Source: Stegostoma tigrinum
Lineage: Eukaryota
Assembly: GCF_030684315.1 (NCBI RefSeq)
Contig: NC_081393.1
Span: 10,489,565 to 10,553,564 of the forward strand
Reading direction: 5' to 3'
Length of the DNA stretch: 64,000 bases
A program made the position numbers and the translations under genes. Positions within the stretch are counted from its first letter, which is position 1, and every line of letters starts with the position of its first letter. Below, one piece after another: positions 1-64,000 of this stretch. The notes beneath the pieces are model-generated. The model searched no databases. It worked only from the letters and a program-made list of their open reading frames with translations, and had not been told where the DNA came from.

Positions 1-193
1 CAGATCAGAAGGAGGCCATTTGGCCCTTTGATGCTACTCCAACTGTCTGAGTGACCAATTCACTGAGGACCATTCTCCCATCCTTCCCCTCTGACCTTAC
101 ACATTAATCCTTCAAAGACAACAGTGTGATTCTCTTTTGATACTTCAACTGAACTAGCCTCCATCAGACCCTCAAGCATTCCAGGCCTAAATA

Positions 194-385
194 ATAAAAG
201 CAAAGTCCTGTGGATGCTGGAAATCTGAAATATCAGCAGAAATTGCTGGAGACATTGAGCAGGTCTGGCAGCATCTGTGAAGAAAGAAACAGTTAATGTT
301 CCAAGCCAATGTGACTCTTCATCAGAACTCAGTTCAGACTCAAACCTGCTGCATTTCTCCAGCGTTTTCTGTTTTTATCTCAGAT
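194..385. mobile_element. Short Penelope-end-derived non-autonomous repeat with partly inverted arms
   Basis: gatgctggaaatctgaaa...ttgctggagacattgagcaggtctggcagcatctgtg..., followed by a partial inverted copy (cctgctgcatttctccagcgttttctgtttttatctcagat). Related copies at ~9310-9405, 16575-16705, 41720-41850, 59785-59870, 62005-62090. Confidence 0.6.
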
Positions 386-1742
386 CTAATGACTTGCAGT
401 GTGGAAAAGTTTGTCCTCATGTTGTTTTCACTTTTTTTTTACCAATAACATTCTCCTTTCTTTCATCCTTTCACAAGCAGGAACAGTTTTTCCTTATTTA
501 CTGTGTTCAGATACTCATGATTTGAACCCCTCAATCAAACCTCCAATTGGCTTCTTTCCTCCTCAATCTAACTCACATTTTTGGAAAGATAGAAATGCAT
601 TTGTCATCTGCTGGCAATGCTTCAGTCACGTCTTTCTCAACCTCTCTTTCACTCACAACTTTACTTGTACAACAGCACCCAAAGATCCTTTAAAGTTCCC
701 CCTGTTGTTTCCTCTTTCCCCAACTACAGCATCCAATAAGCTATTTGTCCTCCCTGTCATGATAGAAGCAAATTTGCAAAAGGCAATTGAAAAAATTGTG
801 GTAAGGAAAGGGCATGGCTCTAATTGGATCACCTTTTTGAATTGTCATTGCAGATACAGTGGGATATTTTTGAAAATGGTGTTTGCCATGTTCACTGAGA
901 AAACTCACCTGAGTGTCTCACCTTATCAGTCCCTTGACATTGGTGACTAGAGTTGCCAGAAACTACTGGTTATTCAGAGGCCTCCTTGGTTATAACATCG
1001 ACCTGTTGTGATCCACTGCTTTGGGATCCAGTGGCAAGAAAACAAATCATTTCTTTCCTCTTATCTTGAGGTGAGGATTGTGCAGAGAAGTGTTGTGGCA
1101 ACAGCAATAGTTCGACTTTCAGAGGCCACATTCTTACCTCCATCTATGCCTCCAATTGGCCACATACTGCAGCAATTGAAGCCACAACCTCTGACAGAGC
1201 AGATACATTGCCATTGTTTCCCTTTTGGGAAATTGGCCACTTTTCTCAACAGCCAGATAGGCTGGTGATGAGGGGGGAGATAGGTTGAGGCTTTGACCAT
1301 TTGAGCACTTTAATTGCTGGTGAGTTGAGAAAGTTCCCAATGGATCTTCTTGCCCAGAACATAATTGCTGAGACAGTAAGAAGCTGATGAGTTTCTCTCC
1401 AGAGCCTACTCACCCCATTAGTTCACTCCTTGCCACCTCCTGCGAGGGGAAAATTCTGTCCCAGAAGCTAATAGCGGACATTAATGGTGTGTTATTCTAC
1501 AATTCAATTGTCGCTACACTGTGTTGAAATCAAGATTCATTATATAGTCTGCTGCTCAAATATACTCTTTCTCCCAGACCTCAAAATGCATTGCATCCCT
1601 AACCTTTTTACCCCTTTCCATAATCTCTCAACTTTTTAGACTCCAGTTGAGTAACATCCTATTATTATCCTCTATTCCTCAGTGTTCTTCTTTATGTTAG
1701 CTTGCCCTTTGCCAGGGATTACTGAATACCCATAAGAAATAC

Positions 1743-1826
1743 CTGCTACTGAAGAACACGACGAGCCAATTCCTTGTAGAGCTCGGGCAACAAATAACCA
1801 GAAGTAGGTGTTCGAGAAAGCATACA
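1743..1826 (-). CDS. SLC18A1: SLC18A1 (VMAT1) coding exon 4 (84 nt): (M)YAFSNTYFWLFVARALQGIGSSCSSVA(G); gene continues beyond the window start
   Basis: Minus-strand acceptor ttgttggcag and donor gtattt. VMAT TM4 motif ARxLQGIGSS. Phase is consistent with the upstream exon. Confidence 0.95.
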
Positions 1827-2269
1827 CTGCCAACAAGAGGAGAGCAAGGTTAAATGAAGCCAATGAAAAGACCAAGAATTTGATTGGGCATTCCAAAGTG
1901 AAACTGTGTTCTTCCACAGAAAAGAAGGATTCAGTTTGTCAATTCAGTGTGAAGAACCACATATTTTGGAAGTAAAATGAATGCAGCATTATTTTGTTAT
2001 CCTAACTTTCTACTCTCCTCTCTTCTTTTTGTTCATTGAATTATTTTTAATTTGAAGCATGAATGGAATAGCTGTCATACTAGAGAATATGCTCAATTTC
2101 TCCTATTTGTTTCATTTATTAGCCAGTTTATAACATTCAACTTCATCTCAAAATCTTATAACATTTCACAGAAGACTCACAAAATGAATGACACCAGATG
2201 GATCACTTGGAATAGACTAAGGCACCATAGGTGACAACAACAAACTCAGCCCTTTTGCTCTGCCCTACT

Positions 2270-3520
2270 GACATCCGTGGGTTAGCACCAAACTTGGGAG
2301 AGCTGTCTCACTGACTATTCAAGCTGCAGCCTGATACAGTCACACTCTGGAATGATACCTTACTGATGTCCCAGACAATACCATCACCATCCTTGAGTAT
2401 GTCCTTTCCCACTGGAAAGACAGATACAGCATTGGTGGTGACACAATGATTCACAGTCAGAAGGGAGTTGCCCCAGAATCCTCAACGATGATTCCAGACC
2501 CTAATATGTTACATGACATCAGGTCAAAGATGGGCAAGGAAGCCTCCTGCTTATTATCTCATGTTTTCTATTCTCCCCCACCCACCCATGACTGTTGGAG
2601 ATTAGTCATCCCAGCTCCAGGACGTCTGTGCAAGAATTCCTCAGGGAAATGTCCCAGCTCAACCATGAACTCCTTACTAATAAAATATCAGAAGTGAGGA
2701 TGTTTGCTGATGACTATATAATGTTAAGCATCATTTGCAACTCCTCAGATACTGAAGCAGTCTGTGTCCAAATGCAGCAAAATTGCTCAATATCCAGGTT
2801 TGGGTTGTCAAGTAATCTTCCCCAACAAGAGACACCTTAACCTTTACCCCTTGTCATTCAGTAGCATAACCATTGCTGAATTCACTACTATTAACAGGCT
2901 GGGGCGATGGTTAGCCAGAAATGGAACTGGGCCAACTACGTAAAGAGAATGGATAGAAGGGCAGGTCAGAGGTTGGGAATCCTGCAGCAAATAACTCAAC
3001 CACTTTATTCTCCAACGCTCTTCTACCTTCCTCAAGACACAAGTCAGGATTGTGATGGAACATGCCCATTTGATTAAATGAGTGCAGCACTGACAACAAT
3101 CAAGAAGCTCAACACCATCCAGGACAAAGCAGCCCAGTTGACTTGCGCCACATCCACAAGTATCCACTCACTTCTCCCTCACTGATGTACAGTGGCAGTA
3201 TTGAGTACCATTTACAAGATGCACTGCATAAATTCACCAAGGCTTTTCCAATAGCACCATCCAAACTCATTACCACAACCAGCTTGCAGGACAAGGGAGC
3301 ATCAGAGACACGAGAATATCACCACCTGCAAGTTCCTCTTCAAGCTACTCACCATCCAGAGCTCAAAATATTTTGGCATTCCTTCAGTGTCACAAGGTCA
3401 TAATCCTGGAACTCCCTCCCCAACAGCATATTGGATCCACCTATAGCAAACAGACTGCAAGCAGTGCAAGAAGCTTATCGCCTAGGCCAGCCAGCAATGT
3501 CCACATCCCACAAACAGATT
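2270..3520 (+). mobile_element. Degenerate, internally deleted CR1-group LINE (endonuclease, RT and 3' tail remnants)
   Basis: ORF 2595-2840 contains EVRMFADD. The 3' tail (ggccagccagcaatgtccacatccca) matches the LINE at 45990-48650. Confidence 0.8.
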
Positions 3521-3661
3521 TCACAAATACTTGTTTACAAACCTCTTATAACCTCCCTTTTCAAGAGCTGAAAATGAGTTATAAAGTATGTCCCACTATT
3601 ATATTGCAGTGTCCTTGGCATTATTTCCAAATTAATATTGTGAAATTCAATCTGTACTCAC

Positions 3662-3720
3662 TTATTGTTGACACAAACAATATCACAAAACCAGTGAACA
3701 TTGGAAGATGATATCCAATC
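3662..3720 (-). CDS. SLC18A1: SLC18A1 coding exon 3 (59 nt): (R)IGYHLPMFTGFVILFVSTI
   Basis: Acceptor ctttctttctttcag and donor gtgagt. Not in the ORF track; read manually. IGYH-x-PMF is VMAT1-like (VMAT2 has IGYP). Confidence 0.95.
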
Positions 3721-4945
3721 CTGAAAGAAAGAAAGTACACTTGATACAAAGAATGAGAAAAGATGTGTGACCCAGGGGCATTGTTGCTTTAACTAAATAT
3801 CCTCATCCTCCTTACAAGGAAAATGTTTCAATATTGTAAGTTGTATTCTTTAATACGAAGGCAAAGATATTTCAACATCTCTAAATGGAGGCCTTTTAGT
3901 TTCAGATCTTGGAAAGAAGGTTGTTTCATATGATTCAAACTCTAAAGATGAAATTGTATGACTGTTCTCAGTTGTAAAGGAAAATAAAGTGATTTAACTT
4001 CCAAATGTGTGCTTTTCAGCTCACCTATTCCTCTGGCTTGCAGCACAATTAAGGAGTTTTACGCTGTCGTTACTGTTTGAGAGAGGAGCTGAAGCACTTA
4101 GAACCTAGCTTGCTCTTTAGTCTAGAATTAGAGGTAGAGGTCTCGAAACCAGCAACCTCAGGACTGAGGTCACGCCTGATTTCAGATACTGCTTGTTTGG
4201 GGTTGAGCGGTTCAAAGCCATGCCTAGTTGGGTGGGGTCATGGGTCGTACATGATAGATCAGCACGTGAAGCCATTAACTCATCTGGAGCCACACCATGT
4301 TGATGCAGCACCTAGCTGAGTTGTTTAGTGTAGTTTTTACTTCAAAAGTTATGCAATTAAATTTGATGCATGCAGCATTAAAAAAGCATGTGATTTTCGG
4401 AAAATTCTCTTATTTGGAAAGCCAGGTTTGAGACACAAGCTGCAGCCAAGAGAAAGGAGTAACATAAAGTGCAGCCTTGGACAAAGAGCTCAGAACTCCC
4501 CTGCTGAAGCTCTATTCACAATTCAGACAGCATAGGTACAACAGATCCATTATAAATTCTCTGTTGTAACAATGGCAGAAAATGTGGAAAGGAAGTTGTT
4601 GAATCCCTGGGAGACATCTCAACTTTAGAAACCATGACCTCAGTTGAAGGGCCAACAAGAGGTCCAGTTCAACCTTCAGCACTGTCTGTCTTATTTTATT
4701 TGATGAGAGACAAGGTTCAGCCACAGATACTCTGTTACTTCCGGTCATGACTGGTGATGTGCTGTGTCGGAACCCGAAAGCTGAAGGCCAAGCTTGATGC
4801 CTTAATGTGTTGTACCAGACATGGTATAACATATTAAGGCACCATGCAGAGTATGGTACACTTTTGGTCCTTGCAGCTTGGTACCTCGTGTGTTTGAATT
4901 TACCCAGATTCAATTGCTTCCTGGTGCAAAAGCTTGCTCACTTAC

Positions 4946-5300
4946 CTGTTGGTCAGTGGTCCAATTAATGGATTCACAAGGAGCTGCACAATTGCTTTTG
5001 AAGCTAATAACAAGCCAACACGAACATTTTCCTCTGTCAAAAATGATTTGTTCCTGCCACAGTGGGCTCTTCCAGTGCCTGGCCTCAGGCTTGGGATGGC
5101 ACCTTCAGTTGTGTTTCTCCATTTAATTTCTTCAGTCTCATTGTCAGCTCCTGCAGTGGTCTTGGTTCTAAATTGGCCACCACTGGAATACAAGAGGTGA
5201 GGGGAGAGAGTGGAGGGCAGAGCTGGAGGCTGCCTTGATGATGCTGACCCATTCATTTCTGAGTTCTGTATTTCATACAAGAAACTGGGGATGATGGGGA
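4946..5300 (-). CDS. SLC18A1: SLC18A1 coding exon 2 (355 nt): end of TM1, glycosylated luminal loop, TM2
   Basis: VPIIPSFLY...EENVRVGLLLASKAIVQLLVNPLIGPLTNR. Acceptor tgtgtttcag, donor gtaagt. N-x-S/T sequons NGS, NET, NTT, NKS and a loop Cys. Confidence 0.96.
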
Positions 5301-5956
5301 CTGAAACACAAAGAATGATCAATTAATACTGAGTGAAGATTATAATTCTCTCAGCTGAGATATAGCCTCCCTGTTTAATCCCCTGTTTTGTGGCCACTAA
5401 ATAGTCAAGCAATAGCCTCTGTGATAATGGTTCAGCTCTCTGAAATCTCCCGGTGCAAAGAGCAATGGCTGTTTGTAACAACATAGAGATCATGTTTGGA
5501 GATACGACTGGAGAAATCTAACTGCACATTTTTACACATTCAGAGTTACAGTGTGGGAAGCAGCACGATAACATAAAATGTCCAGTTGATCATATGTCCT
5601 GCCAGCCAAAAACTGTGAATTGCAAACTCAATTTCCCACATTGTTTCTTCTGGAAGCTGACACGCAAGTTGATCAAATAGATACTGAGACAAAGCAAAGG
5701 AACATTGTTTCTAAAAACTGGAAAATAACTCCATTTGGACGTTCCCATAGTGGGTCAGGACAGACACTGTGTAAGGTCTGAGATCATATTGCCCAGCTGG
5801 CCTCTTGGCTGCAAGTGTGGCAAACATGAACAGAGGAGGAGGATGGATATCGCTTACTGTTCACAATGGTGTTAGGAGTTGGGTAGAGTTTGTGAGAAAC
5901 TCAACAGAACAGTCTGTGAGATACCTATCAGTGGGTGACAAACTCAGCATATAATG

Positions 5957-6830
5957 CCATAAGACACAGGAGCAGAATTAGGCCATTCAGCTCATTGAAT
6001 CAACTCTGCCATTTGATCATGGCTCATATGTTTCACAACACTATTCTCATGGCTTCTCATTCATAACCTTTGATCCCCTTACTCATCAAAAGCCTATCTA
6101 TCTTTATCTTAAATACACTCCATCACTTGACTTCCACAGCCCTCTGCAGCAATAAGTTCCACAGATTCACCATGATCTAGCTGAAGAAATCCTCCTCATC
6201 TCAGATCTAAAGGGTTGTCACTTTGAAGCTGTGCCCTCGGGTCCTCATCTCTCCTTCATGTTGAAACATTTTCTCCATGTCCACTCTATCCAGGCCTCTC
6301 AGTATTATGTAAGCTTTAATCAGATTCCCCCCTCATCCTTCTCAACTTCATCAAATACAAACTGACAGTCCTCAATCACTCCTCATATGATAATCCTTTT
6401 GTCCCCGGAATCATTTTTGTAAACCTGCTCCGGACACCTTCTAATGCCAACACATTCTTTTCGAGATACGGGCCCAAAACCCCTCACACTGTACCAAGTA
6501 CGGTCTGGCCAGAGCCTTATACAATCTCAGCAGTATCTCTCTCCTCTTGTAGTCGCGCCCTCTTGAAATGAATGCTCATGTTGCATTTGCCTTTCTGACT
6601 GACAACTGAACCTTAATGTTAAGAGAATCCTGACATAGGAAGTTCCTTTGAGCTTTAGATTTCCAAAGCCTTTTCCCATTTAGAAAATAGTTCATGCCTC
6701 TATTCTTCTGACCAAAGTGCATAATCTCACACTTCCCCATATTGTATTCCATCTGCCACTTCTTTCTCCACTCTTGTAGCCTGTCCAAGTTCTGGATGTG
6801 TCCTCAACACTACCTGCCCCTCCATCCACT
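5957..6830 (-). mobile_element. CR1-type LINE 3' fragment
   Basis: Minus ORF DRLQEWRKKWQMEYNMGKCEIMHFG is typical of the CR1 RT C-terminal region; CR1-like 3' end near 5957. Confidence 0.85.
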
Positions 6831-7071
6831 TGGAAATTTAGCATTAATGCCCTCAGTTCCTTTGTTCATATTGTGAATGGAAATTTTGAATTGTCCAACA
6901 GTGTTAGAAACATAATCCATCAATGGGTGAGAAATCTGACCCTCAGTGCATGGGAAACTCAGGCCTTTGACTCTCTTCCAGCCTCTGGCCTTTTGTATTG
7001 TTCTCCTCTTCTGTTGACCAGAATGATATTTTTAAACAGTTCTCCACAAATAATATTAGACTTGAACTTAC

Positions 7072-7198
7072 CAATGACAGTTAGCAGGGTGTAGTCCAGA
7101 AAAAGTGCAATATAAACAATAACTAGCACCATTGTCCTGGACTGCCTTGCCTTTCTCAGCCATTGCCACCCTTTGCATTCCTTTCCCCATGTCACCAT
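7072..7198 (-). CDS. SLC18A1: SLC18A1 first coding exon (127 coding nt; exon acceptor at 7225, so an upstream 5'UTR exon is implied)
   Basis: MVTWGKECKGWQWLRKARQSRTMVLVIVYIALFLDYTLLTVI-G|gtaagt resembles the VMAT N-terminus and TM1. Upstream acceptor gttgtttcag. Location next to ATP6V1B2 supports SLC18A1 rather than SLC18A2. Confidence 0.92.
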
Positions 7199-9479
7199 TT
7201 TGATCCCTGGAGAGCTGTTGTTGACCTGAAACAACCCGGTACAGAGATTGTTAGAGGCATGTGACCCCAGCCATAGTTCCTAACTCACAGAATGAATTAC
7301 CGCACAATAATGGTGTGCATTGAGACAAATCTAACCACAACTTTTCATTCTGAGCTGAGATTGTCACATCCCCACACTTAACAGAAATCTATGCACAGAG
7401 TTAAGTGATGGCTGGGATTCAGGTTAGACAATCCATCAATAATCCTCAAAATGTTTTGTTTTGTTCTGCATCAGCAGTATCAAGATCAATCGCTTCTTGT
7501 TGTGTAATTTCCATTTCCGTTTTTCAGGAACAGTCGATGTTGACGGGAGCTGGTATGGTGAGTAGAGCCACCATTCATGTAGTTAATGTGTTATGACTCA
7601 AGCAAGAGCGGAACAGTTGAGCCAGACAAAAACTGCAGTGTTACCGAAATAATACGGAGCTGAAAGTTCCATTCAACCACTGCTTGCTGCATGCAAAGGC
7701 AAGTGACTCATAATCTATGTGAGCTACGAGCTCAGGAAACCTGCCTGAATTGACTCTTACTGGCCAATTCTCAGACCTCTCCACCTTTAACGTTCTTCAC
7801 TTTGCAAACCTCAGTTGGAAGCTGAGATCACCTCATATGGATAGGTCAATCTAATTCATCTGATATCCTGTTTGATGGCTTCACACCCCTCATACATATT
7901 GTGAAACTTCAAATTTAGACTGATGAATAATTGGGTAAATTGGAAGAAAGTGGAAGTTAGGTCAATTCCAGACAAATTGAAAACTAAAATATTCCAGAAC
8001 ACAAAGGATAGACTTGAAAAATAAGAGTTTTAACATCATGGTAACTTGTTGTCTGTTTCTAAGAATGAACTCATTAAATCTCAAAGCACACATCCTACCT
8101 GCACCAGCTGTTTGGGGGATATATCCAATTGAAATTGAGACATATTCTTTAAAGTACTGTGAATATTTCACTTAACTATGTTTAGCAACTTCAGTCTTCA
8201 AAGTTAGTTCTGAATTGGCTTTCATCATTCTTTCAAACAGTGTATTCCAGATTAGATAAAACTATCAATAGTTTCTTCCTTTTTCCCATGGTTGTTTTGA
8301 AAATTATGTGAAATCCATCTCATCTAGTCACTGGCTATGAAAACAGTTTTGATCTATCTCATCTCATTCATCATTTGAACAGGTCTATTAACTATGCCAT
8401 TACACTTCCTGATAGCGAGCAGGCTAAATCTAAAACTGACTTTACAATCGTCACCATCTCTATATTTGTAAAACACTTTAATTTTATTTCAGGATTCACA
8501 TCATTTAGCAATCTTGCACTTACCTCTTCCACAATGTCTTGAGTGCCTTGAATTAGTAAAGTGTTGTCGCTCTAGTGTGGTCTGCAGAGTTTCAATTCAG
8601 ACAGTTATAAAGAGGAATGATTTTGTGAGTAGAACATGACAAAGGATCCCAAAAAATATGTGGTCTATAAAGCTGTGGTTCCCTGCGTCAGTGCAGGAGG
8701 AAATGAATTAAGTATTTTCATTTGATTTGCAAAGAATAACAAGAGTTTAACATTACTGTGATTTGTTTGCTCAAGATAATCTCTGTTCAAACCAATGCAC
8801 CTTGTTTTCCCACATGTGGTTTGTGAAGGGATGAAGCATCTAGATGAGACAATTGTTGAAAGCTTAAAATTTATGATGACAAGTTTATGTTTTCCAGAAA
8901 ATAGCCATTGAAGAAAACAAAACAAGGAAAAACTGCATGTCACACAACAATTATGCCAGGGATGTTACAATTTTAGTTCATAATAAGAATTCAAACAGGG
9001 TCTGTCAAGGTGCAGACAAATTATTCCAGACCACATTTAAAATCAAGCAAAGGTATACTCTGGGAAAGCTAACAAAAGATGGAAATCATAATCACTTGCC
9101 GTTGATTATTGTTGGCAATAATCTGTGAATTATTAACTGTAGATTTGCCCAGTGTTCCATAATTGTTGTTTTGGCTATGTTTAAATGCAGAATCAACCTC
9201 ATATTCTCTTGTATAACCTAATGTCACTAAATATCCCCATGCAGGGATTTCAAGGTGAAGCCTCTGAGGTATATAAACCGAAGTATATGAACCCAGCTAC
9301 CATCAGTTATGACGAAGGGTTACTGGACTGAAATGTTAACATTGATTTTTTCTTCACAAATGCTGCCAGACCTGTTGAGCATTTCCAGCAACTTCTATTT
9401 TTGTTGCCTTGAAGGTATCAGCTGCTTTGACCATTTGCTAGAATTGTACTGATTCTCAGCGGTCATCCTCTCTCATTTA

Positions 9480-9768
9480 CGATGGCTCGCACGAGGGGAC
9501 ATAGCTTTAAATTGAGGGGTGATAGATATAGGACAGATGTCAGAGGTAGGTTCTTTACTCAGAGAGTAATAAGGGCGTGGAATGCCCTGCCTGCAACAGT
9601 AGTAGACTCGCCAACTTTAAGGTCATTTAAATGGTCATTGAATAAACATGTGGATATGAATAGAATAGTCTAGGTTAGGTGGGCTTCAGATTGGTTTCAT
9701 AGGTCGGTGCGACATCGAGGGCCGAAGGGCCTGTACTGTGCTGTTATGTTCTATGTTCTATGTTCTAT
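9480..9768 (+). mobile_element. CR1/HER1-type LINE 3' end with (TTCTATG)n tail
   Basis: ORF ARTRGHSFKLRGDRYRTDVRGRFFTQRV..., then gggccgaagggcctgtactg and a microsatellite tail. Confidence 0.9.
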
Positions 9769-10150
9769 TTTCCACATTTTTCCAGCCTGGTTTCCTTTGG
9801 GGCTGAGTTTCTTTTAGCTATGGGGCTCCCCTCCCTCTCCTTCTTTCCTCTTCCCCTTGACTGGCTGCAGCAGCATTTTGAGCCATTACCCTGATCAGGA
9901 AAAGCCAAAACATTCTCGAGCATATGTAGGTTAACCCAGCAAGGATAAAGGGAAAAAATTGCCAATGAGATCAAAGAAATGGTCTGCCTTCTAAAACTCA
10001 CGATCTCACTTTCTCCCTTAATCTCATGAAGATTTATAATTCCATTTATAATCCCATTGTTTCGTCTTTGGCCTTTTCTTCTCATCTGTCTTTTGTCTGA
10101 TACTCAACCAAACTAACTTTATACACATTTCAAGTCACATAATAGTGGTG

Positions 10151-10262
10151 CTGAAGAAGGTTGCAGACCTGAAACATCAGCCTTCCTGCTCCTCTGATGC
10201 TTCCTGGCCTGCTGTGTTCCTCCAGCTCCACAGCTTGTTATCCCAAATCTGCATGTTTGCTG
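10151..10262 (+). mobile_element. Penelope-end fragment carrying a hammerhead-like core
   Basis: CTGAAGA-AGGT-tgcag-ACCT-GAAAC-ATC followed by ccttcctgctcctctgatgct...ggcctgctgtgttc, the same end seen at 12770, 52760, 56932 and 61400. Confidence 0.7.
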
Positions 10263-11549
10263 TTGCCTTTTCCCTCCTTGTCAACACCATTGGCTTTGAT
10301 GTTCCTCCAGTTTCAGATCCAACTAACTTGTTTAACTGTTCATCCTCCCTGAACCCAAGGCATACAGCATTGTCATGCTAAACATAGTGATGTATACCTG
10401 CCCAGTGGAAGCCAAGGTGGTGGTAAATGTCAATGAAACCCCTCCTCCAATACCTTTAGCCCTCCCATGGTCCATAACTTGAAGACTTGGAGGTACAGCC
10501 CGGTTTGATAATGTTGTGGCCAGATAGCCCAAGGCTTGAGCAGGTAGGCCCAAAATCAGAAATGGTAACCTTTAAATAGTCAGGCCCTGGAGGACATATC
10601 AAGCATGAAGCATCTACCCAAGACAAAGGCAGGCAACAACAAGGCCAGCTTTGCCTGGAAAATGAGACTGATTTGTATGTTGGAGACTCACTTGTGCCCC
10701 AGGATCCTGCCATGAGAACAATGGAGTGGGGAACATGCCCTTTACACATCAGGGGATGGAGGCCAACTGCAACCCCAGCATCTTCCCATGAAGTGTTCAA
10801 AGCTCAAACAACATGAGCATACTCAGATTGTTATCAGTGTAGCTCCCTTCCCAACTTTCTGTGAATCCCTAAACTGGTTGAACTGGACTTGCAGGACTGA
10901 CCATGACCTACTGCCAGGGGTGCAGAGGTACAGACCCCTCAACCTGATCGCCCCACGTGATGAAGTGATTGTATTGAGCCACAGGACTGATATCAAATGC
11001 TGTCCTTGACTTACTGTGCTGATATCCCTCACTGAAGGCTGATTTTCCCTGACTACTCCCGTTAGATATGTTATGGCCAATTGGTTGAAGCACATGCAAT
11101 GTATTTGCTGCATACTCTGCAGGCACATGGTGTAGGTGGTAACACTGATGTATCATACCTTTGGCAAAGAGAGCAAACATGGTGCCCTGAGATGCAACGT
11201 CATCCAGTCCACTACATGGGTGTTCATGACAAATGGGAGGGTGCAGGTTGCAGAATGTGTGTTGTTGAAGACTTTGGTGACTGATGCCACAGATGAAGGC
11301 CGGGAGGATCAAGCAGTGACCTGGATCCACCAGGAACTTATTCTAATTTTACGTCAGGAATTGCCACTGTCAAGTTACTTTTGATTACCTGAGACAAAAG
11401 GATATTCATATCAGTGTGTAGTAGCGTGGAAAAACATGCAAATAGGTTTCATGCCACTCATTAGTAGTATTCCTGTCTCCAATCAAAACTTCATTACTGA
11501 ATCTGACATTCCTTTGCAAATTGAGAATCTCATTGCTTCTGATTTTGCC

Positions 11550-11915
11550 ATATTTTGGCCATTACTTCAAAGGGGATGGATTATGAAAATACGAAGATCT
11601 TGCTAAAACTATGCAAGGCACTAATTAGACCAGATTGGACAATGTAAACAGTTTTGGCCTTCTTATCTCAGGAAAGATGTACTGTCATTGGAGGAAGTTC
11701 AGGAAAGGGTCATTAGGCTGATTTCGAAGATGGAGGGATTTTCTTGTGTGGTGACATAGATCCAGTTTGACCTGTACTTGATGGTGTTCAGAAGAATGAG
11801 AGGCAACCTTTTGAAATGTATAATATTCTAAGGGCACTTGATAGGGTAGATGTGGAGAGGTTGTTTCTTCTTGTGGGAGAGTTTGGATCAGAGGGTATAA
11901 TCTCAAAATAAGGAA
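11550..11915 (+). mobile_element. CR1 LINE fragment
   Basis: Typical CR1 ORF2 3' sequence (cagttttggccttcttatctcaggaaagatgtactgtcattggagg...gggtagatgtggagaggttgtttc). Confidence 0.75.
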
Positions 11916-11919
11916 TCAT

Positions 11920-12862
11920 ATCACCCGCAACAGAAGTAAGAACAGAGTCCCTCAGCCCTCACATACCACCCCACCAACCTCTGCATCCAACACATCATCC
12001 TCCGCCACTTCCACCACCTTCAATCTAACCCCACCACCAAAGAGGTATTTCCCTCCCCACCCCCATTTGCCTTTCATAGGGACCACTCACACAGCAACTC
12101 CCTTGTCTGCTCCATACTCCCCACCAACCCCACCACACCCGGCACCTTTCCCTGCAACTACAGGAGGTGCTACACCTGCCCCAACACCTCATCTCTGTCC
12201 AAGACTCCAAGCAATCTTTTCAAATCTGACAGCAATTCACCTGTATGCACCCCTCCCCCACAACCTGGTCTTCTGTATCCTTTGTTCCTGATGTGGTCAC
12301 CTGTACATTGGTAAGACAAGCGCAGACTCGGTGGCCGATTCATGCCACATCTGAGCTCTGTATGCTATAATTAACTACACTTCCTAGTTGCCAGCCACTT
12401 CAACTCCCCCTCCCTCTCCCTGGATGACATGTCCATCCTGGCCCTCCTCCAGTGTCACAATGATGCCACACTCAAACTGGAGGAACACCTCATCTTCTGC
12501 CTCGGATCTCACAGCCTGATGGCCTCAACATAGAATTCACCAGTTTCAAAATCTCCCCACCCCTGCCTCAATCCATGTCCAACCCTCCCTCTTATCCCTG
12601 CCTCCTTGACCTGACCCAACCTGTCCATCTTCTTTCTCACCTACCTGCCCCACCCTTCCTATTCACCATTCTCCACTGCTCCTTGCCTGCATCCACCTAC
12701 CACCGTCCCACTTACCTTCCCCCAGCACCAGCCCTGATTTATTTCTGAGTTCCCTTCCCCCTCCTCAGTCCTGATGAAGGGTGTAAACCCAAAAAGTCGA
12801 CAACCTCTGCTCCTCTGATACTGCCTGACCGGCTGAGTTCCTCCAGCTCCACACAGTATCGA
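11920..12862 (+). mobile_element. Penelope-like element 3' fragment (degenerate GIY-YIG endonuclease and terminal repeat)
   Basis: Degenerate NLVFCILCS*CGHLYIG motif; collinear with the better-preserved copy at 52075-52853. Confidence 0.85.
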
Positions 12863-13232
12863 CTATATTCTTAAAGTGTTCTGACTGGGCAGAGAGTGCA
12901 CAGTGACTGCACTTGAAGCTTGGCTTTATAGCTCTTCCTTTATGACCCTGTTATTCTCGCTTGCTGTCTCTCCCTTTCTGAGTCTCTTGTTTTGTTTTGT
13001 TTTGCTCTTGTTTCTAAATTTCTTCACCCCATGATTGGGAACTTCCACTTATCCTGGCTCTTAAATTAACTCCAGATATCCTGAATCATTTTCATCCTTG
13101 TGGTGACAATTTTTAATTTGACCAACCAGGGATCAGGTAGATGGCTGTAGCTGATCTTACATACTTCTGTCATGCCCGTTGTAGCTAAGTTTGTGTCTTC
13201 AAGGCTTTTACATTTTAAGCTTTTGTATCTTG

Positions 13233-13249
13233 CAGAGAGAGAGAGAGAG
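13233..13249. repeat. Short (AG)n microsatellite
   Basis: cagagagagagagagaga. Confidence 0.8.
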
Positions 13250-14664
13250 ACGTGAATTCCTTTGTAACTGAAGCAATTTCTTACAGATTGCTTCAAGAAT
13301 GCAACATTTTGCTGCAATGAGCAACAAAGCTTTACATAAGCTTGCAGCATTTCTCTACATTGGCTTTTCTATACTTTGCCATACCTGAAAATTTCTCACT
13401 TTAATATACAACCAAGACAAATACCTGTTTGACTTAAATGTTTGTTTCTCTTAATAAAATAATGATTATTCTGGCTCATAATCTAATAACCAAAAATTGC
13501 TGTAATCATTCAATGTTCTGACAGCTGTTGCCTGTGAATTGAATACTTCAGCCATTCTCCGTATTGCATCTTACAATGTACCTAAAACCCTCTGCTGACA
13601 TGAATGCCTTGTGAGATCGATAACTGCCACATTGCAATCTGGATATTGGTTCAAAATAAAAGCAAATAGCTAATAAATCTGATTGTAGAAGTAAATGTGT
13701 TTGTAAATTTGATCACTGAGAACTATTGTGAAAGAACTGTGCCATTTCTGAAAGTACGCAAGTGATTCAGATAATTCAAATTTGCAGTCATGCCAATGTA
13801 TGCAACCACACATAGTGCTGCCATCCTGTGGTCAAGTTCACAACTTTCCTGAATTTTACATTGTAAAGGACAACCATTGGACTTCTTAATTTCTTCCTTT
13901 GTGTATGTTTTGTACAGAAGTCATGTTGCTATTGAAATAGACCATTGGAGCATGAGATGTAGGCTGTGCAGCTAATTTTGCTGTCAATGGTCATGCTATC
14001 AACATGCACAAAAGTCTTTTTTTCTACTCCTCTTTGAAAGAATTGTTACTGAGGGAATTGGATTACGGACAGCACGATGTATGAGGCAAAACAAAGTCAC
14101 AAGACTTCGCTTGACCAAACTAAATGTTTAGTGCAGATGGAAACTAATACATAAGGTTAGAATTTGTCAAAAAATTGATCTCATTCCAAGGATTAGAGTA
14201 CTATATGTTTGAACTGACTTTTTTTCAATAGGGGCTCAACTTTTTGTGAAGGTGAAATATGTCTGCATTTATTACTTTCTTATATCTTTTGTGTATCCCA
14301 CGTGCCTTATTACAAATGGATTACCATGTTGAGTGTAGTCACTTTTGATACACAGCAAGCAACCACATAAAGTAAGTAAATAAGGGTCAGAATGAGACAG
14401 AAAACCACCAGGAATAAGTGTCCAATTGTATCGAAGTGTCATTTCCATTTTCCACTGTTTCTTTCACAACAATCTTGGGAAGACATTTAAGTGTGTTGAT
14501 CGTGGTCAGATTTTATGGAGGCAAAACAGTGGTGAGGGAGAGGTGTTTAACCATCTAAAAAAACCCATGCCAGGACCCTGATTGTCCATTCACGTTTATA
14601 ACTGTGCCTTAAAGAACCACATTTTAAATTTAACCCTTGGTCAGGTTGCATTGACTTCTGGAGT

Positions 14665-14880
14665 CATAGAGTCATACAGCATGGAAACAGACCCTTCAGT
14701 CAAACTTATTCATGCCTACCAGATTTCTCCAACTTAATTAATCCCATTTGCCAGTGCTTGGTCTATATCCCTTGAAACCTTTCCTGTTCATATACCTGTC
14801 CAAACGTCTTTCCAATGTTGTAACTGTATCTGCATCTAACACTTCCTCTGGTCGTTCATCCCACATACAAACCACCCTTT
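14665..14880 (-). mobile_element. CR1-type LINE 3' end
   Basis: catagagtcatacagcatggaaacagacccttc... terminus, similar to the one at 26057. Confidence 0.75.
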
Positions 14881-15374
14881 GAAACCTGACAACTGAAAAG
14901 AAGTGACAATCGTACAACCTAGAAAGTAAAACTGCTGACCTGCTGGATTGAAGTTCTTCATCCTCACTTCACCAGGAAAAATAAACTGTAATCAGGTCCA
15001 GCTGTGAGACCAGAAGTAATCTGAGTCAATGGAGCGGCTAGTTCTTTGGAGGACTGCTGCTTAATTTTGAAAACATTTACTGTCGCCCCCAAACTTCCAT
15101 TAAGTTTGAAAACATTTGCTGTGTTCAGGGGAACATTGGACAAGGAGTAAGCCATTTAGCCCTGACAGCCTTATCTATCATAAATGAAAATTTGGCTGAT
15201 CTGTGACCAAATTCCACATAACGTTTAACAGAAACTGATCAGCACACATTTTTAAATTAACAATTGACTCAGTGTCAATTATCGTAAATTCCAAACTTCT
15301 GTCAATTTCTGGTGTTTAATTGCTTCCCTACTGTACTCCTGAAAGATATGTTTCCAATTTTTAGACAGAGCTAC

Positions 15375-16224
15375 TGTTATGAAACAGAGGTCGAAACCTC
15401 TCTGATAATTAAAGCCCAAACTCCCAGAGAAGACTGCCTCACTTTGTAATCTGCTAAAGGAAATGTGAAAAGTGGGAAAACCTTCCCCTCACATCCCAAT
15501 CTGTTGTAAAGAAGAGCTGAAATAAAATGAACTCTTCACAGTCACTCTACAATCAACAAATAGCAATTTATTTAATCTAACTCTAACAGTTAACAAATTA
15601 GCTGAACATTTTTCTCTTAAATTCTAACTATTCCTGAATAAAACAAAATTCAAATGGTATGCTGTTTTAATAGATATATGTCCCACATATAGGATGCAAT
15701 TCAATTTAAAAAAGTTAAAACTTAATCCCTTGAAATTACAGTCAGGAAATGTGAACCAGAATGTTTTTTGCCTTCCCCTCTGTCCTCTAGTCAAGATCAC
15801 CTTGCTCTGTTGAATTTTTTGTATTCAGAATATTAGCTAAGCGTGCCAGAGTACCTTTATTTTGGTGGTGCTTACTCTGAGAGTTTCAAGATTTCTGTGA
15901 GAGCCAGTGTGTTTCTCTTCAGAAAGCAGTTCCGTCTCACCCTGATTTTCTCAACCTCTTCTTTCATAACCCCTTGATGACCCATCAATTTCTTACATTA
16001 GGATTGATCCGAGGTTGTCAAGATGTAAATTTAATTGGTTTTTAGTTTCTAAGTACCTGGTTTAACTAAATTGTTCGATACTCAAACTCCTAGCCTTTTG
16101 ATACAATGTTTCAATTTCAGGAGCTGTCTGTGCACTTGAACATTTTTTAAAAATCTCCTACCCTTGACAAAAATGCATAATCTTTTAAAGGGACCACACA
16201 TTCTTCCGCCCGCTATTATTTTAC
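15375..16224. mobile_element. Possible solo LTR or other unclassified repeat
   Basis: Starts TGTTATGA immediately after a CR1 fragment and has a candidate ...TTACA end and a minus-strand AATAAA. No TSD found. Confidence 0.3.
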
Positions 16225-16830
16225 AAACAGCAAATCCTAGTATTCTGCCTGCCATTCCACAAGCACTGTACCAACTTTGCAACAACCACCCAGTGAAAGT
16301 ATTTTCAGCCTGCTGTGGAATGACATTAGAACCAGAGGCTCTTATTGTTCATTGTAGCACAGATAAACAATAATAAGAGGAAAGGTTTATGATAAATAAG
16401 TTTACTTTCAACACAGGTACTTCAGTGATTGGCTGAATTACAGCCACTTCACATTGTGCCTTGTACGTTTGTGTGTTTCAAATTTACAATCCTGATCTAA
16501 AGTTCAGTTGCAAGAAAATGTTAAGTTCTCCCTTAATGAAAACTTTTTTTTAAAAAATCATGTTTTAGACAATCATCTGTGTGTGCTGGAAATCTGAAAC
16601 AGCAGGAAATTGCTAGAGAAACTGAACAGGCCTGGCAGGATCTGTGGGGAGAAACAGAAAACCATAGTTTAACTGTTTCGAGTCCAGTGACCTTTCCACA
16701 GAAGTTGTGAAGTGTTTTGTGGGGGTGCTTAAAAATTTGCCTCATTTCATTTTCAGTCTTTGCCCTGCTCATATAGCTGTTTAGGACAAGGGGCAGGCCC
16801 TCAGGCCCAAATTAAAATTGAGAATTAGCT

Positions 16831-17133
16831 GGGGCGGTATGATGGCATAGTGGTTAGAACTGATACCTCACAGTGCCAAGGACCTGAGTTCAATCTAAGC
16901 TCAGGTAATTTTCTGTGTGGAGTTTGCACATTCTCCCCATGTCTGCGTGGGTTTCCTCCCACAGTCCAAAGATGTGCAGACTAGGTGGATTGTCCATGCT
17001 AAATTGCCGATAGTGTTCAGGGATGTGTAGATTAGGTGGGTTATAGGGGGATGGGTCTGGATGGGATGCGCTGAGAATCTGTGTGGACTTGTTGGGCAGA
17101 AGGGCCTGTTTGCACTCTGTCGGGATTCTATGA
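16831..17133 (+). mobile_element. HE1-like tRNA-derived V-SINE
   Basis: A-box-like tggcatagtggttag, B-box-like gagttcaatc, V-domain tgtgtggagtttgcacattctcccc, HER1-like tail gaagggcctgttt. Confidence 0.9.
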
Positions 17134-17149
17134 CGAAGCTCCAGCACCA

Positions 17150-17500
17150 AGGACAGCGACAGGCACATGCGTACAGCGGCAGCACCAGGAGCCGCATTAG
17201 GCGCGTGCGCAGTCGGCGTTTTGCCGGCAGTGGGCGGTCGGCCCGTGAGGGAGATTGCGCTGTAGCTTCCCCCTGCCGCTTGGGAGCGAGAGACAAGATG
17301 GCGACGAAGGGAATCGGGAGAATGGTGAATGGAGCCATGGGCGATATTACAGGCTCGGGGAGCCGACAACATGCTCAGGCGGTCAGCAGGGACTACATGT
17401 CGCAGCCGCGGCTCAGTGAGTGTTTCACGGTGTGAGAGTGGGTGACGGGGAGTGGAGGTGAGATGAGATGATGGGGGATCGTGCGGCCCTGTTTGGGGGA
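17150..17500 (+). promoter_or_regulatory. CpG-island promoter of ATP6V1B2 with NRF1-like and YY1-like motifs
   Basis: Strong local CpG enrichment. GCGCGTGCGCA at 17201-17211, GCACATGCGT at 17163-17172, and CAAGATGGCG overlapping the ATG. Confidence 0.8.
17298..17415 (+). CDS. ATP6V1B2: ATP6V1B2 exon 1: MATKGIGRMVNGAMGDITGSGSRQHAQAVSRDYMSQPRL
   Basis: Kozak aagATGG; AVSRxYxSQPRL motif; donor gtgagt. Confidence 0.97.
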
Positions 17501-17985
17501 AGGTTAGGAACAACAAACCATCAGAAGCAGCCGGCCCGAAAGGCTGGGAGATGTCACCCTCTCCAGGCAGGGAGATAGCACTGCTCGGCAAGGAAAGGCA
17601 ACTCGACCCGACACAAGACCCTGAGTGAGCTGGTTGCCAGCACTGAGCCGTTTTATCTGCGATGACATACAGGGTTTGTTTTGGACAGAGTGGTGTGAAA
17701 CACTCAATCTCAAACTGATACAGGAACGAACATGACACCAAAACAAAAATACAATAAATGAACAGCAATAACATTCAGTCGATAATCATTAAAGACAAAG
17801 CAGCATTGTACATACATTGTAAATAGGAACATTTGTAATTTTGGAATATTTCAGAAAAATGTTGTCATTCTATCCCGTCAGAAGACCAGATCACTTAGTT
17901 TCTCCTGCTTCGAGCCTTTTGCTGGGAAGCTGTTGTTATGAGCATGCGTGCATTCAGCTTCACATCCAAAGATTTTAATGAGAGT

Positions 17986-18302
17986 TTAGATTAGATTAGA
18001 TTTCCCACAGTGTGGAAACAGGCCCTTCGGCCCAACAAATCCACACCGCCCCTTGGAGCATCTCACCCACACCCATCCCCCTATAACCCACACACCCCTG
18101 AACACTACGAACAATTTAGCATGGCCGATCCACCTAGCCTGCACATCTTTGGACTCTGGGAGGAAACCAGAGCACTTGTAGGAAACCCATGCAGACACGG
18201 GGAGAATGTGCAAACTCCACACAGACAGTCACACGAGGCTGGAATTGAACCTGGATCCCTGGCGCTGTGAGGCTCAGTGGTTAGCACTGCACCATGCCTC
18301 CC
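17986..18302 (-). mobile_element. HE1-like V-SINE
   Basis: Reverse-complement copy with a (TAGAT)n tail at 17986. Confidence 0.9.
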
Positions 18303-20924
18303 GTTAAACACATTTAATTTGTTCCTAAGCATTTCAGTCCCTGTGGCTGTTGCTTGCCCCTTCTGTCCCCTTTCAAACTTCGGCTACCTCCCCTACTGCA
18401 CCACTCCCTCCCCCAGGTGCACTGTTCTGTGTAAACTGAGGTGGATTAGAAATGAACGATCTGTTTCCACTAGCAGAGAGGTCAAAAATCAGAGATACAC
18501 AATTGAATAATTTTGTTGCAGGATTACAGGACAGTTGAGAATATGGAAAGGTTCAAGTTGAGACAAGGAATCTGTGTCTTGAAAATAATGGTTGGCTAGA
18601 CAGTTAGGTTTTCACAAAAAGTGGGTTCAGACTGGATGGTTAATACTTAGCCAGTGATGGCATGATGGGCCCAATAGTTCATTGTGCACATTGAAGAGCA
18701 GGCAATTCCTTTGAACTCGTGGAGAGAGGAGGACAATTCTGATTTGAAGTTTTAGATTTTCTCTCCCGGAAGTTACTGTCTGATATGAATATTTCCAACA
18801 TTTCTGTGGTGGAGTGAGGGTGTGGAATGCACACTGTGCTGAGGTGAAGTTCAGAGAGTGAACAAGACAAATTTGCACATAAGTGGAGTGGGGAAAATAA
18901 TGCTCCCACACAAAATTGGAGGTTCGGTGACTGAATTTGCAGACTGTCAGGAAAGTGCATTTTTCACCACTTGGTGCTGGAACAAAGGCTCAAGCATGCA
19001 TCTTTGTGGAGACCTGATTACATGAAATTTGATTTGAAAGTTCCAAAAACAAATCACTCTTCAGTCCTGGACTCAGCTATTTGCCAGTCTGCAACTTCTT
19101 TCAGGTCTGTACAAGGGCAGCAGGCTTGTGTAGTATCTGCCTGCTTGTGTATCTGAAGTTCCACTTCAATTATTCAGTATGTTGCTGTAGGTAAATTATA
19201 GACAAAACTTATACTTGACCTTTGACCAACACAGTGAAGACTTCAGCATCTATTATGGTGGATTATCCATAACCCATGCCAACAGGACAAACCCAGCCTC
19301 ACTCATAATTTCTGATGCAGCACTAAAACTAAAAAGGCTTTTGACTTGTTCCTTTACTCTGAGGCGGCAGGCAATCGAAATGCACTTTGCATGGCAAAAT
19401 TCATGTTGTCACCTCAGTCAAAACCCAGCAGCAACAACAGCTGAAACCTCCTGTGTGGTTTCAGAATTTTCAACAACAGGGAGTCGTTTTTATAGAAATT
19501 CTCTGAGCTGCTCAGGACCTCCCCTACAACTGTTCACTCTTTTTGTCCTGGGCAGAATCCTCCTCAGGAATTCACCTAATCACTGGCTTTGACTGGAGCC
19601 ATGAATTTATGACATCATAGCCTTTTCTATGGATTCCAAAAAAAAGCTTCATCATGAAGTCCGAAATCATTGTTCTCCTCAACCCAGCATAGGAAGAAAA
19701 TGGCCTGTTAATCTCGTTCATTAACCTGTGCCTCTACAGCCTTGACTTACCTTTGGGCAATATTCATTGCTGAATAAAAGGGTTGATTTCAGTCTTGAAC
19801 ATTTAATTTGGCCAAATTGAGTCCTTCGGTGAGTGAATTTGAGTGTGTTCAATGATGCTTTGTTTAAAGATGCTTCCCAGTTTGCTCCTTAAGTGGCTTT
19901 GTGCATGTTTTGAGATGATTGACCTCCTGTTTTGAATTCCTCCAGCAGAACAAATTGTTTCTCTGCATGCACCCTTTAATCAGTTTGCATGTCTTGCTTA
20001 GATCACTCTGAATTCTGTAAATTCAAAGGTGTACAATTGGAATATATGCTATTTACCTGTATATTATAAATTGAAAGGTTCAGTTACAATTCTGATAAAT
20101 CTGCAGCATGCTGTCAATGTTCATTTTGAGGTTTGGTTGCCAAAACTGACCCAATTCAGTAGGTAATCTGATGAAAATTCTGCAAAATGAACGCATAACT
20201 TTTCCCTTTGCGTAACAATCTCCTTCTCCGAAGGACCAACATTTTATTCGGCTTTCAAACTTTCCTTTGTACCCACTGACTTGTTTTTTGTGATGTGTTC
20301 AGGAACTTCGAAATAGGCTTGTTCTTCCACAGCTCCCAGTTTCTCTCCATTACGGAAGTGTTCTGATTTGTCTTTCTCACATTCAGAGTGGATCATCTAC
20401 CCTTTCTCTTGCTACCTATTCAGCATTTTCTGTTTCTGTTTCACTATTAACAGCATTGATGATTTGGTTGTTCAGAATATTCTTGAAGATGGGGTTTGAA
20501 ACAGACTCATTTCTTATTTAATTATTATTGGCTATTATAGCGACATCTTAAATGATTTGATGTTCACATTCTGTTGGCCCTTTTACACATCCATGGGTTG
20601 TGCATCCCTTCCGGTGTAATGAATAGGTTTGATCATGGTTTGCTTTGATACTAGCAATATGCTGATGTCCTAAAATACCTGACTCAAATCTCAAAACCTA
20701 AAACCAGTTCTAACTCATGATTTGGAACATATGGGCATAACGTTGCCAACGTAAAATCAGGTGCTGCAAAATTTCACTTGTGCCTTTACAATATGCACAA
20801 GCTTGCATTTTGAAGACATAAATTTCAAATTCATCAAATTTAACATTGTTTCTACAGTCCAGTCCTAAAATCCTGTGTTCATTTATGTAGGTAAAAGCAA
20901 CTAATGCAGCATTTTACTTTGCAG

Positions 20925-20980
20925 CGTACAAGACTGTATCTGGTGTCAATGGGCCCTTGGTAATCCTGGACCAAGTGAAG
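20925..20980 (+). CDS. ATP6V1B2: ATP6V1B2 exon 2 (56 nt): TYKTVSGVNGPLVILDQVK
   Basis: tttgcag acceptor, gtacag donor, conserved peptide. Confidence 0.98.
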
Positions 20981-22849
20981 GTACAGAGCTTAATGTTTTC
21001 TGTCAAGGTGGCTAGCATCCCACAGTTGTTTCATCACATCCAGTCTTTGGCTATCCTTCATGCAAACAATTATCATCATCCCAGGCAACTTCCCTGTTGC
21101 AATATCCCACTCTCCTTTCCCACCAATCTGTTTTTAAATGTTAATGTCGTCTTCGCTTCTCTCACCATCTCCCCATACCTTGTTCCCAAAAAAAAGTTTC
21201 CTCTTCACTTTTGCTGAAATATTTTTTCTTTTAAAGCTTAAATCTATGTCTCTCTTTCTTGGTCTATCTAATGACTGGCAACAGTCAGATCTATGTTGTC
21301 TGGCCCATTCCTTCATGAGCTTTTTTTTAATCATCCCTTGAATTCCTTCTGTCAGGTATTAGTTCCAGTTTTGAAGTCTTTTCACTGAACTGTTATTTTG
21401 TCAAACCCACCACGAGCGTAAGAATCTGTATGCAGCTATTTTTGTTCCAATATATTTCCATTTAACTGCTGCATTGTCTACTTATTGCCATTTCAGGAAG
21501 TTTATTTGTGATATGTGACTTTGACGTAAATGCCTGTACTTTACCACGGAACCCAGTAATTCCTGCAATTGGCGTGCTTCAAGTTTAGTTTGTGCTTCAT
21601 CTCTGTTTATTAACAGTAATTCGAAACTTGAAATAATCCTGATATTCAGTGCTATGTATTTTTTCTGCCTTATTTTGTTTAAACTTTGAACCATTTCTAA
21701 ATTGTTGCTGTGTCAGAATGTTAGAATTCCCTTCTTGTGGTTGCACCATTACCACTACCTTTTACACCACCTTCTCAAGGACATTTGATGATGGGCAAGA
21801 AATTCAGTCCTTGCTATTAACGTCCACTTCCATTGAATAAATGAATATTTGCTTTTTAAGAATTCATTCCGTTGACTTGGAATTCTTGTAATCTCAGTAC
21901 TCTGAGCCATCATCATTTTTATCTGCTTTGTTCTATCTTAATTTCTGTTGTAATATCCTATTTTGACCTGCAGTAACATCATATTACAATCACTATTCCT
22001 GAGATGCTCAGCCCCTTTTGTCTCCTGTAGCTGATTTATTTTGAAACAAATAAACTAAATCTTAACAACGCACTTTACCTTGTAAACATACAAATAACCT
22101 TTCTGGGGAAGGATCCATTTGCATGTTTTAGGAATTATATTTCCTTTGTTCTACTTTTGCTGTTGACATGCTGTCCAAAACCAAATGTAATTAAAATGTC
22201 TTAAAATAATACTTCTTCTCTGCACTCTTCTGTATTTTGTACATTGGTTTCCTCTTCCTTTTTCTTTCCACAGTTTAGAGCCTGTCACCCAACTTCATTT
22301 GTAATTTGAATTTGTTTTGTTGATTATGAACATCTCTTGTGTTCTTCAAACATAATGAAGAAAATTTTCTGTCTTTCATGTATATCGTTAATTCTCTTCT
22401 CTTAGTTAGTGTTACTGCTAAAATGTTTTAGCCCTGCATGTTGATTTATTTTCTAGTCTTGCTCAGTTTTCAGAAAATCTTTTGTTAATTGTATTAAATC
22501 TGTATTCTGCTGTGACTTGGTTCTTTTGAACCTGCAGAATGTGTTCACACGATGCATAGCAGCAACCCACCAAAGCTTCTTCAACAGCTTCTCCAGAACC
22601 TGTGACCTGAACTCTCAAGTCAAGGAAGCAGGTTCAATAGAATACCATCACTTCCCTTACCCACCAAGTCAGACACTAGACTGATGTGCATATATTGCAG
22701 CTACTTAATGGCTTCTATGGCTAAATCTTGGAATGTGTATCGTGCATCCTGACGCCACCAAGCTCCAAAGTTGGGCATGAGCAATGACTGCTGGCCTGTT
22801 GTTGACAAGTTCATTTGAGTTGGGGAAAAGGAAAATTCAGATGAATCAG

Positions 22850-23600
22850 AACTTGGTGATGTAGTAAATGTTAGGCAGGATAGTAGCAGACCTGTCAAGT
22901 GCAGTGACAGTGGAGAAATGGGCAGTCATGTCGGAGGCAAATGTGAAGTGCCACATCTTGGAAGGAAAAACATGGAGAGGCAGTATCACCCAATTGAGGG
23001 GTTGGATGAACATAGATGCATGTTCATACGTCTTTGAAGGTGACACAGTAAGTTGACAAAGCTTTTAAGCAACCGTATAGGCAGCAGAAATTCAAGCGAA
23101 ACCGTTACAGATCATTGGATGAGTCACTGATGAAGGATTGTATGTGTGGTTGTGGCATGTGGTCAAGGTTTTCGAGAGGAGACAGAGCAAGTTTACCAGA
23201 ATGACACCAGGCCTTTGAGACATCTGCTGTGGAAATAGGTTGGATAATTTGGAACAATTATTTGGGTACAGAACGTTGCAGGGCATTTTAGTCGACCTCT
23301 TCAAAAGAATGAGGAATTTTAACAGAGATCATCAGGAGAAACATTACTGAGTGGGTCAAGAACAAGGGTTTCTTGATTTAAGATGATCAGCATAAGAAAA
23401 TAGACAGCAATTTAGATCTGGAAAGTACCACACCAAATATTGCTGAAATCATATTCGCTTGGAACTTTGGAAAAGTATTTGGACATGGATTTGAAGAGAG
23501 TGAATTGTCACAGTTTACAGGATAAAAGCTGAAAACTGGATGAAATTGGACACCTCTTAAAAGAAGCAGCACAGGCCCAAGTTTGCATTTGGCCTCCTCC
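22850..23600 (+). mobile_element. Highly degenerate CR1 LINE fragment
   Basis: Residual RT C-terminal similarity (EKWAVMSEANVKCHILEG) and a CR1-like 3' end. Confidence 0.5.
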
Positions 23601-23983
23601 TGCATAGTAGGATTTTGTAATGTTACAAATGCATCTCCAGTGATGTCTAGATCATTTCTGAATGTTTTTCGGTTTGTGTGACAGTATGGTAGTTATGGTG
23701 CGTTATTTTGATAGACAAGTAATTTGCAGGCCTTCGTTAATAATCCTAAGAATGTACAAAGTTTCACATCTAATTGGCAGGTTGTGAATTTGTGTTTCAT
23801 TTAATTTCATCGATGAGGCCTCACATTCCCAAGGTGCACACAGCGTCATATAAAATTGTGGTGCTTTTTCTGAGACTCATTTATTAGAAGTTGCGGGAGT
23901 ACCAGATGAGATTATGTAAAATGTTATATTTGCAATATCTGCCATCTTATACAAGTACCAGAATCCTGACCTTTTACCTGTAG

Positions 23984-24085
<102 letters not shown>

Positions 24086-25498
24086 TGATGAAGTGTTCAG
24101 TTTGTCAGACCCAGGTAAATAAATAACATACATTTATCATTGATCAGGATGGCAAATGATACAATACTGGATGTGCACAGCAGCTGAGTCAGCATTCAGA
24201 GAGGGGCTCAAATCTGAGATGCTGAAGTAGAGTTAAGGTCAAAGAAATAACTTCTGTGTTTGTACATTGATTGTCTTGGATTTTTTTTTGAATGATTTTT
24301 CACATTTCTCAACATTTGTTTCAGCAAATTTCTTAGTTTGTGTCTGACCTCTGGATTTTTGTTGGAATTGTTGGCACTCCCCATTTTGTGTGATTTCTCT
24401 GAGGCTCCCATTTTTACTTAAGGCATACACTGGATGCTGTCTAAGTCTGAAGGTTGATAGCAACCACATAGGTAAATTTCTCGTCTGTTGTTCTGTGACA
24501 TTGGACATTGGTTTGATTGTTCTTTTGGTTGTAAGATAGGGTAAGTTAATCTGTAGCTTTAGACTAATAGGGAATGATTCACATGCATGAGTCAAACTGC
24601 ACTCCCTTCTATGGCAGTTTGAGAATTTTAACGCAATGTCCAGTTAAATCTGAAAGTGAAAAGCTGGTGCGGATAAAAGTGGTCATAAAACTGGTAGAAT
24701 CCATGTCCTTTCAGAGAAAGAAATGTGGCACAAGTACCTTTAGAAGATTCAACAGCAACACAAGGGAGTTGGCTTTAAACTGACCTCTGAACTACTTTGG
24801 CAAGTCACTTAGGAGGCCAAACTACTGTAGTCAGAGCAGTTCGACAGCAAGACACATGGCTGACTCATGAAAGCATCTTGAGATTGGAAATAACCCCAGC
24901 CTGGCCAACAATGTCCATCCACATCCTGGGAATAATAGTTTTTAAATAAAGTGTGGACACATCTTTATTAAACTTGCATTGATTCATTTTGTTTTTGGAA
25001 CATGGTTGTGATGGAAACTTATTTCGGAGTACCAGCAAGGCCTATGCAGCAATAGTCATTTCACTACAGTGTTCTTCCTTGGGTCTGTGCTTATCTTCTC
25101 TGATTGTTTGGTAGCGATGTTTGTATTAGGCTGTTGCTAAATAGTGACAAGCTGAGTTCGAGCCACATAAGCAATAGTAAGTTGAGCAGTGTGAAATGAG
25201 CAATGGGGTGACCATAAGTTACTAATTTGGGAGAAATCTTTCATTGTTGAATTCTACTAAACTAGAAAATGGCAGGCACATTCTCATTGTTCAGCATTTC
25301 AGACAGATGCCTGATGTCTCTGCTCTGCTCTGCACAGAGCAAGAATAGTCAATAATCTTACTGTTGAATAAACCTGAGTAGATATTGTGTGGATGTTGTT
25401 CTTCAATATGCCGTTTGTGAGAGGATGGTGGAATATAAACCTCATAGAGGTTTATACACTCATGCATTATTGCATTTTTAATTTCTTAACCTGTTTAA

Positions 25499-25627
<129 letters not shown>

Positions 25628-26056
25628 TGAGTGCACTTAAGATAGTGTCAAGGTGGAGTCTGGATTGACAAGCTGCTTTTGAATTTAATCAAACTGGAAG
25701 TGAACGGAAGTGGATCTACAGTTGTGCCTGAGGACCAAAGGCGGATGTCATGCTGCACAGTGCTAATAATCTGCACCCATATGTAAAGTGTTATGTTGTC
25801 TCCCTCTTGTACATATTACATGCTGATTGCATTCCTGGTTAGTTATTGATAAACAGGAAAGTATTTTAATGTTGAGAAATCATCTGTCAATCATAATAAC
25901 ATAGTGTTTTTGTTCATTCTGTTTGAAAAGTGAATGACACATTTTGCCTGAAAGGACTTGGAGAATGACCATGAAGGCGTTTAAGATTTAACAGTACTTC
26001 TACAAAAGTACAATACAATTTATTTTGAACTGAAAGTTTGCTTTTAAAATTAATTT

Positions 26057-28080
26057 AGAGTTATAGAATCCTACAGCGTGGAGACAGGCCCTTTGGCCCA
26101 AACTGGTCTGTGCCAACCAAAATGTCCATCCACGCTAAGCCTATTTCCCTGCACTTGGCCCATATCCTTTTAAACCTTTCCTATCCATGAATTTGTCCAA
26201 ATTCCTTTTAAATGTTGTTACTGTACCCGCCTCAACCACTTGCGCTGGCAGCTCATTCCATATGTGTACCACCCTCAGTGTAAAAAAGTTGCCCCCATCT
26301 TAGCATCAACTGATGCCCTCTAATCCTCGATTCCCCAACCTTGGGAGAAAGACTGAGTGCATTCACCCTTTCCATGCCTCTCTTGGTCTTATACACATAT
26401 TTCAGATCCCCCTCAGACTCCTATGGTCTAAAGAAAAAAGTCCTAGCTTGCCCAACTTCTCCCTATAACGGAGTCCTGGCAGCATGTTTGTAAATAACTC
26501 CTGCACTCTTTCCAGTTCAATAACACCTTTCCTAAAGCAAGGTGACCAAAACTGAACAGAGGACCCCAAGTGCAAACTCACCAATATCATGAACAGCTGC
26601 ATCATAACTTCCCAATTTCTATACTGAATACCCTGACTGATGAAGGCCAGAGTGCCAAAAGTCGTCTTCACATCCCTGTTTACCTGTGTCTCCACTTTCA
26701 GAGAGCTGTGCACCCCTACTCCAAGGTCCCTCTCTTCCTCTACACTCCTTCAGGCACTACCATTCACCATGAAACTCTTAGCTGGATTTGACTTTCCAAA
26801 GTGCAACACCTCACACTTAACTATTTTAAATTCCGTTTGTCATTTCTTGGCCCACTTCCCCAACTGATCAAGATCCTGCTGCTATGTCTGATAACCTTTC
26901 TCACTGTCGACCGTACTGCCTATTTTAGTATCATCCGCAAACTTACTAATCATGTCATGTACATTCTCATCCAAGTCATCAATACTGATAACAAACAGTA
27001 ATGGGCCCAGCACTGACTCCTGAGGCACACCACTTGTCATAGGCCTCCAGTCTAGCAAGCATCCTTCCAGTATTACCCTCTGCTTCCTACCATCAAGCCA
27101 ATTGTGTATCTAATTTGCGAGCTCTCCCTGGATTCCATGTGATCTCACCTTCCAGAGCAGCCTACCATCGTGGCACCTTATCAAAGGCCTTATTTGAAAT
27201 CCATATAGACCATGTCTACTGCCCTGCCCTCATCAACTTTCCTGGTCACTTCATCAAAGACGATCTCCCACACACAAAGCCATGCTGACTACTCCTAACC
27301 ACGTCCTGTCTTTCCAAATGCACGTATATCTCACCCATCAGAGTCTTCTCAAGTAACTTACCTACCACAGGTGTTAAGCTGACTGCTCTATAATTTCCAT
27401 GTTTTTCTTTGCAGCCCTTCTTGAATAAGGGCATAACATTTACCACCCTCCAGTCTTCCAGGACTTCACTTGTGGCTAACGACAATGCAAATATGTCAGC
27501 TAGGGCCCCTGCAATTTCTTCCTGAGCCTCTTCCTGACCACCTTGGTACATTCTAATATTTCCAACACCTCCCGTACTGTGATATGGATTGTTCCGAAGA
27601 TATTGCCAACTTCTCCAAGTTCCCAAGTCTTCATGTGTTCCTCCACAGTAAACATAGAGGAACTCGCCCATCTCAAGAGCTTCCACACATACGTCTCCAT
27701 GTTGGTCCTTGAGGGGTCCTATTCTCTCTCTCTAGTTTTTATTTTTCCTTTAACATGCAATCTCTTTGGATTCCTAATCTTCTCAGCCAAAACTATGTCA
27801 TGCCCCCTTTTCACCCTCTTGATTTCCACCTTCAGTAAGCTTGGGTATCCCCTCCATGGATTCTCTTGATCCCAGCTGCCTGCTCCTGAGCCATGCCTCC
27901 TGTCTTCTGGTCAAAACCTCAATATCTCTTGTCATCTAGGGTTCCCTACCTTGCCAAACTTGCCCTTCACCCTCACAGGAACATAAAGATCTTGAACTCT
28001 AACAATCACACTTTTAAAGGCCTCTCACTTGCCGGAGGTCCCTTTGCCTGTAAGCAAACTCCTCCAATCAACCCCTGCAA
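26057..28080 (-). mobile_element. CR1-type LINE, 5'-truncated and internally deleted
   Basis: Minus ORFs DWRVVNVMPLFKKGCKEKHGNYRAVSLTPVVGKLLE...SQHGF and SVQFWSPCFRKGVIELERVQ. Confidence 0.9.
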
Positions 28081-28542
28081 TTTTGAAATTTTTTTGGCTG
28101 ATCAGGTGCACAATATTAAATTTTTTCTGTGCTGATGACTGATCACAACATCAAATATTTTTGAGATGATACCAGTTCAAAGTCCATGCAATGTCATTTG
28201 GCTAAAGAAGAGTGCGTGACTTCAGATTTTTTCCCTCTATTTTTAATTCCAGTTGACTGAGCCAATTTCTGAGGTTTATGTGTTGAAAGCCAGTGCTCAG
28301 CGAGAATCTCATGTAATCTACAGAAACTATTTTGAGTTAATGTTATATCAGAATGAGTTTGTTGATTGAATTCAAAACCACATCTCCAAATGGGCATAAT
28401 CTAATGTAGTGCTGATCTGGGTTTTTCCTCTGTGTCTGGTATTGCAAATGGAAAGAATGTTTTATTGAACAGTCATTGGAGTGTTAAAGAAATATTGTTT
28501 TCAAAGCTTGAATATAAAATGTAACTTTTCTGTTTATTTCAG

Positions 28543-28620
28543 GTCGTGTTTTCAATGGGTCTGGAAAGCCAATAGACAGAGGTCCCACTGTGCTTGCTGA
28601 GGACTACTTGGATATTATGG
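28543..28620 (+). CDS. ATP6V1B2: ATP6V1B2 exon 5 (78 nt): [26 protein letters not shown]
   Basis: atttcag acceptor, gtatgg donor. Confidence 0.98.
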
Positions 28621-30045
28621 GTATGGGAATATTTTTATTCCTATAAATAATGTAATAAAATTAAAAACCAATTACTTGTCCAGAGTTATTCCAGAAGTGT
28701 TGATCTTGGCTCAGGTATGATTTTAGTAGTGTCTTGTCATCTTCTGAGACTTGAATTTTGTGGACATTATTTCTCCGTAAGTTAGTCAGTCAGTGCTGAA
28801 CATATTTCATTGCATGATCCATCGCAATACAGTCCGATGACCATTTACATTCAAACAGATGACTGGGCAGTGCAAATGATAATGATGAAAGACAGCAACT
28901 CTACTCAACTGTCTCTTCTGAATCCCAAGGGCAATAAGGATAAATGTAGTGGGAAAAAAAGATTTACCAGTAAAATTCAAGCAAACTATTGAACAACATG
29001 AGCATGATGATGCAAACTTTCAAACCTCTCGAGTCAAATTTTTACACAAAATTTCACGTGGCTTTGAGGGAAAATAACCTAAATGAAAACCTGAGTCCAA
29101 TATGGAGTGAATCCTGTAATATCATGCTGTCATATTTCGATGGACATATGAAACAGAGATTATCTGCTCCTGAGGTGAGTATTGAAATCCCATGTTATGA
29201 TTCAGGGAAAAACAGCAAGTTCTTTCTGTGGTCTAATCAACACTTTTTCCTCAACTAACATCACTAAGTACAGACTGATGCTTCTCTTGATTCATGCTTA
29301 GTGTGCAGAGGTTAATTACTTTCTCTGCCCTGACTTAAAATGATTGATGGAGGAACTTCTGAAGACTCGACACATCACAACAAACTGCCAAATTTTGACA
29401 AATTTTTAACAAACAATTGTTCGCTCATACTTTGCAGCAAGTAATGGTGAGTTTATTGCACAGGGATTTGTCTGTTTTCTGCATACTATCCCAGAAAAGA
29501 AGCACTTGGTGAATTTTTAATCTCTGAAACCTGCTTCATCTGAAACCTGCTCCATGCTTTATTTTGCCCCACAAAAAGACAGCTTGTTCTCCGCTCAGTA
29601 AAGAAGTGAGTTCGACCCAGAACTACTTCAGACACTTTTCATTTAATATTAGGATTTATGTACCTGAGTTAGGGCTTGAAAGTTGTCAGGTTCATTGCTA
29701 CAGGTTGTAAAACTTTCTTTATAACAAGTTGAGAGTTGTTCTTTCCTGTCTCCCTTTTCTCTCTCAATAGAATTGCAATTGTTGTCTTTTCGCCTCTTTG
29801 TTTGACTCTAGTTGGTCACATTTTCCCCCTGTTATTTTTTAGATTTTAATACACTTGAATCATAAAATATTTATGAAAGTGCGCTGCTTGTATCATTGCT
29901 CATTCAAATCCCAGATTCCCTGATGCTTTTGCCATGTAATTACTTGCTTTTCTTTCCAGTTACTTAGAGGGCGTAGCAGTTTTTAAATGTTGAGGAAATA
30001 AGACTGAACTGAAGGCGCAGATTGCGAGATGTTGCATTTCAGTGA

Positions 30046-30279
<234 letters not shown>

Positions 30280-30892
30280 TGAAAACAACCAGATGAGGCA
30301 CTCACTGAGTGAACTTTATATTTGTGAGAATCCGTCTACATTGCCATATTATGGTACACAAAATCTTTTGAGTTGAGGCCACAGTTGTGTAGAGCATTTA
30401 ACCATCTCAAGTGACTCCTGTAAGAACAGTGTTCCACTTGGTGTTGGGCAAGCCAAAACCAACTAGAATGATGGCAAGGAATAGGATGTGGTTAGTTACT
30501 CTGATGCATTGTTGAAGGAAAATGTGGGAGAACCCTAAAATAATGAAGAATTTGTGTGAAACTGAGGGCCCCTATTTGGAGCACCTCTGCAGCTGTTGTT
30601 CGGTTGTTGTGGCCAGATATGCCGAACTACAACGTAAAAGAGACCACTGTAGTCATTTTAAGCATGAGCTTACCTTATTGAATGAAATATTGGGCACTGA
30701 AAATTTTGTGGTATGTTGAACATTAGGATTGTGGCCAATATTATTTGAAATACAACATGCCAGCTTAATGGGGGTAGTCCATATAAATGGCACAAAATAG
30801 CTATCATCAAAGAGGTTGGTAAGCCGTATCTTATTTTGTGGTAACAATAACATGTTCAGTCATGGTGATGCTGATATGTTCTTTATTTGTAG

Positions 30893-30994
30893 ATTGCTGC
30901 CCAGATCTGTCGTCAGGCTGGCCTTGTAAGAAAAAGCAAAGATGTTATGGATTATACTGAAGAGAACTTTGCCATTGTGTTTGCTGCAATGGGT
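30893..30994 (+). CDS. ATP6V1B2: ATP6V1B2 exon 7 (102 nt): [34 protein letters not shown]
   Basis: tttgtag acceptor, gtaagt donor. Confidence 0.98.
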
Positions 30995-31653
30995 GTAAGT
31001 ATTTAATAACATCTCCCAACTTTCAAACAATCAAAATTTTGTCCACTGTCAAGTTGAACAATCTGCCCAGACTTGATGATCTGTTTAATCAATGATCTGT
31101 TTGAAATTTTCTTGGTAGCATTTACCAACTGAGGAGAAAAAAGGCATAGAGTCCAGAAAATTGCTACTTGGGTGACTGAAGCAGAGAAAGTTGGAATGGC
31201 ATCTGTGTTTTCAAATTGTTGCGACTATTACTAATCTGCATATATTCCAGTCACACAGGCCGGCCATGTTTTTTGCTAACTGCAGCAAATCTTTCTGAGG
31301 TAACAGGGAGAGAAACCTCCACACAGTGCTTGTGGAGAGACTTTGGGAAATACATGAGTTCGAGATGATGTATTGGATGCTGAATTAGGTGGAGATCTTG
31401 GAAATTTAGTTTTTGTTTTGGGTCCACTGAGGCCATTGGGACATATAGCCTGTACACAACCCATAGCTTTATTATGAGTAGTTGGTCAACTTGATGATGT
31501 CCTCCATGCCTAGTTTATCTATTTAGAGTACCTCCATCTTATGAGAGTAGAGGAAGACCCTAAATTGAGAGGTTAGGGTGCTACAAGAAGTCTCGTCAAA
31601 CACGAGTTTCATTTTGCTTTAATCAGTTCTTTTTGAGTTAAACTAGAAAGATT

Positions 31654-32009
31654 GCAGCATGGTGGCCAACACTGCTGCCTCACAGTGCCAGAGACTCATG
31701 TTTGATTCCATCCTTAGACGACTGTCTGTGTGAGGTTTGCATGTTCTCTCTGTGTGTGGGTTTCCTCTGGATGCGCTGGTTTCCACCTGCAGTCCAAAAA
31801 TGTGCAGATTAGGTAATTGGCTATGCTAAATTGCCCATAGTATCCAGGGATGTGTAGTTTAGATGGATTAGCCATGGGAAATGCTGGATTATGGGGGATT
31901 GGGTTGGGGGTGATGGGAATGTGTAGGGTTGCTCTTCAAAGGATCGGTGTGGACTAAATGGGCTGAATGATTGCTTTTGCACTGTAGGGTTCCGCAATTC
32001 TATTCTATG
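31654..32009 (+). mobile_element. HE1-like V-SINE in ATP6V1B2 intron 7
   Basis: actgctgcctcacagtgccagagac...gtctgtgtgaggtttgcatgttctc...ttctattctatga. Confidence 0.85.
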
Positions 32010-32029
32010 AAAGGCAACTCTTGCGATGA

Positions 32030-32176
<147 letters not shown>

Positions 32177-32893
32177 TAAGTCAGTTTCTCCCACCGTATT
32201 CTCATTTACCATAGAATTTATGTCAGGATTCCACTGACCTGAATATGCTGGCGTGAACAGTATTGCTGTTCATTGAGGCCTTGAGATGCGTTCCATAATG
32301 TTGGGAAGATATGATTTGTTTAAGCTGATGATTGAGTCGAGGGTTGGATGTTATCTATGCTTTCAGTTTGAACTCTGAAACTGCACTCCAGTACTTGGTA
32401 AGAAGCATATTCTGGCTCTTCGCAGACAGCTAGGTTCACCTAGCTAGTCCTCTGTTTTTGCCTTGCTCCAAGCTTGCTCAGTTGCATCAAGCACATATTG
32501 CATGTTAGCTTTTCAGTCCCTTTTTCCGAGCTTCACTGAAGCATTAACGCTCACAGCTTCTTCCAGTCCTTTCATGGCTTCTCCCAACAACATCCCACTT
32601 TGTTAGATCCTCATGACAGATTCTGATTCCTGACTCCAACACTTTGCTGCTTTCTAATTCCTGAGTTCTTAGAGTACAGAAAAATGCACAGCCTTTGACA
32701 CCTCAATGACCCTCTACACTGAATCTGGCCAGTTCAGCTGTATTTGCAGCAGCATAGCCATCTGCCACATGCCTAACATGTGATTGCTCTCTGCCTCTAT
32801 CACTCTTCCACTGCCCCATGTTCTCACTGACTTTCTCAACTGCCTGTAACCTTCGAACTCATCTTTTCAGTGACCCTCTGAAATGTCTATGTG

Positions 32894-33158
32894 CAGAATT
32901 GTAAGTACCCATTGAGTAACTGATGGGACAGTGTGTGCTCTGACTCCTAGAGTTTAGAGATATCTGACTTCTGAACCCAAAAAAATGCTAACAAAACAGA
33001 AGAATTCCTCACGTTTAAACATTTTGACATGTGCTCAGGTTTAAAAAATAGCAAACGCGGGTTAGATAATTGTGATAAGTTGGTTCCAGACTCAACTTGA
33101 TGCATTTCTGCAGACAGGAAAGCTTGTCAAGTTGGACCTCACGTCTGAAAGATGGACT
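32894..33158 (+). repeat. Copy 1 of a diverged ~265-bp element shared by ATP6V1B2 introns 8 and 10
   Basis: Collinear with 35909-36173; shared cores ctctgactNctagagttta and gttggttccagactcaacttg. Confidence 0.85.
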
Positions 33159-33238
33159 GCTTTCTTGGTCAAATAATGCATCTTTTTGTTCTAGAAGCTT
33201 TGTTGTTTTTGCAATAAATGTTGACTTATGTCTCACAG

Positions 33239-33362
33239 CATTGAGCGTATTATCACTCCTCGCCTTGCATTGACGACAGCTGAATTCCTCGCGTACCAGT
33301 GTGAAAAGCATGTGCTGGTTATTCTCACTGACATGAGCTCATATGCAGAGGCTCTCAGAGAG
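33239..33362 (+). CDS. ATP6V1B2: ATP6V1B2 exon 9 (124 nt): [41 protein letters not shown]
   Basis: ctcacag acceptor, gtaaat donor. Confidence 0.99.
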
Positions 33363-33982
33363 GTAAATCCAGACAAGGAGACTGAAATGAACTTGCAAAA
33401 ATAATGTCCAACTGATTAATTGAACAGCCTTGTGAAACATTCTGTATAAACTATGCATAGAATATAATGTCGGTTGATTCTTTCCACCCGGAAATGTGTT
33501 GCTGTATTTCCAGCCAGGGAAGCCGACAGCGGTGTCATGAAACAGCTTTTTGTGAAATTGGCTAAATTTTAGGTAGTCGATGGAAGTTTGTTGAGACATT
33601 CACTTTCACAGAGAACAGTATAATGCAATCTAAGAAATTTCCATTCTTTTTTGCTTCTTGAATTTGCTTAAGATGCTTCTGCAGTGTTGTGCATCGCTGC
33701 ATCTGCTGACAACCTGGGGCAGGTGCAGTGACAGCAAAATCTCTAAAGTAAACTTAGAAAAAGTGGAAATGAATAAAACCAACTTGTAAATGTAGTGATA
33801 AACTTAACAGTTAGATTTTAAGAATTGCTGACAGACCTGTCAGAGTTCCTATTTTCTGCATTTTCCATGCAATATATCTGATTGACAGAGCCAGTTTATT
33901 GCGTTGTACCCATCACACTTGCTCAGTGTGTCACTGTGTAATTAAGCTGATAATATTTTGTTGATTTGTTCAATCATGCTAG

Positions 33983-34165
<183 letters not shown>

Positions 34166-35210
34166 TGAAGAAAAATGTGCTTTTGGTATCACTTCAAATG
34201 CTCATTGGGCCTTAGGTAGCCTGGAAGTTCTTTTGAAAGGAAGAAAATAAACAAAATCAGATGAGGTAAATTGTTAACAATGGACCACATAAGAAATTTG
34301 GGTGCAGTGTTTTCAGCTACTGGATAACTGAATTGGACATGATCGAAAACTTTCTGGAAGTCTTTAGAAATGTTATAGTAGACTGTTTTTTGATCTTTTA
34401 TAATGTATCCTCATGAAGTTGTGCCCCAACTAAGTCCTGGCTGGATGTTATCACATCAGGTGTGAAATGAAACATTCCAGTCAAGAGCCTGCAAAATCTC
34501 ACACCAAGACACAAGAAGAAATTTGAGGACCAGCGGCTAAGAGATTACTTTTACCAAGTGTCTTGAAGGAGGCAACAAAGATGTTGGGACAAAACTCTGA
34601 AGCTTGGAGCCAGTGCGTTTTCAAGTTCCTAATGATGGCGCAGATGTGCTCGGGAAAACATAAGATGCCTGTTTATTGCAGTAGCTTCTGTCAATGGTTA
34701 TTATTTTTATATAATTGACATAGTTTCTCCCAGTTCTGCTGTTTGCATTCATTTGTCACAGTGAAATTGTGCTTTCCGAAAGCAGACTGAGTCTCCCCTG
34801 TTTCAAATGCTGAGAAATTATGCATTTCTTTTTGTAATCATTATGTCCAGTATTAAGTGTTACTTAATGTACTTGCATTAAAAATGTGAAGAGTGACATA
34901 CAGTATGTGAGATGTGATTCTCAACTGACTGGGAAAGGGTAATAATGAAACTGATTGCCTCTTGCTTTAAAACTGTAACCTGTAGCAACAGCTGAGAAAA
35001 TTTTATCATCAGGACTTAACAAGGAAGGCCACGTCAAAAAAAAGGAAATTTGATCCATTGTGACTCTGAGTCTGCAACACTCTGGGCCCTGTCATCGAGA
35101 GGTGGCTTTTTCTCTGCAATTTCTAGTAGTAGAGGTTTGACTTTGCAGTGAACCCATTTGATTTTTAATACTGGATATGCCAGTCCCCAGGATGAAACCT
35201 GAATTGACTG

Positions 35211-35537
35211 ATAGAATCCCTACAGTGTGGAACAGGCCATTCGGTCCAACAAATCCTCACCAACTCTCCAAGGAGCATCCCACCGTATCCCTTGCCATCT
35301 TGCATTTTTTTCCCAATGGCTACTCCACCTAACCTAAACATACCTGGACACTATGGGAAATTTAGCATGGTCAATCCACCTGCACATGTTTGGACTGTGG
35401 AAGGAAACCGGAGCACCTGGAGAAAATGCACACAGATACAGGGAGAATGTGGAAACTCCAACAGACAGTCACACGAGAATGGAGTTGAACCCAGGTTCCT
35501 CTTGCTGTGAGGCAGCAGTACTTACTACCATGCCACC
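35211..35537 (-). mobile_element. HE1-like V-SINE in ATP6V1B2 intron 10
   Basis: atagaatccctacagtgtggaacaggcc...tgtgaggcagcagtacttactaccatgccacc. Confidence 0.88.
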
Positions 35538-35908
35538 AGTCCTTTTGTTTGAACCCTGGAGATCAGTTATTGAACACACCAAGTCTGCTGGTGTGTTTTT
35601 AAATGAAGAGTAAATCATTTGTTTGACAAGAAACACATGTTTTTCAGTAGGCTTAAATGTTGGAAAAGTTTCAGTTTCAGTGTTCTCTTTTTAGTCTCAG
35701 CAATATCCTCTCAAGCACCAATCTCCACACTTAGGCTTCTCAGTGAGGCTTGCACAATCGTGATCATTTCACTTATGATGAATTTATGCACTTGTATACA
35801 ATACTTCCATTGAGCAAGCATTCTCCCCCTGAATCACTTTAACTAAACTTAGTTTTGTGTGAGACTTTTTTCCAGAGAGATAAGCCCTCATACTTCAATA
35901 CTCTGCTA

Positions 35909-36173
35909 CAGAATTGAATGTAGCCATCAAACAACTTGAGGGATAGATTGTACTCTGACTGCTAGAGTTTACAGATGTCTGGCTTCTGAGCCTAAAGAAA
36001 ATGAGAACAGAAAGAATTATCACAGTTTTAAAAATTTTGAGAATTGCTCAGGCTTTGAGTACTAGAGGACTCAAGTTATAAATTCGGTATATGTTGGTTC
36101 CAGACTCAACTTGGTGAGTTTTTGCAGAGTAAAAAGATTATCAAGTTACAGCGCATTTCTGAAACTTGGACTG
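35909..36173 (+). repeat. Copy 2 of the diverged intronic element (see 32894-33158)
   Basis: Alignment by eye to 32894-33158. Confidence 0.85.
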
Positions 36174-36489
36174 ATTGACTGACTCGTGAATTTTTCTGTC
36201 TCCTTGTGTCCCTGGGTCCTTGTCATGAGGGAGTAGTGTAGTTTTTTTTTCTCTACCTTTGCTTAAATACGCCATCTTTTCAACTCAAAGCTTTGTAAAA
36301 CCTCATCAAAAACCCGTGAACAGACATGGCTCCAGACCTCCTCGTACCAAGCTATAAAAAGTAACTTTTTAAAAATGGAACTAAAGCCAGGTTTTCCACT
36401 GTCTTTGCACAAAATATAAATTAAACTTCAAGGTCTACATTGTTCTAAAACTTAATCTCTTTTCTTGGTGTTTTCTATACTGAATGCAG

Positions 36490-36572
36490 ATATCACTCAT
36501 CCCATTCCTGACTTAACTGGCTATATTACCGAAGGACAGATCTATGTTGATCGACAGTTACACAATCGACAG
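36490..36572 (+). CDS. ATP6V1B2: ATP6V1B2 exon 11 (83 nt): [28 protein letters not shown]
   Basis: aatgcag acceptor, gtaaat donor. Confidence 0.99.
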
Positions 36573-36855
36573 GTAAATCTTGGTATTGGATAAGCACCTG
36601 ATGCTGCATTCCTGTTACAACCAATTTAGTTGCGTGCTGGTTTTAAGTATTGCTTGCAAAGATCATGGTGCTTCACCATCACGAGTGGATGGGTTAATAA
36701 AAAGAACAAAAAACTATGACCATCAATTTCATTTATAACATAAGCAGGAAATTTTAGCTTTCCCAATTTATCTTTGCTTTTAAAAAGAAAAAACCTTGGT
36801 GTGAGAATGCCCATCAGCGTGATTCCATTTTTTATTTTGTGCTGATGTCCCACAG

Positions 36856-36960
36856 ATATATCCTCCAATAAATGTGCTACCTTCATTGTCAAGATTGATG
36901 AAGTCAGCAATAGGAGAGGGAATGACACGCAAGGATCACGCAGATGTCTCTAATCAGCTG
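36856..36960 (+). CDS. ATP6V1B2: ATP6V1B2 exon 12 (105 nt): [35 protein letters not shown]
   Basis: cccacag acceptor, gtaaga donor; ATP synthase alpha/beta signature [10 protein letters not shown]. Confidence 0.99.
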
Positions 36961-37433
36961 GTAAGAAGCACAGAAACTGGAAGAGCCATTCAGCCCTTCA
37001 GCCCCTTGCTTGCTGGCTGATTTGTGCTTCAGTTTCTATTTGCTCACGTTGGGTTTGCAGTCATTAATATAATTGCCAAACATAAATCTGAAGAATTTCA
37101 GGTTGAAACTTTCAGCTGATTAAATCATAACTTTTTTTTGGAGGAGAGAGTGTTAGATTGTGGCTGCCTTTTGTATAAAGTAGTTCTTCTAGATATAATT
37201 GCGGAATGCCCTCCCTGTATTTTTAACAAGGTAAACCATAACATTTAATGTTAATTCAAACAGTTCCCTGGCTGCTGAATCCTTAGCATTGTGGAGATTG
37301 AAATGGGGACAGATGAGTATTAATGTTCATCTGCAGATGAGGTATAAAGCTCAATTGTGTGCCAAGCCACATTTAAACTTTTTTAAAATTCATTACATAG
37401 AACAAAGAACATTACAGCACAGTACAGGCCCTT

Positions 37434-37760
37434 CGGGATGACGGCATCAAGCAGCATTTATTTCCCATCCTTAATTGCCCAGAGCACAGTTAAGACTCAA
37501 CCACATTGCTGTGGATCTGGAGTCACATGTAGGCCAGACGAGGGAAGGATGGCAGTTTGCTTCCCTAAAGGACGTTAGTGAACCAGATGGGTTTTTCCAA
37601 CAATTGACAATGGATTCATGGTCACCATTTGATTCTTAATTCCAGATATTTATTGAATTCAAATTCCACCATTTGCCATGGTGGGATTTGAACCCACGCA
37701 CCCAGAACATAATCTGCCTCTCTGGATTAACAGTCCAGTCCATGAGGCAATCACCTCCCG
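37434..37760 (-). mobile_element. tRNA-derived SINE sharing its tail with the CR1-group LINE family
   Basis: Reverse complement of the copy at 62765-63112. Confidence 0.85.
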
Positions 37761-37879
37761 ATTTGCACAGAGTCAAGCTGAGGCAACATTCAGGCACAGA
37801 AATTAAGTGTTGTGTGGAAATTGGGTTTTCTTTCTCAAGTTCAAAAGGCAAAATGCCCAAAATCTTCCTAGTCTTCTGA

Positions 37880-38062
<183 letters not shown>

Positions 38063-38529
38063 TGAGAATTTTAATGACTTCTTCAGACCAAAATTGGAAA
38101 TACTGTTGTATTGTCCTCCTGACAGAGTATGCTGTTAAATGACTGCTTTAAACTTCCAACTCGGTAGTTAATAAGCTTAATACCGTTGATATTCTAATCC
38201 ATTACATGAACTGTTGGTTCATGAGGGTGGCATTGAATGCTGCATGTAGCCAAACCTCTTGCCATGTGTAAGTAACCCTGATGGGAGTGCAGAACAGTGA
38301 TTTCTGACACATTCTCTCCTGGAAGATGAACCATTGATACCTGGCCTATGTAACAATGGGTTGCAAATTCACCAAAATCCCAGGAATGCAAGGAGAGATC
38401 ATGTATGTATGTAAATAATTGCATGTTGTTTTGACTTTTTCTAAAAAGCTTTGACGTGTGTATTCCAAGCCCTGGAGAATCTTGTTTATTCACAAAGGAA
38501 TCTTTAGCTTTCTGACTTTGTCTCTTTAG

Positions 38530-38672
38530 GAGCTTATGAAAATCGCACTGTGTATGAGACCCTGGACATTGGCTGGCAGTTGCTGCGAATCTTCCCCAAG
38601 GAGATGCTGAAACGAATCCCACAGAGCATCCTGGCAGAGTTCTACCCAAGGGACTCGGGTGCCAAACATTAA
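38530..38672 (+). CDS. ATP6V1B2: ATP6V1B2 exon 14 (143 coding nt): [47 protein letters not shown]
   Basis: ctttag acceptor, TAA at 38670-38672. B2-type C-terminus (RDS-AKH, no B1 DTAL PDZ motif). Exon lengths sum to 1521 nt in frame. Confidence 0.99.
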
Positions 38673-40237
38673 CTTGGAGTGCAGCATTGATGTATTCTTT
38701 ATTTTGTCATGTGACCTATTTATTTCCTGTGATGTTTTAACTCTTGGAAACTGGTATTTGAACAAAGCAAGCATTTGTGATTCTGCTTGTGATTATTTTG
38801 AGGTCTTTGATCCTGAGTTGCATTTGGAGCACCTGTCTTGGCAGAATCTGCTGGTAATGCAGGCCTCTGAGCAAGGCGGTCTTGCATCTTGGTTCCAGCC
38901 ATGGGTTTGTGAATATTTTGGAGAGGCTCTCTTGTGAACTATTGATTCATTGCCATCGTGTTTTAAAGTATGGTAAAGGTGCTGAACTAGTTGCCTATCT
39001 GTCATAGGCAACTTAGGACTATTAATTGATAATTCATATATATCTTCTGTTAAGTAATGTGTTAATTAGATCCCAGTTGATAATATCCAGTGAACAACAG
39101 AAGCAATTAATTATTTTGCAACTTAACATTCTCACATGAAAAATTTGATTTCTTTGCAATGGTGTGAAGAAATGAATTCTTCACTCCTGTTGATTACTTT
39201 GGTTGTTGCTCAGACTACTTTATTGACCTTTGAGGGTGGGATAGATGTTCATTTCACATAGAAGAAACATTTTAGTTTCTTCTGTTCACTTACTTGCCCA
39301 TAACAGTAAATGACTTGTTCTCTGATAAGTATATCTTGTAGCAGAGATGAGGCAGCTGCTGACTTCAGACAGAATGTCTTTTGGGAATTGAACTATACTT
39401 CTCAATTTGCACCTAACAAGATTTATGGAATGCTTCATCTGGTATACCTCTTAGACACCACAGATAGTTGCTGTACTGTACCTGCTACAATTATTAAGGG
39501 CCGCCAGCATTTGCAGTTAGTATTTTTGCATTTTGCCCGAAGCCTGATTCTTGAAGCAAGTGATAAGACCAAAAGTAGAACAGACTTGTCAGCACTTACT
39601 ATTTGCATTTTTTGTGTGATCCCTTTGAACTTACGGTGGTTTACATATTTAATTATCTCTGTTGAAGAGAGGTGATCTGGCAATCTGGTTCCATCCTTTC
39701 TTTGTCAGGATCTGGTCTGAGGTTCTGCTGTGTTTGGACTTGGATGGAGATGGATCAAGGTACTTGGAGCATAGTGTGGTCTTTACCAATATATGTAACT
39801 GAATGTATTGGTAAATAGCTTGGAAAATACAGGCTTTTTGTATAGCATTCTGCATGAAACTGGAAGCACTTTTTAAAAATTTGTGTGCAATGTGAGGACA
39901 GTTGCCTTTCCATGCTGTCTCGATCAATGACTTTTGTTTTCAATTGAGATTTTCCTTGTGCTCAGACTGCCTCAATATTGCTGTGGACTTGTGGTCCTTT
40001 CAGTTAGAGCCCTTGTGAGTGCATCAGAGACTAATTCTGATTGTATCTAACTGTGTTTCATGCAGATTTTTTGCATTTATTCTGCGTTGACTTTCATGAG
40101 ATGTACACATTTAGTTGCTCAGTGTTATTATAAGTTTACTTTCATGTTATGTTCCATGCATTCCATAAATTCTGATGTGTATAAGGATCATTTGCTTTGA
40201 AACTCAAAATACTAAAACATCTTAAATGTCAGCCACA

Positions 40238-40247
40238 AATAAATAAA
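40238..40247 (+). terminator. Probable ATP6V1B2 polyadenylation signal (overlapping AATAAA x2), implying a ~1.6-kb 3'UTR
   Basis: AATAAATAAA with upstream TGTA elements and downstream GT/T-rich sequence; no recognisable repeats between the stop codon and this site. Confidence 0.7.
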
Positions 40248-40489
40248 TGTTAATAGAACAGTGACAATTGTTAGTGTCATTAATATTTTTTTTTCAATAT
40301 CCACATTGTTGAGGCTTGGAAAGCAGCTTTTAATGTTTGAGAAAATCAGCATATTTTACGTAATTAAAAATTTCTGCATTGACAAAGTTTCCGAAAGTTT
40401 TTTGTTTACTTTGAGTGACTGCTTCAAGGTTTATAATCCCTCCATGACACCCTAGTCTATTCTTGCTTCGCTGCTTACTGTTTCTGTCT

Positions 40490-41850
40490 ATGCCCCTGCC
40501 CCCTGACCATGACATCTGGCTGTGCAATCACTGAAAGTATAACACTTGTCCATTCTCCACCTCCCTCACTGTCCAAGGGCTCTAAAAACACTTTTCAAAT
40601 GAAGCAGTTTTTTACCTGTACTTTGTTCAACCTGGTTTATTGTATGTTCTTTTCTGCATATATATGCATTTCTCTTTCCACTTAGCAACTCTTTTGCCTT
40701 TTGCAGTAAACTTTCACACCACCTGTTCTCCTTGCTCCTCCTCCACTTCTGTCAAAGGTATATCTCCTTCACATTGGCAAGACCAAACGTAGATTGGATG
40801 AGCTTTGCAGACCCGCTCTGCTTTGTCTAGAGGAATGACCCTGACCTTCCAGCCATTTCAATAAACTACAGTGCAGCAGGCTCAGAACAATGTTCCAATG
40901 AAGCACAATACATGCTTAAGGAGTAACAACTCATTTTCCACTTAGGCAATTGATAGCCTCAGTATTAAAATCCACAGTTTGAGAACCTGACTTTGTGACA
41001 TCTGTTCTCCATTTTTCTTAGATTCTTTTCCCTTTTCTGAGGAAGGATGCTCTTGTTCTCAGGGGAGTGCAGCAATGGTTTACCGGGCTGGTGGGATTTA
41101 CATATGAGGAGAGATTGACTAGATTAGGATTTTTTTCGCTGAAGTTCAGGCAAATGAGGGGGGAAATCTCAGAGGTTTAAAATTCCAACAGGACTAGACG
41201 GGATAGATGCAGGGAGGATGTTCCCAATGGTGGATTTGTCCAGAACCAAGGGTCACAATCTGAGGATTTGGGGTCAACCATTTCAGATGGAAATGAGACA
41301 TTTCTTTACCCAAAGAATGGTGAGTCTGTGGAATTCATTACCGTAGGAAGTAGTTGATGCCAAAACATTGAATGTATTTAAGAGGTGGCGAGATATAGCA
41401 CTTGGGACAAATGGGATCAAAGGTTCTCGGGAGAAAGCAGGATAAGGCTATTGAGATGGACGAATGGCGAAGCAGGCTCAAATGGCCTCCTCTTGCTCCT
41501 ATCTTCTATGTTTCTATGTCATTTGTGTATCTTGTTGACTTTGTCATAAGCTGAGAACCCACTTCCACCCTTGCAAACACTTTATATGCATTTCTCTTTC
41601 ATTCCAGTTCGCAACTTTGTTGCCTTTTGCAGTAAACCTTCACGCCATCTGTTCTCCTTGCTCGTCCTCCCACCTCTGTAAAAATTATATGAAAAACATC
41701 ATTTTGTGACTGTTCAATTCTGAAGAAGGCACATCAGATTCTAAAGTTAAATGTTGCTTTCTTTTCAGAAATGGAATGGACACATGCTGTCAAACCTACT
41801 GAGAGTTTATCCAGCATTTTCTGTGTTTGTTTTATTTTCAATGTTTGCAT
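40490..41850 (+). mobile_element. Degenerate Penelope-like fragment interrupted by a CR1 3' fragment (~41040-41520)
   Basis: Remnant FTCT..NLVYC...LHIGKTKRRL GIY-YIG motif; CR1 tail ttctatgtttctatg at ~41505-41518. Confidence 0.7.
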
Positions 41851-44199
41851 TCTAAAACCAAAGCAGATTATTTCTTGTTTCCTGGAAAGAGAGATTTTGT
41901 TCGTTACCCTGTATTTCATGTAACATTTTATGGACGCTGTTCATTTACAGGTAGACCAATTTGCTTTTGGTCAACAAATTGAAGCAGCCAACACTGGAAC
42001 ATCACAGTGAACCTTGTCATCAATTGACTTTGAAGCAATCCTGTCATTTAACAGTTCTAGCAATGGATGAAGAATTTTCAGAAATGAAATGGATACACTA
42101 AACAAACTCAAATATTTGCTTTGTACTGAACTTGATAGTTTTTGGAAAAACTGACATGCTGTCAAAGCTTTGTGTCTTGTTCTCACCAGGATAGAACTGC
42201 AAAGATGACCACATTTCAACCAAGGAGCAACAATTTATATTGCTTGAGAACTGTGGTGATTGACTGCAAAGTGGACTCAATGAGACACTAGTTTTGGAGA
42301 AGTCAGTAATGATCCTTGGTCTTTGTTTAAATTGCTACGATGCAACCCTGGTCAACGTATTGCCATGGGGATTCCCCACTAGTTAATTTATGTTTCTTTT
42401 CTTTGAAATTTGGTATTGCAATTCAATCCTGATGAGTCAAGAGTAAAGGCATCGAAATGTCGCTTTTTACAGCAATTCACTGCAATTTTGCCTCTTAGAT
42501 TTAATGCAAGTTGGTCACGTGTTTGTTGCACTATACTTGAATACGAAAGAGAATCATGAAGAATTCTAAACTCTTGAATCTGAATAATGTCAATTATTAT
42601 GAAAAATGTCACTTAGCACATTCTAATTCAGGAGACCTGACAAAAAACTATAATCATCAACAAATATTTTGTGTTAATTGAGCATGTTGTAACTCTGCAG
42701 GAAGGAAATACTCAATGATTTCCATACACCAGACTAATGCCAACAATCTAAAAATCACAATTACCACTTGAAGCAAATCACACAGAAGTCATCTGCCTGG
42801 GGCGAAGTTGTAATTTCTAGCTACAGATTTTCCATGTGTTTGTGACCCTTTCAACAAAAGCCAAAAGATGAGTTCGATTAATATGCATCAAGACCAATTT
42901 TTAGCCATGTGTTCAACTTTCACAGGATCAGGGTAGCACCAAATATTCCCCAGAAGGCCATGCAATCCAAGAATCAACTTGTTGAAAGGAGACAAATCAA
43001 TCTTTGTGGTAATCCACATCTCAAGCATCCTTTACCTGCAGAGCAACACTTATACAACTTATGGCTCAAGCATAACTGCCCTTTGCAAAAGAAATTGTTC
43101 AGGAGATGAAGGATTAAGTTCTTGAAGATGACAAACAGTATACAAGCAGTGAGGTCATCTGGCCTTGATTAAATCTTGTCATCTGGATTGTGAACTGGCA
43201 CCGTCCTTGATTTCTTGTTAACTCTGACAGGTCCAAAAGTAGTTTGAAGGAAATATGATTTAATATTTGAAACATTTCATGAGAATATGAGCTGTGCCCT
43301 TGGGATTTGGAAGGAGAAATTTCATATGTGGCACAGTTCCAAATTCAAATACAATTCTAGCTTTTTGCTGTTCTGCAAGACTGAAAATAGTTGTAATTTT
43401 GGCACCGATCTTTTCAGAATGTCATCATACTTTAATTTGGATCGATGTAAAATTTGATTTTGCACATGTTCAACACTGAATGATTGAAGCCTGAAGTCGA
43501 ATCCTACTCCTCCCCAATATAAAATATCATGCAGATTAAAATAAATTTGAGTAGCTTCAGTAAAATTGTGCTCAGACACAATTTGAAGATGTCATTAGTA
43601 TGTTCAAGTTATTTCATGTTTAATTATCCATCTCAGCAAAGCCAAAAAAGCTTGCATTCATTCAGCATTTATTGTGAACCCAAGGTCTGCTGAAGTACTT
43701 TACAGTCAGGTACAAACCAGTTTTGACAAAGAACAATTTGATCTTGATCATATCTGCTCAGTTAGTTTGGTCACTTCCTCACACTTCAATAGGGCGACAG
43801 AGGAACTTAGCATCTCTTCATATGTTTTACAGGAAAGCTGCACCCTTAGTGCTGCACCATGGAGCCAAACTTCAGATTTGTGCTATCTTTTCTCAAGTCG
43901 TAATGCAAACCCACAGCGTTCAAACTCTAAGGTGGAGAGTACATCAACTGAGGCCTCTTTTATGTCACCTTTTTATTTACCTCAACCCCTTGCTGTTCTT
44001 TCCTGACTGATTGAGGGTGGATATCTTTCTGACTAATTTTATACTACTGAACCATTAAGACATCACCTTTTTGAAAAAAAGCATGATTGTGGCAGTGGAC
44101 CAACTTGTGTAAACGCCTGTCAATTTTCCTATAACAGATTGTCCAGCATCGGCAGTTCCTACCATCTCTATTTTCCTGCCTGTTGTCATCTTCCACGTC

Positions 44200-44760
44200 G
44201 GCTCTCTCTGTGTGGCCGATGTTGGGTTTCTCCGGAGGACCAGTCAATGTGTTTTGGGCTGTCTGGTGATGGTGACTGAGAGCTGGCAGCAGCACCGCAT
44301 GCTGAAGGCTGACTGTGCGCGTTGTGGATGCTGGAAACAACCTCCACGGTGGGCAAGGAAGCTGCTCCTGCCAGGGCTCTGTGCCGATCCCTGGTTTGCG
44401 GAAGTAGGCTCGGTTACTAGGGGCAGGCCCCGTCTCCATGGTGACGGGCGGCTGAAAAGGTTCTGAAGAACCAAAAGGAGCAAGAAATGCGTCCGTGAGG
44501 GGGAGACGGGGCAAGAGGGCGACATACCTAACAGATCCATTGCAGACCCCATCAAGGACACAGTTTGGGACAAATAAATCCGAGAGACAAGATCGGGGAG
44601 GGGAGTAACAGGGCGGGATTTAAAAAAAAACCTGCTGAAGGAGCTACCGCGGCAGTTGTGAACTGGTGAATCTTCAGAGCTGAGACCCTCCACCCCAAAC
44701 ATTGGCATAAATGCCGAGTAACAGAACCAGAATTGAACACAGTAGGATGCAGAAGGTAAA
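44200..44760 (+). promoter_or_regulatory. CpG-enriched promoter or first-exon-like region with an RFX X-box-like palindrome
   Basis: CpG enrichment relative to flanks; CCCGTCTCCATGGTGACGGG at 44429-44448; half-site GTTACTAGG at 44413; GGGCGG boxes. Confidence 0.55.
44711..44755 (+). CDS. Candidate first coding exon MPSNRTRIEHSRMQK of a downstream gene (possibly dematin)
   Basis: In-frame TAA directly before ATG 44711, second in-frame ATG at 44747, donor AAG|gtaaat at phase 0. No next exon recognised in the window. Confidence 0.4.
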
Positions 44761-45989
44761 TCCGGCCCTTTCTAATGAGCTGGCGCAGCATAAGAGTAAA
44801 TATTACTTTTTTCCAAAACGAGTTAACTTATTTTTTGTTTGTTTAATTTGGCATTGACTTATACCTTTTTTTTGCCAAGGAGCTAGAAATGAAAATGGTT
44901 CTCTTGAGTTGAAACTTACAATGCTTTTTATATTTCTTTGTTTTCCGGGAAGTTGAATTGTTATGTATGTTGTTTGAATGGGCATCTAAAACCTTCCTGC
45001 TTGTAGAAAGCGAGGTTGTAAAGGGAAATGGAATGATGGTTTTCTTAAACCTAAGTTCGTTTTCATAAGTTAAATTCCAACACTATAGTTGGAATAACAT
45101 CGCCCTCAGTAGGACAGTTCTTGCAGTTGTTGTGCGAATATATATTTAAAGACCACCATTGTAAGTGCAGGATGTTAAAAATCTGAATGTCGTCTCTCTG
45201 AAGCTCCTTAATACGTTGCTCCATCTTTACCGTTTTGTTTAAATAGTCATGCTTTGAGTTTGAGAATTTCCAATCAGTTCATTTTGTCTTGCCCAATTTG
45301 TTCCAGAAAAACACTGAAGTTTTGAAATGGTTTGTTTTTGAATAAGTAGTGGATCTACTGTTTAAAAAAAAGCACTGCATGAGATTAAGTTGCTTCTTAA
45401 AATTTCTGTTCTCTCATCTGGTGCAGAAAATTGGTGCATTTACTGGTGCATCTACTTTTGGCACCATATGTGTGTTTCATTCTTTATGTTTTATCGCAGT
45501 AAGAGCAGGGGCTTAATAATATGAAATTCCATGTTGTAGATGTTTGTGATTTACGTCTCTTTACCATCATAGCATTTAATTGTTGTGGCCACTGCCAAAA
45601 CTGAGCCGGTTTACATTTGAAGTCAGAAGAATTCTTTTAACAATCCATCTTTTGTAACTAAATGCAGTTCTGTGAAGATAAATCTGAAGATATATATTTT
45701 GAACTCTGAAAGCAGTGCAAACAGCCTCTTTATGTCAACTCCAACAAGCCCTTGCAGAACTTTTTTCATTTATGGGATGTTGTCATCACTGGGAGGGCCA
45801 TTCCATAATTGCCCCTGAGAGGTGGCAAGTCAACCTGTTGAACCACTGTAATCCATGAAATGCAGGTAGTCCCTGTCAAGGAGTGAGTTTCAGGCTCTCA
45901 ACTCACTGACAATGAAGGAACATATATTGGGGTACATTTCCAAGTCTGGACATAGTGCAACTTGATAGATATAGTTGCTGTTTACGCAG

Positions 45990-48650
45990 CTCTTCTCTGA
46001 CCAGACGGTGAAAGTACTCCTCAATGTTGAACAACACTTAGAGGAATAACTGAGGACGGCAAGGGCATAAAATGTACTCTGGTTGGGGGATTTCAATGTC
46101 CACCATCAAGAGTGGCTCAGCAGCAGTACTACTGATCGAGCTGGTTGGGTCCTAACGGGCATAGCTGCTAGACTGGGTCTGTGGCACGTGGTAAGGGAAC
46201 CAACTACAGGGAAGAGTATACTTGATCTCATCCTTACTAATCTGCCAGCTGCAGTTGCATCTGTCCATGACAGTATTGGTAAGAGTGACCATCACACAGT
46301 TGTTTTGGAGTCGAAGTCCTGCCTTCATGTTGAGAATAACTTCCATCGTATTGTGTGACACTATCACCGTGCTAAATGGGACAGGCTTCGCTCAAGACTG
46401 TGCATTCATGAGGCACTGTGGGCCATCAACAGCAGAATTGTACTTCAGCATAATCTGTAACCTCATGGCCCAGCATATCCCCCACTCAACCATTACCATC
46501 AAGCCAGGGAATCAACCCTTGTTCAATAGAGAGCGCAGGAGGGCATGCCAGGAGCAGGACCAGGCATGCCTGAAGATGAGGTATCAACCTGGTGAAGCCA
46601 CCAAACAGGACTACTTGCACACCAAACAGCAAAAGCAGCGAGTGATAAACAGAGCTAAGTGTTTCCACAACCAATGAATCATATCTAAGCTCCGCAGTCC
46701 TGCCACATCCTGAATGGCGGTGGACAGTTTAACAACTCGCTGGAGGAGGGGGCTCCACAAATATTCCCATACTCAATGATGGAAAAGCCCAGCACATCAG
46801 TGCAAAGGATAAGGCTGAAGTGTCCGCAGCCATCTTCAGCCAGAAGTGCCGAGTGGATAATCCATCTTGGCCTCCTCCAGTAGTCCCTAACTTTACAGAT
46901 ACCAGTCTTTAGCCAATTTGATTCACTCCCTGTGATGTCAAGAAACGGTAGGCGACACTGGATACTGCAATATCTATGAGTCCTGACAACATTCCGGCAA
47001 TAGTACTGAAGACTTGTCCTCCAGAACTTGCCGTTCCCTGAGCCAAGCTGTTCCAGGACAGTTACAACACTGGTATCAACCCAACAATGTGGAAAACTGC
47101 CCAAGTATGTCCCATACATAGACAGCAGGATAAATCCAACTCGGCCAATTACTGCCCCATTAGTCTACTTGCAATCATCAGTAAAGTGATGGAAGATGTC
47201 ATCAACAGTGCTAGCAAGCAGCACCTGCTCAGAGACAACAAGGTGTAGAGTTGGATGAACACAGCAGGCCAAGCTAGGTCTTGGCCTGAAACGTCAACCT
47301 TCCTGCTCCTCTGATGCTGCTTGGCCTGCTGTGTTCATCCAGCTCTACACCTTGTTATCTCAGATTCTTCAGCATCTGCAGTTCCTACTATCCCTGCTCA
47401 GAGATGCCCAGATTGGTTTCCACCAAGGCAACACAGCTCCTGACCTCATTACAGCCTTAGTTCAAACATAGTCAAAAGAGCTGAATTCCAGAGGTGAGGT
47501 GAGAGTGACAACCCTTGCTATCAAGGCTGCATTCAACTGATTGTGGCATTAAGGAGCCCTCACAAAACTGGTATCCAGGGGTGTCAGGGGACAAACTCTC
47601 TGGTGGTTGGATTCATACCTGACACATGGGAAGATGGTTGTGGTTGTTGGAGGTCAATCATCTTGGCTCCAGGGCATCTCTGCAGGAGTTCCTCAGGGTA
47701 GTGTCCTCGACCTAATCATTTTCAGCTGCTTCATCAATGACCTTCGCTCCATCATTAGGTCAGAAGTGGGGATGTTCACCGGTCATTGCACAATGTTCAG
47801 CACCACTCGTGACTCCTTAGATACTGAAGCAGTCCGTGTTCAAAAGCAGCAAGATCTGGACAGTATCCAGGCTTGTGCTGACATGTGGCTAGTGACATTC
47901 GCGCCACCCAAATGCCAGGCTTTGACCATCACCAATAAGAGAGAATCTAGCCACCACCCCTTGATATTCAATGGTGTTACCATCACCGAATATCCCACTG
48001 TCAATATCCTGTGGAGGTTATCATTGACCAGAAACTCAACTGGACTCACCATGCAATCACAGTGGCTACTAGAAGAGGCAAGAAGCTAGGAATACTGCAG
48101 CGAGTATTTCACCTGCTGACTCTTCAAACACTGTCCTCATCTACAAAGCACAAATCCACTTGCCTGGGATGGGTGCAGCCCCAACAACACTCAAGAAGCT
48201 TAACACCATCCAGGATAAAGCAGCCCGATTAATTGGCACTATATCCATAAGCATCCAGTCACTCCACCATCAACGTTCAGTAGCAGCAATGTGTACTATC
48301 TACAAGCTTCACTACGGAAATTCACCCAAGGACCTCAGACAGCACCTTCTAAACTCATGACCACTTCTATCTAGAAGGGCAAGAGCAGCAGACATATGAG
48401 AACACCACCATCTCAAAGTTCCCCTCCAAGTCACTCACCATCCTAACTTGGAAATATATCGTCGTTCCTTCACTGTTGCTAGGTTGAAATCCTAGAATTC
48501 CCTCCCTTATAGCATGGTGGATCAACCTACAGCAGGAGGACTGCAATGGTTTAAGGAGGCAGCTCAGCACCACCTTCTCAAGGGCAACTAGGGATGGGCA
48601 AGAAATGCTGGCCAGCGAGTGACGTTCACATCCCACAAATGAATAGAAAA
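45990..48650 (+). mobile_element. CR1-group LINE with APE endonuclease and RT, frameshifted
   Basis: GDFNVHHQEW...ILDLILTN...SDH (APE); GVPQGSVL..IFSCFINDL (RT); tail gggcaactagggatgggcaagaaatgctggccagc. Confidence 0.93.
47236..47392. mobile_element. Short palindromic Penelope-end element inserted in the LINE
   Basis: Arm acaaggtgtagagttggatgaacacagcaggccaagc is inverted relative to gcttggcctgctgtgttcatccagctctacaccttgt; it interrupts the LINE RT frame. Confidence 0.85.
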
Positions 48651-49319
48651 AAAATTGCCAAATTAGAAGGTCCTTTTGAAGAAACCACAAACCAGAAACA
48701 ACCTACATCTTCTAGGTCGTACACACGGAAAGCATTGCGCATTATTGGTGTTGGAAGTGAATCGTCAATGTGGTGCATGGGATGCAAACAGGCTATTTTA
48801 TCCTGAATGGTTTCATGCTTCTTGAGTGTTGTTGGAACTGCATTCACGAGGCAAGCAAGGGAGTATTGTATCACATAACTGACTTGTTAAAAATAGAAAG
48901 ACTGGAAGGTAATAATTTGCATCAGCCTCTGACACAAGGGCAAAATATTGAGGATGCAGGAAATTGAAAATAAAAATGTTGTGAAAATATCATCATGTCT
49001 GTGAACATCTGGGTGAAGAGAAAATCAGAGTTTTAGATTAATGAACTTTCATCACAATTGGGAAAATTTGGAAATGCAATTTTCAGCGGGGAGAGATTGA
49101 AACAAGAACTACAGAAAAAGCTGGAGGTCAAAGCCAAAGGAAATTAAAATGGACAAGTTTAAAATATAAATTATGTATCCAGTGAGGTTTGAATTGCAGA
49201 ATAATGAACAGCTGCCTTCCAAAACCAAAAGATTAGGGCTGCAAAAAATCCAAGCAAAGGAAATTGGGTTGTGACAGAGATTCTCACATGAAATTTTTGA
49301 ACTCAGTATTGACTCCAGA

Positions 49320-49463
49320 ATCATAGAACCCCTACAGTGTGGAAGCAGGCCATTTGGGTTCACACTGACCCACTGAAGAGTAACCCACCCAGGCACATCC
49401 CCCCACCCTATCTGTGTAATCCTGTATCTCTCATGGCTAACCCACCTTGCCTGTGTATCCCTG
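49320..49463 (-). mobile_element. HE1-like SINE 3' fragment
   Basis: catagaacccctacagtgtggaagcaggcc... Confidence 0.75.
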
Positions 49464-49798
49464 TCATGGACAGATTCATATGCAGCCAGCAGGATGTAAA
49501 GTGCCACATCAAAAGATATGTTTTTCAAGCTTGCATTGAGCTTAATTGGAACACTGTGGTAAGCCAAGACAGGACATAACCATGTGCAAGCAAGTTGAAG
49601 AATTGAAATAGCAAGCTACCCAAAGCTCAGGGTTGTGATTGCAGTCTGAACAGAGGTATTCTGCAAGGAGATTACTCAATCTGCATATTTTTCTCCACAG
49701 TTTGGAACTAACCACATTATAAGCAGAAAATACAATGGCTGAATTGAAACAAATGTATTTAAAGTTTTGGCAAAGATCTGTAGCTCTGTTTGTGGATG

Positions 49799-50330
49799 AG
49801 GTTGTTGCCTTGGTCACCAAGCTGGCTTGTTCTCATTTGGATGTTTTGTCATCGTGGGTAACATCGTCAGTGGATGATGTTATTCTACTCCACTAGGAAT
49901 TTATACTGTATGTCCGTTATTGTGAGTCACGTCATTTCCAGATTTGATCTGTATGGGTTTGGGTGGAGAACCATGCCTCTAGGAATTCCTGTGCATGTCC
50001 AAGTTTGACTTGTGTTACTATGGTTACTTTGTCCCAGTTGATGGCCTTCATTGCCTGAATGGACCAATATTCAGGAGTGTCTGTCATGCCATTTTGCGGT
50101 TCTCCACCTGTGATGCAGTCAACAAGCATATAGAATTGGACCCCATATACAAACCCATACAGATCAAAACCAGAAATGACATTAATCACTATAACAGACC
50201 CGACAGTATAAATTTCAAGTGGAGTAGAATAACACCGCTTCATCAGAGGCTCCACTGGTGAAGTCACCTAGCATGGTGACAAAACGTCTGAATGAGAACA
50301 AGCCAGCTCAATGAGCAAGTCAACAACCTG
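49799..50330. mobile_element. Second Penelope-like family: two 3' ends in inverted orientation
   Basis: Minus peptide INWDKVTIVTQVKLGHAQEFLEAWFST; plus peptide FST..VNKHIELDPIYKPI. 49799-49972 is an inverted copy of 50098-50330. Confidence 0.75.
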
Positions 50331-50488
50331 AAACAAATATATTCAAGTTACTGTGTCACTTGGAAGCAGTGTTTGGAACATTGCACAGTTGGAGAGATGA
50401 AGTGAAAGAGCAGGTGTTGTCTTTTCTCATGCTGCATGGAGACATGTAGGAAGTGGATGAGACGTTGTGATGATAGAAGAATGAACTA

Positions 50489-52075
50489 TTGATTTGATTT
50501 GATTTGATTTGATTTATTAGTGTCACGTACCAAGGTACAGTGAAAAAATGGTACAGTTTTGCATGCAGTACAGGCAAATCATACCATTCAAAGTGCATAA
50601 AGGTGTTAGTACTGAGCGAGGAATACAATGTCGGCTGCAGAGAAGATGGACAAAGAGCGAGGGCAATATTACTTTTAAAATTTGAGAGGTTTATTCTTAA
50701 CAGTGGCGAAGAAGCTATTCTTCAATCTGTTGTTACATGTGTTAAAGCTTTTGTATCTTCTGCCTGACGGAAGAGGTTAGAAGAGATTATAACTGGGGTG
50801 GGAGGGGTCTTTGACAATGTTGGCTGCCTTCCTGGGGCAGTGAGAAGTGTAGGTGGAGTCAGTGGATGGCAGGTTGCTTTGCATGATGGACTGGGCTGAG
50901 TTCACAACTGCCTGTAGTATTTTTACTCTCATTGACAGAGCAGTTGCCATACTAAGCCCATGATGTTTCAGAAAGAATATTTTCTGTGGTGCCTGTATAA
51001 AAATTAATAGCAATCTTTACAGACATGCGAATTTCCTTAATCTCCTGAGGAAGTAGAGACATTGTTGTGCCTTCTTGACCATTGCATCAACATGGGAGGA
51101 CCAGGACAGATTATTTTTGACTGTCACTCCCACGAACTTGACATTCTTAACCATCTCCATCTCAACTCTATTGATATAGATAGGGGTGTGCCCTCCACCT
51201 TGTTTCCTGACCACCTGTTGATGGAAATATTGTTATTTTTACACCATGCCACCAAGCACTCTATCTCTTTCCTTTATTCTGTCTTGTCATCGTTTGAGAT
51301 CCAGCCTGCAATAGCCGTGTTTTCAGTGAACTTGTAGGTGGAGTTAGGCTGAAATTTGACCACACAGTCATGGGTGTACAGAATGTAAAACAAAAGGCTG
51401 TGTATACAGCCTTGTAAGGTGCCGGTGTTGAGGATTATCATGGAAGAGATGCTGTTGCCTATTCTCACTGATTTCGGTCTGTTGGCCAAGAAATTGAGGA
51501 TCCGGTTGCAGAGGGCACAGCAGAGATATCGGCCTCAGTGTTTGGAGATTGCTTTGATTGAAATTATGGTGTTGACTACAGCTTCACCTTCAATGAACAG
51601 GAGTCTGACACAGGTCCCTCATTATCCAGATGTTCCAGGGATGAGTGTTGGGCCAGGGAGATGGACCTGTTGCGACAATAGGCAAAATACAAGGGATCAA
51701 GCCAGGTTGGGAGGCTAGAGTTGATATGAGTCATGACTAACCATTCAAAGCACTTCATAATAATGGAGGTCATAGTCACTTCGAGGTAGTCATTGAAGCA
51801 AGCTTGACTTTTCTTTCATTCTGGGAGGATGGTGGTCTTCTTGAAGCAGGTGGGAACTTCATGAGAGGTTAAAGACGTCAATGAATACTCCCGCCAGCTG
51901 GTGCATGCAAGATCAGAATGCACAGCCATGGTCTCCATCTGGGCCAGTAGCTTTCCATGGGTTCACTCTCAAAAAGGTCAATCTGACGTCTGTAGTGGTG
52001 ACTGAAGAAACAGGTGCATCTGAGGTACGCAGTCCTCTACACACTTGTTCATGAATTCTGTAATAATATTGGCAC
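50489..52075 (-). mobile_element. Rex1/Babar-type LINE with (CAAAT)n tail; resumes at ~52855-52900 after a Penelope insertion
   Basis: Minus ORFs [59 protein letters not shown] and KKAQQCLYFLRRLRKF. Confidence 0.88.
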
Positions 52076-52853
52076 ACATAGTTTCACCTGCACATCTGCC
52101 AATGTGGTATACTGCATCCACTGTACCCGGTGTGGCTTCCTCTACATTGGGGAAACCAAGCGGAGGCTTGGGGACTGCTTTGTAGAACACCTCCGCTCGG
52201 TTAGCAATAAACAACTGCACCTTCCAGTCGCGAACCATTTCCACTCCCACTCCCATTCTTTAGATGACATGTCCATCATGGGCCTCCTGCAGTGCCACAA
52301 TGATGCCACCCGAAGGTTGCAGGAACAGCAACTCATATTCCGCTTGGGAACCCTGCAGCCCAATGGTATCAATGTGGACTTCACCAGCTTCAAAATCTCC
52401 CCTCCCCCCACTGCATCCCAAAACCAGCCCAGTTCGTCCCCTCCCCCCACTGCACCACACAACCAGCCCAGATCTTCCCCTCCACCCACTGCAACCCAAA
52501 ACCAGTCCAACCTGTCTCTGCCTGCCTAACCTGTTCTTCCTCTCACCCATCCCTTCCTCCCACCCCAAGCCGCACCTCCATCTCCTACCTACTAACCTCA
52601 TCCCACCTCCTTGACCTGTCCGTCTTCCCTGGACTGACCTATCCCCTCCCTACCTCCCCACCAATACTCTCCTCTCCATCTATCTTCTTTTCTCACCATC
52701 TTCGGTCCGCCTCCCCCTCTCTCCCTATTTATTCCAGAACCCTCACCTCATCCCCCTCTCTAATGAAGGGTCCAGGCCCGAAACGTCAGCTTTTGTGCTC
52801 CTGAGATGCTGCTGGGCCTGCTGTGTTTTTCCAGCCTTACATTTCATTACCTT
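52075..52853 (+). mobile_element. Penelope-like element 3' part with an uninterrupted GIY-YIG endonuclease frame
   Basis: FTCTSANVVYCIHCTRCGFLYIGETKRRLGDCFVEH...VANHF...EQQLIFRLGTLQPNGIN; pyrimidine-rich 3' region and hammerhead-like end. Confidence 0.93.
52400..52516 (+). repeat. Three ~39-bp C-rich tandem units inside the Penelope element
   Basis: Variants of cctcccccactgcatcccaaaaccagcccag repeated three times. Confidence 0.85.
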
Positions 52854-54059
52854 AGTTTGGTTGTTTGCTGTGTTCTTGAATATGGACCAGGCCACTGGTG
52901 TTGTGCAACAAGCAGATTCTTCTGAAAACTGAAATACAAGAGGCAAGATGTGTTCGGTGATGGCATCACACTAGAGTTGACTAAATGGGAAAGGTTTACT
53001 TGTTGAGTGTGGATATTTGTGGCATGAGATGTGGGGATAAGGGGAGCCATCTTAGGGTTTCAGAAGGGGGAGGAATTGACATGATACAGCACAAACACAG
53101 GAAGTGGATTTGACACCATCGAGGACCCTGTGACAGTAGAGACTGGTGTGGATTCCTCAGTCGAGGAAAATCGAAGACATGACACAAGAACTATTGAGGA
53201 AGATTATATAATCAGAACAGATCCAACAGGGGCAGAGAAACTGGAAAAATGCTGAAGAGCTTTACTGGAAGCAAGATGTGAGGAATAGTGTTTGAGCCCA
53301 TGATCTTTCCTCAGAGATGGAGACAGACAAGGAAAGGAAGGGAAGAGTCATTTTCCAATTTTACAGGGTCTTTTTCAGTCAAATGCTACCTCAAAGCCAA
53401 GCTGTCTCTCTCATTTCACCTCTGGAATTCAGTTCTGGTGACCCCTTCTGGTCCACGCTGAAATGAGATTGAGAGCCGAAAGATCATGATGGCAACCAAA
53501 GTGAGTGTTGGAGCAGGTTATTGGTGTTTACGTTCCAGTTGATTACAGTCTCATATTTGTAATCGTACCAGTGGTCGGACTCAGCTTCTCAGTCTCTTCT
53601 ACCGAATAATCTCCTTATGTGAGAAATTGCTGTCATTTCTTCAGGCCATTCACACAAAGACAATCTGATTGTAGTCGGTTAAATTCAATCCATCGTTATG
53701 CTACCACTTTGCATTATGGTGTAGCAGCCTCTCATGGTACACCATAAACCAGAATGCGCCAATTTATCAGACAGTTGGTCACATCTCATGAGAAATTCTG
53801 AATCAATCAATTTTAATCTGAAAACAGATCAAAGTGATTATGGTAAAAATATAATTTGATATTAGAGCAGCAAACAGGGAATGTTGGAATGCGGAAACTC
53901 CAAAGGTAATAAACAGTGATTTGAGCTCACAGAAAGAAGATATGACTGTTTTGCTGTTCTCTCTTCTGTAATATGCTAACCTAAGAGAGGGAGAATGATC
54001 TTAGCCATATTGCTAATTACATTGAATAATTTTCCAGCAAATGTAATTTGATATAAGGC

Positions 54060-55110
54060 TCGAACGAGCAAATGACCATCACAACACACTTTGAAACAGA
54101 CAGTGGGCAAGATTTACCAAACCCTGAAGTATTCGAGTGGAACTGGTGAACCAAACTTGAATCTGAGGAGGAACATCTTGTTCCTAAATGTACAAATTTA
54201 CTGATGACACCAAATGTAAGCTGTGAGGAGGGTGCAAGGAAGTTCAAGAGGACTTGGATTGGATAAGTGAATGGGCTAGAACATGGCTGTTGGACGTAAA
54301 TGGATAGTAGGCTTGTTTATGAGGAGAGATTAAGAAAACTGTATCAGTATTCTCTCGAGGTTTGAAGAATGATGTCTTTGAAATTTAAAAATTCAGGCTT
54401 GACACATTGGATGTTTCCCTTAGCTGGTGACTCTGTAACCAGGGGACTTAATCTCAAGATAAGGGAGATGCAGTTATTGACATTAACAGGGAATTTCCTC
54501 ACTCAGGTGATGATGAATCTTTGAAACTCTTTTCCCCATCAGGCTGTGGAAGCTCAATCATGGAGCATGATCAAGAGACAAATTGATTGGTTTCTGGAAA
54601 CTGCTACTCAGCGATATGCAATGTAGGAACATGAAGAGGCCATTCAGCCCCTCAGTCCCGTTCTGCCATTCATTGAGATCTTGGCTGATCTGTGGCCTAA
54701 CTCCGTATACGTGTCTTTGACCCATATTCCCCAATATCTTTCCCTCATAAAATGTATCCATCTCAGATTTAAAATAAACAATTGATCCAGCATCCGCTGC
54801 CATTTTTGGAAGAGAGTTCCGAACCTTGACCACCAATTGTGTAGAGAAATGCTTCCCAACAATTCTTCTGAATGGTTTGACCCTAATTTTTAGACTATGC
54901 CCCCTAGCCCTAGGATCCCCACCTAGCAGAAATAGTTTATTTTTATTTACCCTGTCTTTTCCTGCCAGTACATAGGATCACTTCAGCTTTCTGAATTCTG
55001 GAGATCACAGGCCTGATTTGCATAATCTGTCTTCATATCTTAATCCCTGATGTCCAAGTATAATTCTATGTGGTCCTCGCTCCAAGGTCAATACATCCTT
55101 ATATTGGAGA
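54060..55110. mobile_element. Two CR1 fragments meeting tail-to-tail (+ ~54060-54620; - ~54625-55110)
   Basis: aaatttactgatgacaccaaa (degenerate KFADDTK) on plus; minus ORF VKVRNSLPKMAADAGSIVYFKSEMD. Confidence 0.7.
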
Positions 55111-55231
55111 TAGTGTGGGAAATGGCATTGAAGTGAACATCTCTGGGATACAGAACAGGTTGGATGGATGGCTCAATGGTCAATTCTTGTTCCTATACTA
55201 TGATGTTCAGTCTATGTTACATATAACAGAT

Positions 55232-55548
55232 CATAGATCAGAGAATCCCTGCAGTGTCAAAACAGGTCCTTCGGCCCAACAAGTCCACACCGACTCTTGG
55301 AGCATCCCCTTTAACTCACCTAAGCTACACATCCCTGAACACTATGGGCAATTTAGCATGACCAATTCACCTAGCCTGCACATCTGTAGACTGTGGGAGG
55401 AACCCGGAGCAAACCCACACAGACTGTGCAGGGAGAATGTGCAGAGAGAATGTGCAAATTCCACACAGTCACCCGAGGGTGGAATTGAACCCAGTTCCCT
55501 GGCGCTGTTGAGGCAGCAGTGCTAACCACTGAGCCACCATACTGCCCC
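55232..55548 (-). mobile_element. HE1-like V-SINE
   Basis: Reverse-complement match to the other HE1-like copies. Confidence 0.88.
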
Positions 55549-55559
55549 AATATCTCGTA

Positions 55560-55870
55560 GACATGGGCAATGAACAAAGATAAGCTGAATCCAATGAGAT
55601 GTGGACAGAAAAGAAGTCTACACAGAGGAAAAAAAACTAATGAGGAAGTTCTGGAATTGGCTGGAAGAAAGACAAAATTAGGACCGAACATCCGTGAGAA
55701 GATTATTATATTTCAGTCACATCACTGGAGCAGACAGCGACCAGAAGAAAAGATGGACATAATGTGTCCAAGGAGCAGTTTGGCTTGCATGAAAAATGTT
55801 AGGGCGGTACAGGACAAGACAGAGAAGGAGATCCATGCAGTCAATCTTCTCAGAAGAGGGTGACACTCAT
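55560..55870 (+). mobile_element. RTE-clade LINE 3' remnant
   Basis: KKTNEEVLELAG..IR...AVQDK...NLLRR resembles the RTE ORF C-terminus. Confidence 0.55.
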
Positions 55871-56849
55871 GAACAGACACAGTGATGAAATTGGAGATCT
55901 GGGAAAGAACAGGTAGCCCTGTCAACATTGTTCCTCAATACAGTGCCAACACCAAAGGAGATTTCCAATGGTTAGCTCAGCTGTGGATCATCTTTTTATG
56001 AGTAGAGGTGGACAGCTAGTCTAAAATTTTTAAAAGTCCTATTGGAGGCAAGCAGACAGCCTGAGCAACCAGACTGTGCCTGTCTTGATCAACCCTCCAT
56101 TGGAGATGAAGGTTTCATGCTCCAAAGAGGGATCCGGATGGAGGAATTCCCAACCCAGAGTCCTCTCCATGCTCAGCTCTCCAGTTGGGGCTTCCAGTGC
56201 GTCAGGGCCAGCTGCACATGTATCCTGTCTGCAGCTGTCCCTGTGTGCGTGGGGAATCTTCCTAAAGACTGCTGAACAGGCCTTGCTGAAAGTACGTGCG
56301 GCCTTGGCACGCCTATTCAGTCAAGGTGCTGAAACCCACTTTAAAATTCTGCCCAGTGTTTCTCTCATCTCTCTAATTTTTTTCAACCTCTTTATGTTTC
56401 CATGTTTCAAGCATCTAAAATTATTTTCCTGTTTCCTTTTTCATCATCATATGCTCTCCATCACACAATATGATCATCAACATTTTCATGTTTTGCCAAC
56501 TATGTTTCAGTTATATGACTGATGAGACTGATGATCTCAGCCTCTTACCACTTCAAAAAGGTCATCAAAGCATTCACACTTAGTTTCTTTATCAAATCTT
56601 ATTTCTGTGCAATCCTTGGTCTCATTTGTTGCATTTACTTGTCCATTCAGTTCAGCTAGTTTAATCACCATTGTTTAGATATGTCAAAGGCCTCTGCATT
56701 GACTCAGTCTTCATACCATTCCTCTGTATAGCGCTTGAACTGTGTGGTGCTAGTCTCTTCAATTTGATTTTGTCCAAGCTGTATGTGCTTTCAGAGACAT
56801 CTCATGACCGAAGAGTATCGTGCAGTGTCCACAAAACTGGCAGTTCGTA

Positions 56850-57024
56850 TTATCTTCTCCTCTTTATCCATCTTCGATCCGCCTCCCCCTCTCTCCCTAT
56901 TTATTTCAGAACCTCTCTCCATCCCCCTTTTCTGATGAAGGGTCGAGGCCAGAAACATCAGCTCTTGTGCTCCTAAGATGCTGCTTGGCCAGCTGTGTTC
57001 ATCCAGCTTCACACTTTGTTATTA
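56850..57024 (+). mobile_element. Penelope terminal fragment (same family as 52680-52853)
   Basis: ccatcttcgatccgcctccccctctctccctatttatttcagaacc...ctgatgaagggtcgaggccagaaacatcagc. Confidence 0.88.
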
Positions 57025-57879
57025 TGGTAGTTCATATTGGTCGTGTTGGCAACTTTGGAACCTTATGCAGCTGTAACACTTCTGGCCTTCCTTTGGATAC
57101 TTGGATGTTGGATGCAGGAGTATTTAGAGGCGAATTTCCATGCTTGCCTCCTGGTGGCTCTGTTGACCATGGTGCAGACCCGGTTGTTCTGATTTTGTCC
57201 CACTGCTGAATTTTCACAATGGAATTGAATTGCGCACTTTCATGAATCTGTAATTTTAACATTATGCTACAATTAAAGATAGGTGACCAAAGGGAATCTG
57301 GTGGGAAATGTTGTCTCCATGCTATTTATGTGGTATCCTCCCTCCTATCTTTCTGGGATCCTACACATAGCACCTTCCAAGCTGGCTTCCAATTTACCTG
57401 GCAAGCTACAACACTTGCTTTCTAGATTTATAGCTTGAAAGCAGCTGTAAAAGCAGGTGTTAGAAACTTTACATTTCAGAACACTGCTGTCTACTAACAA
57501 GGGAGCACATTTCGCCTTCCTTTGACAGTTCTGCACTTTTAAAGAACCATCACAATGCATGTACAGGTTCTCATTTTTGAGGGAGCCCTGAGTGGAACCC
57601 CCGCTCAGAAATGCAGAGCTCCCTCATTTACGAAAAAACAGGAAGGGCCAGAGTGGTAATCTCTGAGATCTATTTGGTGGAGGTACACCAAAAATACCTT
57701 TTGAGATGGAGTTGCAGGACTCTGACCTAGTAGCACTGAGGGAGGAGACCGATAGGGTGGGAATTGGTTACAGTTGTCCTACTTCTTGTGTACAGGACAT
57801 ATTGAGTAATTTCACACATTGTTGGTTCGATGCCAGTGTTATAGCTGTAATGAAATAGTTTGGCTATGTGTACATCAAG

Positions 57880-58140
57880 TTCTGGCTTGCTAAGTCACTT
57901 CAGAGGACAGTCAAGACTCAAACATCTTACTATCTGTCTGCAGTCATATGTGGGACGGATCACGGAAATAGACAGGTTTACTTCCTGATGGGACGTCAGT
58001 GAACCAGATGTGTTTTTTCATCAATCGATTCACCATTGGGCTTTAAATTTCATCATGTTCCTGGTGGATTTTGAACCCAGCTCCCTAGAATATGACCTGG
58101 TCTCTGGGTTATTAGCCTAGAGGCAATAGCATTGTCTCCC
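57880..58140 (-). mobile_element. Degenerate tRNA-derived SINE (family of 62765-63112)
   Basis: ggacgtcagtgaaccagatg...ggattttgaacccag...ctgggttattagcctag. Confidence 0.65.
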
Positions 58141-58933
58141 TGTGAAGTGAAACGTATTGGATTTTTGAGGTCAAGGTAGACACAAACTAAACATTCTTTC
58201 TTTGATACAGAAACCACCTTTGTGCTCTGAATAGAAAGCAAAGTATTGAGATAAGTTTCAAACCATAGCACTGAAGTACCGTCACAATGACTTGTGTTCA
58301 ACGTGTTTAGACATACATGACATTTATTGCATTGCTACTTTAGTTTACTGCGCCTGTGGTGATTCAGTTATTACAGCACACATCTACTGTACTGCTTCAA
58401 TCATATGAGACTCCTGTTTTTCACATCGTAAATCTATCACCACAGTATCAAGCTAATTATATGGACATAAGGAACGGTTGTGCTGCAGGAGTCAAATTGT
58501 TGCCATCATGTAGAATCATTAATCAGCAGGAAGCTTTCAATAATCGCCTCTGCTGAACTGAAAGTCTGAAAAATTGATCACGCTGCAAGCATGTATCTTT
58601 GATTTACTGTCCTGTTCAGTGATAAATTACCAAATAACTTGTCAGCTCACATCACAACCAGATGTATGTCAAGAAGCTCATGTGTAAACATAGTTTGTTG
58701 CTAAGAATTAAATTCACAGATTTCCAGGAATGGCGTATAATGTAATCAACATCCATCTGGCAAAGGAAGAAGCAGGAGCCAATCAGCCTTCCTCACGGGT
58801 TTTTTTTCACAATATTTAGTGCAACACAAGAGCAGACTACTATTCCCTTCCACCGGCCACCTGAACCTCATGGAAACAGGTTCTTAAAAATTATTTTCAC
58901 AATCAGTCTGTTCAGATATGTTAAGACACACCT

Positions 58934-59233
58934 GTTAGCACTGCAGCCTGACAGTGCCAGGGACCCAGGTCCGATTCCAGCCTCGGGCGACTGTCTGTGT
59001 GGAGTTTGCACATTCTCCCCGTGTCTGTGTGGGTTTCCTCCGGGTGCTCCGGTTTCCTCCCACAGTCCAAAGATGTGCAGGCTCGGTGGATCGGCCAGGC
59101 TAAATTGCCCATAGTGTTCAGGGATGTGTGAATTATAGGGGAATGGATCTGGGTGGGATGCTTCAAGGGGTGGTGTGGACTTGTTGGACCGAAGGGCCTG
59201 TTTCCACACTGTGGGGAATCTAATCTAATCTAA
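58934..59233 (+). mobile_element. HE1-like V-SINE, well preserved
   Basis: Complete V-domain and (AATCT)n tail. Confidence 0.92.
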
Positions 59234-59784
59234 TTTAGAGCTTCACGCATAGATGCCCAGACGGTAAAGATAGACAACAAGTAGTTAAGACAATGCAACA
59301 TTAGCACAGTGTAATCCTTATTAATGAATAACAACTGAAGTTTTTAGTTTTATGTTATTTACTACTTGGGTTGGAGAGAGATTGGGAATCACAGAAATTC
59401 ACAAAGTGAAGACTTCTGTGGAAGTAATAAAATTACAGGGAAGGCAAAGCTGAGTTTTAGATAAAGATGTGATGGTGGTGTGCATCACCGAAGATTATAA
59501 TAAAAGAGACCATTCTATGTTAAGTAATTTTCCAGTCTGATTCACAAAGCTGCCTACTAATTTAAGAGCAAGGAAAACACCATTGCCCGTCTGACTTTGC
59601 CAACCTGGGCTGTGAACATTGTCACTGTGGGATCACAATAGCAACTATTAATTCAATGCCATCAAAAAAAGATTCTTGCAAAGTGCTGTGAGAAGGCACC
59701 TGTTCCAGCAAAGTGGAGATGAGAGTTCAGCAGATGACATAAATGAATCAAGCTCTAGTGACTCTGTTGCATCAAATAATGTGG

Positions 59785-60375
59785 CTGCTGGAAATCTGAA
59801 ATGAAGAACAGAAAGTTCTGGAGAATCTAAGCAGATCTGGCAGCATTACGGAGAAGGAAATATGGTTCACTTTTCATGCCCTGTGCAAATCTTAATTGGA
59901 ACTAAAGGGACTGTATTGGATTTTTTGACTGTTAGAAAGGGGGAAGAAGAGCAGATAGTGAGGGTTCCTAGAGCAAGAAATAAGGTGAGTGCGAATGGGA
60001 GTAGAGAGAGAGATACAAACAATCCTTATTCATGGTGTGTATTAACAAATTAAAATAGGTCAGCATTGCTGAGACAAACCCCATGCAAACAACACTTTGT
60101 GGGCAAGGGTGTGCAATTAAAATGAAGAACAGTGTTCAAGATCTGAAGTTGTTGAAGGCTGTAAGATGCCAAAGAGGAAAATGAGGTACCGCTCTTCTAT
60201 CTTGTGTTAGGATTTACTGAACACTGCAGCAGGCTAAGGATAAAAGTATTCAAATGGTGTATTAAAATGCCAAGTGAGGACATACTCATGGACAGAGTGG
60301 AGGTGATCCAGAAAGCAAGCACCCAGCCTGCATCTGGTCTCACTAGTGTAGTGGAGACTGCTTTGTCTATGGCAA
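59785..60375 (-). mobile_element. Degenerate Penelope-like remnant
   Basis: Reverse similarity to the GIY-YIG coding region and the terminal repeat. Confidence 0.5.
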
Positions 60376-60516
60376 GTCCAGCAGACAAGGTCTGTGTTTT
60401 GCATCACATGTTCAAATTAATGACTGTGCTATATGTGACACATTTTTGCAAAATCTTCAAATAATATGCTGTTGAACACCACGATAGATGGTCAATTGTA
60501 AGTGCTTTCAAACATG

Positions 60517-60935
60517 AAGACTTGCATTGAAATAGGACATTTCAAATCTTTTGGATACCATAAAACACTTTGCAGCCAATTCAATACTTTTTGAAGTGTT
60601 AGCACTATAGTAATCAATGAATGGCACAGTAAATTCCCACAAACAGGAATGTGATCATGACCAGATAGCGTGTTTTCTTGTTGTGTGACGCTGTTTGAGT
60701 GAGAAGTGTTGGCCAGGACACGAGAAAAATCCCTCCTGCTCTTTTCCAAAATAGTGCTATGCCAAGCTTCTTACCCATCATATAGAGTGGGAAGGCCTTG
60801 TTTTAGCATCTCAGCTGAAAAACAGCAACTTTAATGATGCAATGTACCCTTTTACTGTCATGAATTGTCAACATTTATTTTTGTCCTCAAGTCCTGCAGT
60901 GCAATGTAATCCCAGAATCTTAACTGAGCCACAGT
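60517..60935 (-). mobile_element. SacSINE1-like (Deu-domain) SINE
   Basis: Reverse strand reads gcactattttggaaaagagcaggaggg...gtgtcctggccaacac...ctggtcatgatcacattcctgtttgtggg...cttcaaaaagta..ttggctgcaaag...tgcaagtctt. Confidence 0.7.
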
Positions 60936-61276
60936 TTCACAGTTTCCAAATGTTAACTGGCAAGTATATTTGTCTTCCCTGGAACTGAAACAGTTAAGTG
61001 GAATGGATAGGGTCAGTTGAGAAAAACTGTCCAGGAGGAGCGGGCCATAGCACAAAAATTGAAGCTTTACCTCTCAGGTGTGAGTCCTGGAAACCCTTCT
61101 GTCTGCAAAGAATGACAGAAGACTTGAACTTTCTTCTGTGAGCAACAATTAATGTCAGATTAAATGAGAGTTTAAACCCTAAATTGATAGATTCTTGTTA
61201 ACCAAAGGTAGCAGCTGGGCAAATGTGGGCAGATTCTGGTTGCATATCAGGTATAAAGTCAATGATGGCAGAACAG

Positions 61277-61468
61277 AGATAGTAGGAACTGCCGATGCTG
61301 GAGAATATGAGATAACACAGTGTGAGGCTGGATGAACACAGCAGGCCAAGCAGCATCAGAGGAGCAGGAAAGCTTGATGTTTCAGGTCAGGACCCATCTT
61401 CAGAAATTTCTGCAGAAGGGTCCCGACCAAAACGTCACGCTTTCCTGCTCCTCTGAAGCTGCTTGGCC
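61277..61468. mobile_element. 192-bp palindromic non-autonomous element with two hammerhead-like motifs and a 14-bp TSD
   Basis: TGATGGCAGAACAG at 61263-61276 and 61469-61482; symmetry centre CAGAAATTTCTG at 61401-61412. Confidence 0.88.
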
Positions 61469-62178
61469 TGATGGCAGAACAGGCTTGAGAAGCTAAATGA
61501 CCTCCTGTTGTTTCTTGTTTTGCTGTGTCTGATAGATTTGCTGTGTGCTCCAAGAAATGTGAGCTATTTTCATGAGAATACAACATACCCTTCTCATTGA
61601 ATTGGTTTATACCAAGGTAGTGTGATCAAACATTATCACCGTATCGCAATGTCATGAGTAGATTTTGATCACATCTAGAATTTATTATTCTTGGCAAATT
61701 TCTATCGTTAATATTGCCCAGGATATAACCGTGAGATTCCACGCCAACTAAACGTGCTGCTGACAGTTTATCCGTACCATAACAGTACTTGCTCATCTCA
61801 GCATGTTTCTTGTCCATCTCTGTACTACAGTAGAAGTGATCATGCAGCATTACAAGTTATGCATATCGAATACATATGCAGCATTTCACTATGAGCTTCA
61901 CTTTGCACTTTCTAATGGAGAGAAAATAAATATTTGAAGAAAAATAGAGAACTGTGGAAAGAACAAGGTTCATTTTGGATAGCGTGAATGAAGAACCTGA
62001 AAAGATTCAGAAAATGCTGAAGAAATCCAGTAGTTCTGACAGCATCTGTGGAGAATCATCTTTGCCTTTGTTTCAGATTTCCAGCATCTTGGTTGTATAT
62101 TAGCCTGAATAGATTATTGGCTTCAAATTTCTCTGTTTTCACAAGGCCATAAGATATCTAGACTCCTACAGTTCTGAC

Positions 62179-62288
62179 TTCTTGCTGATCTCCAATTAAA
62201 ATTACTCTGCTATTCATGGACATTCCATGAATATGTCCATTCCATGTCCATGAATAGCAGAGTAATTTTAATTGGAGATCAGCAAGAA
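62179..62288. repeat. Perfect 45-bp inverted repeat with a 20-bp spacer
   Basis: 62179-62223 is the exact reverse complement of 62244-62288. Confidence 0.97.
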
Positions 62289-62289
62289 T

Positions 62290-62345
62290 GAATGAATTTG
62301 TGGTAAATATGGTTAATGGGCTGTGATCAAAAACTATACCATGTG
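62290..62345 (+). repeat. 56-bp exact direct copy of 63137-63192
   Basis: gaatgaatttgtggtaaatatggttaatgggctgtgatcaaaaactataccatgtg at both sites. Confidence 0.97.
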
Positions 62346-62384
62346 GACATAATCACTCTCTGCTGTGCGGGGAGACAATAAGGA

Positions 62385-62540
62385 GCTGCTCCTTAAAATC
62401 TATCCCTGACCAAGATTTTGGTCATCTGTCTTGATAGCTCTTGTGTACAGCTTGGTATTAATTTTACTTCTTGATTTGGTCTTGTACAATGCCTTGGGAC
62501 AGTTTTCTCCATAAAAGGTAATATAAAAATGCAAGTTGTT
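62385..62540 (+). mobile_element. L2-type LINE 3' remnant
   Basis: ctccttaaaatcta...gaccaagattttggtcatctgtc...gccttgggac...aaatgcaagttgtt. Confidence 0.6.
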
Positions 62541-62764
62541 CAAAATCTTGACTTATATATGAAGCACAAGCTCTTTCGTTCAGTTACATTCCCTGACCAT
62601 ATTGCCAACTTTTGGTGTGATCTGGAACTTTTATTTTAAAAGTAGATAAGGTGAGAGAGCCAGGGGCTTTAGAGAATAAAGGCAAAATGCTCAATGATTT
62701 TGAGCAAACAACAATACACTTCACTGTGCAACAATAGTAATATAATCTACAATAAAATAGTAGG

Positions 62765-63112
62765 TAGGCAATTGCTTTGTGATATTATCGCTGGACTGTA
62801 AATCCAGAGACCTAGGTAATGTTCTAGGGACCTGGGCTTGAATTCTGCCACAGCAGATGGTGGAATTTGAATTCAATAAATATCTGGAATTCAGAGTATA
62901 ATGATGACAATGAATCCATTGTAGATTATCGGAAAAAAACCATTTTATTCCCTAATGTCCTTTAGGGAAGGAAACTGCCATCCTCACCTGGTCTGGCCTA
63001 CATGAGACTCCAGAACCACAGCAATATGGTTGACTCTTAACTGCCGTCTGGGCAATTAGGGATGGGCAATAAATGCTGGTCTTAGCCAGTGACATCCTGT
63101 GAATGAGTAAAA
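62765..63112 (+). mobile_element. tRNA-derived SINE with CR1-group LINE tail
   Basis: B-box-like gggcttgaattctgcc; tail gggcaattagggatgggcaataaatgctgg, shared with the LINE end at ~48582-48615. Confidence 0.85.
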
Positions 63113-64000
63113 GCTAATTAAAATGTACTACACCCAGAATGAATTTGTGGTAAATATGGTTAATGGGCTGTGATCAAAAACTATACCATGTGCGAAAAGG
63201 AACCAATGCAATGAAGACAGATTCGACAAATTTCTCAGCAATCCTACCTGCCCCAACCTCCCCTCAATCATTAGTGTCATGATGGGACAAGAAATCTCCT
63301 CAAACATCACAAGGGATCACAATTCTTCACTTGTGCAGGTATGACCTTGGAAGTCTGTCAAGAGTGCTGCTGCCTCAGTGACCACTCCAGTATCCTTCCT
63401 TGGATTTAAGTTCCCTCGGATTCCAAAACTGCACCCTAGCTCTTATTAACGAGCTCTTCACTGAAAGTCAGCTTCACAAGGCCAGGCCCACTCCTGCACT
63501 TTTCCCCTTGCTCCAAACTTGATCAGTTACATCAAGTAGATATTGTTTGTAAGCTTTCCAAGCCCCAATTTCCCAGCTGCACTGGAGTATCAGTGCTTGT
63601 AGGCTTCTTCCAAGCACCACACGGCTTTCCTCACCACAGACCCAGTGATCCTCAGACCTTTTCAGCTCCTCAGGACTTCTTCTGAGTCTTGACTCCAGCC
63701 CTCAACTGCAGACCCTTAACTCCAACCCTTAAATCCTCAGACTTCTTCCTGACCCCTCACAGCAAACAGCAACTCATGTGCTCTCATTCCTCACAATCTG
63801 TATGGTTCAGCTGCCTTCCCAGCAGCCCAGCAAACTGTCGCAACCCTTACGTGGAGTTTTCAGCTCTCTCTTATCCTCTCACATCTTCCCTGACTTACCC
63901 ACCTTATAACCTTTGAGACTGTTGTAATTGGTATGGATCTTGCAGCTGCTCCTGGGGTAGCAGGCTGAGTCAAAGATTTCTTGTAGTGTTCTTTTACGGT

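Follow-up and report, generated by a model that had tools for sequence, protein, structure and literature searches.

A window of 64,000 nt from Stegostoma tigrinum, the whole stretch of DNA analysed here, carries at 12768..12801 a short motif with the architecture of a hammerhead ribozyme, and it raises the question of what such motifs are, how they spread and what their copies record of the life of their carriers. Inspection of the sequence found every string of the six motifs listed by the initial annotation exactly where it had placed them, and further motif copies were identified at 9305 (+), 47277 (+), 49870 (-), 61403 (-) and 61410 (+). Judged by their sequence, these motifs are almost certainly minimal type I hammerheads in the pseudo-LTRs (pLTRs) of several Penelope-like element (PLE) families. 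The motif itself is of a known kind, the min-HHR published for PLE pLTRs (PMC4209133); new here are the junction statistics, which give exact positions for a test. The features of the focal copy are listed below.

11940..12509, + strand: decayed remains of the linker (CX4CXXC) and the GIY-YIG endonuclease from a 5'-truncated, Neptune-type PLE of family B (tblastn, frameshifted translation)
12736..12742, + strand: TATA-like box of the pLTR, first base altered in the focal copy, 31 nt before the initiator-like A (sequence)
12764..12770, + strand: initiator-like motif that shares bases with the 5' strand of helix I, with A12767 as predicted +1 (sequence, and 5'-end pile-up in related families)
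12768..12801, + strand: focal minimal type I hammerhead of family B with G12->A and C15.2->A, predicted cut after 12798
12799..12868, + strand: pLTR downstream of the cut site, as far as the nearer of its two 3' end points (about +64 to +68; 30 family-B copies aligned)

Helix I of the focal copy is formed by 12768-12770 (5' strand) and 12799-12801 (3' strand). Core positions C3 and A9 lie at 12771 and 12777, followed by an inserted A at 12778 and by a 4-bp helix II (12779-12782/12787-12790) whose loop is GTAA; the two lesions are G12->A at 12791 and C15.2->A at 12795. The location of the motif in the initial annotation is confirmed and the extent of its stem II is not, the base after A9 being the unpaired insertion of min-HHRs. 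The GIY-YIG remnant upstream is 54.5% identical to the family-A ORF (tblastn, E 2e-51). The TATA-like box, a putative promoter element, has the same spacing as in long copies of families A, B and C. The focal copy is predicted to be a dead relic of an old family, and a role in a host gene was rejected because G12 is lost and family B is old.

Long family-A copies contain RT motifs, a CX4CXXC linker and a GIY-YIG domain in one frame. Pfam analysis of family A returned RVT_1 (E 0.004) and GIY-YIG (E 0.0097), both below the curated cut-offs; among four frames from the window three gave nothing and the fourth, an unrelated retroelement frame, gave weak RVT_1 only. The CX4CXXC linker occurs in family A and in the focal copy and is absent from family D. 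With RT, a CX2-5CXXC linker and GIY-YIG at the C terminus, family A and the focal family-B copy fit the Neptune clade, for which this linker is part of the definition and which shares it with Nematis (PMC8557442), and families C and E were placed in the same clade by tail similarity. Family D, without a zinc-finger linker and with an ORF that begins at helix II, fits the Penelope/Poseidon clade; its ORF opens at the helix II base, as in PAc, the Poseidon element of Anolis. Only Neptune and Poseidon are listed for vertebrate PLEs in the available part of a preprint. The 'several Penelope-like families' proposed earlier thus become Neptune-type A, B, C and E and Poseidon-type D.

In tandem family-A copies the ORF starts ~140 nt past the cut site. 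The motif follows the GIY-YIG domain on its 3' side and precedes the start of the next ORF; it is therefore in the pseudo-LTR, ending one unit and opening the next. Copies of family A end at two points in the tail, ~+64 and ~+100, and such two-point 3' ending is a known PLE tail (PMC11167929). Just before the family-A start codon, L264:7588-7621 holds a branch-point-like motif, a pyrimidine tract and an AG, possibly a 5' UTR intron of the kind found in D. virilis Penelope.

The other motif-bearing copies in the window are given below.

193..329, - strand: short copy of family E that begins with the first helix I base, with G before it; A13->G
9271..9405, + strand: family-E copy with a TATAAA box upstream; motif at 9305 (+), C3->A
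10151..10242, + strand: short family-C copy beginning at C3
47229..47395, no single strand: fold-back family-C copy whose sense arm (47277+) begins inside helix II; 12-bp target-site duplication
49757..50329, no single strand: two Poseidon-type ends of family D in inverted orientation, with motifs at 49870 (-) and 50255 (+)
52083..52850, + strand: young family-A copy with GIY-YIG domain, 3' UTR, motif at 52760 with G5->A, and tail
56851..57022, + strand: pLTR piece of an older family-A subfamily; motif at 56932 with an intact core, C11.1->A and a decayed CpG in helix III
61275..61473, no single strand: head-to-head family-C pair; motifs at 61403 (-) and 61410 (+); 12-bp target-site duplication

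Both arms of the pair at 61275..61473 begin 4 nt before C3. As the initial annotation had stated, each window copy bears at least one change, in the core, a helix or the palindrome. The copies are dispersed, and the window contains no run of at least two consecutive units each with a full motif, the arrangement that defines a non-LTR retrozyme. Outside the window, L264:7219-8434 (G000:C13) alone has this arrangement: it is a tandem array with a period of 440 and 2.7 copies that are 97% alike, with an intact motif per unit. Its unit joins the first ~55 ORF codons to the 3' UTR, a retrozyme-like deletion derivative, and an inverted unit lies just upstream of the array.

Analysis of the window also revealed features of other kinds. 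A repeat pair at 37452-37749 and 62791-63078 adjoins a tRNA-like head that carries an insertion of 21 nt (26.7 bits for tRNA in Rfam) and is probably a SINE; 62181-62286 is a long near-perfect inverted repeat, MITE-like; and a dispersed repeat of ~300 bp has six copies (16830-17133, 17986-18297, 31657-31881, 35211-35538, 55238-55549 and 58934-59233). Exon-like frames at 4942-7279 (-), 17300-17430 (+) and 20930-20980 (+) lie head-to-head with the focal copy between them. These frames presumably resemble a vesicular monoamine transporter and V-ATPase subunit B; Pfam analysis of them gave no match.

Window and sample counts of the motif were made with a descriptor permitting an inserted base after A9. 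With up to two core changes, stem II of at least 4 and stem I of at least 2, the window gave 9 matches against 0.9 (maximum 3) in 20 shuffles; with up to one core change 4 against 0.05; and with a perfect core 1 against 0.0-0.15. In 80 evenly spaced 10-kb stretches, 55 perfect-core matches were found against 1.7 in 3 shuffles. Across the 3.2-Gb genome the strict core pattern has 184,129 matches and its reversed-pattern control 226, which is ~1 core-intact match per 17 kb; the density is 57.6 per Mb genome-wide and 62.5 per Mb in a sample of 120 stretches. A descriptor without the inserted base missed most copies and gave no excess over shuffles in three of four settings, and Rfam covariance models run on the window reported no hammerhead family at E<=10. 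Rfam thus overlooks a ribozyme-like motif that ranks among the most abundant in such a genome.

Alignments of the 30 best genome matches each for families A, B, D and E show the full core CUGANGA...GAAA and UH at family level, with A as the majority base at G12 of family D through CpG decay. An unpaired base between 9 and 10.1 and a G10.1-C11.1 pair are present, and 14 of 16 rows have GC or GU at pair 18-35. Helix III is palindromic at 15.2-16.2 and without a loop in all families, and ACGT or its CpG-decay products occur in each of them, so the ancestral core with a palindromic ACGT helix III holds. Helix I is AGTC/GACT in family B, 4 bp in E, 2-5 bp in D and just 2 bp in A; helix II is 4 bp in A-C. 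Two side observations concern these helices. In family A, helix II with its CTAG loop (L121:1481-1492) forms a near-palindrome of 12 nt that could allow helix II, too, to pair between two copies, as cofolding predicts; family B has a GNRA-type loop. In family D, the sequence before the core (window 50229-50263) is complementary to CUGAUGA and could mask the core, and since a TATAAAT box lies 48 nt before C3, the masking strand would fall at the transcript start.

The proposed covariation of stem II was borne out, helices I and II showing compensatory change between families. In 16 real copies 86.8% of cells were paired (67.0+-2.6 in shuffled controls), and double-sided changes numbered 27 where the shuffles gave 9.3, a result that none of 500 shuffles equalled; slid-register controls paired at 19-45%. 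Eight of nine pairs had a double-sided change, a count also reached by 21 of 500 shuffles. The 16 rows were hand-picked and are related and the structure was pre-specified by the analyst; the covariation therefore supports the fold and is no proof of it. Minimum-energy folding of the A and E motifs did not return the catalytic fold, as is expected for such a motif, and was not used as support.

Decay of the copies follows the CpG course suggested earlier: all three CpGs are kept in only 2 of 67 exact-arm family-B copies. The expectation that most copies are inactive is right for the window copies and the old families and wrong for family A, in which the core survives in 45 of the 59 long copies sampled, and core and palindrome together in 32 of 59. 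Non-CpG changes in family A are as frequent in the core (19/590) as in the tail (87/3304; p=0.41). Selection on inserted family-A copies was rejected, since the core decays as quickly as the tail; such even decay places selection on source elements, not on inserted copies. By their sequence, the motif copies spread as passive, decaying copies.

The 5' ends of copies were counted in 1.2 Mb, taken as 120 evenly spaced stretches with 312 tail-bearing copies, and edge copies were dropped (leaving 180 of 182 in A and 104 of 107 in B+C). Families B and C were pooled because their labels mixed. The references were colinear; family E has no colinear reference, and its figure comes from an earlier census whose library included rearranged copies. 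Of 180 sampled family-A copies, 45 start inside a 10-nt interval about the helix I 5' strand. In this family 110 copies extend to -26 from the cut site; 45 of them terminate at -35..-26, and among the 65 that pass this zone only four stop over -100..-36, a ~40-fold fall. In B+C, 40 of 63 stop at the same zone, and in family E the earlier census gave a peak of 18/102 at -35..-31; family D showed no pile-up among 23 copies. Helix I begins at -30 to -34 from the cut site, and the 5' ends scatter across ~12 nt. Rearranged copies often restart at the same zone.

A TATA-like box lies 34-35 nt before C3 in 95 of 104 long copies of A, 10 of 15 of B and 2 of 3 of C, and family E has TATAAA at about the same distance. 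The family-A start zone is thus ~30 nt behind the TATA-like box, at an initiator-like motif. Four bases before C3 stands a motif that we take to be initiator-like or TCT-like. From these positions, the helix I start of the short copies is likely to be the capped 5' end of the element RNA, and such copies probably derive from uncut transcripts. The openly available parts of the literature yielded no report of PLE 5' ends at helix I or of a cap-derived G, and the passages available from the PAc paper (PMC11167929) describe no 5' ends at helix I. Against this reading stand the TATA-less internal promoter described for D. virilis Penelope (PMC2377424), the missing pile-up in family D and the scatter of the 5' ends; the 2-bp helix I of family A also counts against the explanation as a whole.

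An extra G is a mark of capped full-length L1 insertions (PMC11702581). The base before the predicted A1 start is, genome-wide, G at 7,023 junctions and A or T at 3,459, with a templated C-run at 71,802; the background expectation for an extra base is G in 26% of non-C. The first 100 of 6,683 junctions listed at this start were split by eye, with 64 element-derived junctions, where G is often templated, and one duplicate removed; the 35 junctions to unrelated flanks had G in 19, A in 6 and T in 10 (p=4e-4). In family E the non-C untemplated junctions among the first 100 of 12,231 had G in 13 of 19, A in 4 and T in 2 (p=1.5e-4). Perfect head-to-head junctions at the helix I start number 1,099 against 0 at a blunt control site, and a base copied from the cap would supply the overlap missing at such junctions.

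The same pile-up could come from stalling of the reverse transcriptase or a joining preference at a C-rich tract, or from a splice junction, with the G added by fold-backs or terminal-transferase bias. The tract upstream is C-rich and gives G-rich cDNA; 10 of the 19 flank G junctions read AG, the complement of CT, as short fold-back also yields; and non-inverted junctions at the predicted +1 in the 1.2-Mb sample have no G excess (A 5/14, E 2/6). Families B and E have a pyrimidine tract and AG directly before C3, and in D. virilis Penelope helix I is where an intron ends (PMC4209133); a splice junction may therefore play a part. These explanations are nevertheless unlikely: the stop rate drops just upstream and remains low, families with differing upstream sequence stop alike behind differently spelled TATA-like boxes, and fold-back in family E would add T, yet G leads 13 to 2. 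The flanks of short copies are also mutually unrelated and therefore contain no common upstream exon.

A second, weaker pile-up occurs at the cut site, where the census has 20 ends at 0..+9 against 5 at -10..-1 (p=0.004). We lean slightly against taking it as a footprint of cleavage in vivo; cut templates and a stall before the folded motif explain the step about equally well. The cut site has 771 perfect palindromic head-to-head junctions, compared with 55 at -5, 154 at -16, 25 at +27 and 344 at +9. The 100 flank junctions listed out of 11,959 spread from -4 to +9 and form no sharp peak at the cut position itself. The PAc motif cuts with its protein present and PAc inserts uncut RNA in vitro, and the available passages of the same paper contain no finding of reads ending at the cut site (PMC11167929). 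Dimer cleavage is attributed to Lunse et al. in passages of a review (PMC6765202).

In the published model the ribozyme is the main template processor, cutting both unit ends so that a ligated circle is copied (PMC4209133). The step of 20 against 5, the excess of 771 junctions at the cut over those at -5, -16 and +27 and the existence of the 440-bp array with a motif per unit (L264) all agree with it. We nevertheless regard it as very improbable here, since a circle offers no reason for the larger peak, the stop at helix I, and since the step would equally be expected if copying stalled just 3' of the folded motif. The +9 site has its 344 junctions at just 2 bp of overlap, so the cut-site zone is broad; this breadth, the listed flank junctions without a sharp peak at 0 and the in vitro insertion of uncut PAc RNA also speak against the circle. 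A reading in which cleavage has been lost and the motif survives as a binding or promoter element serving the PLE protein or polymerase II is hardly credible. In its favour, the most abundant family, A, has a 2-bp helix I and a 1-bp helix III, the modelled minimum-energy folds of A and E lack the catalytic one and Naiad elements are reported to propagate without canonical hammerheads (PMC8557442). Against it, Neptune- and Poseidon-type families with differing helices retain the catalytic positions, and PAc supplies the example of a cutting motif noted above.

Overall, our analysis makes it probable that PLE min-HHRs spread as passive, decaying copies and that Neptune-type elements have a capped start at the first bases of helix I. 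In the proposed mechanism, polymerase II would start at these bases in Neptune-type source elements, and the PLE protein would prime reverse transcription in the tail, as measured for Anolis PAc (PMC11167929). Copying would run to the RNA 5' end, where a stop would leave a 95-130-bp stub or a fold-back pair and the cap would often be copied as an extra G. Long copies would arise from a tandem read-through template or from a jump of the enzyme to another 3' end. The majority of templates would stay uncut. Cleavage would be occasional, carried out by a ribozyme dimer assisted by protein and joined via the ACGT palindrome, and would remove the capped 32-nt leader or end the upstream unit.

More tentatively, the genome might be a fossil read-out of the PLE cycle, with a TATA/initiator start, the hammerhead as the first 32 nt of a capped mRNA, a strong-stop cDNA primed internally in the tail that ends up as a stub or switches template in the manner of LTR elements, and a minority of templates cut at GUC, so that the ribozyme would decap its own RNA in the germ line. 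If true, PLE hammerhead cleavage would be evidenced in vivo, and removal of the cap would emerge as a switch between message and template. The tens of thousands of junctions give two exact testable positions, the predicted capped start and the cut site, and a young family with long open frames suits the assay.

The short copies recall the minus-strand strong-stop DNA of LTR elements, a short first product of priming near the 5' end; LTR elements are a different class, and here the product is deduced from genomic junctions alone. LINE-1 with its extra 5' G is similar in cDNA that runs to a capped 5' end with G added (PMC11702581), and differs in the same two respects. Compared with PAc (Frangieh et al. 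2024, PMC11167929), the two 3' end points define the tail in both, and family D shares the ATG at the helix II base and an AC-rich tail; in contrast, the family-A ORF starts ~140 nt past the cut site. Passages of Li et al. 2026 (10.64898/2026.07.22.740005) on non-LTR retrozymes, in which a promoter or transcription start is not mentioned, report tandem hammerhead units in one chondrichthyan, which the 440-bp array of L264 resembles; unlike these, the window copies are dispersed stubs without arrays and the L264 unit is an internal deletion joining ORF start to 3' UTR. The closest likeness is to the min-HHR of Cervera and De la Pena 2014 (PMC4209133), one supplement file of which does not contain the word 'shark': the type I core, the unpaired base 9/10.1, the G10.1-C11.1 pair, the palindromic 15.2-16.2, the short helix I, the many families and the mostly solo truncated copies and inverted pairs are alike. 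The differences are a helix II of 4 bp in A-C and the number of core-intact motifs, ~184,000 here against ~9,000 in X. tropicalis and ~4,000 in the coelacanth, counts made with different descriptors.

Follow-up and report, generated by a model that had tools for sequence, protein, structure and literature searches.

How does a 192-nt palindrome with a hammerhead-like motif on either strand come to be placed between two exact copies of a 14-nt sequence, and is it copied as an element in its own right? The palindrome lies in a window of 64,000 nt from the genome of Stegostoma tigrinum (contig NC_081393.1), the whole of which was analyzed. The original prediction described it as a retrozyme-like unit, fused from two Penelope-type ends, delimited by its ribozymes, and mobilized in trans.

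Architecture of the locus

The insert and its flanks consist of the following features (positions in the window).

61263–61276, plus strand: left copy of the 14-bp target-site duplication (TSD), an exact direct repeat (100%)
61277–61407, minus strand: long (tailed) arm, the pLTR end of a Penelope-like element (PLE) from position −3 to about +127, identified by its match to family arms; same subfamily as the long copy L040:1942-2937
61277–61308, minus strand: PLE tail of 32 nt between two reverse-transcription (RT) start sites ending in TATCT(C), from bimodal arm 3′ ends and from loose ends at 61274-75 and 61309-11
61373–61406, minus strand: minimal type I hammerhead motif, decayed, with the nominal cut between 61376 and 61375, read from the sequence
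61404–61409, no strand: junction AAATTT; both arms are readable as far as the A at −3 and share AT as a 2-bp overlap (61406–61407)
61406–61468, plus strand: short (tail-less) arm ending at about +60, from the sequence and arm matches
61410–61436, plus strand: second hammerhead motif, core mutated (CUGCAGA, AAAAC)
61469–61482, plus strand: right TSD copy, an exact match to the left copy
61469–61515, plus strand: host repeat of older age, likely a 3′ tail of CR1 type, from matches at other loci and a motif that we take to be that of CR1

The predicted duplication around an insert of 192 nt is thus exact. Arm positions are counted from the C of CUGANGA as +1, with the preceding base as 0 and the nominal hammerhead cut at +28|+29. 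The arms mirror each other around 61406|61407, with inverted matches of 44 nt (91% identity) and 23 nt (87%), and the cores start at 61403 (minus strand, CTGAAGA) and 61410 (plus strand, CTGCAGA), each 3 nt from the center, which agrees with the head-to-head fusion originally described. With 130 and 62 nt, the arms are of unequal length. The short arm stops ~33 nt before the usual site at +90–98, and the next two template bases beyond its end, TG, are also the first two bases of the TSD. Upstream of the junction position, long copies of the parent read CCCCCATTT.

The TSD together with the right flank matches three other loci, one of them directly after an ORF2 C terminus that is presumably CR1-like by its motif; the left flank, compared with four loci, aligns only at shuffle level. 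Hence, a CR1 tail as host is supported on the right side only. A search for the empty site among the fetched loci gave one weak spanning match of eight. The insert has a predicted fold of −108 kcal/mol (z −11.3 and −13.3; equaled by 0 of 200 shuffles on either strand), in which the hammerhead of each strand pairs with its antisense arm, and folding of single arms gave no stable structure (z 0.3 to 2.0; four sequences). The locus is a real insertion, the shortest form of a known class, and is almost surely inert.

Further PLE-derived sequences are found in the window: a two-armed insertion (47232–47392; TSD CCTGCTCAGA) within an older LINE-like RT fragment, a tail-only insertion of ~33 nt (44135–44167) with comparable tail-only copies at L039:1483-1516 and L047:7756-7795, and four single arms (10151–10248, 12500–12870, 52500–52841, and 56880–57022), three of which have upstream pLTR or GIY-YIG-end sequence. 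A different hammerhead-like motif (42429–42465; CTGATGA, a stem, and GAAATGTC) is unrelated to the arm and likely belongs to another PLE family. Separately, an inverted repeat without mismatches (45 bp; spacer of 20 nt) occupies positions 62179–62288, in sequence that is otherwise single-copy; in the genome it matches only itself, except that 31 nt of its right flank recur exactly ~850 nt downstream, and it looks like a recent template-switch duplication.

The parent element and its copies

Compared with its own 3.2-Gb genome, the whole insert yields 4074 first-look candidates, and most of the 40 that were scored match end to end. At 30 fetched loci, the outer end of the long arm is fixed and the second arm is variable (commonly 32–34 nt shorter); the junctions differ, and every locus has its own flanks. 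To avoid query bias, a systematic sample of 132 evenly placed 10-kb stretches (1.31 Mb without N) was used. Herein, an arm was counted if it has at least 76% identity and ends at +78 or later, others being dropped before the counts, and arm ends are BLAST ends, accurate to a few nucleotides. The many related copies that had been predicted are indeed present: the sample contains 310 arms, with 79 head-to-head pairs, of which 67 consist of two short arms, and 152 arms that are unpaired under the adjacency rule. Scaled to the genome by rough extrapolation, this gives ~7.6 × 10^5 arms, 1.9 × 10^5 pairs, and 1.6 × 10^5 pairs with both arms short.

Upstream of arms lies coding sequence for reverse transcriptase (likewise RT) and GIY-YIG. 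A 200-residue RT piece finds 93,923 candidates in the genome, many within long open frames, and several of 20 such loci fetched are arm–ORF–arm units. In L185, an arm (3149–3304) is followed by an open frame of 1099 codons and a second arm; the frame matches RVT_1 (E 2e-4) and GIY-YIG (E 2e-3), both under the curated cut-offs, and has a CxxC linker between RT and endonuclease (EN). Pfam searches with four ORF fragments gave no family at 1e-3, and those with two long frames gave weak RVT_1 and GIY-YIG matches. A long copy of the subfamily of the locus, L040:1942-2937, carries GIY-YIG remnants upstream of its arm and is 92% identical over the arm query. Each arm is thereby shown to be the ordinary pLTR end of an autonomous RT + GIY-YIG PLE, and the Penelope origin originally assigned is borne out by these arm–ORF–arm elements, weak as their domain matches are.

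Two subfamilies are compared in the following, CTGAAGA, to which the locus belongs, and its sister CTGATGA, which is young and probably recently active. For the latter, more than 100 listed loci have a near-identical RT score, with open frames of up to 1130 codons.

Hammerhead motifs

Both predicted hammerhead motifs exist, and the minus-strand one is not intact as had been claimed: stem II opens with a G-U pair in place of G-C, and the helix III palindrome ACGU reads ACAU. The plus-strand motif, rightly called decayed, has the core changes CUGCAGA and AAAAC. The features of a minimal type I hammerhead (core CUGANGA...GAAA...UH, a G-C pair closing stem II, and a palindromic helix III) are present in family copies such as L185, and both window copies are degraded. 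Rfam gave nothing at gathering score in the whole window, where only sub-threshold miRNA-hairpin matches occur, and no hammerhead family at E ≤ 10 in 60800–62000.

The 5′ ends of arms accumulate at a point 4 nt upstream of the core of the hammerhead, and in this sense the arms do begin at the ribozyme boundary. This boundary lies ~31 nt upstream of the cut site; hence, the unit is not delimited by cleavage, against the original prediction, and its hammerheads would be sequestered by the antisense arm. Around the cut site itself, arm 5′ ends show a weak rise (+26 to +34; 0.96% per nt versus 0.34–0.59% alongside; 21 arms), which is also explicable by AGCT microhomology. A bias of tailed arms toward ACAT over ACGT, seen in the top matches, is gone in the systematic sample and reflects query bias.

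Head-to-tail tandems of internally deleted PLE units, with a period of ~300–445 nt and a hammerhead in each unit, were observed at L203:1270-2131, L085:4977-6181, L074:6767-8434, and L034:7458-8108. The resemblance to a retrozyme monomer is theirs and not that of the palindrome.

Recurrence of the junction

The exact 28-nt junction is present at 90 loci. It is, therefore, not unique, and it is one joint of many: when a spacer of 0–14 nt is allowed, 1093 loci are found, and among the 50 listed there are 44 distinct joints (by eye), with 4 loci having the joint of the insert. For the sister subfamily, the spacer-tolerant search finds 6242 loci, whose joints are mixed as well. Among 15 fetched loci with the exact junction, arm variants and arm lengths differ. 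In 49 pairs, arms are 91.5% identical within a pair and 86.3% between different pairs; tailed arms are 85.8% identical to each other and tail-less arms 86.7%, meaning that no side-specific lineage exists. Since junctions differ and arms lack side-specific variants, no master palindrome is spreading, and the discrete element copied as a unit in trans is not upheld. Most simply, palindromes share a junction by independent recurrence, when two cDNAs ending at the A at −3 meet on AT/AT. A few junctions contain extra arm pieces. At L013:1557-1580, a telomere-type repeat was observed as filler at the arm junction, and similar filler is seen in one further case.

Two probable start sites and one tail

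The 3′ ends of arms in the systematic sample are bimodal (+90–98 and +124–128), both ending in TATCT(C), and exactly one arm is tailed in 73 of 76 scorable pairs (p 1e-18 versus 50:50). Single arms and tail-less arms stop at the same site, +90–98. One tailed and one tail-less arm match the two RT start sites known for PLEs, for which a protein is described that nicks both strands and extends them, with RT beginning at two neighboring internal positions that border the tail; hammerhead cleavage is not required for this (PMC11167929).

A TSD-like match of 11–19 nt flanks 58 of the 76 pairs, with one mismatch tolerated and anchoring that is not strict; a match above 10 nt occurs in 0 of 76 controls. 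Within the 73 discordant pairs, the tail-less arm extends >10 nt further 5′ than the tailed arm in 24, and the 5′ ends are ≤10 nt apart in 33. Second arms as unusually short as that of the locus occur in 5 of the 30 top loci, the locus included, and are few in the systematic sample, where 2 of 34 unpaired tailed arms have a short inverted match.

A wall at the 5′ end

Among 182 arms reaching +4, 85 end at −5 to +4 (4.7% per nt), and only 8 of the 97 extending past this wall end at −30 to −6 (0.33% per nt). Single arms provide 28 of the 85 wall ends (28 of 143 single arms) and are preceded by unrelated DNA. Microhomology was considered as the cause of the wall and rejected because single arms stop there too. 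In an independent DNA sequencing run, the largest listed upstream loose end is found at the same place (370 contigs before L185:3178).

In 55 of 67 long arms, a TATTTA-type box begins 34–35 nt before the core, which puts it 30–31 nt above −3. Downstream of it, long arms read CCATTTC or CCTCTCT at the wall, which we take to fit the Inr and the TCT consensus, respectively; a CCGCTCT variant occurs in 2 of the 67. Among 100 listed matches of the CTGATGA subfamily, the nucleotide that follows genomic TT and precedes −3 is G in 40, T in 8, A in 2, and C in 50; G thus makes up 40 of the 50 non-C bases (p 1e-12 among non-C), and the internal control at +9 shows G 8, T 17, A 16, and C 59. Joints entering L185:3175 at −3 have one extra G in 4 of the 12 rows shown. 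Such a G is the expected trace of cap copying or of C addition at the template end. The CTGAAGA subfamily of the locus shows no G excess among 100 listed matches at −3 (G 11, T 14, A 3, C 72; p 0.22) and none at −4 (G 16, T 26, A 12, C 46). Judged from DNA, the wall at −3 is probably the transcription start. Apart from the wall, six arm 5′ ends are clustered at −21 to −18, just below a possible splice acceptor near −22.

Proposed twin priming with run-off and its alternatives

The insert is very likely a minimal head-to-head insertion of an RT + GIY-YIG PLE, made in what is likely one twin-priming event from two short cDNAs of the 5′ end of the sense RNA. The endonuclease would cut both target strands ~14 nt apart, giving rise to the TSD. 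One target 3′-OH would start at the distal RT site (+124–128) and yield the tailed arm, the other at the proximal site (+90–98), as in vitro precedent suggests; at the locus, the second cDNA would start near +60 on a 2-nt microhomology. Both cDNAs would point inward and run off the RNA 5′ end or stop early, and with RT sites only ~100–130 nt from a transcription start at −3, both would end there. Their ends would be joined by end-joining, at the locus via the terminal AT/AT and sometimes with filler, e.g., the telomere repeats of L013. The hammerhead would be a passenger, carried along owing to its place at the very start of the transcript, and the palindrome a dead-end product made anew at every insertion.

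Several observations do not fit this scheme readily. The G excess is absent from the subfamily of the locus itself, the short arm of the locus ends away from the canonical proximal site, 152 of 310 arms are without an adjacent partner, and a CCGCTCT variant is present in 2 of 67 long arms. In vitro, no difference in start site between the strands was reported (PMC11167929), and the asymmetry in 73 of 76 pairs is thus not predicted. Moreover, the Penelope promoter of Drosophila virilis is reported to be TATA-less and internal (PMC2377424).

Alternatives differ in which part of this scheme they replace. The shared 5′ end of the same twin-primed by-product could be due to RT stopping or trimming at the C-rich tract upstream of the hammerhead: a long pyrimidine tract starts just upstream of the wall, the start site is deduced from DNA, and the subfamily of the locus lacks the extra G. 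We consider this unlikely, as ends are not elevated within the tract (0.33% per nt at −30 to −6, like elsewhere), the TATA-like box stands at a fixed distance of 30–31 nt, and the young subfamily has its extra G exactly at −3 and not at the internal control. In the published hypothesis of self-priming on an antisense template for PLE inverted repeats (PMC3846280), one cDNA or antisense RNA would fold back at the junction and be copied. Palindromes at junctions, the likeness of arms within a pair, and the 33 of 73 discordant pairs with nearly coincident 5′ ends are in line with it. This origin is nevertheless disfavored and quite improbable: 24 of the 73 pairs have a tail-less arm that extends beyond the tailed one on the 5′ side, so that neither arm can be a copy of the other, tail-less arms share their stop at +90–98 with single arms, and the extra G is a sign that the 5′ end belongs to a sense template.

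The ribozyme-delimited, non-autonomous palindrome moved as a unit in trans could account for the full-length relatives that fill the top matches, for the recurrence of the exact junction at 90 loci, and for the few junctions with extra arm pieces, and a palindrome transcript would hold RT start sites. As the main route it is refuted, and we regard it as very improbable, given the diversity of junctions, the same joint linking arms of different sequence variants, and the absence of side-specific variants in 49 pairs; besides, its ends lie away from the cut site, it is not tandem, and both hammerheads are decayed and paired with antisense. An origin after insertion, in which a pair of longer inverted copies is reduced to a short palindrome by a local inversion or deletion, would profit from long inverted pairs, which exist and form a continuum with the short ones, but deletion would neither stop single arms at −5 to +4 nor add a G at −3, and this origin appears the most far-fetched of all. 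Twin priming with run-off is the preferred reading.

L190:3324-6976 is a long-ORF copy, flanked by a TSD of 15 bp, that starts at +18, where it adjoins a short tailed arm beginning at +3. Its 3′ arm starts at +3 and is preceded by a short A-run in place of ~150 nt of 3′ UTR. In this one example, which fits twin priming, the A-run is possibly a template jump from an RNA 5′ end to an RNA 3′ end.

We further lean, if only slightly, toward the view that PLE insertion is intrinsically two-ended: a protein dimer with two start sites ~33 nt apart would prime from both nicks at once on one capped sense RNA, and ~10^5 fossil run-off products would map the RNA 5′ end, cap included. If so, inverted pLTR, one-sided tail, and TSD would be explained in one step, antisense self-priming would be replaced, and longer copies would need multimeric RNA or a template jump.

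Comparison with known systems

EN-positive PLE insertions such as the rotifer Pen2a_Av are described with an inverted pLTR, a one-sided tail of 30–40 nt, a TSD, and putative TATA and Inr elements (PMC3846280), and a general PLE insertion scheme states the origin of the inverted repeats and one-sided tail to be unresolved (PMC8557442). The locus has the corresponding features, an inverted, 5′-truncated head-to-head copy, a 32-nt tail at one end, and a TSD, and the putative TATA and Inr lie in the pLTR likewise. In contrast to Pen2a_Av, it is without any ORF, such stubs are estimated at 1.6 × 10^5, their 5′ ends are concentrated at one position, and TSDs are mostly 13–17 nt in the present family versus 8–10 nt in the rotifer examples (PMC3846280). 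Poseidon PAc of Anolis carolinensis shares two RT sites ~30–40 nt apart downstream of a minimal hammerhead and the nicking and extension of both strands; that study draws no link to inverted insertions, reports no strand asymmetry, and does not map the RNA start (PMC11167929). In its CxxC linker between RT and EN, and in this linker only, the present parent is like Neptune/Nematis as described in PMC8557442.

The motifs of the family resemble the minimal type I hammerheads of metazoan PLEs in their core, the extra base before stem II, and the ACGU helix III (PMC4209133). Opposite-strand pairs of minimal hammerheads are described for Schistosoma at distances of 100–700 bp (PMC4209133), whereas only 6 nt separate the two motifs at the locus, both of which are decayed. 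Metazoan non-LTR retrozymes are similarly small, noncoding, hammerhead-bearing, and TSD-flanked, but they are head-to-tail tandems with canonical hammerheads that are cut into monomers and circles (PMC7229834). The locus is arranged head to head on opposite strands and is not bounded by cut sites (5′ ends at −5 to +4; cut at +28|+29); thus, two defining features of retrozymes are lacking.

In twin priming of L1, the second target nick primes on the same RNA, which results in an inversion inside the TSD. The two L1 cDNAs copy different RNA segments, whereas the present ones copy the same segment from two fixed sites, creating a palindrome.

The layout of inverted pLTR plus tail is already published. 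In the literature searched, which lay outside Repbase, Dfam, and most subscription papers, no listing gave an account of PLE twin priming or of run-off at a capped start; the supplements of PMC11167929 and PMC4209133 may show such copies.

Implications

As a single locus, the insert is ordinary. Its value lies in the population of stubs, which makes the open question of the PLE insertion mechanism testable: the stubs provide three quantitative predictions for the existing in vitro system of PAc, namely that the two target strands use the two start sites asymmetrically, that cDNAs run off at the capped 5′ end, and that they are joined by end-joining. Annotating such palindromes in shark genomes as hammerheads or MITEs would mislabel insertion by-products.
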